Assembly (NCBI GenBank): GCA_028023455.1
Contig: JAQFVV010000009.1
Location: forward strand, 7,068,001 to 7,132,000
Direction: 5' to 3'
Source: Epiperipatus broadwayi
Taxonomy: Eukaryota; Animalia; Onychophora
Length of the DNA: 64,000 nt
Shown: in pieces, positions 1 through 64,000 of the stretch
Layout of the letters: each line of letters opens with the position of its first letter
How positions within the stretch are numbered: the first letter of the stretch is position 1
The notes under the pieces: generated by a model
What the model saw: only the letters and a program-made list of their open reading frames with translations
Databases searched by the model: none
What the model was told of the DNA's origin: nothing
Position numbers and translations under genes: made by a program

Positions 1-4
1 TACA

Positions 5-140
5 AAGAACCAAAGACTGTGCGTAACTCACTTATGGAAATCAGAGACTATTCAAACCACTATGAAAACCAGAGACTATTTAAACCGTTCATGGCAACCA
101 GAGACTGTATTCAAACTACAGATATAAACCAGAAACTGTG
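5..140. repeat. Degenerate ~30-bp minisatellite (4-5 units)
   Basis: Recurring unit cagagact(a/g)t(t)caaac..tatg.aaac at about 30-bp spacing; runs off the window start. Confidence 0.7.
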
Positions 141-486
141 TTGTACTTATACCTAGGTAATTATTATCCGTGATGTCATTATTAAAACTTAAAAATTTAA
201 ATACTAATATTAAAAGTTAAAATCTTGCCCTGAATAGAACTCATAAGCATTCATATTTGTTAAATGTATAATATCTCTTACATGTTTTATATTTTATTAT
301 TTTTCTTCTTCTTATTGTCTGTAAATAAATTGATGTAAATTATTAGTGTTGTTTATGTCTCTCTCCATTTATCCAAGTAAATGTGTTGCCAATCTCATGT
401 TTAAGAACTAGCCATGGGTCAAGTGCTTGAAACGTGTTAGTGACAGTTCTTGGGTTCCAGTGTAAGTATTGGATGGTGTTTTGGGT

Positions 487-960
487 TTAAACCCGTTATA
501 GTAGCAAGGAAAATAGTTTATTGTTTAAGGCTCGAATGGGATCTTTAGCAACAAGGGAATATACATGCAAATGGAAAAAATATGGGTGATTTAGTCTGCA
601 AGTTGTGTAAGGAAGGCATAGAAAATATTAGGCATCTGTTAATTCAATGTAAATGCTTGAAAGCAGAAAGGGTGCAAATAATGAAGTTATGGAAGAATAA
701 ATATGAACAATGTGATTATACAGAAAGTGGTGGGTTATTGGTTTTTATGCTGGATTTGGGAAAAGATAAGGGGGATTTAGATATGAAGGCCATGAAGTTG
801 ACAAAGATTATGTTGTGGAAATGGGATGGAGCAGATTATGGGAAAACTTAGGGTGGGGAATAAAAAGGGTAGGTAAAGTGGCTAACAGGTTTCTCTGGAC
901 ATAGTTGCTGTGAGATTCCTGACTCCGTATAAGAAGTCACAGTGCATCACATAGAAATTT
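487..960 (+). mobile_element. 5'-truncated LINE 3' end, same family as the 49.3-53.1 kb LINE
   Basis: ORF 582-851 has the zinc-knuckle CKLCKEGIENIRHLLIQC (C-x2-C-x7-H-x4-C). Nucleotides align by eye with 52687-53100 (aggaaaatagttta.tgtttaaggctc; gattatacagaaagtg; aaacttagggtgg). Confidence 0.85.
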
Positions 961-2829
961 TGATTTACGGTGATAAATGATATAAATGCTGCCAGCTAGA
1001 TCCTGGGAGAGAAAGAGATCTTAAACATTGTTCAGACAATTCAGTGACAGTACACAGAAACATATATAATGATTAATAATACTTAGATTTATTGAATAAA
1101 ATTTTAATAAGAAGTTCACCTCGTATTTGTCTGAGAGTGCACATGAATATTGTAACCTCAAACACTTCTACAGATAATTTTGTTTTTTCACCTAAACTTA
1201 TAGGGAATTATAATGACCTTTTCTGCCATCGATTTATCTACATTATGCTTTCTTTGATTTCTGTTTTTCTTTCTTTAGGGATTTTTAGTAAAGGCGATTT
1301 TAAACGGAAGTTAACCCACACTGTGGAGTGATCTTTTTTTAATGCGTTAAAGATTTCGGGACCAAAAGAAGGACATCCGGTGCTCCTTAAGCACTCATAA
1401 GGGCTCGCCTTTATTATATGGTCCTTAAGGTTACCTCTATACAAGTAGAGAGAAAAAATTATGGTTTAAAAAAATTTAATGTAATAAAAACAAAATCTCA
1501 TGCTCTATACGCATACAAGAAAAACAGAGCTACATAATTGATAAATCACCAGCCACAAGATCTACAATCTGCAAGAAACTTAGACACACTTTAAACTAAA
1601 TTAATTTCAAATGAAAAGGGATAGATGATCTTAAAAGGAAAATGACTATTATTTGCCAAAGCTTATAACACAAATATTAATGTAAAAACAATAGTATAAC
1701 ATAACTTACAATACACTTTCTGACAAAACGATAAAAAAGTAAGATCTTGAACTAATTTCCTACAATTTATAGATTCCATAAAAGAAAATATATATAATAA
1801 AAAATATTTATAAATCGATTAATGATATTTAAACTTCTACTTAATAAGCCTATCATATGTTTTTTTTTTTCTTTTCTTTAAGTATTAAATTGAGACTTGG
1901 ACCTGGTTTACAATATAAGAATGTTTGATTACCTTCACAGCTTCAATGTATCCTTCTGATTTATTTCCATGGTGTGCATAAGGTTGAGTTTCTGTAAGTG
2001 TACACTGCTATTGCTTTGGATCCCCAGTGAGCTGATTACAGAGTACAAAGGCCAATTTCAGGATCAGCTTTGAACTAGGAAATTAGGACATGTTAGTGAT
2101 GACATAATGTAGAACTCCAGGGTTTATTTTAAAATGATTTTAGCATGGCATACTTACAATCTTTTTCTTTGAGTCTAGTAGTTTTGGCATTCTGAATTGA
2201 TGATCGTTATCTCCAACAATAATCGTATTCTCTTCCTTTTTTTAAAGTCAGTTTTCAGGATAGAAGCATATATAAATAATAACAACTGGGCAATCTTTTT
2301 TCTTTTTCAATGGTTTCTTTAACAGTTAGCTATCATAACTATCTAAAATTATCAATTAGCAAACATCAATCATCAGTAATCTGCAATTAGAAAAATTAAA
2401 TCTCAATCAAAAAACAAAAACAGCTTTTATATTCTATTTTTATCTCCTGCCAAATCTTAATTAAAAATATAACCAGCACCAGATTTTTACTTTTCTTTTT
2501 AAATACCACTTAAATTTTTAATTAATTAGAAAACCACTCTCAGCTTTTAAAATAAAATTTTAGTTGGGTTTAATCTCAATAGTTTTAAAATCAAGACAAA
2601 AGGAAATTATCTTAACTAAAATCTTTTGAAAGTAAAATTATATAATTTCAAAATCTAATTGGATGTGTGTTCTATATATCTACTTATAATAGCACACACT
2701 CTTACAAAACAAAAAAATATATAACAAACTACAAGGCTTTATATAACTTTTTTTTTTCTTTTTTTTAAAATGTTGACTTTTGAAGCAGAGAAAGTTTCTA
2801 GTTCAATATGTAGAAATAAAAACAAATAA

Positions 2830-3250
2830 TATTATAGTGAATAAGTTTAATAAAATTATAAAGAAGATTAATAAGAAATGCAAAAAGATAATATAAAAAT
2901 AGTTAATAAAAAAAGAAAAAAAACTCAAATTTACTGAATAACAAATACATAAGATATAATAAAGAAATGATTTATGGAATATATATTACAACATGCAAAC
3001 AATGATGAGGTAGTGGGACTGAAAACAGATATGTGAGAGAAGGTAAAAATTCTTTAAAAGCAAGGTTAAAACAACATGTCAGATAATAAATCACTGATAT
3101 ATATACATATGAAGAATACAGGACACAAATTTGCAGAAAGTTCAATAAAAATGGTGTTATGTACAGACAGTATTAAAGAATGAAAAATAAAAGAAGCATT
3201 ACTAATAAAAAAGATAAAACCAAGATTTATGAGATTCTGGAATTAGGCTG
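2830..3250 (+). mobile_element. Penelope-like element remnant, GIY-YIG endonuclease region
   Basis: Frameshifted fragments IYGIYITTC, GKNSLKARLKQH, IYIHMKNTGHKF and KIKEALLIKKIKP match the PLE pattern VYxIxCxC...GETxRxLxxRxxEH...HxxxxGHxF...EAxxIxxxxP. Confidence 0.7.
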
Positions 3251-3662
3251 ACATTATTATAAATATATTTCTTTAAAAAATATATATGTATAAAGTGAAA
3301 GTTATTTATAAATAAATTATGTATTTGTAAAAAATGTTTACATAGGTGTATAAATATGAATACATAATACTATTTTTGAGATAAAAAACTTAAAATAATA
3401 TTCAAGTATAAAACAGTATAATATAAAATATAAATTTATAATGAAGAATTATATATAATAAAGAAGGTTACATAAGATATGGATTAGCAAGTTAAATTGT
3501 TTAAATAAAAAGTATGTATAAATATATGTATAAATAAAAATAATTGTAATGATTATAGATATAGTTAGTTTAAATAATATGTAATAGAGAGAGCTATAGT
3601 ATAAGATAATTATTATTATTTTTTTTAAAAAAAGTTTTTTTTAAAGTTTTAAGAAATTTATA

Positions 3663-3906
3663 CTGTGGCCGCTAAGTGATGCTGCAGTAACATCAAGAAA
3701 CATGCAAGCGATAATTTTTCTATCCAAAAATTGCTGAAATCGATGTAAAATTAAAATGCATAAGGCAAGACACCCACGAAGTCTTGTTAAATTAAAACAC
3801 CTAAGGCAAGACATCCAAATCCAGTAAAAAGTCAAGTAGAAAAATTATTGTTTGCATGTTTCTTGGTGGTTCTTGATGGTACTGCAGCACCACCTAGCGG
3901 CCATAG
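3663..3906. mobile_element. 244-bp MITE with ~60-bp imperfect TIRs and TA target duplication (Tc1/mariner-type)
   Basis: ctgtggccgctaagtgatgctgcagtaacatcaagaaacatgcaa at 3663 is complementary to ttgcatgtttcttg...gtactgcagcaccacctagcggccatag ending at 3906; TA at 3661-3662 and 3907-3908. Confidence 0.85.
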
Positions 3907-3914
3907 TACACTTA

Positions 3915-4320
3915 TCCGATAACTACCTTTTATTTATATCTTTCATAATCTTTTTAATTTTAGAAAAAGTATTTTTTGATACATTATAACTACTATATAA
4001 AATTTCTTGCTTATCTTTCTTTTTACTCAAATCCCTTATTATTTTTTCAATATTTTTCTTTCCACATAATGTTTTAATAATTTTAATTGGATAATCATTT
4101 TTCATTGCCTATTATTCATTTTTTCCTTAAATAAATTTTCTCCTGAATACAAATTTTTTCATCTAATTAGTCTATTATTAACAATATTTATTTTATGTAC
4201 ATATTTTATATCTGATTTCTCATTACTTAATAATCCATAAAAAATACCCTTCCTAAATATACTTGTCTCAATATTTATTCTATATAATTTTTTATGACCT
4301 TTTTAATGCTAACATCCATA
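3915..4320 (-). mobile_element. Penelope-like element remnant, RT thumb/linker region
   Basis: Minus strand gives MDVSIK...ETSIFRKG...MKNDYPIKIIK, resembling the PLE FLDVxI...TxVYRK...NGYPxxxI region (ORF 3923-4105). Confidence 0.55.
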
Positions 4321-4487
4321 TAATTCATTTATTAATTTGGGAATAATAAAATTATAGTTTTAATTTATAAGGAATTGTAATAATTAGGGGATTGTACATA
4401 TAGTCTATATTTATTTTATATTATTTTATTTGGTTTTAATTTCATTTTATAACATTTAATTTATTTTAATGTTTTGATATATTTTAT

Positions 4488-5710
4488 GGTACGTACTTAG
4501 TATGCCTGCTGGAAGCTTGCCAGTCATTTTATGGTAAATAATCCATTTTCAGGGCACCCAACGCATGGTATAAACAATATGGTTGAGTATCGTATTTAAT
4601 ATTTAGTTTTTTGTTCATTTATTGAAATGATAAATAAAAGAAACATAAAAAGTTGTAATTAATCTTTTTTTTTTTAATGTAAATTCATTATTCTAGCTGT
4701 AAATTAATCTCAGTGCACTCACAAACAATATTTTGGAGCTTTTCTAACCACATTCCTTTCCAAAAATATCATTGCATACGTTTGCACATAAAATATATTG
4801 TATCTATTATAACACACACTTATCGGTCGGGCACTAGCCTGTTATTTAGAAAATATTCCACTGCATCCTATTCTGTCAATGAAAGATTCCAAATTTTAAT
4901 CACATTTCCAAAAATTATAAGGTAAAAAAAGAATATTAAGAAAATCATGTATTAACGAATGTGTCGCCTCGTGTTAGCATTTAGATGTTATGTTGTGAAT
5001 GGAATTTATTAAAAAATGTATTGAAATTTTTTAAAATTAACATTCTATTTAGAATACATTTGTTAATATTTTTTTAAAGTTAACAAGCTATACATGTTTG
5101 AGGAAAAAAAAACTTAATATTCAGGTTGAAATATTTGTTTATATTTTTTTTTTCTCAAAATTTTTTTCTCGAACATGTATAACTTGTTAATTGTAAAAAA
5201 TATTAACAAATGTATTCTAAATTGTCTGTTAATTTTAAAAAAATTGAATATATTTTAAAATAAATTCCATTCACAACATAACATCTAAATGTATTAACCA
5301 ATGATGATTTGTTAAACATTCCTTTTTTTCCTTATCATTTTTAAAAATATGATTAAAATTTGGAATCTTTCATCGACCGAACAAGATGCAGTGGAATATT
5401 TTTAAAATTACAGAATGTCTGCCCGAAAAGTGTGTTTTATAATGGGCACGATTTGACTCAAAAGGAATGTGGTTAGAAGGCTTCAAAATGTCATTTGTGA
5501 GTACACAGGTTAGTTTACAGCTAGTGTAAATTATAACCTTTTGGACTTTTGTGTTTCTTTTATTTATCATTTTAATAAATAAATAAAAAAGTAAATATTG
5601 AATACGATAGTCAGGCATATTGTTTATATCATATTTTGGGAGCTCCTGAAAATGGATTATTTAAAATAAAACAGCTGGCACGTTTCCAGCAGGCATACTA
5701 TGTTAGTACC
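4488..5710. mobile_element. 1.22-kb palindromic (foldback) element, Merlin/ISXO2-like
   Basis: Two ~600-bp imperfect arms around a centre near 5125; termini GGTAC (4488) and GTACC (5710). Both arms carry a decayed WNLSxTEQDAVEYF..LP..xC.NGHD fragment resembling ISXO2/Merlin transposase N-termini. No clear TSD. Confidence 0.7.
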
Positions 5711-5749
5711 ATAATTATTTTATTTATTGATTACATTTTTCTTTGTCAT

Positions 5750-5805
5750 AATATAGTTCTGAGGAAGACTGCAGGATAGTTGAAACATCAGATTATGTGT
5801 CTATA
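5750..5805 (+). ncRNA. Degenerate Penelope-type hammerhead-like motif
   Basis: CTGAGGA-agactgcaggatagtt-GAAACA...TGTC. Flanking atatag/ctatat could form stem I only with a 2-nt offset. Follows an AT-rich tail typical of PLE ends. Confidence 0.3.
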
Positions 5806-7610
5806 TATATACAATTAATTTTTTTTTGCTAAAAGCAGTGAAATAAGGTGTAGAAATTGCATTAACATAAACTGGAAAATGTTTTTAAAATGAAAAATTT
5901 TAAATTCATTGTCTACTTTAATTTATTTGTAATTTTTCATTACTAAGTGGCAAAAAAAAAATAAAAATAATAATAATAATTGAAATTTGCCTTGATGTTT
6001 TTTTCAAAAACTGGTCTAATATCAAAGTGACTGCCTTTTCATGAAAATTATATTGAAGATAAACTTTTCCATTTTGCATAGAAGTAAGAATATATAATTA
6101 TAAATGAATTTATATGACTTTTTAGCAATTCAACACATTTAGAAAGAGGATTCACATTGTTTTATAAGGATAAACATCTAATATTGAATTTATTATCAGT
6201 CAAATAAAGATGTCTACATTTCATCCTATACAAATATATATAACAAATAGAATGTACCCATGTGTTTGCATAAGAGTAGCTATGGCACCCAATATTTTAC
6301 AACAAAACAAAAAAACCATTAAAAAAAACCATTGATACAAAATATTGAGAATATCTGGATATCGGTTAGACAGAGAATATGTGCATAATTGTCTGGTTAT
6401 GCACACCTAGCAAGGATGAATAACCCCATTTATAGTTAAACAAGTTAATAGAGAGTTTATCATAAAAGTCTGGCTTCATAATAAAAATGTTAAACTATAA
6501 CGGATACTAAACAGTAAACCCACATAGCATCGCACACAGCGCATATACCTATAGGTATTATTATTGTAAAGATGGAACTAAACGTATATATATATATAAG
6601 TACATGCCTCTAAAACACTAATGTCTTCATCATTCTGCCAATTTGATTTATGGATGGCTGTCTTCGTTGTAATAATAATTATTTAAGGGGAGGAATCTTT
6701 TGCCTTAGTATGACCTAAATTCATGAGTGAAGTATGCTTCAGTAGCTCTATATCCATTGCATCACATAGTCTTCCCATTTAATATGAATTGACTCCAGGT
6801 GGCTGGCGTATATCCAGTATTCACGAAATGGCTCAATAAAGTAATTCGGAAAGTTAAAGATAGATATGAATACTATCACTAAGTACTACTGTAAGGAATA
6901 CAGTCAAACTGACCCTAGTATTAAAGCCTGATTAAAATTTCGTACATAGATATAGGACCTCTATATGCTATTAGAGTAAAGATTCATTATTAAAATTAAA
7001 TAACCCCCTCTCTCTTTCAAAAATCATCAAATTAAACAGACGCGCATATAGATTAGATTCTTACCCATAGTACAATTAAATAATAAATGTTATTATTTAA
7101 CTACGTATTTGCCCATAGATTTAAAAAACATTTAATTACACAATATATATTTATGTAAAGTTCGCAATGTATTTCACTCCCCTTTCTGAATGGGAAAACA
7201 GCATTGAAGGTGGATGAAAGTTGTCTTTGAGTTAAAATGAATTCTATAATTAAAGAAATAGGTTTCATCTTAAATAATGAGAGAAGGGTAGAATTTTAAA
7301 ATGTTTTAATTTTTATTTGAAATTTTTCTATCATCTAACTTCTCATCTTTATACTCTACATATATATTAATAATCACTTCAAATAAAACAAAAGACAGTT
7401 GGTATTTTTGCATGTACATCAATATGCGATACATATATAAAAACAAAGAGAAAAAATAGTTAATCTCTATAATACGTACATTAATATTATCTATATGATA
7501 CAAGAAGAATAGTTGATACCTATAATACTTGAACCAAGGCTATGTTATAGATATAAAATAAACAACCAAAAAAAGAAACAAAACAAGAAAAATGAAGATA
7601 AAAATATTAC

Positions 7611-7887
7611 CGGTTAACAAAGCAACATGCTTATATGAATGAACTTTCTTAAAGAGTGGTAGATCACAAGTTGGTGACTGAAGCTTTATAAATATGGATG
7701 GGATACATTTGATGACTGTTGAGGTTTTAGACCAAAGGTCTGGTGCTTCATTTTGTAGTTTCGATAGACCTGATTTTTCAATGTAGCTAAGATAGATCTT
7801 CAAGCATGACTCTGCGGTCTTCTGCTGGATTCCTTCTCTTGGATGCCCTTCTGAGACAGACTCATAGGAGGGTGGAGGTGAGCTCTT
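7611..7887 (-). other. Possible coding exon of unknown gene, or TE fragment; 92 open codons
   Basis: Locally GC-richer open frame KSSPPPSYESVSEGHPREG...HVALLT, bounded by AG (7889-7888) and G|GTAATA (7610). No partner exons could be tied to it. Confidence 0.25.
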
Positions 7888-8599
7888 CTACTCTGTCAAA
7901 ATTCACCGAGATTAGTCAAAAATTTTAAGAATACAACCTTTTTCTACAAGAAGCTTAGAGTGTATATATCTGTCGTCGTTCCCTCTTTTAACACTTGGAA
8001 ATCCTTTATGTTTTCTCTCCTTTTCCCTTTTCTGATAATGATCTGTTCAGACCTACTTTTAACATTAATGGAAGTCCAACAATGCTTCCCCAGTATAAAA
8101 CATCTTATAAGCATTTAATATTTCCAAATGCTATTTTTAGTACTGTTTTATGTTTTCGTCATTTTTAAAAAAATTGATGCAAGGCTAAATTTAGCCAGAA
8201 AGGAGTTCACCTGGAACTATTGCTTTATTATTTATTAGTTTGATCAACATATTACTTTTTACATCTAAAGAATTTCTCATTTATTTTATTTTAAATGTTT
8301 CCTTCTTTTTTTTCTCTCTCTCTCTTTTTAATTGCATTTAGCCTACGCCCATACCTAGAATAAATATATATATTTTCTAATTGTATATACTTTAGTAAAT
8401 TTTTTTATCTCATATTTCTTTTCATTGACTGTAGTTGACTTGAGAGTCAATAGGTTAAGAAATAGTAAATGGTAAAGCACACACACACACACATATATAT
8501 ATATATGAAAAACAAAAACAAGTTATTCACATAACTTGCTATCACTTGTTATTTATGATCAATAGATGGCGTTTTACCAAAACCACCGAAACAAGTGTA

Positions 8600-11500
8600 A
8601 AATTTGTTTACATAAACGACAAAAGAGTCAGAATTAACTATCTCTTTCATATAAGTATAGCTTCAATGTAAAGCTTCTATTATTGTTTTCATAACAGATT
8701 TTTTATTTAATCTATCAAAATTATTTGCAATAAATTTCCCAAAACATTTTTCATTTACCTTTTATATATAAGATCTGGATGTTCATTTATCATAGATTGT
8801 ATTATTTTGTTTTTTTTCTTGCCCAAATTAATAATGGCATATAATATCATTTATAGATAGGCCCATAAGTCATTCTTTTTATTGTATAGTCTGTCTCAAA
8901 TCATCATTCCAAATCCTTCTCCATTTAATAAAAGTAGTGCATAATCAAATTATTACTTTCTTAATTGACGACCTGTTTATTGATCCATAAAATTTTGCAA
9001 CATCAAATGAAGTTATTCTGCAATTGTTCTTAATTTTGTATATTTATATTATGTTAACAACATTAAGTAATAAGCTTAAAGGCATTTATTTTTCTGTATC
9101 TAACTAAATTGATTGATTTTTTTTAAAACTATTATGAAGCCACATTTGCAATATTATTTTCCCCTTAAAGATGATTATTTTTATATTAATTGAACATCAG
9201 CAAACATTCTTAATAGATTTGGAGAATGAGAGAATATTATTACATTTTTTTTTTTTTTTTATATATTTTATTAAGATATTTTTCTTAATACATTTATAAA
9301 TGTATCTTTAGCATCATTGATATTTTATTTATGTTTTGGAATTTTAATATCAAAACTCACTATACGTATTGCCACACACAGCAAGCTAGAGTGATTAATC
9401 ATTGGATGCCAGAAGGCTTGTGCATAAAATCCCTATCTAGTGCCTACTCATCCAATATCCCCAGACTAGTTTCTGGCTTGTGGCCTTCATGCTGTGTGTG
9501 GCAATACGTATAGTGAGTTTTGCCTGTTTTAATAACAGCTATAAGCAAGCATAAAAAATGGTGATCATGTGATGTTTATTGAATTTTAATATCTTAAGTT
9601 GTTAAGTCAATTTTTCTTTATATATTTCGAAATTCATTAGAATAAATCTATTCTTTTGTTATTTCTAAACATATTTTTAAATTTTTTTATTATTTTATTA
9701 AAAAAGCATGATTTATCTATATATTCAAAGGATATTTTTAATCAAAGGACAAATATTTTATAATTAAATCCATTTTAATTAAATAAATAGATATGTTCTA
9801 TTCTAATTTGTTAACCATGGGTATGATATGTAACCATAATTAATATAAGTTGAAATTTTGCTATTTCTAAAATAAACTATTCGATGAAAACACAGAATAA
9901 TTATTTATATTGCTTTCTGTCATTGCTATTTCAATGCAGAATAGCTTCTGAGTTTAATCCACTTTATGTGAACCATAGCCATTTTTCTTTACATCATTTC
10001 GGCAAACTTATTATCTCATTCATTCATCTCACATGTATCCTCTTAAGTCTTTTGGATTGAATTTACACTTAAGACTTCAATTGCCCGTCTAGCAATACTT
10101 GTTATTTTGACTCTCGTGAATTTTTTCCATTTTCTCTTATTAATCCTAGTATATATTTTTTTTATTGTGGTATGTGGTATGCAATCTATATTTTGGCTCA
10201 AGTCTATAAATAATCACTGACATCTATTGTAATCAATCATGCTCATTGAGACATATTTTTAATAAGTTTTTTTAAGGTTAAATTTTTCTCTAAATAATTT
10301 TTTAAAAATTATATATATAAAGAAGCATGGAAATTTTTATGAGAACATGAACAACATCTTTTGCATATGTTAATTCTGTAAATTTATCTTCTAATGTTTA
10401 TCAGATTAATTCACTAAGCACTCAAGAGTTTAACATTCCTATGGATGACTAGTGGTTAGTTTTTTTGCAGTCCTTGTTGTCTTTACATCTTCTTTAAACA
10501 ATTATGAATAATACTTCTACTGTATTTTATAATTTGAATTTTAATAATTCAGAAGTTATGAACTTGTTAATATATTTGAAAAATAAACAAAAAATTAAAG
10601 TTTTACTGATAAAATCTTATTTGAATAATGTCATTTTTCAGACTATGAATTGTATTAATAATCAGTCTATATCTGTTGAAGGTGACTTCCAACATGTATA
10701 CTTACTTAACATTTTCTATTCTCTCCATGTTATGATGAGAACTGACATATGGAAGCTACTAATATTTTGAATATTAACGATACTTTATTTTTAAGAATTA
10801 AAAATAAAAACTAATTCAAGTTCCTCTAATAAAATGTTTAATCTCTATCAAATTTACAAGATAATAAAAATTTACTTGCTGAACATATTTCTGCAAATAT
10901 ATCTTATATTATACCAAAAACATAAAATAAAAATAATATTGCATAATACTTCTTTTAAAATGATAATGCTACATAGGTTATTGATTTGAGTATTGAAATT
11001 GCAAATCAAAATTTTTTTTTTTCCCAAAACTTTAATTCTGAATGACTATTGGAAATATATTTTTGTTTATAATTTGTTGCCAACTTATATCTATTATTAA
11101 CTTTATTGAAGATTATAATATACTGGTAATCAATATTATTTTGTCTATTTCAGATTATCTTATTGAGCTACAAAAACATAATCACATTAAGATATTGAAA
11201 TATATAATTATATTTGTAATTAAATTTCTTTTAGCATTGGAATATTTTATCAAATAACAATATGAGTGAGATTATTCCACCTGATTTATTGGTAATGGAT
11301 TTCTAAAAAGTATTGAAAACATTGCGTAATTGCTAGAATTTTCTGAAAGTTAATTTGTTAATATACTGTTTAAAATTGCCATTGATATATGTAGAGTCTA
11401 TTAAAATGAAATGACCATTCAGCAAATAAATTATCTCTGTCCATCTTTATGATATAATTTCAATAATCATCAGCATTTACAATCACCAACTTTATTGTTT

Positions 11501-12600
11501 TAAATGTGCCAAGATCACAAAACTTTATATTATATATTGCATGATATCTATAGAAAATGTAGTTAAATTGATATTATTATCATCTCTTAGTGCTAATAAT
11601 AGGCAAGTGAAATGTATTAGGTTATACTTCTGTATTATTCCAGTTTTCCAATATTTTGAAATTTATTGACTAATCAAACTATGCAAGAAAATATCACAAA
11701 CCATTACTTATATAATCTTTTTTTGACATATAGTAGTAAATCTTCTTTAATGTCTTAATATCTTTTGTGTCATTGGATTCATTTGAAATTCAGCTGAATA
11801 ATAACCTCATCAACATAAAATTTCCACTTTTATGAACAATAATTATTAGTATATTTATTAATGTCATAGTTAATATGATAATTAAGTCAGCAAATAATTG
11901 TAACCAAATGTTCCAATAACTAAACTGTTTACAGCCTATCATTTATCATTGCCTAATTTAGGGATTATTAACCCTAGAAGAAGTTGGAAAATGAGATTTC
12001 TATTTTTTATTTTAATAATTAGCTTTGATAATAATTGATGAGATTTGGCTGGACAATGGAAAAATAATTTGGTAAAGTATATTTTAATTGTAATTTAAAT
12101 ATGTCAACAAATAATTTTCAGTCTTAATTTTACCTCAGAATTGTTCATTTAAAACAATTTATGACTGCTCATCTTTATGACAAACTGATAATTATTAAAA
12201 CAAAAAATTTCTTTTTTAATTTCTCGAATCTTTTTTGTAGCTCGTAATTATAATCCTATATTATGCAAATTGTCTGCTGATTTTAATTAAAATAATCCTT
12301 GATTAAGCTATAGCTTAATATAAACTTTGCATTTATTGCTATTTCTTATTTTGAATCACGAAGTTTCTTGGTCTCTTAACATGAATATTAGTTTGTAGTT
12401 TGTCCAAGATTATGTAAAATCTTTCATATTTTGTTAAATCTACACAAAATAATTTTAGGTAATTCATTTTTATGCCTAAAGGATTTCTCTATTACTTACT
12501 GACATTGATTAAGAATAGACCTTAAAGTCAAATCAGTTACAGTTACATATGCATTTATTTCCTTGCAATATCTTCATTTATTCTTATATTTATATTATCA
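8600..12600 (-). mobile_element. Highly decayed non-LTR retrotransposon (APE-RT, possibly RNase H)
   Basis: Scattered minus-strand fragments in the expected order: GDFN-like (~12520), SDHN-like (~12420), YRPISLL-like (~11600), YxLxVTFN (~10690), IKWRRIWND (~8920). No intact ORF. Confidence 0.4.
9352..9580 (-). mobile_element. R1 repeat copy with 33-bp perfect foldback and 13-bp TSD
   Basis: 9351-9383 and 9490-9522 are perfect reverse complements. gaattttaatatc occurs at 9339-9351 and 9581-9593. Interior nearly identical to 22640-22733. Confidence 0.9.
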
Positions 12601-13726
12601 GTATTGACTGTACAACTTTTCTAATGCTGTAAATACAGTATAGTAAAATATAAACACATTATACTATATATGTACAACAAAATTATCTTTATATATATCT
12701 CACCTTTATATATATATATATATCTCACCTTACATTATAATAATTTTTTACACATTATATCTTCTATAGTTAGCATTTATACACATGTAATATCTTTATT
12801 GTCAAATAAAAATGTACATGATTCAGCAAATAGCATGATTTAATCTGTTTTCATAAGCAATCTCAAACTTATATTATACAAATATCTTAGAAAATTGTTG
12901 TAACTTATGTAATGCAATTGTAATATTTGATATTTTTAATAAAATATGTCAGCTTATTGGGTTTTTTAAAAATTTGATCATAAAAAACTATCTTTTAAAA
13001 AAAAAAAATCAGGATTAGTTTAACACATACAAATAAGCACTTAGATTTATATCTAAAAGTAACATGCTTAAGTGTTATGGTATTCAGCTATTTTTTAAAT
13101 TTCTTCATTAGTTTAAAATGGGAATATTTTTTTAATCTTAAATATAGGTAGACATGATATCAATTTAAAAAATTATATTCTGTAGAAACTACTATTTAAA
13201 TTATTAATAATTTATAGATGGGCTCATTATTTTATTGTTGTAATTCATTAAATATATTATTGTTAACAAAATATAGTTTTGAAATCGCTAGCCATCACTT
13301 AGATTTCGCTCTTTTCTTATAAATAAAACGATAATTTTTCTTAATTTAAAAAAAAAAAAAAAAGGTAAGATAATCACTTGTAGATTACATTTATTAAAAC
13401 ACTTTTTTCTACCAAAATCACTTCATTTAAGTTTAATTCTACAAGCAATTTCCTTACACTTCCATTTATACTGATAATTTGACATACGATATTTATAATT
13501 ATTAAAGTTTCATAATTTGTTATTATTAATCTTTTATTTTTTGAAAATGTATGACTATTACTTTAGCCTTTTTACCTTTTATTTTTAGTCCTAGTTTTTG
13601 ATTTATCTAATAGCTCTTATAATATTTTCTGGAAACTCTGAAGCATCATTTTCAAAAATAATTACATAATCTGCAAAGTCTAGATGATGTAATCAGCCAT
13701 ACTTAACCTGCAGCTAGCTGAGATTT

Positions 13727-13898
13727 TATGTGTTGCCAGAAGCACACACTCATTAATCTTAAATCTTTTAAAATCTTGAGTTTCTATGTGCAGCCAGAAG
13801 CACACACTCATTAATCTTAAATCTTTTAAAATCTTGAGTTTCTATGTGCAGCCAGAAGCACACACTCATTAATCTTAAATCTTTTAAAATCTTGAGTT
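13727..13898. repeat. Three near-identical tandem copies of a 58-bp unit
   Basis: gccagaagcacacactcattaatcttaaatcttttaaaatcttgagtt starts at 13735, 13793 and 13851. Confidence 0.95.
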
Positions 13899-14884
13899 GG
13901 CAGTTTTGTTTCTTATAATTTCAAGTGTTGATTACGACAGCAAACTTGTGTCTGTTTTGAAATGTATGTTTTATATTTAATATTAAATACGCTTAACGTA
14001 TATAGTGAAATTAATATTCAACGATTATATTAATATTTCTTAAGGCTAAGCGCTTTGACTATAATTTAATTACTCAAAATGGCAGGAATGATTCAAAATA
14101 CAAGCAAAAAATATTTGATAAATATAGTGTGGTTCAAGATAATTGGAAAGAAAAATATTTTGTTGTGCAAAATAAATACAATTTTATCATGAAAGTGTTA
14201 CATTAAAAATATATAACTTTGTTCAACTATTATATCAAGAAATACAAATCATTTAAGAATTCTTTTCCTCACAGTACTTTTATAAAATCTGAAAATGAAC
14301 AGTAATTATAGCAACATTTTTTTTGCATACTTTGATGCGATGGCTAAGTAGAGTAAAAGTTCTAGATTGATATTTTTTTTGTAGCAAGAAATTATGTTAT
14401 TTTTACAAGGGAAAACAAAGTTTACAGAGAACTTGAAAATAATGGCTGGTAATATCTTTTAGCCTTTCTGGGTGACATCACAGAAAAAGTTCATGACCTC
14501 AGTCATTGTTTATAGGTTGAAAATTGAGATAATTTTATAAATGGTGATTAAAGTAATTGCTTTTGAAGAGTGCATTGTATGCACACACATTCATGCACTA
14601 AAAAGTAAATGTGGAAAATGAGTTGTTAATCTAATTAATGTAAAACAGTAATTAATTAGGAATGTAAATAAGAAATTAAGCATCTATTATAAGGAAATAG
14701 AAAACCAAATATTGCATAATTTTTCAACTGCTTTATCCAGATTAAAAATACCTATATATATGAATTGTATACAAAATAGTCATTGCTAAATAGTGAGATT
14801 TTATGTTAAATAAATTATATTAATTAGTTTTATAAATGATTAAGCTCTGAGTACTTTGTCTAAATAAAGTCTCTATTTAGCATT

Positions 14885-15530
14885 GACTATTTTCTTTTTC
14901 GCATGTATGTGATCATGTGTGTCAGTTGTTTTAGAGGGAGTGGAGGGTGATATACTGAAACATTCAGTACACTGAATGAATAAGTTAATTGCATATGGGA
15001 GTGGAGGGTGATATACTGAAACATTCAGTACACTGAATGAATAAGTTAATTGCATATTCCCTTGGAAATAGGTTACATCTGTAAGTTGATCTCATCCCTC
15101 TTCTATTAATGTATGGACACGTAATTGTCTGATAATATGAATTAACGTAATATCTAAATGAGTATGACTATTATATGAAATCCAACAAGGATTTTGAGTT
15201 TTCCATCGTTGATTTTTCAATGAAATGGATGGTTGAATAGTTGGAAGGGTGAGAAGATTGAAGCCTGCCCATTAAAGTTTGAAGAATTACTATTTTAATA
15301 TAAGCCAGCACTGATTAGGTGTGGGAGATTATGATCTGGTCCAACTAATGAGTGCTGGTTCTGCATGAATTACCTATATTGGGGATCATCTATCTTTTTA
15401 GCATATATGTGCTCATGGGTGTCAGTTGTTTGACTTGGAGTGGAGAATGATAGACAGAAAAATCCTAAGTTCAAATTCCTCTATTTACTTATAAAGAAAA
15501 CATTCAGGACACTGAATGAATAGGTTAATT
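14885..15530 (+). mobile_element. R2 hammerhead-repeat copy (about 1.3 monomers)
   Basis: Homologous to 17451-18560; contains a 61-bp tandem duplication (14936-15057) and a mutated hammerhead. Confidence 0.85.
15333..15388 (+). ncRNA. Type I hammerhead, core mutated (CTAATGA, GAAT)
   Basis: gatct-ggt-CCAA-CTAATGA-GTGCTGGTTCTGCAT-GAAT-TACCTAT-A-TTGG-ggatc; probably inactive. Confidence 0.75.
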
Positions 15531-16775
15531 ATATATATGTATAGATATTTTGAACACATACATACATCAACCATAATAAAAGCTAATGAAGGTGGTTTTG
15601 ACATTTCTTCAGAAAACTATGTGATCATTTCAATTTATGTAGTTGCATTATGCAAGAGATTTAAGAGCAGATTTCAGGATTAAAAAAAAAAATTAGAATT
15701 GTCTGTCGCTTATAGAAAATTCCTAGTATTTAGTAATAGCAATCATTATATAACTAGTAGCATTGGGATATGGTTATGCAAAGCTGTTTGACAAATTCAT
15801 AAAGATACAAATCTTTTTTTTTTAAAAAAAGAGACAATAAGTATGCTGAATTTTGGAAATTAGCACCTGAAAAATACAAGGTTGTACAAGAGTGTACCCA
15901 AATGCACCCAAATGCTGCTCATATTGTTTTGTTTGCATCAACCTGTTTTTGTGAATCATCCTATTCTAAAATGAAATAAAGATATGAAGAGCATATTAAA
16001 AGTAGCATGTAGGAATTTATAAATAATCAACTGTTTGTCTCAATATCAAAAACACAGTAATTTCTAAATAAATTTGGACATACTTAGATTTATTTTTTTG
16101 CATTATCATATGAGGTATAATATACTTTGTTGTGGTCGCATAACATAGAAAACATTTAAGTGGCCTGAGGAAAAAAGATTGAGTATTGATGATTGAAGTA
16201 ATCTTCAATTATTTTAAACCTGTTGCTTTCTATTTTATTCTATAAAAGTATTTCATGTAAATTGCTCTAAAAAGTTAGAAAAGATTAAAACATCATACAT
16301 TACTGTTAATATTTTTAGTGACTCTATAAGACCATTTTGATAAATATTTTTCCAAATTTTGAATATATCATGGCTTTATGTTATTTTGCACTCATGGTTT
16401 AGTGCATCACAAATACCCTAAAATCAAATGCCTTTTCACTATCTATAAACCCTTTGTAAAATGACTATACATATTAGACAGTCATTTCTGTAACTTTACA
16501 TAAAACTTGAATGATAACTGCTTTTAAAACAGAATTTTCATTTGTTGGCTTGGGTTTAAAAGTCTTTATAGACTTTATTTAGAACTGATAGAAGAAGACT
16601 GTTTTCTTCTTCATCTCTCTTAAATATCAATATTGTATTTTTTCAGTCATTTGTCTATTTTTTAATTATTTAGACATTTAGGGAGTATTTGAACATAGAC
16701 TTTTAAGCTCCCTTCAGCTATCTCCTCCATGTTATATAACTGGAACATATGTTCACACACATGTGCAAAAGATAA

Positions 16776-16835
16776 ATGATCTCAAATATACATATTTCAT
16801 GCTGAACTAGATCTCATCAGTTGGTACAAATCATC
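16776..16835 (-). ncRNA. Type I hammerhead, core intact but stems I and II eroded
   Basis: Minus strand: CCAA-CTGATGA-GATCTAGTTCAGCAT-GAAA-TATGTAT-A-TTTG-agatcat. Confidence 0.7.
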
Positions 16836-17665
16836 ATTTCCCACACTATATAATCAGTGCTTAGTGTATATTAAGATAGCAAATCTTTAAATTTTCCTGT
16901 ACATGCTTCAGTCTTCTTCACTCTCCAACTTTTCAGCCATCTATATTAATGAAAATCTGATGATGGAATGCTCAAAGCTCTTGTTGATGTCAATATTATA
17001 CTCATCTCTATGTTGACTTTGTCACTCTGACCCTTCATATGTAGGACCATTAATATGCCTATTTAAATACATAGAAGGTGGATGTGTAGAATCCAGACTG
17101 CAAGTATAATTATATAGTGAACTTTAGATGTAATTAGAGGGGATTTGAACAAAGATTTTCCAAGTTCCCTTCAACCATCCACTACATCTTATATAACCAA
17201 CACACATGACCATATACATGTGAAAAAGATAAATGATCTCCAATGCTCAGTTTATATTAAGATAGCAAATCTTCAAGCTTTTATGGACAGGCTTCAATCC
17301 TCTCCACTCTTCAGCTATCCATATTGAAAATCTAATAGTGAAATGTTCAAAACCTTTGTTTATGCTACTATTATGGTTATACCCATGTTGACTTAAGTCA
17401 CTGATCCCTCATATATAGGTTCTTAATATGTCCATTTAAATACACAGAAGAGGTCCTACATATGAGGGATCAGAGTGACTTAAAGTCAACATGGGGTTGA
17501 CAACAATTTTGGCTTCAACAAGGGCTTTGAACATTCCATAATCAGATTTCAATAATATGGATGGCCGAAGAGCTGGATAGTGATGAAGATAGAAGCTGGT
17601 CCATTAATTTTGAAGAATTGCTATCTTAATATAAACTGCGCACTGATTATATATATATATCGGAG

Positions 17666-17725
17666 ATGATCTGAACTAACTGATGAGTGTTGGTTCAGCA
17701 TGAAATATGTATATTGGAAGATCAT
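17666..17725 (+). ncRNA. Type I hammerhead ribozyme, core intact; predicted cut after 17713
   Basis: atgatct-gaa-CTAA-CTGATGA(17680-17686)-GTGTTG-GTT-CAGCAT-GAAA-TATGTAT-A/TTGG-a-agatcat. Stems I-III all pair; pair 10.1-11.1 is G-U. Confidence 0.85.
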
Positions 17726-17929
17726 TTATCTTTTTCACTTGTATGTGGTCATGTGTGTCGGTTATATAAGATGGAGTGGATAGCTAAAGAGAGTCTGAAA
17801 ATCTGTGTTCAAATCCCAATTACATCTAAAGTTCAATATATACATTATACTGTATTCAATTATTACAAATTCAGCCTGAATTCTGCCCATCCTTCTGAGC
17901 ACTGATTATATATATGTGTGAGGGCGATG

Positions 17930-17988
17930 ATGATCTGGACCAACTGATGAGTGCTGGTTCAGAACGAAATACGTATATTGGAGATTAT
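17930..17988 (+). ncRNA. Type I hammerhead ribozyme, best-preserved copy; predicted cut after 17977
   Basis: atgatct-gga-CCAA-CTGATGA(17944-17950)-GTGCTG-GTT-CAGAAC-GAAA-TACGTAT-A/TTGG-agattat. 4+7-bp stem I with 3-nt bulge, 5/6-bp stem II with G10.1-C11.1, palindromic ATACGTAT stem-loop III, AUA triplet. Confidence 0.9.
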
Positions 17989-18382
17989 TTATCTTTTTCA
18001 TATGCATGTGATCATGTGTGTTGATCATATAAGATGGAATGGATAACTAAAGAGAGCTTGAAAGTCTATATCTAAAGTTCAGTATATACATTATACTTGT
18101 GTTTAAATATTACCAATTCAGCCTAAATTCTGCTAATTCCTCCTATTTGTATTTAAATGAATATATTAAGGTCCTACATACATAGGGGTCAGAGTGACTT
18201 AAAGTCAACATGGGTATGACAACAATATTGGCTTCAACTAGAGCTTTGAGCATTCTATCATTAGATTTCTCAATAGTATGGATGGCCACAGAATTGGAGA
18301 AGATTGAAGCCTGCATTAAAGTTTGAAGATTTGCTATCTTAATATAAACTGAGTATTGAATATATATGTGTGTGGGATATGA

Positions 18383-18437
18383 GGATCCGGACCAACTGAT
18401 GGGTGCTGGTCAGTACGAAATACATATATTGAAGATC
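18383..18437 (+). ncRNA. Type I hammerhead, A9 mutated (CTGATGG)
   Basis: ggatcc-gga-CCAA-CTGATGG-GTGCTGGTCAGTAC-GAAA-TACATAT-A-TTGA-agatct. Confidence 0.75.
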
Positions 18438-19744
18438 TTTTTCACATATATGTCGGTTATATAAGATGGAATGGATAGCTGAAGGGTGAACTTGAAAGTC
18501 TGTGTTCAAATTCCCTCTAATTACATCTAAAGTTCAGTATATACATTATACTTTTATTCAAATATTTAGATGCGCGTAATTTCAATCCTTTTTAAAAAAA
18601 ATATTGATTTTAAAATATCTATAAAGATTCACTTGCTTCTAGTAGCTTCTTCATTTTTCATTTATTTGTGTCTTAAAAACATGATGTCATATAATGATGA
18701 GATGGACTATTTTTTTTTTTTTCCATTTTTTATCACTATATAATTTTTTCACACATTTTATATCGATCCTGCTTTTTAATAGTATTTTCTTTTTGTTATA
18801 ATAATTGTTCATTCTATATCAAGATATATATTTTTTTGTTTTGAGACATTTTCTTTTATAGTTTTCTTCGTCATTTCACACTCACACATCTTTAGTATTA
18901 TCATTAATATTATCTGCATTATTTTATAGAATTCCAGATATTCAATTTAATTGACTGATTTAATAAAAAAATTTAGATATATATTGTCTTCTTTGCAGAA
19001 AATTTATCAATTAAATTGCTTTTTTGTTCCTATCTTATGAGTGTGTTCTCAGTTGCTTTATTATTTTATATATATTATTAAATTCTGAGCAATTTACAGT
19101 TTGTTGTTATGTTAAGACAATTTTTTAACTTCTTGTTTAAAGTCATTGCAGCATCTTTGATATTGTCTTTTGTATTATTAGCTCTTATTTGCTTAGCTTT
19201 GCATTTCCCTAGATCTTACTTTTCTTATGTTGAGTATATAAAGCATAGTATGTATTTTTACAAGTCATAATTTAATTCAACTCTAATACATCTTTATTTG
19301 GAGTCTTCCATTCTCTTGTTTATGATTTTTTTTTTTTCAATATTTTTTTTTTTGCAAAGTTCACAAAGGTGTTCTCTCTATATTTAAATTTTTCACAACA
19401 TTTTCATCTTAATTTTAATTTTCCATACTTTTAAAATGTTAAATCTGTTCAAAAACAATTTCTATTTTGCTCAGAATGAGTATTTATTGAGATAAAAAGT
19501 TGAAATATATGTGCTTATTTCATGTTCTTCATTTATATGAATAACATTAATCCAGCTTTCTTAATTTTTTATCCTTTACTAACTTTTCAGATTAAGAATA
19601 TGCATTTAATTTTTCCTCTTACTTTCCAGTGTATTTTCAACATTGTACTAATAGCAAAAATTCACTATATTTACCCAAAGCTATATATATATATATATGT
19701 AAAGAAATAAAAATAGAGATTACTAATTTTATTTTTGATGATAA

Positions 19745-20400
19745 TGTAAATTGGCTTTGCAAATAATATTTAGAACTTAACAAATATTGAAGAGCTATGA
19801 TATAAAAGCAGTAAAATAGATCTGAAGATAAATATTGAAAAAATTAAAGTAATATTTAATATTTTTTTAAAAGAGTAAAATTAAGATTGTCATCAACTAT
19901 TAATATCGTCAAATTGTTAATTCAGGAGGAACACAATAAAAATTTATTTTGCATAATTAATATTGGATGAAGTTCTGTTAATTGCAATAATATATATTCA
20001 AAGAAAATAGGCCTAAAAATAAATGAATGTATTCTACCAGTATTTATTTATGAGACATTGAATAGAAGACTAATGCTGAGATTTTAGATTATACATAAAG
20101 AATGCAGAGATGAATGGCAAGATTAGCAAGGAGTATTTGAAAGACAACTACATGAATGAGAGAACAAATCATATATTAGGTAAGATCATTGAAAGAATTG
20201 AGACTGATTTCTAATTTTAGGCATATTGCTAGAAGAGTGGCAATAAATGGAAAATAAAATCCTGAATTGGATATTAATAAATTATAAGAGATCATATACG
20301 AGATGAACAAATGAATTAAGGAAGTTTCTTGGAATGAAGTAGAGAATAAAAGTTGTACTTAAAGAAATCTTCATTCCGCAATGGTTTGATAATGGTTGAA
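19745..20400 (+). mobile_element. RTE-clade LINE 3' remnant
   Basis: Fragments DLKINIEKIK, CILPVFIY, GHIARR-like, NWIL and a terminal FIPQWF match RTE/BovB-type C-terminal motifs. Confidence 0.65.
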
Positions 20401-21062
20401 AATATTGATGACATTTGCAGATTCTTGGTATTAAAACTTTAAGAAATTATTTTTTATACCTCAAAGTTATTTGCACTAAATAATGTAATATATTAAGCCA
20501 CAATTGTTTATAAAGTTTGTGAAATGCTTTTAACAGTGATATTTTATCCAGAAAATTATAAAACAGTAACATTAGTGTTATAGTAAACATCATATTGTAT
20601 GTTATTTTTAGCATTGTAGTGATTTCTCATTACAGAAGTATGAGGAATAAGATTTTTATTACTGTAAATTTGTAACATATTTTGTACTGTCATAAAATAT
20701 ATCATAAATAAGCCACATACAACAAGCGTAAATTAAAAAAAAAACAAAAAAACGAAAAAGATAAAAATATATATATTGAATTTAAATGTTTGTAATCTTT
20801 GTTGTTGATAAATAATTATTGAAAAAATGTCTTTAATTCATGGTTATAGTTAAATTTCAATAATTTTTATTAATTTATAATTTAAATGCATATTTTCAAT
20901 CAATATAATTTCTTAAGTACACTTTTGAATCTCTTGTTAAATAAATTTATCTATTTTATTAATTTAGTTAATGCAACTTTTGATTTAACTGATTTCGTCT
21001 TTTTAATAAAATTATTATTTTTTTTTAATTAAATAAATTTTTATAAATTTTATACATTTCAG

Positions 21063-21099
21063 AATTATTCCAAGGCAATTCTGGTAATCAAAAACCAAG
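21063..21099 (+). CDS. 37-nt penultimate exon of unidentified + strand gene ((E)LFQGNSGNQKP(S))
   Basis: tacatttcag acceptor, AAG|gtgagc donor. Phase-2 end splices in frame to the exon at 27076. Confidence 0.6.
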
Positions 21100-22581
21100 G
21101 TGAGCAACTTTCTTTAATATGTATTAAATCTCATTTCATATTGTTGTGACTTAAAGAAAATTAAACGTTAGTAGAAAATAAATAATTAAATAAATGATGT
21201 ATACACATCAGTTCATAGTTGCAATTGGCATATTCATGTTCTTTCAACATTTAAGTTGAATTAGTGTTATGAATTATAAATAATATAGTAATTAGCATAA
21301 CATTAAATATATAAATGTCTTTATTTACAGTATTTAAAAACTTTCATTGAAAAGGCAGCAATTTACATTTAAAGCAACTATTACATTTAACTTACTTTAT
21401 TAAATAAAAAAATAAAAAACTTACACCTGTATACAGATTACTTTTAATGTTAATAATTTAGCAGACTATTAATGAAATTATTAAAAAATGACCTTTTAAT
21501 TACTTTTGCTCCAGTAAAGTGGACCATTTGATAATTAAATTTAGATTTAAGTAATTCTAAAAATATTTTTTATTAGTCATGTAATAATTTAGAATATAAT
21601 ATAGATTTTTAAAATCAAAGTCAAGAATGCTATTCTATTTCATTTAAACTTTTTTTAAAAAAGATGAAACTAAAGTGATTATGTAATTGATCATTAGCAA
21701 TTATATTTTTGGCCATCTTGTAAATAGATTGATCAGAAAATAGGGAATAAGAAATATTAAAATATTTGCCAATGCTGAATCTATTTTTAAAAAAATATGA
21801 TTAGATTAACTCCAAAATGATCACATGAAAGACATTTTACTCGTTCATTCTTAATATTTTCAGTATAATGTATTAAAAAAAATTATGATTGCTTTCAACA
21901 TTGCAATTTGAAATTATATTTTTTGTTGACTTGACATGATCCACTGTTACTATTATCATTCTTTAACAATGTTGCCCAATTTAAATAAAGATTTAAAAAA
22001 AAAATTATAACATTTTTGTTAAAGGAAGTAAGATGGAACTTTATATTTCATTAAAAGATAAGTAATATAATCAGTACATGAAAAAGATCATACTGATCTA
22101 TGATACTCTAAGTATGCCAAACCTATTTCTTTATGAACTTTGCTTCTTTCTATTACTAATTATAATTATAGTTAAAAATCACAAATCAAACTTAACATTT
22201 TTACTATGAGCTTGTTTTATATTTTGAAATATTTCAGCTATATCTACTATCATTACCAGTTTATTAATTATTTATTAATAATACATTTCCTTTCCTGCCC
22301 TCTTTTGACTCACATTTAATAATTTAAAAATGTTAATTCCAAACCTATTAATTTAAAGCTTCAAATTGTAGATAATGTGGTTGTGTTGAGATGATACAGA
22401 AAGTTAAATATTTTATTAAAAATAATGCATCGGAGAATTGAATTTTATATATTATTGAGTTGAACTACTGAATATTTCAATTTGTACCTATTATTTGACC
22501 AAAAAGATAATGTATTATTTGTTTATATGATAAATTATTTCAAAATTTTGTTTTTTCATCATTCTTATTAGCATTATTAAT

Positions 22582-22914
22582 CAATTCAAAACAAAGCAAA
22601 ACTCTCCATATAGTAGTGCCATCTCGTGCTAGCAAGAGCAATCAATGGATGCCAGAAAGCTTGTGCATAAAATCCCTATCTAGTGCCTACTCATCCAATA
22701 TCCCCAGACTAGTTTCTGGCTTGTGGCCTTCATCAGTGAGGAGCCTTGGATCTGAGAGCACTGCACCTAGATCTTAGGATCTAATGCAACCCTCCAGCAC
22801 CCACCTTTTAACTCTATTTAACTACAAAACTATGAGAATGAAATTGAAAACACAATATTTTCAATCCAAGCTCAATAGCTAGTATGAGATAGTGATCATG
22901 TGATGTTTAGTGGT
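22582..22914 (-). mobile_element. R1 repeat copy with 14-bp TSD
   Basis: ttagcattattaat at 22568-22581 and 22915-22928; homologous to 9390-9489, 44240-44370 and 45370-45460. Confidence 0.85.
22701..22742 (-). ncRNA. Minimal type I (Penelope-type) hammerhead; predicted cut after 22707 on the - strand
   Basis: Minus strand: TCCTCA-CTGATGA-A-GGC-CACAA-GCC-A-GAAA-CTAG-TC/TGGGGA. 6-bp stem I, 3-bp stem II, palindromic ACTAGT, GUC triplet; A.A mismatch at the base of stem II. Confidence 0.75.
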
Positions 22915-24417
22915 TTAGCATTATTAATATTATTTTTTAGTCAGTTTTCTTTTATTAACCATGTTTTTCATAGATTATGTTTTAGGAATAGAACATATAA
23001 GACAATAATACTAAGTTTAAAAAGAAGATAATATAAACTCATTTTTGCATACAATTACTTTTTTGTGAAAGTTAATAATTTATTTTGCTCTTTGGACTTC
23101 CATACAAATTATGAGATAATTCATAGTTTTTATTTAGGGAAAATAATGAATTTGGACAAATAAATTGTAAATAATGAAATATGTTTAGATTAGATGATGA
23201 TTCTTTAGGTAAAGTTTATTTAATGTCTTGAACATAGACTGTATTCCTTGTGTCTGCAAATAGCTAAACATTTAATAAAGAATGAAATTCTTTTAAAACA
23301 ATATCTGTTTTGATATGACAGTGCATAATGGTAAATTTTCTGAAAAATTTGAAAGTTATTGAATATTTTTATTATTTTTTTTAAATTTATATTTAAAAGA
23401 AACAACAATATAATCATATTTGTTTGTAATCATCATGTTTTCATGATAATTATTAATATTAATGAGTATAATTTTTGTACAAAATAGTGAGAGTATCCTA
23501 TTTTTCATTCCAGCTTGCATTAATTGCAACGAATGAAATATGTCAGATTGTGAAGATCAGTTTTTGTCTTAGTAGCCTTTTGATTGAAGGCATAGAATTT
23601 GCAATCAATGAGTAGGAAATAAGAATTCATTCAGACTATGATGGAGATATGGGATTTGTGTTGTCACTCATTGGCAATCTTTTATCTTGTTACTTAAGAC
23701 CAGTGCTTTAAAATTCAAGCATACTTGTTTTGAATTTATTTATCAGTTTGTTTATGTAGATTTCATGCTAAATCAATTATATTTTAACGATATCAGTCTT
23801 AAGTTAAAACACTTTTGGTAAAAAATTAAAATCTTAAGACTGTTTGAATGTTTAAACCATTGGGTTTGAATAACAAGATGAGTTAATGGTTGATCATTGA
23901 GAAGAGTACATTAAAAAGTTAGAAATTATTTGTGGGAGTCTAATATACATTGCTGACATTATGCTTTTGGTATTAGAAGAGATTTAACTAATATTGAATT
24001 TTGTCTAAATTTTTATATGCCTAGATAGTAATCTAATTATTTCATTTTTTTTTTTTTTTATGAGCTCTTTTTTCACCAATTGTTAGAATATTTTTTACAT
24101 AATATATAAAATGTAAAAGATCAAAATAAAATTAGCAAACTATATGTATAAATTTATTCTTTTTATTTTTGCATAAACGAATATATATGTAATAGAATAA
24201 TTTATCAAAAAGTTACTATTATTTCCACTTGATTTTTATAATGTTCAAAATGAAGATAAATGCATTTTTATTAAGTCGTTGAAATGTTAAAAAATACCTA
24301 TGAACATAATATTTTTACAGATTATCTCTTTTTTTAAAAAAAAAAATATTAATTTGAATATTAAAACAGTATCATAAATTATTATCTTCAATATTTTTAT
24401 AATTCTAATGTTAAAAC

Positions 24418-25651
24418 GGTACTGTTCTATTAGCGTGTTGATACCGCTTGATGGTGTTGATCCCATCCAAACGCACATAAATATGCCGTTTAGTTGGCCA
24501 CGCTACAGTCAAACCCCAAATAGCCACAACTTTTTTTTTTCTGTTGTAACTAACAGCTTGCTTTGTCTTGCACAGTTTGTGCAAGCGCACACAATCCTAT
24601 CTTTTACCAATGTTAACACTTCGCTATTGTACCATTTTAGGGTGGATTTAAAGTTTGCAGACCTATTGCAATCTGCATTCAAAAGTAATTACGGTACAAC
24701 TTACCTAACGTAATATTAAAAAATAATAATTATAAGTCCATTACCTTGCTTCCGAACCCAACATGTAAGGTGTACATAATTAGAAAAGGTTACGGGAAAC
24801 CACAATTTCACTGTTCTCCCGAAAAAGCCACAGCTCACGCGAACACCTACGAGAAATTAAAATGTCTGACTGTAAAATTTCTCGTAGTTATATCCAGAGA
24901 CAAAAAGAAATTGTAAAAAAGAATACATTTCTTAATCTTAAAAAACAAAAACAAAAAACAATCAAGTTGGAAATTATTAATTGTTATTAATAGGTGTGCC
25001 ATTAATGTTATCCACCATAACTTAGTGTCATATTCTTTCAAAGATAGCTATTGGAATAAATAAAGATTAATTTTCCTTTTTAAAAATGACCCCCCCCCCC
25101 CCAAAAAAAAAAAAAAATCAAATATAGTTCAGTAATTAAAGCATTCTCATTTTCTTCTGCCACGATGTAGTTAGTTATCTGTCAAGCAACGATAGTAGAC
25201 TTTTAAAGTTTGCGGGGAGGGGGGAGGGATTTTACTAGAATAGAATATTTGCAATAACATCTGTTAATTGATAAGTTTTAATTGTTGCGGATGTGAAAAG
25301 TCATACCATCTCCCGCCTACATTGCAGGACTAATATGAAATTTGTAGGTACTTGTTAAAGATTTAAATTTATCATCTTAAAATTGTTAATCGAATAAATT
25401 TACAATAATTTATTAAGGAAATTAATCAATGAATTATGTTAACCTGACTGTAAAATTTATCGTAGTTATATCCAGAGACAAAAAGAATTACAGTAATTTA
25501 TTAAGGAAAATAAATGAATTACATTAACCCATACAATTATTCTTATTATTATTTCAGAAATAACGTGGTGGGCCCGATAACATTATTTTTATGCGCGTTT
25601 TCCTAGAAACAACGCCATCATGCGGTATCAACACACTAATAGAACAGTACT
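24418..25651. mobile_element. 1.23-kb non-autonomous DNA transposon, Merlin-like ends
   Basis: TIR ggtactgttctattagcgtgttgataccgc.tgatgg.gttg versus caacgccatcatgcggtatcaacacactaatagaacagtact. 8-bp flanks gttaaaac (24410-24417) and gtaaaaac (25652-25659) match 7/8. Confidence 0.75.
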
Positions 25652-26123
25652 GTAAAAACATTGTGATATTATATTTAATAATAAATTCAATGCGCTTTTA
25701 TTTACCTGCCACTACCATGACCTGGAGTTTGAATATAGGCTAGGTGAAAGTTTACATTTTTTTAGGTTCAATCAGGCATAGGATTTTTTTTTCAAGTTGA
25801 TGTCCAATTAACCATCCAATTATTGGTTAATATGTGATATTGTTTGTTATAGGATAAACCAGAAAATATAATTCATTACTAAATAATATTCAAACTTGGT
25901 TGGCATTCTCTTCTCCGTCACTGTAGAGATTTGCAGTTGATTATTTAAATACTACATTACCTTTACTGAAAACATTTATTTGTTTTAATTTAAAGTGAGC
26001 TTTCTGACAATAAATTATTTTCTGAAAATTAGTTTTATAAAACTTTAATTATATTTATGGTTTTGGATCTGATCGAAAAAAAAAGTTAATAATAATTAAG
26101 AAAACTTAATGATGTTTAATAGA

Positions 26124-26801
26124 TAAATATTTGAAAACCAGGGCACTTTACAAAACTGGAGCTTAATTGTAAATATAGGGGATTGTACTCAGACTTTCAA
26201 GCACCCTTCAAGTAACCACACTATCTCATACAACTGATGCTGGTTTAGCATGAAATACGAATATTGGAGATTATTTATCTTTTCTATATGTGTGTGGTCA
26301 TGTGTATCAGTTGTAAGAGATAGTGTGGATAGTTGAAGGTGCTTGAAAGTCTGAGTTCAAATCCCCTATATTTACAATTAACTTCCATGTTTGTAAAGAG
26401 GGCCTGGTTTTCAAATATTTACACATGAAGTTTGTATCCTGTATTTAAATGGATAAGGTACTACACATAAGGGATCAGAGTGACTTGAGGTCAACATGGG
26501 CATAGCAATAATATTGGCATCAGCATGGGATTTGGGCTTTCCATCATCAGATTTTCAATGATATGGATGGCTGAAGAGTTGGAGTTGAAGCCTGTCCATT
26601 AAAGTATGAAGATTTGTTATCTTAATATAAACTGAGTACTGATTATAAATATGTGTGGGAGATGATAATTTAGATCAACTGATGAGTGCTGGTTTAGCTT
26701 GAAATACATATATTGGAGATTATTTATCTTTTCTACATGTGTGTGATCATGTGTATCAGTTGTATGAGATAGTGTGGATAGTTGAAGGATGATTGAAAAT
26801 C
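26124..26801 (+). mobile_element. R2 insertion with 5' foldback and 14-bp TSD, in the last intron of the + gene
   Basis: tgatgtttaataga at 26110-26123 and 26802-26815. Arms 26124-26238 and 26306-26421 are complementary. One broken and one core-intact hammerhead lie about 445 nt apart. Confidence 0.9.
26663..26723 (+). ncRNA. Type I hammerhead, core intact; predicted cut after 26712
   Basis: ataattt-aga-TCAA-CTGATGA(26679-26685)-GTGCTG-GTT-TAGCTT-GAAA-TACATAT-A/TTGG-agattat. Stem II weakened by a U.U mismatch and G-U pairs. Confidence 0.75.
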
Positions 26802-27075
26802 TGATGTTTAATAGAGGTACAAATGGAACATTTCAAATTGAAATACAAAAAAGAGAATTTGAGTTTAAGTTATGTATCACTTTTCTTGCTATTTAATCAT
26901 AATGAATTGCATTATTTATACTTATTTTAATATATGTAAATGAGATACTTATTTTATATAGCGCGATGTTTTTGAATTGTTAAGATCCACAAAGCGCATG
27001 TGCATTAGTTTAAAAAGCTGATTATTAGTTTATTTTAATATAAAAAATATTGACTCAGTTTTTTTTTTTTTTTAG

Positions 27076-27292
27076 CAACAAATTAAAATCTCCTGGCTCT
27101 CCACTTGCTACTCCTTTAAGTCATGATTTGACAGATCATGAAGTAGCAATGGCAACATGTCGAGGCCGAACTTTATCACGGCAGTCTAGTGTGGGATCAT
27201 TTTCTGATTTAGCTCCATCACGAGCAGATACTGGCACTCCTTCTGAGTACTCTGAAAGTGAATCAGCCCGCTCCAGTCCAGTTGAATCATAA
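27076..27292 (+). CDS. Terminal coding exon of unidentified gene; Ser-rich tail ...KSPGSPLATP...RGRTLSRQSSVGSFSDL...SARSSPVES*
   Basis: Long T-run+AG acceptor (27074-27075), GC-richer open frame, TAA stop at 27290-27292. Confidence 0.8.
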
Positions 27293-29379
27293 GATTGTCC
27301 TGCCCTACAACACAGATAGTAATAATAATAATGGACCAACTTGTGAGAACATGCCCACTCTCAGGTTTTTAAGCAAACTCTAGATTTTGTAGTTTCTGGA
27401 AAGAAAAAAAAAGAAAAAAAAAAAGATCTAGAATATTTTTGCAGTTAGCACTGTGATTTCCTGTCCCTGAAGTTATTTTTAGAGATTGAACTGGCATTAA
27501 TTTTTATTTGTCAGACAGAATGCCAAATATTATGTGACTCAAAGTAGACACCATGGACAGTTGTCATCAGGCCTTATCAGGTGATTGTGGTGGCAAATAA
27601 TAAAACTTTCATATAGGATTTGTATATTTTCTTGCAGAGTTTTCTCCATATTGTTTCTGTTAAATCTTCCAAAAATGGTATTTTTTCCCCCTCTGGAATG
27701 ACACACCTGTGATAGGTGGGGTGCAATTTTGCACTGATTGTATATAAATAAAATATCATTCCAATAATTTATAAGGTGAATTTTTTTATATATATTTATT
27801 TTTTATACCAACACATAATAATTTTAATTTTTTAAATAAAATATAAATCATATGTCGAGATTGCCTTTAAAAAAAATTTAAAATATGGATGCAACTAGAT
27901 TTGTTTGAAAGATTTGACCAATTAAATTAATTCTTCACATTGAATTTAGTGCAAAATATGATTGTACATTATTACAACAATCAAATCTAATATATAGAGA
28001 GAATTTATGTCATTGTATAATACAGTATATAATAGCAGGCAAACTATTTTAAGAATACAGAGTTGTGGCTAAGATTACACAATGAAATTAAATTTTTGCA
28101 ATAATTTTTTTTTATCATGTTAAAATAATTAGGATTGCTTTTTCCCATTTGTATATAATTTTTGTGATTTTAAATAGGAAATGAAAGGGATGTTAAGTTC
28201 ACTTAGTAAGATCTCACTAAATTTTTTTCACTTTGCTATTCAAATATTGTTATTGATAAAAAAGAATCAGTTTTTTTTTTCAGTATTAATTTAATAAAAA
28301 ATGTGATTATTTACATAAAGATTATAAAATTGATATATTTCTTTAACAATATTGAATTGCAACCGAGGAATTATTGAACACAATACAAATATAATAGAAA
28401 TATTAAACTCAATTTAATCATTATTGTCATTTTTTATTTAGTAGATACTGCAGAATATTTTTCAAAGTTATAATCTCAAAATGATTCCATATTTCAGTTT
28501 TAAAGACACTATAACTTTATTTGAATTATCAATAATATGATGATATAAATTTTTTTTTAATTTTTACCTTAAATTACAGTCTAATTTTAATATATAATTA
28601 TATGAGCACAGACTTTCACACGACCCACCACTCTATCTAGTAAATTTTTTAATATAAAGTGCTTTTATTACTTAATTATAGGAATTTGATTTGTAGTTTT
28701 TACATCTTAAAATGTCTTTTATTAAACTGCAAATAATTGCCAAAGTAATAATATTCCAAATATAGAATATTATTGAAAATATGAAGGCCGATAGTTCATT
28801 TTTCATAAAGTAAATATAGATATATACACAGGCATATATAAGATCTGAATAAATAATATTATAAAATATTTAAAAGCTTAATTGAAATTATTTCTAGACT
28901 ATATATTTAATCCTGAGCACATATTCTTTTATACTTAAAATTGAAAGTTATATCATAATTGCTTGAATTCCGTTGACCAGAAACCAAGTTTGGTTTAGAA
29001 AGGAAATTAATTTGGCCAAATGTCTTTCATTTTTTCCTTCAATCATTGATGCTGTACTTTTACTTAAAATCTGTTAGATATATACCAGATGTTTACCAAT
29101 ATTTTATAGAAAAAATATGCTTGTAATAATGGTTTTTATTAAAGGATAATGAAGTTAAAACATTTATTTGAAAAATTTGTAAATATTGTTTTTGATAATA
29201 TGAAAATATTGTTGGGATAACATTATAATGTTTTGTTTTTATAAATATACGCTGTGCCTGTGTATTTATTCTCATTATTTTTGTATGAAATATTTTAAAA
29301 AATAAAACTTTCTAGATAATGAGAAAATTTAAATAACAGTATCTTCAATTTCCTCAGAATCTTTACTATGTTAAACTAA

Positions 29380-30480
29380 ATTATTCTATAAAAAGATTTG
29401 CCACATTGTTGAATTTCTCTCTAATTATGTAATGGAGGTCAATCTCGGGACAAATGGTTGCCTCAAGATTTGTGGCCAAGCCGCAGAAATTCCTCGGTTT
29501 CCCAATGCACTTGTCTTCAGTTTTAATGAGAAGAAGTATCCAACAATCCCTGCTGGAGGCAACCAAAAAGATAACCACATCATTGTCTGGAATATATCTT
29601 TCCATCTATGGTAAAGTCACATTATTAAACATGATGGTATTGACAAAGATTAATTATTATCTCCCTGTGATTAAGCCCACTAAACAGTTTATCTCGAAAA
29701 TTGCATCCTTATGCTCTGGAAAAAGAAAGCAGTAGCAATAAGCTACAGACAGATGCAACGTCCCAGGGCCATTAACGGAATGGGTCTCCATGATATTTCT
29801 ACATTATGGTTCCAGAAGTCTTACAATTTTCTCCATAAATTAAAAATGAATCAACAGAATGAAGAAATTCCAACACTCATCATTCCAACAAACCGGCCTC
29901 CACCACCGCAGAGAAGAAACTGGCTGGATCTCCAAGTAAACAAGCTTATGAAATGCATAGCAATCAATAAAGACACATTTCAAAACAATTAACATACTGG
30001 TAGCTCTTTAATATAAAGCACCCTGACTTAAAAGACCATCTCTCAAGTTTAGCCATCACAAATGATAAATTAATAAGGAAATTCAAAAGATGGAGCTTAG
30101 AGTCCAAATATCTGGATTATTTAATCAAAATCAATGTAAATGCATTACCTACTAATGAATTATTAGTTAATAAAAGAGGGTACTCAAAAATTGACTCAAC
30201 CTGCATGATTTGCAAATAAGAAGATGAAAACAACTATTTCAGATTCTGATGCAATCAGCTAATGCAACTTAAAAATATACTAATGAATCTGATCAAGGCA
30301 AATCAATCTAAATTATTTAATTTGAAAGAATCTATCAGAAAAAGATCATACCCAGAAATTAGACTCTCATTAATTCTTGATCATCTATTGTGGATTACTA
30401 GATGTAAACTAGTATTTATCATCAAAGTTTTAATCCTATTAACTTCATGCAGAACAATCTAAAGAAAACAAGAACAAGAG
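29380..30480 (+). mobile_element. L1/Tx1-clade LINE remnant (RT C-terminus and zf-RVT)
   Basis: KFLGFPM, YLSIYGKVTLLNMMVLTKINY, LWKKK...QRPRAINGMGLHDI and CMICK..E..NxF..C across frameshifted ORFs 29454-29992 and beyond. Confidence 0.75.
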
Positions 30481-31379
30481 ATAGCCTGATAACCCCCGAG
30501 GGTATTTTTACCATGACTTGGGACATGCTGCATTTATCCTCTCCATGACCCAACCAATAACAAGATGCTCCGAAAAAGAGAAAACAGCCTCAAATTCGGG
30601 AAAACCAAATGAAGGAATGAGGAAACACTTTGAACAAAATATGTACCAAATAATAATATAATATAATATAATCTTTAATAAATTATTTGGGGGGGGGGGA
30701 CGACCTACAAAAGATTTCTAATTCATTTTGTGATTAACTTGAATGTGTATTACCACATTCTGTGTCATTAAACAGTTTTATCATTAGTCATTTTTCTGCT
30801 AAATTTCTAATGGTTTTTTTTTTTTCATTATTTAATAAATCTCAATAGTCTTTAATTTTCAATCCCCTATAAATGTTCTTAATATCCAAATATCATTCGC
30901 ATCTATTACTGATTTTTTAATATCTATTTATTGTTTGTATTTCTTTGTCTTTATAATTTTGTAGCTCTCTCTTGCAAAAAAGTGCATTTCAGTTGCTTAA
31001 TTTATCCTTTATTTATTATCCATAACTTTTGTACAATTGATTTATATGAACTTTTTTATTATTGTGTAGGATATTTTTGTTCCATAGGATACAGTTATGT
31101 TATAATGATCATTCATTATTTTGCAATTTTTTAAGTGACCAAAAACCATACCTAAAAAAAGGTTGTCTTTTTTGATTGTTATAAAATATTCAGTTGTGGT
31201 TTATTTTTGATGCTACTTCTGAATCAATGCATGTGTTATGTAATGTCATAGTTTAACTATTCACCACAAAAATTTTAAGGTGTTAACATCTGGATCATGA
31301 ATTATGACACGAAATGTGATAGAATATTTAGTATTTGAAACCATAGTGGAATAAAATTCTGACTTTAAATTTTGTTTTA

Positions 31380-31500
31380 AATCAACAATATAGTAATGAA
31401 GGCCATTAGTCACAAGAAAGTTTTCAAGTGGTTTGCAAGATTTCATGATGGCAAGGAAAACATTGAAGATTATTCTTGATGGTAGGAAACACATTCATGA
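31380..31500 (+). mobile_element. Mariner transposase HTH fragment
   Basis: KWFARFHDGKENIED resembles the Mos1-type WFxRFxxGxxxxED motif. Confidence 0.5.
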
Positions 31501-32039
31501 TTTTGTCATAACTTTTGATTCAGACATACTAGCATCTTAAAATTTTTATGATATATAGCTGAACTATGTTATTATATAACACGTGTTGATTTAGACATGG
31601 CACTGCAGATAGTTTGGAGAGAACTAGACACCTTTTCATTGGGATATAGTAATTGCTAACATTATATCAAGAAAATTTGATTATCAGCAAAAATTAGTAA
31701 AAAAAAAAAAAAATTTTTAAGAATATATATGGCAACATTCATAATTTTGGTTTTACAATCCAGTTATCTCCATCTAATAATAATTAAATATTTACTTGTC
31801 TATCTGAAATAAACTTCTAAAGTTCATTAATCACTGTACTTTTTTTGAGAGTTAATGATATAGGAATATTCCAGTTTTGATTTTAACTTCATTTATAGAA
31901 ACACTTCTTCAAAACAATATATACTATGAAAAAAGAAGTGAAATCCCAATATTGTATTAACATTTTGAGAAATGCTATATGTATTAAATAAAATTGTTAA
32001 ATATTAATGTAAAATAATTTTAAAATCTGAATAAATTTA

Positions 32040-32290
32040 GATAAGTCCATGTTGCAGTTAAAAGTACAAATAGATGTAAGATAAACATTAGTCTAGATCT
32101 CTTCCATCTTCTGGCTTGTCTCTTCCATTTTTAGGATAGTTTTAACAATTGATCCATCATATTTTCTCTTTGTTTCTAATGAACTATGTCTCTTTATATC
32201 TTTTCCTTCAATTGTTTTTTGGAGATTAATTAAAGTTTGCTTTTATATTTCACAGCAAGATAAATCTTAGATCATTAGATTGTTACTTGG
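32040..32290 (-). mobile_element. RTE-like LINE 3' remnant
   Basis: Minus-strand HxIRNKEN...KRQARRWKRS resembles GHxxR...RGRPxxRWxD. Confidence 0.35.
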
Positions 32291-32482
32291 CTATTAATTT
32301 TTATTTTTTGTATATTATAAAACAATTTCTCAGTTTATTTTAAGTTAAATTTAATTAAATCATTAAGTCTTAATTGAAATATAAACCTTTAAGTCTATAT
32401 ATCTATGCAACTATACTATCGCTTAATTTATTAAATACTGTGAATATATTTCTATAGATATAAATATGTATGTTAGATATTA

Positions 32483-33537
32483 CAGGTGGCCAAACTTATA
32501 GATGTTGGGGGCAACCTTTTTGGTCAAAGTGTACCTGAGAGTGACTATGTTTTTTTCAGGGCTCCGGAAAACAAACAAAAAAAAATCATTATTTTTGCTT
32601 GAAGTCCTGGTTTTTTAGAATGTACTTACAAATTTTTTTTTTTTTTTAATAAGAGCTTTTTAGGTATTCGCAAATATTGGGGACATTTTTAGAAGATACT
32701 TATGAACAGGTGAATTTTTTTTTTCTATAAGATACTATCTGTTGAAGACATTTTACTATGACTACTATTAAATTATCTCACTTTATAAAATATTTATTAA
32801 ATTACAATTATTTAAATTACCTATAAATAATTATTTTCTAGAGCTGATCTTGAATTTTAAAAAAAATATACAAAATTAAAGTTAATCAATCAATATTTTT
32901 ACCAAAATATAACAAATTCTGAATTTTTTTATTATTATTTTTTTCATTCACTTGTATAATTGATAAGTAAATACAAGTAAGGAAATCTACCCCCCTGGGG
33001 GGGCACTCCCTTCTAGCGAGACTTCGAAAATTTGGTAGAGAAAAAAATATATTTAACAATAAAAATATTTTATAAAAGTCCTCTATTTCAGTACTTTGGA
33101 AAATCCTCACATTTTCTCTACTAACAGTCTTTACAATAATTAGACATTAAGTTCGTTTCTTGCTTTGAAATCTATTTTCTTTGATTATTTGCTAGCTAGA
33201 CAAAGTGTTTTAAAAAGTTCACAACGTCTTTATTTTAATCACTTCATTAAAATCCTTGTTTTTCCAGGACAAGTTATTTTTACCAATTTTAGTTCTAGTG
33301 TTACATAAAAGTAATATAATTCTTTTCAGCTTCTTCCAACTTGGATTTATTTTTGAGATAGACAACAACAATAGGTGTTATTTTAAATTTAACTATTTTT
33401 AAAAGAGAATAATCTTGAATTTTTATATTCAAATCAGCTCTGAATATTTATTACTATCATTAGTCAGTGTTCACGTCAGGCGATCGATCGCCTTCCAGAT
33501 ACCTTGTGGGCAACTGGTCGACATCTTGCAACCCCGG
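32483..33537. mobile_element. Possible hAT-type non-autonomous element
   Basis: Starts caggtggccaaactt / ggggcaacctttt and ends gcgatcgatcg...cttgcaaccccgg, resembling Charlie-type ends; no TSD found. Confidence 0.35.
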
Positions 33538-35595
33538 CTATATATAATGCTAGTACAATTTAACTAAAACTTTATTAACAATACAAAATCTCTACACATG
33601 CTTGGATAGAGAACAAATATTGAAAAAAAATGGAGTTGAGTATATTGCTTGAAGATAATAATGAACAATTGAATTCCAAGAAATTAGATCTGGAAAGAGA
33701 CATATGATAAAAGAAATTTGTTGGTATAATGCGAAGAGAGGCTATTGGAGAAAAAACTTGGAGAGATCTTGAACCTGCTGTAGAATGATAGTTGAAAATA
33801 TGTCATATAAAAAATAAAATTTATATCTACATAATACCAATTTATTTTTCATTATTTTTACATAAAATGTTAAAAATCATAACTTTTTAAATAATAAGAA
33901 AATTTAAACTATTTTTCCAGAGTGAAGTGCTATCATTATGAATGGTGTTTAACTAAATCATTGTGTTCATAAAAACATTTACCGATTGTTGAGTTTCTTT
34001 ATAGTTATACAATTAAAAAAAAAGCCACAAATAGATGTATCTCATTTTGTGTTATCCTTATGTCATGATGTTTATATTCATTTAGCATTTTACTGCCAAA
34101 TTCTTAGTAGTCTTCATGCCTGTTATTATGTTTGTCATTGATTGATTTAATTTTGTCTCTTATTAATTTTCTGGCTTATTCTTGCACAAAGTCCATTTCT
34201 TTTGCCAATTTATTTTTTATTCCTTATCCATACATATTTCTCAAAGTTATACTTTGTACAGTTGATTTAAATCACGTGTTATCTATTCATTATTTGCAAT
34301 TACCGACCATTTCTAAGAGTGATTCAATGATAAATAATTTTTTGCTTTATTTACAAAATATTGTTTATTTTTGATTGCATTTTAGATAATCTATTGAGTA
34401 CACATAAAATTTGTACTTTTATATCAAGAATTTGATCATGAGTAACACTCCTAAGAATGATAGTCATATTTGTAATTTTTGTCTTATAATGATTAACAAG
34501 GAACAATTATCTTCCTTATAGTAATAATTAGATACTCATTTATCAATAATATTGACAAATTGAAAGAAAAATTGTGCAGATAGCAACATGAAAAAAAAAA
34601 AGTCCAATATTGTATCAAGATTGTGAAATTGCTATGTCATAAGTCAAATTCTGATAATATTAATTTCATATTTTAAAACCTGGATAATGAATTTAAACAA
34701 TGTTATTGATTATAAACTAAACATTTACTGTTACTTCTTCTTTTATGTATAAATTTTTATGTTTTTTTCCTATGATTATTATTATATTTAAAGGATATAT
34801 CTTTCTTTTGGAATAAAATGTTTTACTTGTTACTTATGCTAAATGAACAAAGATGAATGTTTACAAACCAGAATTTTTAGTTGAGATTTTATCTAAATAT
34901 TTTTTTTTTTTAAAAAAAAAATCAGGTTGATTAACTTAAATATTAAAATAAATAAAAATAATCACTTGCTTGGGAGATTAAATAATGTTCAATTACTAAA
35001 GTGATTTTTGAATATAACAATTTCATTCAGAATTAATAAAAGATTTTTATTGTGTTATTTGAAAATTAAATTTATTAAACTTTAGTTTTTATGTCTACTA
35101 CTATGGCATGGGAGGAATATATTTGTATTCCTTTATCTTAAATATCTTCCAAATTATCGATAAAGATGAAATCTTAGTATATAAAACGCTAAATTTTTTA
35201 AAATATAAGATTATTATTTGGAAGCAAGATTTTTTTTCTTCCTGGCTTATTTAAAGTATCAACCTTTTTTCAAATTTTTAAATTGCTCTCTCCAAAAAAT
35301 ATACTAATTTTTTTCCCCACTACAATATTTTTCTCTTTAAAGAATTTATATCTAGTTTAATTATCTCAATTATATGGTAGGTGTGCCATCTAGTTTTATT
35401 TCTTTGAGTGGATAATAAGATTGTTGCATCCTTTTTAAAACATGTAATTGCATATCTAGAAATTATTTTTATTGCTGTTTCAAATATATTGCTGATAATA
35501 ATTTAGGACAATTTGTGTATTTAATGATTAACATAAAATAAGCCCCGATTATTGAAAAAATTCAGCATTTGTAAATAAAGCTTACCTAATATAAC

Positions 35596-35730
35596 TGTAA
35601 CAGTCCAGGGGCTGTCAGGGTTCGCATCTAACTATGGCTCTTAGATCTTTGGGTAGGATGCTGGAGATGAAGTACATAACCAATGATTGCATCCACTTTC
35701 AATTGACTAGCTCTAAAGCTGTTTATTAAA
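35596..35730 (-). mobile_element. Possible LTR 3' (R-U5) fragment
   Basis: Minus strand AATAAA (35727-35722) followed by about 125 nt of GC-richer sequence ending TGTTACA. Confidence 0.35.
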
Positions 35731-38700
35731 TATAGATATAATTAAGGTTAGTTCATCCACCTCACATTCCTTTCTTTGGTTCCATTATGCCCAGTATTCA
35801 AACCCAGGGAAAATTCACCTTCGACTTTCTTAACAAGGATGAACATACACATATAGCAACTTCTGCACATATATATAGGTTACATCTAGCATTGATGTTC
35901 AATTTGTTATAGAACTGTTATATAAGAGAAAAATGTGCATGTGTGTATTAAGACTGATAGTTGACTGCAAAGTTGAATCAATAAGTCAGAGACCAGAATA
36001 ATGCAAACGAATAGTTTAACATTTATTTGACTATGACAAAATGAATTGAGAGTAAATATTTTAGCAGCAATAATTAATTAAATAATCTTACGAGTCCAAT
36101 CTCTTTTACCCGATGGTAGAAATCCATGATGACACCAAATTATTCACAAGATTATTGAAAAAAAATATATAAACACGATGCTATCTAAATGAAATATCCA
36201 TTTTTATATATGTACAGTAACATCATTGTTTATTCTTGGTTGAAGACATCACTTGATTAGATTCCCCAAACTAAGGTATAAATCACTATTGTCATAGATA
36301 AGAACACATATATATATACGAGATAGTTTGTCATTTATATCGAAAACGAATATATAACGATTGTTAATTAACAATAAAAAAAAAAAAAAACTTTAACTCT
36401 GTCCTATGCCAATGTTTGTAATTTAATTTGAGATAATAAATGAAGATCTTACCTCCATTCATATGGATGATTAGATGTCAAGTCACTATAAAAGCAAGGG
36501 TAAGCCTAAACTTTATTTACAATAATAATAGTAAGGTATTTATTTATATAGCGCTATGTTAATAAATTGCATTAGCCTGATCGCTAATTTACAATTACAA
36601 TAATAAAAAAATAACTAAACATCCATCCCCCTCTCTCTTTTCTATCAATATTATTTAATGGAATGTTCCAAAGGCCAAACTGTGAAGTTCATGCTCCTGA
36701 GTATGAAAAAATAATTAAAAAAAAAAAAAGAAAAATTTACAATAATAATAATAATCAAATCATCCTGATAATTCAGGAGTTTTGATGTGAAAGTCTTTGA
36801 TAACACAGTTTAGTTCTTCGTATCACTTTTCTCTGGCAAAGGATTGTTCATGTAGCAATGTTTCCTCATGTCGTTTGGAATACAAGCACGTCGACCCTTA
36901 GTTGGCCTATCTCTTGATTTTCCTGCATAAGACTCTGGTTGGACAATAGGCATTTTTTTTAGATATGTTATTGAAGTAGACAACGGAAGTTTCATGCAGT
37001 CATGTTAGGGAAGAGAGCGATCACACATTTCAGCATAACTGTTTTACCCCATATGCATCTTATAAAATTTTGAATTCATAAACTACGATTTAATATTGAA
37101 TAGTTTTTTCTCTTTTAAATAAACTCCATAATGATTTTTGATTACTAGCGATGTTTGTTTTCTCTTTTTCTGTCCATATTTGAAAAAATATCCAAATTTC
37201 TTTGCTAACAGTTCGAAAATAAATTTTGTTATTGCACAAATTTATATGAATTTCTTTTTAAGTTCACTTAATAAACTATTGCTTTCAATTTGATCGGGTT
37301 TTATATCATTGAATCTAATTGAAAGAATTATTATTTCAAACAACATTCTCCATTTTTCTGCATTCGAAATTCCTGTTCAGTTGATAAGTTTTATAGCAAA
37401 AGCATTATTTTCTAAGAATAATTTACAATTGATTTTTTCTTTGTGTCCTCAATTTCAGTTCTAATTTCCTTTTAAGTTGATGTAGCTGCTTATTGTTGTA
37501 TTTATATTATCAATGAAACAATTCATTAATAATAAAATAGAATTACGATTTTATTTTCGTACTGTTTCCTAGTGACTAAACTTGACATCAAGGTCATCTT
37601 CAAGTTTGTCACATATTATTATTTGGCTTTAAACATACAACACAATCTAAGTTTGTCCAATAGTGTATATATTCATAATTTCTTAATTCTTTTGCTATAT
37701 TAATAATCCACTAAAAATATATATAATCTATCATGACTGTCTTTTGTACAAATGTTACTAAATGATCATGTGTTGTGTGTATATATATATTTATGCTCAA
37801 AATAGTGAAAAAGCATCCAGGTGATTTGCACACACTTTAGATGGTTCAAATTGAAATATGGGCTAATTTTGGTTGGCATGATTGAGTTGTAAGTTACCCT
37901 TACAACCCATAGCTACGATATATTTTTTTTGCTTTAAAAATACTTTTATTGATCACAAAGGAAGCATTTCACTGCTGCTCTTAAGTTGAACATAATTGCT
38001 TTCATTATTAACTTGCATTTTGGGACCATTTTAAAATTTCAATTTAATTTTGTGATTGGAAACCAATGGATGAGAAAATAGCTAATAGATTATCAGTGAT
38101 GCTATTCGTATAGGCAGTATTATGAAATTTATGAATTATCTTAAAATTTATACTATGACCATTACACTGGCTCTCTTAATGCCCATGGTTTCAATAATCT
38201 GTAGTTATGATAAAAAATATTGAAAAATTAGCAATTCATATATGTTGTACGGCAGAAATTTTTTTTGGTTCTTGTTCAGAATTTTTTTTTTATTTCTAGC
38301 ACTGTTACAGCCGTTTGCAGTTTTTATAATGGTAGTAATTTCCCATGTCTAAAAACTATTAACTGCTTTGTTAATGTGATAAGTTGTAAGTAATTAATTT
38401 AGTTTTAATAGAAAAAAATTGTATATTGAAACTGGCCAGATATTCAATAAAAATAATCAATTTATGAAAATAGTAAAAAAAAAATGGGCAGGGGGGATTT
38501 TAATTTGTGTTACTTGCTTATAAAACTCGTAAGATTAAGTCCACAATACATCATAAGTATTTTGCAATGATAAAAAAAAAACATTAAATTTATGGATAGA
38601 AGTCAAGAACAGAAAGAATACTCCTGTATGAAGACTTAAGAATCAAGTGACCAGTGATAGGTTACCATCATCTTAGAGCACTTCATTATTTAAATCTATA

Positions 38701-41700
38701 TTTACAGCACAGATCCATACATTTTAAGAATTACTTTTTGAAAATATGTTTTTCATTGATATAAATAAAACTGAATTATTTAGAATTCAACCTCTTTCCA
38801 ATCATTCAAGAAAGTTTTAATAGAAAGCAAATTATGATAATTTGAAAGTGAACAAAAAACTATATATATACAAGTTTTTTTATATTTATTTTTCATAATA
38901 AACTCCATTCTTTAATGAATGTCAGGTGCGCTTATTATTTTTAAATCAATACTTAAGCAGTAGATTAAAGCATATATGATGGAACTCTGACAAGCAATAA
39001 CTCAAATCTTTTTTTGTTTATCATAAGATTTCTGTTAACTGTTTTGATTTTATATACACTTCAACTTACAGGAGAAAAAATAATTTGAAATGTAAATAAT
39101 AGATAAAGCTTATTTGATGGTATACATGTAATTCCATCTTATTAAAAATGAATGTTTAGTGGTCTACCTTGAGAAAAAGTAATGCCAAATTTATTATGCA
39201 TAAATCCAATTTAATTTCATTCTTGCAAATAATTATTTAATTACATGTAAGTAGTTCTTTTCAAGTTTATTCAAAATGAATATTTAGTGTTTCTATCTTA
39301 AGAAACTAAAGTAAATGACAAATTTTCATTGTAGTTATATATATTTGCAACTCTGTTTCATTCTCTTAAGTTGCTGGACTAGTTTCATAGCATAATAGTT
39401 AAGGTCATCATGCGAAAAAGAGACTTCTGTAATTGCAGTTTCAGTAACTATCTTTAAACATGTATGCAAACAAGATATGTTGTAAGATTTTTGTTGAATA
39501 CAACCAACACTAGTCAATCCTACTATTTAGCACATTTGTTTTAAGAAAATTAACTATTTTTTGATATGTTATTAAGAATATATTTAAATGAGTATGGCCT
39601 GTTTGTCAGAGATGTGGAATTGGAAGTTTCAAATTTACATTCTTCATAAAACTGTTAAAAGTAACACTAGACAACAAAGTTAGTTAATACAACTTTAAGA
39701 CTGTGAACATTAGATTTGATCCAGACATTATACCAATATTCAAATCCATTTTGCAAATAGAGCTATGGAACTACACTTATACTTGTGTATTTTGTTCATA
39801 AAAAGGCCTCTTTTCTATCAAGATTCATTCAGTGATCAAAGCTGTTGTTTCTAATCAGATTAATTAATGTATTCTATTTTATGCAATCTTTTACAAAATC
39901 AGTGTTCCTTGATCTAGTTAGAACTAAAGATAACACAAAGTAAGATTATATAGTGATTTAAGACATTAATAACTAATGATAATTCACATGGGGGACGGAC
40001 ATCCTATCTAATTGAGAATACTTTTGAAATCCTTGAATATCATAAGCAGTCAAAATAGTATATTTGGCAGAAATTATATTTCAATTAAATTCATTACATC
40101 AATTTGGAAAATAAAATTTGTTTTTACTATATTTTAATTTTCTTCTTGTTTAATTTATCCCATAACTCAAATATACCAATAATTAATGTTGCTACTTTTT
40201 CCAAGTAGTTTTAATCTGTATAAAGATGAAAAGCTTAAAAATTTAATTACTATAAATTTGTGGATGCATATATAATGGGATGGATTGTCTCCAACCCACA
40301 ACAATGGATGTATAATCTTGATAGTGTACATAAGTATTTAAAGTTTTTAAAAAAATTAATATAGCATAAAGTAATTTATATAAGTATTTAAAAGCTAGAA
40401 TGACTTGAATATTAATAGAATGATATTTTTCAATTATGGTAAATTATTTAATATTACATAAAAGTCCAATATATTTGTTTCTAATAAAAATAAAAATTTC
40501 TAATGCAACAAAGTAAACATATTTATACTTTCAGGAAATTAAGAAAAAAAAAAAAAAGTGAACTTTTTGAACTTACTCTGTTTTGATACATAAAATAAGG
40601 AAAAAATGACCATTGTATTAATTTTTTTGAGTAATTAAAAAAGAAAAAATATGTAATCCTTTAGCTTATCCAATCTGTATATAGTAGTCCTTATGACTAC
40701 AAATGCAGAAATGAGAATAAGTACAAAATTGAGTTAAGAACAGATTATTGCAGTTTTCTCACTGGTAACCCATAGCTGATGCGTGTGCAGTATCCGAAGT
40801 TCAGACAATATAGAAGTTAAATGTGAATTGGCAGTTGAATTATTTTTTAGTTAACTAAGAAATCTATTCAGTCTACTATATTTATGTATAGAAACATGTT
40901 GATAAAAAACTATACATATATTATTTGAAATATTAATTCTAATGGAGAATGTATTTATATCTACATGAAGTCTATTTATATCTAGAAACACAAAAATTAA
41001 TTTCATTGTTAAAGAAAATAAGAAAAATTGTTTCATAAGATCATAAAGTAATTTTAAATTAACTTTTGTGAAAAAAAGTTTTCATAAACAATTTAGAAAT
41101 TAGTTTAGTACAGATGTTAAATAATGGAATGGATTTAAAAAGGCTTTCTAAGTTTGCAAATTAGAACAAAAAACTAGAACTTTGAAGAAAACTTTAAAAA
41201 AAAAAATTGTCCCTCTTATTACAATTTATCACAAAAAGTTTTGATTAATCTATCTCATAAGTAAAATCAAAATTTTAATGAATTATATTGCAAAAATAAT
41301 TTGGCTAAAATTTAAATTTTTGTATGTCTTCTCTAGATTAATATATCATTAATAAAGTAGTGATCAAAAATTGAAATAGTTTGTTATATTATGGATTAAT
41401 CGATATATTAGAATAAAATTTAATGTTGATAATCACTGAAATACTTCACATGCATTGTGTGCATCTGTGTTATATTTAATATATATAATCACAAAAGTAG
41501 ATGTTACCAATTTATTATTGCTTTCAACTTGCCAAAATATCTTGTATCTATAAATCAGAAATACTTTTTGTATTAGAAAATTTATTTATTTTATTATTAA
41601 TTGATAATTATTTTAAATTATTATAGAGAATTTATTCAATATCTACGTGTTTGTGTTAAACACTAGTCCATATATGTTTAGCAGAATCCTTGCCATCCAA

Positions 41701-41703
41701 CAA

Positions 41704-42074
41704 ATATGTTGACATTTTATAACTATCTTTAATATTCTTTGAGATGCTAAGGTGCTGAGTTGTTTATTTAATAACATGGATATGACTATTTATAAAATAG
41801 AAATTCAGATTACAGTACTAGCCAAAATTTTTTTTTTACTAAATTCTTCCACACTATGGTTTCATCTATTAACAAATAGACCTTTTCATATGTGGACATT
41901 TTATAACTATCTTTAATATTCTTTGAGATGCTAAGTTGTTTATTTAATAACATGGATATGACAAATTATAAAATAGAAATTCAGATTATAGTATTAGCCA
42001 AAAAAAAAAAAAATTTTTTTTTTTACTAAATTCTTCCACACTATAATTTCATCTATTAACAAATAGACCTTTTC
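41704..42074. repeat. Direct tandem duplication of about 185 bp
   Basis: atatgt.gacattttataactatc...aaatagaccttttca at 41704-41887 and 41888-42074, with few differences. Confidence 0.95.
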
Positions 42075-44145
42075 AATTGAAATTCAACTAAATATACAAC
42101 ATATATATATATATGAAACAAAATAGCCTTTCCATCATTCACTTCAAAAAACAACCTTTAACATCAAAGGATGTTTTCATGAGATTGATGGCCTCGGATT
42201 CAAAAATTTTATCATCAGTTTCTTTTACTCTTCACACTTTTTTCATAAAAGATAACTTCTGCATTGTCAAATATTTTATAACCTGTGTTCAGTTTATGAA
42301 TATACAAAGGTGAGTTATGATATTATTTTTGCATGAAAATGGACATGGAAGCATACAAATGAAGGAACAAAAATTAAAGATGCTTTTAGATTTTGATGTA
42401 GGCTCAGATTTGCAACAAGTTCAATAAGAAAACTGATATTCTATTGGAGTCAATTACGTAGGCAAATGATGTAAAAAATATTTCCCATTAATAAAATTGA
42501 ATATCTGGAATTCTGTAAATATAAAAAAAGTTCAAGATACAAAAAAAAAATAATATGACAATTAGTGAGGAAAACAATAGAACAGAATACACCTAAAATT
42601 AGAACTACTTTGCAGTTTTAGAAAAATGAATGTGTGTGAAGAATTATACAGTAATAAACAACACAAGAAAAACTAAGAATTGTTTATATATTTATAATGA
42701 CTTAAGAAATGCAATAGTGATCTGACATTTAAGAAAGATGAAATATATATATATTGGAAATTATATCTATATCTTTTATTAATTCTATACAAAATATATT
42801 AAGATTACCATAACTTGTTTACATAGACTTGGAATAATATCCAAGAGAATTTTGGATGTACAAGCAATTTAGCATAGTAAATCATCTAAGCATTTTATAG
42901 AAAGAACCAAATGAATATGAGCACAGCCAATCTTAGTAGCTTCAAGATCCAATTGAAAAACATTTTTTGTGGGATTGTAGCCTGTCAAAGGCTTGGGGTA
43001 GATTGGAAAGCAATCAAAATGTGAACTTAAAAATGTTTGAGTTAATGAGAAATGGATCTAAGTACATTTTAATATCAAATTGCGTAGACAGTATTTTTCA
43101 CAAGGCTAAATATTTATTTACTCCGAGTCAGCTTTAGCAGCTGAGAACCTCTTGAAAACATTTTTTGCTAATCGCGGGTTCATAGCTAAAGTCAGTATAA
43201 TTTTGGATATATAAAATTTATTGTAGTTTATATATATGGTAGAATAAAAAGCAATTAATATGTGAATTAATGGATTTAAATTCATTTTAATACAAAATTT
43301 GCATATGTAAGTCTTAATAAGTAAATAAAAAGATTATTTTTAAAATAGTTACAAAATCATTTGTTTTAGCGACTTCAAAATGATTTAATAAAAATATTAG
43401 AATATAAATAAAGCATTGTTGGGAACAATTTTTTTTTTTTGATTATTGAACAACATAATAAATTTAATTAAATTTAATTATTATTAGCTTTTATTATGAA
43501 AAAAAATTTTTTTTTTCTGCAAAATCTTCAAAGCCATAATTGTCTAATTGTTCAAAATATTCTTGCAAAATTAATGATCTCAAGTAAGTTTTTTGTATCT
43601 TTTGAAAGTTCTTTTTTTCTGATTCCACAGCCACTGGCATTATCAAGAAAATCTGAAGAGCAATACATTTGGAAATGTAGACTTGTAATTGCAAACAGAT
43701 CTTGAAAATTACACAAAAATTCAGAAATGTTTTTTTAGCTGTTTGAATTGTTTGCAGTATTTTATCTATCATTTCATCAAAACATTGTTCTTTGAAGATT
43801 GTTTTTGGATTTGACAAAGCAATGATTCATTTTCAGATATTTTTTGTGTGTGTTTGCTGAAGCTTTTACTCTGAGACTTGAGGCTCAACATTTATATCTT
43901 TGGAAAGTTTGTTAGCATTAGGATTTAGATAGTTACAAAGTATTTGTAATTAAAAAAAAAAAGCCCTGCAATAGCGTCCATGTTATTTATTTATATTCAT
44001 TACAAAATTAATTTTAAAGAGTAGGGAATACCAGCAAATAAATGAGACTAAAAGCTTATAATTTCTTATATGATTAATGGTTATCATTTTTTGTTTATGT
44101 AGCATCATGCTTTCTGCTTATTATTCTAGCATAATAAATGTAAAT

Positions 44146-45199
44146 TAAACCACTAAACATCGCATGATCATTACTCTTTATGCTTACGCAAACAGTTTAC
44201 AGAGGCTAAACTCTCAATACAGTAGTGTCATTCAGCAAAAGCCAGACTAATCAATGAATGCAAGGTTTGTGCATAAAATCTTTATCTATAGTGCCTACTT
44301 ATTCAATATCTCCAGACTAGTTTATAGTTTGGGCCTTACATCAGTGATGAGCCTTAGATCTGAGAGCACTGCAATCTCCTTTACCTTATTAGTGAAATAG
44401 TTGGTGCTTTACTTCATTAGTGTTTGAAATCAATAAATATATATATGTGCTTTGCGCACAGATAATGAAGCTATTAATAGTGCTTGAAAATAAATAATAA
44501 TATCCAAATGTTATTGCCAAGTGCTTTCCGGATAGTTCATGGCTACTGGAATTTATTTAAGAACTATAATACTGTTGATGCAAATTCATGTGAAGATGCT
44601 ACATAGACCATTTTCGAGATAGAGAAAAGCAGGCCTCTCTTCTATTGATTGCTGCAGGGTCACCCACTATGTAGTAAGCCTCCCTGACTTTGCCAGTGTT
44701 ATCTGCTCTGAAAGAAACAACATTAAACGCAAAGTCAGGAAGGCTACTATATAGCCTGCAGCAATCAATAGAAGAGAGGCTTGCTTTTCTCTATCTCGAA
44801 AAGGGTCTGTGTAGCATCTTCACATAGATTAGCATTAACATCATTATAATTCTTAAATAAATTCCAGTAGCCATGAATATGGAATTATGAACTATCCCGA
44901 AAGCGCTTGGCAGTAACATGTGGATATTATTTATTTTCAAGCACTATTAATAGCTTCTTTATCTGTGCGCAAAGCATATATATATATATATATTTACCTT
45001 ATTAGCTAACTATAAAGCTTTTGAGTCCAGAATGAAAACACTAAAGTGTTTTCAAATTCAAGCTCATTAGCTTGTATAGTTGTACAGATCTGAACTCAGT
45101 TCAGCATCCATACTTTTTGTTATCTTTACACAAGCTGTTACACAGGCTAAACAGCTTGTGTAAGCTATAAAGAATGATCATATGATGTTTAGTGGTTTA
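44146..45199 (-). mobile_element. R1 composite copy with inverted ends, interrupted by a 600-bp palindrome
   Basis: taaaccactaaacatcgcatgatca (44146) is complementary to tgatcatatgatgtttagtggttta (ending 45199). Decayed hammerhead at about 44310-44350 on the - strand. Confidence 0.8.
44393..44992. mobile_element. Palindromic insertion (arms ~250 bp, loop ~35 nt) with 13-bp TSD
   Basis: Arms about 44437-44693 and 44730-44990 are reverse complements; tttaccttattag at 44380-44392 and 44993-45005. Confidence 0.9.
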
Positions 45200-45249
45200 A
45201 TACCAATCCTGCCCAATAGGATTATGGTGACTTTTGTTATTAAAGAACC

Positions 45250-45503
45250 AAAGATATCAAAAAGTATGGATGCTGAAGTGAATTCAGATCTGTACAGTTT
45301 GAATTGAAAACATTTTTGTGTTTTCATTTTGGACTCTAAGCTTTATAGTTAGCTAATAAGGTAAAAAATGGCTGCTGGAGAGTTGCATTAGAACCTAAGA
45401 TCTAGATGCAATGCTCTCAGATCAAGGCCACAAACTAGAAACTAGTCTGGGGATATTGGATGCATACTCTGGCTTGAACTGAAAGCACTGTATGAAGAGT
45501 TTA
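45250..45503 (+). mobile_element. R1 copy in opposite orientation, hammerhead core deleted
   Basis: Reverse complement of 45000-45130 and of 22700-22800; retains AAGGCCACAAACTAGAAACTAGTCTGGGG without CTGATGA. Confidence 0.8.
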
Positions 45504-46119
45504 AATTATTATTTCCTTAGATCCATATACTACTATATTTTGCTTCAGCAGAAAATAAATGGAATATTTTCAGTATAATTAAGTACAATTTTTTTTTATT
45601 TTTATAAACTGTAAAGATAGTGAAGGGAGTATTGACATTCATAATTGTTTCAATTATCCTACATTTTTAAGCCAGAGGCCACTGACTATAAATTCTCTTT
45701 TGTGAAGTTAGAGCTGTAAAAAAATCATTATCTATATTTAGTAACTTTTATAGAGTGTACTTTACAAATAAAAAAAATTATAAATATAGATGAGGAAGTC
45801 AATTAATTTTTAATTTCTTCACAAAAAAAAAGTGTTGCAATACATTCTAAGAATAGTAAAATGAAAGTGGAAGAAATTAAATTTTATTATATTGTAAAGA
45901 ATATAACAAAATTTAAGTATTATTAATTTTTGATTTGTTTCTCAACAATAATTTTTTTTTTTGCATTATGATAATAGACATATTAATTGAATATGTTTAA
46001 TTAGAGAAAAGCTTGTTTTAAAGCTAGCCCAGAGTACGAGTTACCATTAAGCTTTGAATTTATAATGAAAATGCATTTCTGCAGTGATTAAAACTTCGGA
46101 ATATCACTATAATGACCTA

Positions 46120-46760
46120 GAATATTGTTAAATTATGAAAAATGTTAGAATCCAATAGCAATGATCATATTACATGACAATACCAAAAAGATTATAAAAA
46201 ACTTAAGTAATTTTTATATTTTGAGGATTAAAATGAGAAAGTAAAAAAATAATAAGATTTTACAGATAATGTAGTTGTATTTGTAAATGATACCTTTATC
46301 ACATTATTAATATTAGATGGAAACATCATGGTTAAAATTAATTACAAACATAAATACAATGTTAAAAGAAATATGCCAATGTGTTTGTAAACAGTTATTA
46401 ATATATATGTTTTAGTTATGCATATGAGACTTGTACTCTAAGTGTAAAATCAAAACAATGACTTTAAGAGAAATATATATTTGGAATAACAAAGGATCAA
46501 AAGCAAAATACATGGTTAAGAACAAACAGAAATCGCTGCAATAATTAAGATGCTGGGTTGGATAGTACTAGAAAAGATAATAGATAGACAATCGCTGTCT
46601 TCTTAAATTGCATTTCAAAAAATAAAAAAAGGTGAGATGGATGGATAAGGAAGTGTGCTGGAGTGATGTGAAGAAATCCTATATATTGGAGAAAATTGAT
46701 TAAATTTGGAAATATCTTCATCCTACAATGGATTGATATTTAAAAATTAGCTTGAATGAA
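46120..46760 (+). mobile_element. RTE-clade LINE remnant
   Basis: FTDNVVVF (YADD-like), LSYAYETCTL, LRCWVG and KVRWMDK fragments in order. Confidence 0.5.
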
Positions 46761-47944
46761 GATGAAAGCATAAAATAAACTCCTATTCTGCATAGAATCT
46801 TTGTTTGGTCAAATATAAATCTCTGATAATGTAAATATCTTATCATTTCTTAATAAGTATACAAATAAAAAGTTTGCAGATAGTTATATATTTCTTTTGA
46901 AACATTTTGTCATCATAAAATTGAGTGACAAATATATTACAGAATATTGAATGACATTTCTTCACCAATCAAAAATTAAGATTTCTTTAAAAACATCAGA
47001 CTAGTTTAAGATTTTTTTTTTTTTGAGTTTTATAAATCAGTCTATATAATTTAACTTTAGCAGAGATATTTCAGATGATGTTCATATTAGCAATTATAAA
47101 GTGATGGTAAGCTAGATAAGATAATGAAATCATTTGCAATAACCATCCTTTTTTTGAATTCGCACAAAATAATCAGCTATATAAGAATGGTTAGGTTTTA
47201 CACATAAGATTCATGCTAGTTTTTTTTTTGTTTGTATTAAAATTGGATACCTATTACTTTATTAATTAAAATGAAAAAAAAAATTAGAACAATAATAAAT
47301 TTATCTTTTAGTAAATATTCAATTTCAAAGCTGTAATCATAATAGTTTGAAACTATTCTGTAATAAGCATTTTTTATAGATATTGTGGCATGTGAAATAT
47401 ATTATTTTCATAATATATTTATAATGTATTACACAAATTAAATTCTTTCACATTAATACCTTTTTAAAAATGAAAACAAAATTTTTTTATAACACCATCT
47501 ATATATGAAGAGTAATTTAATTTGCACAATTATTTACAAAAAAATTTAACAAATTTTATTTACAATAGAAATGTTTTAAGAATTCAATTCTGTAAGAATT
47601 TATTTACAATATTTTTTTGTTTACTTCAATGCTGTAAAATCTGCATTAAAAAAAGCAGGTGGCCTAAAACTAGGCAGATGAGTGAACATCAACACAGCCC
47701 TGAGTTAACTGCTGCAGTCAATATGCTTTGAAGTTTTACACTTCAATTTAAAAGGTTCACTTTTTTCTTTCAAGAAATTAAGTTTGGGAAAATAAAAATC
47801 ACATAATACTTAGAAAATTTCATTTATAAGATTGAGGATAAAATATGTAATTAAATTGATGACAAAAAAATAAAACTCCAGAAGAGAGCAGCAGCAATAA
47901 TAGATCATTCTGTAACAAACACAGATTAATCATTTGTAATAGAT

Positions 47945-48072
47945 TCAGTTGAAGTGGAATTTAAATTGAAATCCATTTCCAAAAGGATTAAATCCATAAA
48001 AGTGTTGACCACCTTGACTTTGTTGTTCAGGATCTAATGGATCTTCACCATTGTCAAATTTCTGCCTTTTTT
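47945..48072 (-). CDS. DNAJC3: DNAJC3/P58IPK terminal exon ((E)KRQKFDNGEDPLDPEQQSQGGQHFYGFNPFGNGFQFKFHFN*)
   Basis: AG acceptor at 48074-48073, phase 1, TGA stop; diagnostic GEDPLD...FKFHFN C-terminus. Confidence 0.97.
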
Positions 48073-49329
48073 CTAAAAATAAATAATAATATAGTTTATT
48101 AATTTTTTTTTTCTTTTTTATTGTTTTGAAAAAAAAAAAATTAATTAAAATTAAGCAATTAGAAACAATATGTAACATTTAATGGCCAGAAGAAAGAATA
48201 ATTTCAGTGATAAACATAATTTCACTTTCTAGTCAGTATCTTTTTACATCTTAATTTAAGTCTAGTTTAAAAATAAAACTTTTTCATTTTATTTAATAAC
48301 TATTTTTTAAAAAATAATGTATTGCTAATTTTTCAATCTGGCCATTGCCTCCCGCTTTGGTGAACTATTGGGCAGTTCATTACATGATGAATAAAACAAT
48401 TTTTTTTTCTAAATAACTGCTTTTATTCAGATTAGTATCCTAAAAAGTAAAAAAAAAAACCTAAAAAATAAGTTTTCTTCAGTTTTTACAGTATGAACAA
48501 AAATAAAAGTGTGGACAGCTTATGTTTAGAAATAGTCTTAAGTTATACTTTCTATCAATATTTATGGGCTTCGTATCAAGCAAAAATTACAATTCAACAT
48601 TTTAAACTTAATTTTCAGTTTTAGTTTCATAACTTGATGATAACTTTCAGATTAGATAAAAAATGTGACTCCAAAAAAGCGTGAAAGTTCTGTAACTTTA
48701 CATTCCTGTTTTACGATTATTGTAAGGATATTAACATAGGGTTTTTTAAAAAAAAAAATCTGAAGAGATCAGTATGTTATTGACAGTCAGCTTAGATATA
48801 AGGCTTTGGCTACTGTCTGTCTAAAAAAAACCCCCTATGCAAAGTATTTGGAATGAAATATTTCTGATTATTTTTATACACTAATCGGTTGATAATTATT
48901 TAAAATAAAAAGAAATACACATGTATACTTAAAACTTATCTTTTATTTTTAGAAATAGAAGTTAATAAACTTGACTAATATAATTAAAGAAAATTACAGT
49001 ATCTACAACATCATTATCTGTCAGAATTGTCCCAATGTTAACTTTTCAAATATTGTAATAATTATAAAGCAAATAACAGATTTTAAGACAGAATTTGATA
49101 GACTTATCATAAATACATATTTGTTTGCAGTAAAAAAAAAATAAAAATGAATTCGTTCATTCTCAGAAAACGTTTACGTAAACTATGAAGTTTATAGTAC
49201 ATTGGATTGTTCTTATTTATAAATCGGTTTTTAAATATTTTTTAAAAATGTAAAATGAGATTTTTTATATTTAGTTATAAAATTAAATGAAAAAGAAATC
49301 AAGTCCAAGTTATTGAGTGTTAATATAAA

Positions 49330-52300
49330 GATTTTATTCAGAAATCAAAGGTTAAGCACTTTCACAAAAACCCATCAAGTGGATCAAATGAAAATGTGAG
49401 AACAGACAAAGTAAAAAACTGGATAGAGATGTTTATGTTATGGTAGGGACAAATAATTTGTCAGAGCCATCAGAATAATGGGTGAGTACAAAGAATTGAT
49501 TAGTAGTTTGAGTAAGTTAAAGGAAGAGTAGGAGTAGTTGGATTACTACCAAGATTCAATAATAGGTATATGTTAGATAGATCGTTGTATAAACGAATTG
49601 AAAAAATTATGAGACAGAAATAATGTTTGTGGATAGTGGGATTTTTTTTATTAGTAAGAAGGATATACAGTAAAAATGGATTGTACTTAACAAAACAGGG
49701 AAGTGAAGCATTAGGGGGTTTTAGATGTAAGAAGTAAACAAAGAGTAGTTGATTCAGATGTAAATATAGATGTGTAAAAGGAATGCAGTCAGTAAAACTA
49801 ATGATAAACAAACTAATTATAAATATAATTGAGAAGAAAGAGTCAGAATTCATAAAAGAGCAGAAAGAAAGGATGAAGCTATAAAAATTGAATGTTGAAC
49901 ACGCAAGGTGATAGGATGCCAGAAAAGTGGCAGGAAATAAAGCAGTTAAAAAAAATGAAGGGCTAGAGATATTAGCAGTATAGGAAACACATCTAAGAGA
50001 AGAGCCTACACTGGAAGACTTGGTATGGCAGGGTATAAATAGACAAGAAAAAAGGAGTAGTGGTATAGGAGTTATATACTGTAAAGTGTCCAGAACATTT
50101 GTGGTTTGAGATAAGGTGAGGAAGACAAGAATGGATGGTGACTATAGTGTATATGGCCACTGGAGATACTCAGATTATAATGGAGTGGAACAGTAGCTAT
50201 AGAAATGCCTACTTAAGGATAGAGTTTTAAAAAAATGGGGAAGAAAATAATGGTTATAGGAGATATGAATGGGCATATTGAAGAAATTGATAATTTGGAT
50301 AACAAGAATGGACAGCTTTTGAAAAATTTTTGTCAGAGTATGAATTTGAGCATTGGAAATTTATTAAATATTTATGAGGCGAATACACATGATCTAGAAA
50401 TAATATATTTCACACAATAGATCATGTATTAGTTAGTAGAGAAAGAGGGATTAAATAAAGTACAGAAAATTAAAATGTTTGATAATGAAGAGAAAGTATG
50501 TAATAGTGATCATAATTTATAATAGAAATGGAAAATAATAAAAGTAGAAAGGATAGTAAAAGATGTGGATGGAGAATGAATGATAAGAATAAGTTAGAAT
50601 ATAAAAGTAGAAGAAACCATGGAAGAGTTTGTTGGGGATGAATATAAAGAATGGTGTGGTGAAGTAGAAAAAGTGGCAAACAGAAGAACAAAAGTAGTTG
50701 AAAAGTGAGAATTAAGTGTAAAATAGAGGGAAAAAGATTGCAGAGAATATAAATGTGCTATTAAGAACAAAGAAAGTGAAAAAGATGTTAATATTAAAAG
50801 GGAAAATTATTTAAATTAAAAAAAATTGGCTAAATAGATAATTATAGAGGGAGAATGAAATTAAACAGTAAATTATTGGAAAAATATTTGGGAATAAAAA
50901 ATTTTGGAAATATCTTAAAAGTAGGAATGTAAGGGAGAGAGAAATAGTATTTCTATATGTTGAGGAAAAAAGAGAAGCTCTAGAGAAGAATTAAAAACAA
51001 TCTTAAATAATTATGTAATGGATATAGAAAAGATATTAGATGTGAAGGACAGAGTGATAACAAGTGTAAAAGCATATATTAATGGAAATAGTAGTTTTGC
51101 GGAAAATGAATTTGAATGAGAGAGGGAGGAAATTGCGAAGTGGAAAGACAGGAACTTTAGATGGATGGGCAGCAGAGATATTGATGAAATTTGGGAAATA
51201 GGATAAAATTAAATCTATTATATTTTAATAAGATGGCACAGAAGATAGAATTTCCAGCTAGCTGGAATAATACAAGAGTAAGATTATTTTTTAAAGGAAA
51301 GGATCATAGAAAGATAAAATAATTATAAATGGATAACGGTAACGTCAGTGTTGTATAGTTTTCGTATATATGGTGGCAAAGTGAATGGAAGAAAATAATA
51401 TAGTGGGAGAAATGCAAGGAAGTTTTAGAACAGATAAGCATATGGGAGAAATGCAAGGAAGTTTTAGAACAGATAAGCATATAGGAGATAGTTTATTTGG
51501 AGTAACACAACTTATAGATATGAGTAGGAATATAGGTAGACAGTTATATATGGTCTTTATAGATAGAGAGAAGGCATATGATAGAATAAATATAAGTAGA
51601 TTATGGGGAAGTTTAGTAAATTTGGGAATGAATGAAGCTTTAGTAGATCTCATTAAGAGGTTGTATGAAAATAATTACTACATGTATCAATTGGGAAATA
51701 TAGAATCAAGAGATAAAAGGGGTGGTGGTGGTGGAACTAAGGCGAGGATGCCCTAGGCCAGATATTTTGTTTTTGTTATATTTGAGAGAAATGGAGAACA
51801 ATAGAAAGATTAGGAAGAGAGGTAGAGATACCATTAATAGATGGCAAGGGAGTGTATACATTAGCAGGTCCTTTATTTGCTAATGATATCTTGTGCACAG
51901 AAAGTAGGGAAGATATGGAAGTTATGCTAAAAATGTGTGCATGGGTGAGTAAAGAGATTGGGATTCAATTTAGTAAAAAAAAAAAATCAAAAGGAATAAT
52001 GATAATTGCTGAGGAAATAAAAGAGAGAATTTTTATAGAGGGATATAAAGTTAAATGTGGTGAATAGGTATAACTATCTGGGAATCATCTTAAGTAATCA
52101 GAGAAATTGCTTGGACGAATGGGAGAAAAAATTGATAAATGAAGCAAAGAAAACAAAGGGACTGATAAAGAAATTAAATTGTTTTTCAAATAGTAAATAT
52201 GATGTAGCAAGAATTGTATGGAAGGGAATGGCAGGGTTTAACTTATGGTAACAAAGTGTTAGAAAAGAGCCGTCACATTGCTTAGAAAAAATACAAAGAG

Positions 52301-53100
52301 AAATAGGAAGATATGCATTAGATTCAGATGTGTGGATAGCAAAGGGAAGGAATTCAAGGAGAAATGGGATGGTCCAATTTTTATATGAGAGATGCAAAAA
52401 GCAAAATGAAAATGTTTGCTAGATTGCAATTTATGGATAATAAGAGAATAGCCAAAATAGTAGGACAGGCAATAAGGGTGAGAAAGACAGTACAATATGC
52501 AGAAGATTTACATGAAAATTTTATATCGGTATACTTGTACAAAAAATTGGAGTGATTGTGTGAGGATTGGCAAAGAATGGGATAAAAGAATAGATGCATT
52601 AATAAAAAATAGCAGTTGGAGAACTAGTAGGAAGAATAAAGAGTTTAAACATATATAGAAGAAGCAGGGTGCGATTTAATTTATGATAATAGTAAGGAAA
52701 ATAGTTTACTGTTTAAGGCTCAAACAGGATAGTTAGCAATAAGGAAATATACACACAAATGGAGAGAAATGTGGATGATTTACTCTGCAAGTTGCTAATT
52801 GAATGTAAATGCTTACAAACAGAAAGAGTACAAATAATGAGGTTGTGGGAGAATAAATATAAACAAAGTGATTATACAGAAAGTGAGTTCTTGGTTTGGA
52901 AAAAGATTAGGAGGATCTAGACATAAAGGCCTTAGAATGGATAAGATAATGTGGGAATGGGATGGAGCAAGGTAGAGAAGAATACAAGAGAAACTTAGGG
53001 TGGTTAATGGAAAGGGAAGATAAAGTGGATAACAGACTTCTCTGATCATAGTGGCTGAGACATTTCTGACTTCGATAATGAGCCATAATACACTGCATAA
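49330..53100 (+). mobile_element. Near full-length decayed LINE (esterase-like ORF1, APE, RT, CCHC) in the last DNAJC3 intron, antisense
   Basis: ORF1: MVGTNNL (49440) and NGLYLTKQG (~49675). APE: ETHL, GDMNGHI, SDHN. RT: QGSFR, FIDREKAYDRI, LFANDI, YNYLGI. 3' end homologous to 487-960. Multiple stops and frameshifts. Confidence 0.9.
51404..51481 (+). repeat. 39-bp in-frame tandem duplication within the LINE RT
   Basis: tgggagaaatgcaaggaagttttagaacagataagcata twice (GEMQGSFRTDKH x2). Confidence 0.95.
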
Positions 53101-53884
53101 AAGGGATAACATCAAAAAAGCTGAAGAAAATTTTTTTTTTTGGTGTATTCTTGGGGAAAATTTTTTTTGGTTATTTTCTATTATTTAATTTTATATACTT
53201 CAAGAAATCAGGAATGAGTGCCATAAAAAATACTGAATCCCATAAAAAAATTTTAATTTTTCACTAAAATTATTTGCAATCAATATATATATATATATTG
53301 CCATTGGAACTACATAAGCAAAGTTTCAAGAAGATTGGAAATTGGGGAAATGGATGAACCAAATTGGGTTACAAGATTTTATCCAGATAGACATTTAAAA
53401 AAAGAAGAAATAAAGTGTATAAAAAATATAAAATACTTCAACAGAAGAATATAAATTATTATGAACATTTTTTCCAAATCAATTTAATTTGATTTGATAC
53501 TGAAATTGTTATTGTGTTCAATAATTTAATTTTTTTTACATGCTGGTCATCATCTCTAATGGTAAACAATATGAAATTTTTGCTATTTGAAATATGATCA
53601 CCATTAATGACATTTTTCCATATTCATAATTTTATAGTACTACCTATTTAATTAAAGTCTACATCCATTAATGGTAGAGTTATTTATTACAATTGCAGGT
53701 TTTTTCCTTTTTTATTGCTAAATATTGCTGTGATAGTATGACATATCATCTCAAATATCCAGATTTTATTTTTTTCCCTTATTCAGAAATTTAACTGAAA
53801 CTTTGCTATCCAAAAGCCAAGTCACACTTAACAGTTATTGATGTGATATAGTAATATAATACATATGCATAACAAATTATTTAC

Positions 53885-54033
53885 CTGGATCGCTTAAAAC
53901 TTCTTTAGCACTTGCAATATCAATAAACATATTTTCGGCTTTTTTCTTTTCATTTCCTTCTTGAAAATTATCTGGATGCCATTTTTGAGCTAATTTACGA
54001 TATGCCTTTAAAATTTCACGTTTTCCTGCAGTT
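53885..54033 (-). CDS. DNAJC3: DNAJC3 J-domain exon ((R)TAGKREILKAYRKLAQKWHPDNFQEGNEKKKAENMFIDIASAKEVLSDP(E))
   Basis: 149 nt, ttcacag acceptor, G|gtaaat donor, HPD motif; phases match both neighbours. Confidence 0.97.
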
Positions 54034-54927
54034 CTGTGAAATAAAAATTATGCTCTTAAATATAGAAAATTATGCAAACGAATTAGAAAAGCAATTACTT
54101 ATTTAAAAAGATTAATTTTGGAAATAATATATTAATATTAATTAGAAATATTCACATAAAAAACAATGGTGAATATTGGAAACCAAATTATTAGAACTCA
54201 TTAAAAAAATTACATGTGAATTTTATAAATAACATTTTTCGAGTCATATTAAACTATTTACATAGATATCAGCAGATTATCTCTTAAGTTATTTATCACT
54301 TTTTCTTGAAATATTTATAATTATTCCATTTATTAAGATTAACATTTTCTTATATTCTATCAATTAATTATCTTTTGTGCTAAATAACAAAAAAATATTC
54401 CGTTAATCCTATAATTTTTTCTTTATAAAATCTTTAACAAATTAAATTTAGTTAAACAAATGCTTTTCAGGGTTAATGAAATAAATAATACTTCACCTTT
54501 TTTTATGTATTTTACTGTTTCAATTCAAAGTCATGAATCCCTACTATTTCTACATTTACAACATTATTAAACCAGTTATTGTAATATCTTCGTTCCATTA
54601 TAAAAAAATTTATATTGAAATCAGCAATTCATTTAAATCTCATTCAATTCATCTAAATTTATAACTTCTTTCATTTTTACTTTCATTTAACAACAATCGT
54701 GGACTTATTTCCCAAAGAAAATGTAACTGATGGAATACTAAAATCTTTATCAGTTGTAATTGCCAATTCCTTAACAATGTTTTAATATGTTTAGAGTATA
54801 TAGTGATAGAATCATATCATTAGATAAGTATAGTAAAAATTATATTTTATCATAATAAATAAATTGCAGAATGAAAGAATATATTTGCCTATTACTTTTT
54901 AAATATATTTAAAAAGTTATTTATAAC

Positions 54928-55060
54928 CTTTTTACACCTAGGATCTTGTAATAATCTTTCTTCTGAGATTGTTTCAGGAGTTTCTGTGCCCTCTGCAAAC
55001 CTTCTCTAGCACGCTTTAAGTTTTCGTCTATATTAACAGCCCTCTGAAAATCTTCTACAG
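54928..55060 (-). CDS. DNAJC3: DNAJC3 exon ((A)VEDFQRAVNIDENLKRAREGLQRAQKLLKQSQKKDYYKILGVK(R))
   Basis: 133 nt, AG/GT boundaries, DYYKILGV J-domain start. Confidence 0.96.
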
Positions 55061-55258
55061 CTATTAAAATATATCAAATATTATAATATTACAAAATAAT
55101 AAAATATTTTGAACAATTAATACTTCAATATCAAATATAAAAAAAATCAAATGTGAATGCATTAACAAATTTCTTTAATTATTTATAAACTCAAATTTCC
55201 CATGAGTATGATCATCAGGATTGATTAATGTCAGATAAATAATAGTCAAATTCTTATA

Positions 55259-55508
55259 TATAAAGCTTGCAAAATAATCTCTTAACAAACTTTGAGAATA
55301 TCCTCAATCCCAGACCGGTTTCTGCTTCTGGCATCAGTGAGGCGCCAGGATATTCACTGACGACGCCAGAAGCAGAAACCAGTCTGGGGTTGACTATATT
55401 CTCAAAGCTTGTTAAGAGCTTATTTTGCAAGCTCTATATATAACATTTGTAAATACAAGCTTTATTAAATTAAGACATGTGACATCTGGCTTGATTTTTT
55501 TATCATTT
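55259..55508. mobile_element. 250-bp hairpin insertion with 16-bp TSD and inverted minimal hammerheads, in a DNAJC3 intron
   Basis: tagtcaaattcttata at 55243-55258 and 55509-55524; arms about 55256-55340 and 55354-55440 are complementary. Confidence 0.9.
55353..55388 (+). ncRNA. Minimal type I hammerhead; predicted cut after 55384
   Basis: TTCA-CTGACGA(55357-55363)-CGCCAGAAGCA-GAAA-CCAG-TC/TGGG. The opposite arm reads CTGATG[del]CCAGAAGCA-GAAA-CCGG-TC/TGGG with palindromic ACCGGT. Confidence 0.65.
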
Positions 55509-57329
55509 TAGTCAAATTCTTATAGAAAAAATAATGAATAATTGGAACTAGTTCCATTTTCTAAACATAGATGCTCATCTCTGGTATAACTATCACAAAG
55601 GACCAGCCCCTTCTCAAGTTACAAATAATAACATTTCATTTTGAATCCAAAAGAAAAAAAACAAAATTGTGACAAAAAAAAAAGTCTTACATTATTTTTT
55701 TTGACTTTTAATCATTATTTCACAATAAAAGAAGGGGGGAAAAACAAGATTTAATCAATTAAAAAACAAAATATTTGACTTTTTACAAAAAAAAAGTTTC
55801 TCTTTGATATAGAAAATAGTGGTTTCATCAGTGAATAATACATACAACCATCACCTATTAAACTTTCTTTACAGATGTTTCCCAACAATAATGTCCCTAA
55901 ATAATCCCAGAGATTGATCATTTGATAAACCATGATGCTTAGGATGAAATCAAACATTATAGAATACTGCTCTTTCTTTGAGCAGCCCAACAGATCTGAA
56001 ATACTTATTATATACACTTATGGACATATAATACACTTGAATAATATATTGAGCATATGTCTATTTAAAACATATATAAAATGTTATGAATTAAAAATAA
56101 TTTGCAGATAGTGATTTTATATTTGAAATCACAACCCAAATTTGAAAATAGATTGTTTTCTTTAACATAATTAAAGATGTTTTTTTAGTGAATAATTTTG
56201 TTTTATTGAAATTAAAATTGTTCTGGAGTACAATAGCTCCGCAATTTAGTCTATTTCAACTGAGTTAACTTTAGTTAAATCTTTATTTGTGTTTCCCCTC
56301 AAATATATTTACACAATGTAATCTTTATATTTTCAAATGCCACACATTATCTACATTTCATTTGTCTCTGACAATTTCTAATATTACATACAAATTTCAA
56401 ATAAAGAATTTTTTTTTTTTTTTAAATTTATAAGTTCACTCAAAATAATAACTACAAAAAAATGCATTAAAGCAGGTTTAAGTGGGGGTGGGCAGTTATT
56501 TTAGTAGTGTAAAATAATTTTAGCATACACATTGTGAGGTGATTTTATATTTTGAATTAAAAATTCTACAATTAATTTTATGCTCATATAAAAACATATA
56601 AAGATGTGATTAATGAGTAGTATCTATATAGATAAAGTTCAAATTATTTTAAAAACTAGTTTATTTTATTATATATAAAATTTTATATATATCAAAAAAT
56701 GTTTAATATTTAAAATCAAAACATAACATGATACATTTAGAAAAGATTGATATATTTTGCTGGTTATTAATCTTCATGTACGATTCAACACAAGAACTTA
56801 AATGCATTATATAGAAAACATATCTTCATTTAAGATAGTGCAGTTGTGCACTTGCATTTAACTTAAATAATAGATCCATGATATAGTGCTACATACTATA
56901 TAATAATTATAGATAATCTCCTAGTCTGTTATATTGACATAGTATTTAATATCACTGCAATTTTTAATGAAATTGTGTTAGTAGTAGAAGGTATTGCATT
57001 AATATAACTATTGTTAGCAGATTTATTATTTCAATTATATATATATAATCAGCAGACTTTGATCTCAAGATTATTTAATGCTTCCATGATCTATGATCAT
57101 TTTTTTCATTATTGCAAAGGCATTAATGTTTTTCAATGCCAGCATTAGTCCATTACAATGGTTTAGAGCATTGCTATAGTATAAGTTTTAATAATCTTAA
57201 TTATTATCTCTCAGTAATTGTAATATTCAAGTTATATATGTTTCTATTTTATAATAAAATAGAAATATTTTATTAATAATAAAATTTAAATATAATATGA
57301 AATTGATTTGTCCAACAATTATATAAAAA

Positions 57330-57560
57330 ATTGACTTTTCAGCTATCTATCAGGCCAAAGCCTTCTCCAATCCTTCAGAAGCTTTTTTTTTTTGTTTATA
57401 ATAATCTACTTTGTCATTCAGTCTCAAAAAGTAGAAGTTTTCCAAGAATTTTCTCTCTTGGCATATACTTAAGAATTGCATTAGTTCTTTCATTTGGAAT
57501 TTACAATCCAGACTATAAAAACACCTACTCTTTCTTGCATTTTTTTTTATTCAATACTTC
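57330..57560 (-). mobile_element. RTE-like LINE 3' remnant
   Basis: Minus strand NERTNAILKYMPREK...KDWRRL resembles RTE C-termini. Confidence 0.45.
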
Positions 57561-60500
57561 ATATGGACTGTAATAAAAAAAATTTAAAATTTATTGGTCC
57601 ATAGTATGCAGTCAGCTGAGAAAGACTGATCTGTATATAGTACAAATTGTAAAAAAAAAACTGAAATTCAGATTTGTCTCTAATTTATACAGAATTTTAG
57701 TAAAGTTTATAGAAAATGAATAGCAAGTTAATAGTCTACAATTTTCTATTATCAATTTTTAATATAAAGACAACATATACACAGTAGCAACCTTCTCCAT
57801 GCAATACGAAGATTATGTGATGTTAGAATGGTTTAAAGACAATATATGTCCATCAATCAATTATGGTAAATAGTTTCTTTTAAAGTATTTTGTAAACAAA
57901 AGTAATATTTTTATAATTTCACCAGCTTTAGCCACTTCACCTCAATAGACATACCGGATTTCGTATGAAAGTACAGAATCCATTTTCCTCCTAACTATTT
58001 TATAATGAAAGAATTCTTGAAAATTCTCAATCTTTTTTTTAAAGTGATACTAAATTTATCTAACTTTTGGAGCTAAAGTTAATCTGTTTTTAGCTTTACG
58101 TAAAATGTTATCATGTCAATTAATGTTTTCCAAATCTATATGTGAAGAATTTTTCAATAATTGATATATAACTGGTATTTTACTAACCTATTATTAGGTA
58201 TTTTATTATATATCATTAGTGCTCTCAAATAGTAAGTTCTTTACTTAAATCACACTCTTTTTTGAATTTGATCATGCATACTTTTGTAAAAATTAAACAA
58301 TAGAATTGTATATTTTTTAGAACAATTTAATTATTAACTTGTATAATAGCACAGTTTAATCAATTATAAATTCATTTTCTTTGATTTGAAAATTAGGCAA
58401 ACAATATATAAAGTTAATCTTCATTATATTATTTTTCTTTTGTACTTAATATGACATTTATGTAATCAAGTTTTCTTGTTTCCAAATACAACATAGATGT
58501 GTATAAATTTTTGAAGTTAATAAAATATCACTGCAATCTTAATAATAATTTGACTACCATTAAATATTGCATTTTGATTAATTTTCCAGATAATACATTA
58601 GATAAAAGTAAATTGTTTTTCATTTTTAATAATGCTATCTACAAATTTTATCAGAGGAATATTTCCAAAATATCTCACTGATTCTATTTTTATTCATTTT
58701 TAAAAACTACAAATTTATTCTCAATTTTACAATATAACCAGCAAACAAAAATGACTGCTTGCTAGTATATATTAATCTATTGACAAGTTAGTTATTCTGA
58801 GCAGTTTATAGCAAGAGAAATCAAGTATTGACTTGCCAATCAAATGGAAAAATTATTCATTAAAATTGGCTTTTGATATTAATAAGATATTTTATACAAA
58901 CTTTTTAATAAATATAATTATTTTTTTTTGTTACATTTGATCAGTTATCAGTTGAGATAAACTGCTATACTGCCCATTATTTTATATGAATGTCAAGTGT
59001 TAGAGGGCAGATTTAGCGGATATTAATACAGATCATTTAGAGAAGTTGTTTCAATTTATTTTAGTGATTTCAATTGCCTTAGAAAAAAAAAAATTACTCC
59101 ACATCTCAGAAATTGCTTGCATAAGAAATATTTCATGTAATCATAAGAGTTATTAAAAACATTTAAAGTTTTATGTGAAAACATTTTTTTACTTAAAAAA
59201 AAAAAAGTAACATGTAATCAGTTAGATATTATCTATATTAATTTCTAGTAAAAAAACTTCTTTCTGATGTTTAAATGTATCACAAAAATCATGAACTCAT
59301 TTATATTAAGGAACTCGGTATAGTAGTTTGTACAATCATCTTCAATACTACAATTAAGAACTGAATTAGTCGTAAAATCAAGAGTTAGTAAATAATTATC
59401 CAGTACTTTTACCTAGAAGGTGAACAGAAATTTAGACTTGATTAAATGTGGTGTGTAATGATTTTTTCTTCATTGTTCCTTTTTTTTTTTTGGAGGAGAG
59501 TGGCTAGTTATTAAAGATTGCTGTTTTATTAAAAAATTGATCGCCATGTCAATTCTTGATTACATTTTCCAGAAACGTTTTTGTTAATCAGTAATTACAT
59601 CCAGACAATGCTTAAGTCATATATATACAAAATCTTTATGAATTTTAATATTCTTATATTCCGATTTAGTATCTTTATAATATTCTTTTGGTTTGATTTT
59701 CTTACATTTTTGCTTTTACATTTGTGAGTTTATTTCATATGTTATCCAGTGATAATGACATTTCAATACTTTATGGTTCAAAAAGTAATGCTTCATAACC
59801 TATTCTCATATGCAAGATTACAATATCTTATGCATTTAAATGGTATAAAGAGCTTTATAATTATAACTCTGAATTTGAAATGTTAAAAAATATAGTTTTT
59901 TAGTACTTTTGGGAAAGAACTTACAAATATTTATAAGTAAAAGATATAAACAACATATTGAGAGCAAAGCTTTATTTATTAGTGCAGACAATTAGGAAGT
60001 GTTGAGCATGTTTTCGACTGGTTTTAAAAGTATTATATTTTTATAAATATTTAATAAATATATTTAAATTTTTTCCAAATCTCTGCTTTTTATTCTTACA
60101 TTTGTATTAATGTTCAATCTTATATTTTCAATGATATTTTGAGTTTTCAAAATGAACACTTGAATATAATTCTTCAGTATAATCTTAGCATAGGAATAAA
60201 TCGAAAAACTTAATTCATTTGATAAAATTATGATAAATGAAAATATTTGAAGGAATAGAAGAATAAAATAGAGGTTTTAAATCCAGTAGTATGTTATCTT
60301 TAGAAAAAAAAACTTTAGGCTGGGAATTGAAATTAATTGTAAGTGAAAATGGAACCAATTTAAATAATAATGTATTTATATTCATTTAAAACTTTCAATT
60401 CATTTGTTTTGAGTAATGATTAATAATTAGTACCAATATTTTTCTAAATAGACTTTGAAAGATGTTAATTTATATTAAACAATAAAATAGTTTTTAGTAC

Positions 60501-60727
60501 AAGAGTTTTTCTTTTACTAGTAATAAATTTATCAAAGCTGTTTGCAATAACATTGTAAACTATTTTAAATATGATTTTATTTTATTGAAAATTTTTTCTA
60601 CTTGATGGATTATTAAATTTCACTTGGTATCTTAAATTATTAAAGGAAAATTCAACAAAATCCAAAGTTTATTTAAACTAAATACTTACTAATAATTATA
60701 AAATTAAAAAAGTGAAATTCAGTGTAC

Positions 60728-60845
60728 CTTCATCAAATTGTTCATTTAGTAAGTACGCATCTGCTCTATCACAAATGCTTTCAACGGTTTCAGAATAATT
60801 TATAACTTTAGAGCAAATATTAATAGCTTCTAATACATGAAGAGC
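60728..60845 (-). CDS. DNAJC3: DNAJC3 TPR exon (ALHVLEAINICSKVINYSETVESICDRADAYLLNEQFDE(A))
   Basis: 118 nt, poly-T+AG acceptor, G|gtacac donor. Missed by the ORF track; phase 0 in and phase 1 out fit the neighbours. Confidence 0.93.
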
Positions 60846-61251
60846 CTAAAAAAAAAAAAAAAAAAAAGCTCTAAATTTTATTAGTAAATGCATAATCTGT
60901 CTATATTAATATTAAAATTTTTTCAAACATATATAATGTAGGAATTTGGTTGAAATTTATAAAAGCACACTTGTATTAAGATAAAAAAAATCTTTTCATT
61001 ATATATGTAACTATATAACATATGTGTGAATGGGTGTATTCAAAAAAGATTTTTAATAGTTTTTCAATTTAGTAATTACAGTTATACTTATATTCTTAAT
61101 AATGCTTACATATTTAAAGTAAGATTAATCTCAAAGAGCTTTAAGAATTGAAAATTTAATTGACAGAGAGAAAAAATCATTACTATTTGACAGCCAATTT
61201 TTTTTTGATTTGACAGTCTGTTAATTATAGTTTTTTAATTTTAATTGTTAC

Positions 61252-61477
61252 CTTTACTTGGCAATGGCAGACTTGTTTCTCCACCTCATTGCGAACTGCA
61301 TCTACATGAGATTCTGTTTTAAGAGCTTGCTCCGCTTTTCTCAGACAGTCTTCATATTGTTGTTGTTTTATGAATTCATTAATACTTTCTAATTGTTTAA
61401 CTAGCTTCTTTAATTTTTTATAATGACTGAAACAAGATTTATGGTCAGGATCAAGCTTCAGACATTCTCTTACTTCT
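61252..61477 (-). CDS. DNAJC3: DNAJC3 TPR exon (EVRECLKLDPDHKSCFSHYKK...VCHCQVK)
   Basis: 226 nt, ttctccctag acceptor, AAG|gtaaca donor; matches the DNAJC3 EVRECLKLDxDHKxCF motif. Upstream exons were not found in the window. Confidence 0.96.
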
Positions 61478-63383
61478 CTAGGGAGAAAAAATGCCATATA
61501 TTAATAAAAATATATTATAAAAACTTTTCAAAGATTAAAACATTATAGCTTTTACAAACTTAATTACTTAAATAATCTAATTATGTTTCAGTTGAAATTA
61601 GCTAAATAAAAACATAACATTAAACACAATACAAATAAACATTTGAGACTTCTCATTTAAAGCCTAGGCATTATAAAATTAGTATTTCACATGTGCAAAT
61701 TAAATTATCTGTCTGGTCATAAATTCTAATATATAAAGATCGTTGCTTATTATTTGTTATTCTACTAAAATAATTTATATAAAGAAGAAAAATTTGTTCC
61801 AAAGTTATCATTACTTAAATTGTGGAATGAAAAGCATTTGATATATTGCTAAATATTATTTTATATATTACACATATATAATTAATTAACATCTGCAAAT
61901 GTATACAAATAAGGAGAAATGCTTTCAACTTTCTAATTGCAGTGGTATAAACATTCTTTATTTCAATCATTATAGATTTAGGAAAAAACTTACAAATTCC
62001 TCTGTAGGATATATGTAATTAGAATTAACAATTCTCACGAGCTGCCTAAAGCATCTTCTATCCAAACATAATGATCTTGTATAACAACAAAAATATAACC
62101 AACTTAATTTTAAAACATCAATAATCATCACTAAATCATAAACAAGGCAGTCACATAAAATACATTTCCTTACTCGAAGGTTATATAATAAATATTTAAA
62201 TATAAAATAATTAACAGCACCTATATAAAAAATATGCAAATCAACTGAATTTATTCAATCTTTCAATCACAGTTCTGCAAACATTCTTTTACTCTGATTG
62301 CTATACTATATTAAAAAACTGATCAATATATAGATGCTTATGGTTATTTATATGTATATATATTTAGATGGTGTGTATTTATTATATAAAGTTTAGATAA
62401 TAAAAGGATTATATGACAGTCCTATCTCTTCTATTGTTTGTTTAGCTGTATGGAAAATGGCTGATTTATTGATAACTGCTGCATTGATTATTGATACATA
62501 TATATTTATCTTATATAGAAAGAATGTTATTAGAGGGGATTGAACAGAATTAGAAGCTCCCTTCCGCTTTCCACTCCAACTTATATAACTGATATACATG
62601 TATATACATTATACTTGTAATCAAATAGAAAGATTATTATATTTATATAAGAGATAGGTGATGTACAATGACAAAACTTGTTGATCTAAAATACATGCAT
62701 GCTGCAGAGCAATTAATTGTTTTTTCCACACATTTCAAGGAGTTATGATTCACTATGATTAACCAATTAATTAATTTTATTTACATATATTTATAGGAAT
62801 CGTTAGTTGTTTAATTACTTTAGATTTGTATTTGTTAAATATGATCTAAATAAATAAGCTAAAGGTAGATTATCAATGCTTTAAAATGATCATAGATCAA
62901 TAAATGTTAAATTTTTTGCATAGCATAGCAATCAAAATAAAGAATGTTTGCAGAATTATGATTGTTGAAGAAGTTTAATCAAATCAATTTATTTATATAT
63001 ATATCTATAAATATTACTAAAAATTATTCTTTAAGAATACTGATATAGATGTTCTCAGATTAGATAAATATCTAAATATAATGTAAGCTATCAGAGTAAA
63101 AAATTCAATCCTGATGATAAAATACTGTTAATGGAAAAAAATATTAAAAAAAGAAGAGCAAATAATAATGAGATTGAATAATTCTCTTCATAATCTACAA
63201 TAGCAATACAGATATAAAGGAAATATAAATAAAAATTATTCAGGATTCAAATATGTATAACATATAGCATATAGAATAAATAAAAAGAAACTACTTAGTA
63301 TATTATGAATCACGTAATCAATCATTCATTGACATTATAGTGTGAAGTTTTCAAAGCTAAGAGATTTTATTATAATCATATGT

Positions 63384-64000
63384 AATATATAGGGTATATG
63401 AGCACAGACTTTCACATGATCGACCACTCTCCACACTATCTCATAACACATACATTTGAACACATATATGTTGAAAAGGTAAATATCATCAGTTGGTCGA
63501 GATACGTATATTGGTGATTATTTTTTCAACATATATGTGTTCAAGTGTATCAGTGTTATGAGATAGTGTAGAGAGTGGTGGATCATGTGAAAGTCTGTGC
63601 TCATATACTCTATATATTCCATATATAGACACAGGTATATAATAAGCCTGTGTGTTCTTTGCCCATCCCTTGTATATGTATTAAATGTATTATGCCCTGT
63701 ACATGAGGGGTCAGATTGACATTAGATCAACATGGGTGTGACAAGAATCTCAACCTTAGGGTGGCCTTCGAGCATTCCATCGTCAGATTTTCAATTGGAT
63801 GAACGGTTGAAGAGTTGGAGTAGATTGAAGCCTGTCCATTAAAGTATGAGGTTTGGCTATCTTAATATATATCTGAGCACTTATAGCATATATGTGTAGA
63901 GATGGTAATCTGGACCAACTGATGATTGCTGGTTTAGCATGAAATACGTATGTTGGTGCTATCTTTTCAACATATATGTGTTCAAGTGTATCAGTGTTAT
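63384..64000 (+). mobile_element. R2 insertion with 5' foldback, in a DNAJC3 intron (antisense); continues past the window end
   Basis: Arms 63384-63477 and 63523-63618 are complementary; the downstream monomer is homologous to 17451-17720. Confidence 0.9.
63905..63960 (+). ncRNA. Type I hammerhead, probably inactive (N17=G, 10.1=T)
   Basis: gtaatct-gga-CCAA-CTGATGA(63919-63925)-TTGCTGGTTTAGCAT-GAAA-TACGTAT-G-TTGG. Confidence 0.75.

Follow-up and report, generated by a model that had tools for sequence, protein, structure and literature searches.

The interval 16675-18566 of the 64-kb stretch of DNA analysed here (the window) is a single old head-to-head insertion of Penelope type, with arms longer than one repeat unit. 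The family to which it belongs is non-coding, is dispersed in a high number of copies and has a single type I hammerhead in each unit; as a preliminary description of the same DNA had proposed, it fits the published animal non-LTR retrozymes (PMC7229834). The family is best read as an animal non-LTR retrozyme, new as a family and of a published kind. We consider it likely that this retrozyme is mobilised by Penelope-like elements (PLEs) and that the window holds one old insertion of it, most likely inactive. That small circular RNAs of animals can arise from hammerhead retrozymes has been recognised recently, and the case for how these elements move still relies on their co-occurrence with PLEs and on similarity of sequence. 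The present family is a very high-copy example with the full Penelope signature, namely head-to-head arms, two fixed start sites and a one-sided tail. The anatomy of its insertions itself supports the Penelope-mobilisation model, and its copies are natural material, in large numbers, from which start sites and template switches could be mapped.

The head-to-head insertion and its hammerheads

The preliminary description had taken 16687-18560 for a tandem array of monomers. BLAST against the family consensus, arm chaining and terminus alignment revealed instead one double insertion whose two 5'-truncated arms are placed head to head and have defined 3' ends. The left arm (16675-17453, minus strand) runs, 5' to 3' on its own strand, through consensus positions 230 to 455, then 48/49 to 479 and finally 1 to 157; outwards it stops at the short terminus of the family, near consensus 160, which reads ...CTAAATG in this arm. 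The right arm (17451-18566, plus strand) comprises consensus 260 to 479, 1 to 233, 446 to 479, 1 to 479 and 3 to 201. It includes a full unit at 17930-18382 (consensus 1 to 479) and an internal 212-nt deletion between consensus 233 and 446, and it ends outwards at the long family terminus, which carries a 'tail' of ~43 nt. The outer ends, at consensus ~162 and ~205, thus display the Penelope tail signature. Within the left arm, the catalytic half of the hammerhead is missing from a unit junction at 17237-17244 (minus strand), where consensus ~455 is followed immediately by 48/49, the first base past the predicted cleavage site. An 8-nt word, TATTTAGA, occurs on the left at 16667-16674 and on the right at 18563-18570, where it overlaps the last 4 nt of the element; it is a candidate target-site duplication, weak on its own in AT-rich DNA. 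The two truncated arms meet at an inversion point located at 17434-17453. The palindrome surrounding it (17386-17492) drew sub-threshold miRNA-like Rfam matches, which are spurious and due to the palindrome itself; for annotation, such palindromic junctions mimic miRNA hairpins.

Other copies are found in the window. A separate 5'-truncated copy occupies 15145-15444 on the plus strand (consensus 286 to 114). A head-to-head pair lies at 26159-26811 (minus arm 26159-26234, plus arm 26231-26811) and another at 63380-63991 (minus arm 63380-63484, plus arm 63499-63991), the plus arm of the latter nearly reaching the end of the window. In this last pair the inversion point falls inside the hammerhead, and the 'split' motif reported earlier at 63487 is real and corresponds to this inverted junction.

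A covariance model (R1, from alignment A1) built from 79 family copies was run over the 64-kb window and returned eight matches, the same eight positions listed in the preliminary description; the next-best match scored only 15.8 bits. Likewise, a 26-nt core pattern matched four times in the window, with none expected. The complete core is kept only at 17930 and 17666. The best-preserved motif (17930-17988, plus strand, 84 bits) has the CUGAUGA, GAAA and UA cleavage-site boxes, differs from the 42-nt core by one mismatch and carries a single mismatched pair in stem II and a single G-U pair in stem I; its cut is predicted between 17977 and 17978, separating AUA from UUGG. The second motif with an intact core (17666-17725, plus strand, 74.5 bits) has C11.1 decayed to U and two G-U pairs in stem II, and its predicted cut precedes 17714. 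Core or stem mutations affect the others: 26665-26723 (73.4 bits) and the partly deleted 26220-26274 (41.8 bits), both in the pair at 26159-26811; the decayed motif of the separate copy (15331-15389, plus strand, 66.4 bits; CUAAUGA, GAAU); that of the left arm (16776-16834, minus strand, 64.2 bits), which retains the core boxes and has a broken stem II (GAUCUA/CAGCAU); another decayed motif at 18382-18439 (plus strand, 62.9 bits; CUGAUGG core, 1-nt deletion in loop 2, UUGA in stem I); and 63905-63963 (55 bits) in the pair at 63380-63991. The spacing of 430-451 nt claimed for the ribozymes is borne out by two intervals, 452 nt (17930 to 18382) and ~445 nt (26220 to 26665), but not by the 264 nt separating 17666 from 17930, a unit from which consensus 234-445 is deleted. 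The absence of coding capacity stands, no open reading frame of at least 110 amino acids being present across the stretch.

An Rfam check of the hammerheads, suggested in the preliminary description, gave no call at threshold: a search of the window at the gathering threshold returned no hammerhead match, and the best window copy (17930) obtained 14.2 bits from RF00163 (Hammerhead_1), whose cut-off is 34. This model does align with the core CUGAUGA...GAAA...UH and with the type I topology, and the low score of the best copy stems mainly from stem III, which consists of 2 bp (A-U/U-A) in the family and of a 4-bp GC-rich stem in the model. A different hammerhead family in the same genome passes RF00163 with 35-40 bits. 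For annotation purposes, Rfam thresholds miss the dimer-type motif entirely.

Ancestral core, folding and age of the family

The consensus unit measures ~479 nt, contains 36% GC and has no open frame on its sense strand. Its 42-nt core, allowing at most two mismatches, occurs 6,676 times (3,387 + 3,289) in the 5.6-Gb assembly, 59 times exactly, whereas the reversed pattern used as a control in the same genome gave no match. A monomer search of the genome yielded 6,880-8,161 first-look candidates, and a rough extrapolation places the genome load on the order of 10^4-10^5 units. The copies are old: their median identity to the consensus is 86%, and the sampled copies show no sign of a young subfamily. 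Those of the window have decayed by CpG loss and are probably inert. The sequence of the family was not found in the text of the literature searched. The size of the monomer, earlier singled out as lying at the long end of the known range, is unremarkable since ~479 nt falls within the 51-972 bp given in a 2026 preprint (10.64898/2026.07.22.740005).

The hammerhead consensus proposed in the preliminary description is correct as an ancestral sequence. Most copies read CATGAAA or CACAAAA at one core CpG and ACAT or ATGT at the other, because both core CpGs have decayed, and both core boxes are kept in 21 of 76 sampled copies. The ancestral 42-mer contains the full type I catalytic core (C3 U4 G5 A6 N7 G8 A9 ... 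G12 A13 A14 ... A15.1-U16.1, H17). The stems predicted earlier were recovered as well: 4+7 bp with a GGA bulge for stem I, 6 bp for stem II and a minimal 2 bp for stem III, whose sequence AUACGUAU is palindromic. In the 79 aligned copies, the 19 pairs of stems I-III are 90.1% paired; sliding the partners by 1-3 columns lowers this to 30-43%. Covariation in excess of neutral decay was not detected in these copies: shuffles remain 89.6 ± 0.2% paired, the covariation score of 0.133 (shuffles, 0.122 ± 0.005) is reached by 11 of 500 shuffles, and seven pairs carry double changes against 5.0 ± 1.6. Moreover, conservation across copies is no higher in the core than in the flanks. The preliminary description had named precisely these two outcomes as grounds for rejecting the ribozyme. 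Both were found, but they do not refute an ancestral ribozyme since both are expected when copies of one master decay neutrally.

Folding predictions are of two kinds. The minimum-energy fold of the ancestral 59-mer (-14.9 kcal/mol) contains stems I and II, and the duplex formed by the stem III palindrome is predicted at -8.5 kcal/mol. The minimum-energy fold of the best window copy is not a hammerhead and has an alternative helix pairing the 5' strand of stem I with the 3' strand of stem II. The circular 479-nt monomer is predicted to fold at -142.5 kcal/mol, against -104.8 ± 6.4 in mononucleotide shuffles (z = -5.9), with 73% of its bases paired and stem I extended into a helix of ~70 bp. 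The family hammerhead is best read as one of the minimal, dimer-type kind, a short stem III favouring dimeric cleavage being also a property of the axolotl retrozyme motifs (PMC7229834). PLE hammerheads are similarly of the dimer type with a very short stem III (PMC8557442; PMC11167929), and minimal hammerheads in PLEs were described by Cervera and de la Peña (2014, as cited in PMC8557442 and PMC11167929).

These observations bear on whether the motif ever cleaved. It could instead have been a structured module, for instance a binding site or roadblock for a Penelope protein, in a short Penelope-dependent element producing no circular RNA. The score under the Rfam threshold, the lack of covariation, the 2-bp stem III and the competing helix that dominates the fold of the window copy all agree with such a module. 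So does the published PLE system, in which insertion in vitro dispenses with hammerhead cleavage and no Anolis reads end at the cut site (PMC11167929), and so do the 5' ends of the arms, of which 27 of 94 fall within consensus 1-60 (p = 2e-5), spread over the whole motif and not sharply at the cut site. On the other hand, the ancestral sequence lacks none of the invariant core positions and has both the UA dinucleotide of the cleavage site and the three helices; minimal hammerheads whose stem III is palindromic, as in axolotl retrozymes, reportedly have to act as dimers to cleave efficiently (PMC7229834); and the PLE hammerhead itself cleaved when assisted by the protein (PMC11167929). We hold a module that never worked as a ribozyme to be rather unlikely.

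Insertion anatomy and Penelope-like elements

Insertions were surveyed at 60 loci, chosen as the best full-length matches, and in the window. They comprise 47 head-to-head pairs and no tail-to-tail pair. While the starts of the matches are spread along the unit, 101 HSPs end within consensus 141-220, and the 3' ends fall into two groups, at consensus ~146-165 and ~196-208. The two termini, placed at consensus ~161-163 and ~203-207, are about 43 nt apart. The arms thus have fixed outward ends ~114 and ~157 nt downstream of the predicted cleavage site, and 23 of the 29 classifiable pairs combine one short and one long end (p = 8e-4). The longest arm extends over 1,293 nt, or 2.7 units, and 80% of the arms at the 60 loci exceed one unit, a share inflated by the way these loci were chosen. 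Target-site duplications flank the pairs: the longest word common to both flanks averages 8.2 nt against 6.5 ± 0.34 for mismatched flanks, and some duplications are clear (13-16 nt). The hammerhead itself is a hot spot of cDNA ends and strand inversions; a recurrent junction there joins consensus ~8-11 to ~29 at an inverted microhomology (8 of 10 nt) between stem I and stem II.

This anatomy is that of PLEs, whose insertions are recognized by 5' truncation, partial tandems, an adjoining inverted 5'-truncated copy and, optionally, a tail at one end (PMC8557442; PMC11167929). The tail differs slightly, being ~43 nt here and 30-40 bp in PLEs (PMC8557442). In vitro, reverse transcription by the PLE protein has two neighbouring internal start sites, located downstream of the hammerhead, and the protein cleaves and extends both strands of the DNA (PMC11167929). 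Start sites at a fixed distance downstream of the hammerhead are common to PLEs and to the present family. The distances differ: in the Anolis element the start-site stem-loop lies 111-118 bp into the ORF and the cut site 26 bp in, placing the mapped stem-loop ~85-92 nt past the cut (PMC11167929), against ~114 and 157 nt here. The one-sided 43-nt tail of the family would be explained by reverse transcription apparently starting at these two sites.

Potential donors of the machinery are plentiful. A genome search with PF01541 (GIY-YIG) produced 10,243 first-look candidates, of which all 150 that were scored exceed the cut-off, and GIY-YIG/Penelope open frames reach 901 amino acids, many of them in inverted pairs. 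This abundance, together with the heavy 5' truncation of PLE insertions and the presence of their hammerhead in the pseudo-LTR (PMC8557442), could mean that the copies are just truncated ends or solo pseudo-LTRs of an autonomous PLE and form no separate non-autonomous family. Upstream of each hammerhead, however, the arms run into a repetition of the 479-nt unit, extending to at most 2.7 units, and in no case into an ORF; the consensus is devoid of a sense-strand frame. No PLE ORF was present in the fetched family loci, no GIY-YIG domain in the ORFs near the arms, and the sole reverse-transcriptase match there is a fragment beside an interrupted arm. PLE fragments are accordingly a very unlikely account of the family, which, unlike PLEs, has no RT/EN ORF and is therefore non-autonomous. 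Animal retrozymes in general have been reported as derivatives of PLE pseudo-LTRs (bioRxiv 10.64898/2026.07.22.740005).

For a retrozyme mobilised by PLEs, the following pathway can be proposed. The hammerhead, probably dimerised by way of an intermolecular stem III of 8 bp, would cut multimeric transcripts, and a host RNA ligase would circularise the 479-nt monomers into a rod-like circle. The PLE protein (reverse transcriptase/GIY-YIG endonuclease) would then cut both strands of an AT-rich target and reverse transcription would start internally at the two fixed sites, proceed beyond one unit, either round the circle or along a multimer, and deliver two cDNAs to be joined head to head. Arms exceeding the unit, two fixed internal starts and the concentration of cDNA ends and inversions in the hammerhead lead us to suggest, tentatively, that the genomic copies may be the fossil record of a Penelope reverse transcriptase copying circular (or multimeric) hammerhead RNA. 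If true, this would provide direct structural evidence on how animal retrozymes are mobilised, coming from the retrozyme rather than from the PLE, and would suggest that the ribozyme fold shapes the inverted architecture.

Relation to other hammerhead repeats

Animal retrozymes have been described as non-coding low-GC units of 150-450 bp (170-400 nt) with type I hammerheads and target-site duplications of more than 4 bp, occurring with PLEs and giving highly self-paired circles (PMC7229834). The present family resembles the non-LTR retrozymes of Mytilus, Acropora and axolotl (Rtz_331/353; Cervera and de la Peña 2020, PMC7229834) in its non-coding low-GC unit with one type I hammerhead, head-to-tail joining, thousands of copies, target-site duplications (>4 bp), PLEs in the same genome and a predicted highly self-paired circle. 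It departs from them in its unit of ~479 nt, slightly above 150-450 bp, in its species-specific sequence, and in its sampled copies, which form short arms (at most 2.7 units) in head-to-head pairs instead of long arrays.

Several hammerhead repeats described earlier are also similar, and two further explanations of the family can be modelled on them. Like the present family, Schistosoma Sm-alpha, newt satellite 2 and Dolichopoda pDo500 are repeats that lack coding capacity, measure a few hundred nt and carry type I hammerheads with a weak stem III. Sm-alpha has a documented Pol III promoter, and the family could by analogy be a tRNA-derived, Pol III-transcribed SINE, mobilised by a LINE and carrying the hammerhead as a passenger. 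A B-box-like GAGTTCAAATCC (9 of 11 positions match, by eye) is preceded ~38 nt upstream by an A-box-like ...GGAGTGG, and when its threshold is relaxed ARAGORN predicts a cloverleaf covering consensus 90-161, ending at the short 3' terminus. Unlike those of Sm-alpha, these boxes are probably look-alikes: ARAGORN at its normal threshold finds no tRNA in the window copies, its relaxed version also placed an obviously spurious one over the hammerhead, and RF00005, run on eight of the best loci with E values up to 10 allowed, has no match where the cloverleaf lies. The family has neither a poly(A) nor a LINE-type tail, and head-to-head pairs with two-site ends are a signature of PLEs, not of LINEs. 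Taken together, a SINE origin is highly improbable. A Pol III promoter would in itself be compatible with PLE mobilisation.

Newt satellite 2 and pDo500 are long tandem satellites, and ordinary satellite DNA spread by unequal crossing-over, as in the long newt arrays, would account for the head-to-tail unit junctions that do occur and for a 450-nt 'goes back' joint in one public-run contig. The family occurs in four public runs, all consisting of contigs and none recorded as RNA. Satellite DNA is an extremely improbable explanation, the sampled copies being, unlike these satellites, PLE-type insertions dispersed over many contigs as arms of at most 2.7 units, whose 5' ends vary, whose 3' ends are fixed and which have inverted partners as well as duplications at their flanks.

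Two opposed arms in the window and across the genome

When mapped onto the 479-nt consensus of the family, a non-coding and retrozyme-like hammerhead repeat, the stretch 16675-18566 consists of two opposed arms with their meeting point at 17434-17453. The left arm (16675-17453, minus strand) runs through consensus positions 230 to 455, 48/49 to 479 and 1 to 157, and the right arm (17451-18566, plus strand) through 260 to 479, 1 to 233, 446 to 479, 1 to 479 and 3 to 201. Rather than a tandem array of monomers, the stretch is one double insertion of the Penelope type. The hammerheads at 17666 and 17930 are 264 nt apart as a result of a 212-nt internal deletion, and the hammerhead missing at 17237-17244 corresponds to a junction that resumes exactly at the first base past the predicted cut, which lies after AUA and before UUGG. 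The two arms are 83-88% identical to the consensus and 77-80% identical to each other, the latter value being equally compatible with one snap-back cDNA and with two cDNAs. The pair is flanked by a weak 8-nt candidate for a target-site duplication, TATTTAGA.

Arms were delimited in 60 loci of the same genome together with the window, using BLAST boundaries; permissive local alignment was dropped since it ran too far into the AT-rich flanks. Head-to-head arm pairs number 47 in this collection and tail-to-tail pairs zero. The ends of BLAST matches concentrate at consensus ~146-165 and ~196-208 and their starts are scattered. Terminal alignment defines two discrete termini, ...CTAATTA (~161-163) and ...AAATATTA (~203-207), which are ~43 nt apart and located ~114 and ~157 nt beyond the predicted cut. 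Both ends could be classified in 29 pairs, and 23 of these combine a short and a long end (expected share 0.49, p = 8e-4). The longest direct word common to both flanks averages 8.2 nt in pairs, against 6.5 ± 0.34 nt in mismatched flanks, with clear duplications of 13-16 nt at loci L005, L007 and L038. Arms have a median length of 662 nt and reach at most 1,293 nt; the loci were chosen as full-length matches, so that the share of arms exceeding one unit is biased upward.

Insertions of Penelope-like elements (PLEs) display strong 5' truncation, partial tandems and an adjacent inverted, 5'-truncated copy at the 5' end, as well as a 30-40-bp tail that is often found at one end only (PMC8557442). 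The family pairs match these defining oddities in their truncation, their inverted partner and their one-sided ~43-nt tail. The PLE tail itself is explained by in vitro work on an Anolis element, where reverse transcription begins internally from two neighbouring sites 3' of the hammerhead, and where both strands of AT-rich target DNA are cut and extended by the protein (PMC11167929). The value of the present family resides in this clean Penelope signature on a retrozyme, and not in the ribozyme itself.

The arms of L002, L025, L052, L053 and L064 start near consensus 456-465, at the TATATATGTGTG segment that immediately precedes the hammerhead, and long (TA)n runs lie on their 5' side. These runs could stem from microsatellite expansion of a TA-rich part of the element itself or from insertion into (TA)n targets. 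At consensus 90-161 (~18020-18080 in the window unit, partly deleted), an A-box-like GGAGTGG lies ~38 nt from a B-box-like GAGTTCAAATCC, and there is also a weak cloverleaf whose 3' end coincides with the short terminus (~161). A tRNA-like Pol III head was not adopted: ARAGORN sees a tRNA only at relaxed threshold and RF00005 lends no support, the Rfam tRNA model having no match at consensus 90-161. Sub-threshold Rfam matches to microRNA precursors, of up to 91 bits, occur at window 17386-17492, L028:2039-2254, L039:2030-2151 and L042:3085-3220. Those of the window, L028 and L039 were discarded as precursors, being long palindromes made by head-to-head insertions; such palindromic junctions constitute an annotation trap for microRNA calls.

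The hammerhead, its folding and the starts of arms

Each motif site reported in the preliminary description was extracted, and all carry a variably mutated motif of the type ATGATCT-GGA-CCAA-CUGAUGA-stem II-GAAA-UACGUAUA-UUGG-AGAUCAU; the window was read directly over 15200-18800. A 26-nt core pattern with at most 3 mismatches matches four times in the window, against 0 expected. A covariance model, R1, was built from the alignment A1 of 79 family copies and the structure proposed earlier. Over the 64 kb, R1 gives eight matches scoring from 84 down to 41.8 bits, and these coincide with the eight hammerheads originally claimed: from best to worst, 17930, 17666, 26665, 15331, 16776 (minus strand), 18382, 63905 and 26220. 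No other sequence in the 64 kb exceeds 16 bits. The motif described as split at 63487 is also present and corresponds to an inverted junction within the hammerhead.

The Rfam hammerhead models, suggested as a check in the same description, do not call these motifs. No match was found in the window at gathering threshold, the hammerhead was absent from the matches over 4 kb at E <= 10, and RF00163 reached 14.2 bits (cut-off 34), only with a 111-nt query in which the core and stem I align; the sites were recovered by the family-built R1. The RF00163 score is low because stem III has only 2 bp, A-U/U-A, closed by ACGU. A separate hammerhead family with a GC-rich stem II and the core CUGAAGAG ... 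GAAAC, located at L031:1500-1545 and at ~1500-1545 in L032-L034, passes RF00163 with 35-40 bits, which indicates that the genome holds several unrelated hammerhead families.

The ancestral 59-mer possesses all invariant hammerhead positions in a type I topology, and the minimum-energy fold of the ancestral sequence (-14.9 kcal/mol) includes stems I and II. In the 79-copy alignment, the 19 proposed pairs have 90.1% of their cells paired, compared with 30-43% when partners are slid by 1-3 columns. Column shuffles give 89.6 ± 0.2%, and the alignment of these copies contains no covariation beyond that expected from copies of one master sequence. The perfect palindrome AUACGUAU could pair between two molecules as an 8-bp duplex of -8.5 kcal/mol. 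A palindromic and short stem III points to cleavage that may be dimer-dependent, as reported for the hammerheads of axolotl retrozymes (PMC7229834); atypical minimal type I hammerheads have been described in PLEs and Terminons (PMC7229834). In the best window copy, which carries one stem II mismatch, the favoured fold instead pairs the 5' strand of stem I with the 3' strand of stem II, in a helix that competes with the hammerhead. Folded as a circle, the consensus reaches -142.5 kcal/mol, against -104.8 ± 6.4 in shuffles, with 73% of the bases paired and stem I extended into a ~70-bp helix; in this respect the predicted circle resembles the 'highly self-paired' circles of animal retrozymes (PMC7229834).

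Arm 5' ends fall within consensus 1-60, or 12.5% of the unit, in 27 of 94 cases against 11.8 expected (p = 2e-5), and drop past ~50, just beyond the predicted cut site. Inversion points of head-to-head pairs crowd inside the hammerhead (for example L003:1496-1501, L007:1499-1501, L063:1944-1950 and window 63484-63499). Several junctions recur that join consensus ~8-11 to ~29; there the 5' strand of stem I agrees in 8 of 10 positions with the 3' strand of stem II in reverse complement, an inverted microhomology. The enrichment of 5' ends and the recurrent junction could arise from cleaved template ends, from pausing at the folded motif or from fold-back priming. The few junctions starting at consensus 46-50 (window 17244, L023, L053, L010 and L055) are only suggestive of 5' ends fossilized after cleavage. 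The reading of fossil ends at the cleavage site was set aside, breakpoints being enriched over all of consensus 1-50 and not at the cut site alone.

Copy number, decay and kinship of the family

The assembly comprises 18,588 contigs totalling 5.6 Gb; the GC content of the window is 26%. With monomer 17930-18382 as query, 8,161 first-look candidates were obtained, all of them 74-84% identical to it; a query closer to the consensus yielded 6,880. Genome-wide, the 42-nt core occurs 3,387 + 3,289 times with at most 2 mismatches, 59 times exactly and 0 times in the reversed control. Since 5 of the 134 recognizable cores in the sample lie within 2 mismatches, ~10^5 units can be roughly extrapolated, a biased estimate and not a count. 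Family matches occupy three blocks of contig numbers (C1..., C6197..., C12393...), so that the assembly may comprise two or more haplotypes or assembly sets, in which case these counts could exceed the copies per haploid genome two- or threefold.

Derived by majority from 79 near-full-length copies, the consensus has 479 nt, 36% GC and zero CpG left. Identity of the copies to it ranges over 71-90% (median 86%), the hammerhead is no more conserved than the remainder of the unit, and both core boxes are kept in 21 of 76 sampled copies. Deamination of the two core CpGs, with two products each, accounts for the commonest core variants, CATGAAA or CACAAAA at one and ACAT or ATGT at the other; the ancestral sequence is therefore CAGCACGAAAUACGUAU, the very consensus proposed earlier, and the exact genomic copies confirm it. 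The ratio of exact to near-exact cores, without excess of intact copies, reveals no young subfamily. Thousands of family contigs occur in four small sequencing sets of unknown type; at 17963 (A>C), 17690 (T>C) and 17986 (T>C) their majority letter returns the stems to the consensus state. An antisense stop-free stretch of 112 codons, from consensus 297 to 153 via the unit junction and spanning the hammerhead, is probably due to chance, the longest stretch in individual copies having a median of 57 codons. A literature search for the core sequence found no paper.

Animal non-LTR retrozymes are low-GC, non-coding elements with units of 150-450 bp, type I hammerheads and target-site duplications >4 bp; they coexist with PLEs and express circles of 170-400 nt (PMC7229834). 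Retrozyme units span 51-972 bp and derive from PLE pseudo-LTRs according to a 2026 preprint (10.64898/2026.07.22.740005). Given these traits and this range, the family conforms to a known kind, and its size is ordinary, not at the long end as had been stated. The retrozyme reading was thus right in kind, and erred in its architecture, in its age, the copies being decayed, and in the weight given to size.

Penelope machinery and a possible mechanism

PLE open reading frames are present in the assembly: a search for GIY-YIG (PF01541) yielded 10,243 first-look candidates, 150 of 150 scored above cut-off, and the open frames extend up to 901 aa and often occur in inverted pairs. We propose that multimers of the family would be transcribed and cleaved after AUA by dimeric hammerheads, and that a host ligase would close a 479-nt rod-like circle; ligation to circles with RtcB was shown for other retrozymes (PMC7229834). 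The PLE protein would prime internally at two sites, using both strands of the target, copying might proceed beyond one unit by rolling round the circle or along a multimer, and the two cDNAs would be joined head to head.

In the ORFs of the sampled loci and the window, no GIY-YIG was detected, only RVT_1 and Exo_endo_phos fragments. Such retroelement fragments lie at window 51385-51756 (plus strand), L027:2654-3190 (plus strand) and L025:477-1097 (minus strand), with RVT_1 scores of 25.5 and 43.7 bits and a weak Exo_endo_phos match; the reverse-transcriptase fragment of L027 is located 70 nt behind an interrupted family arm.
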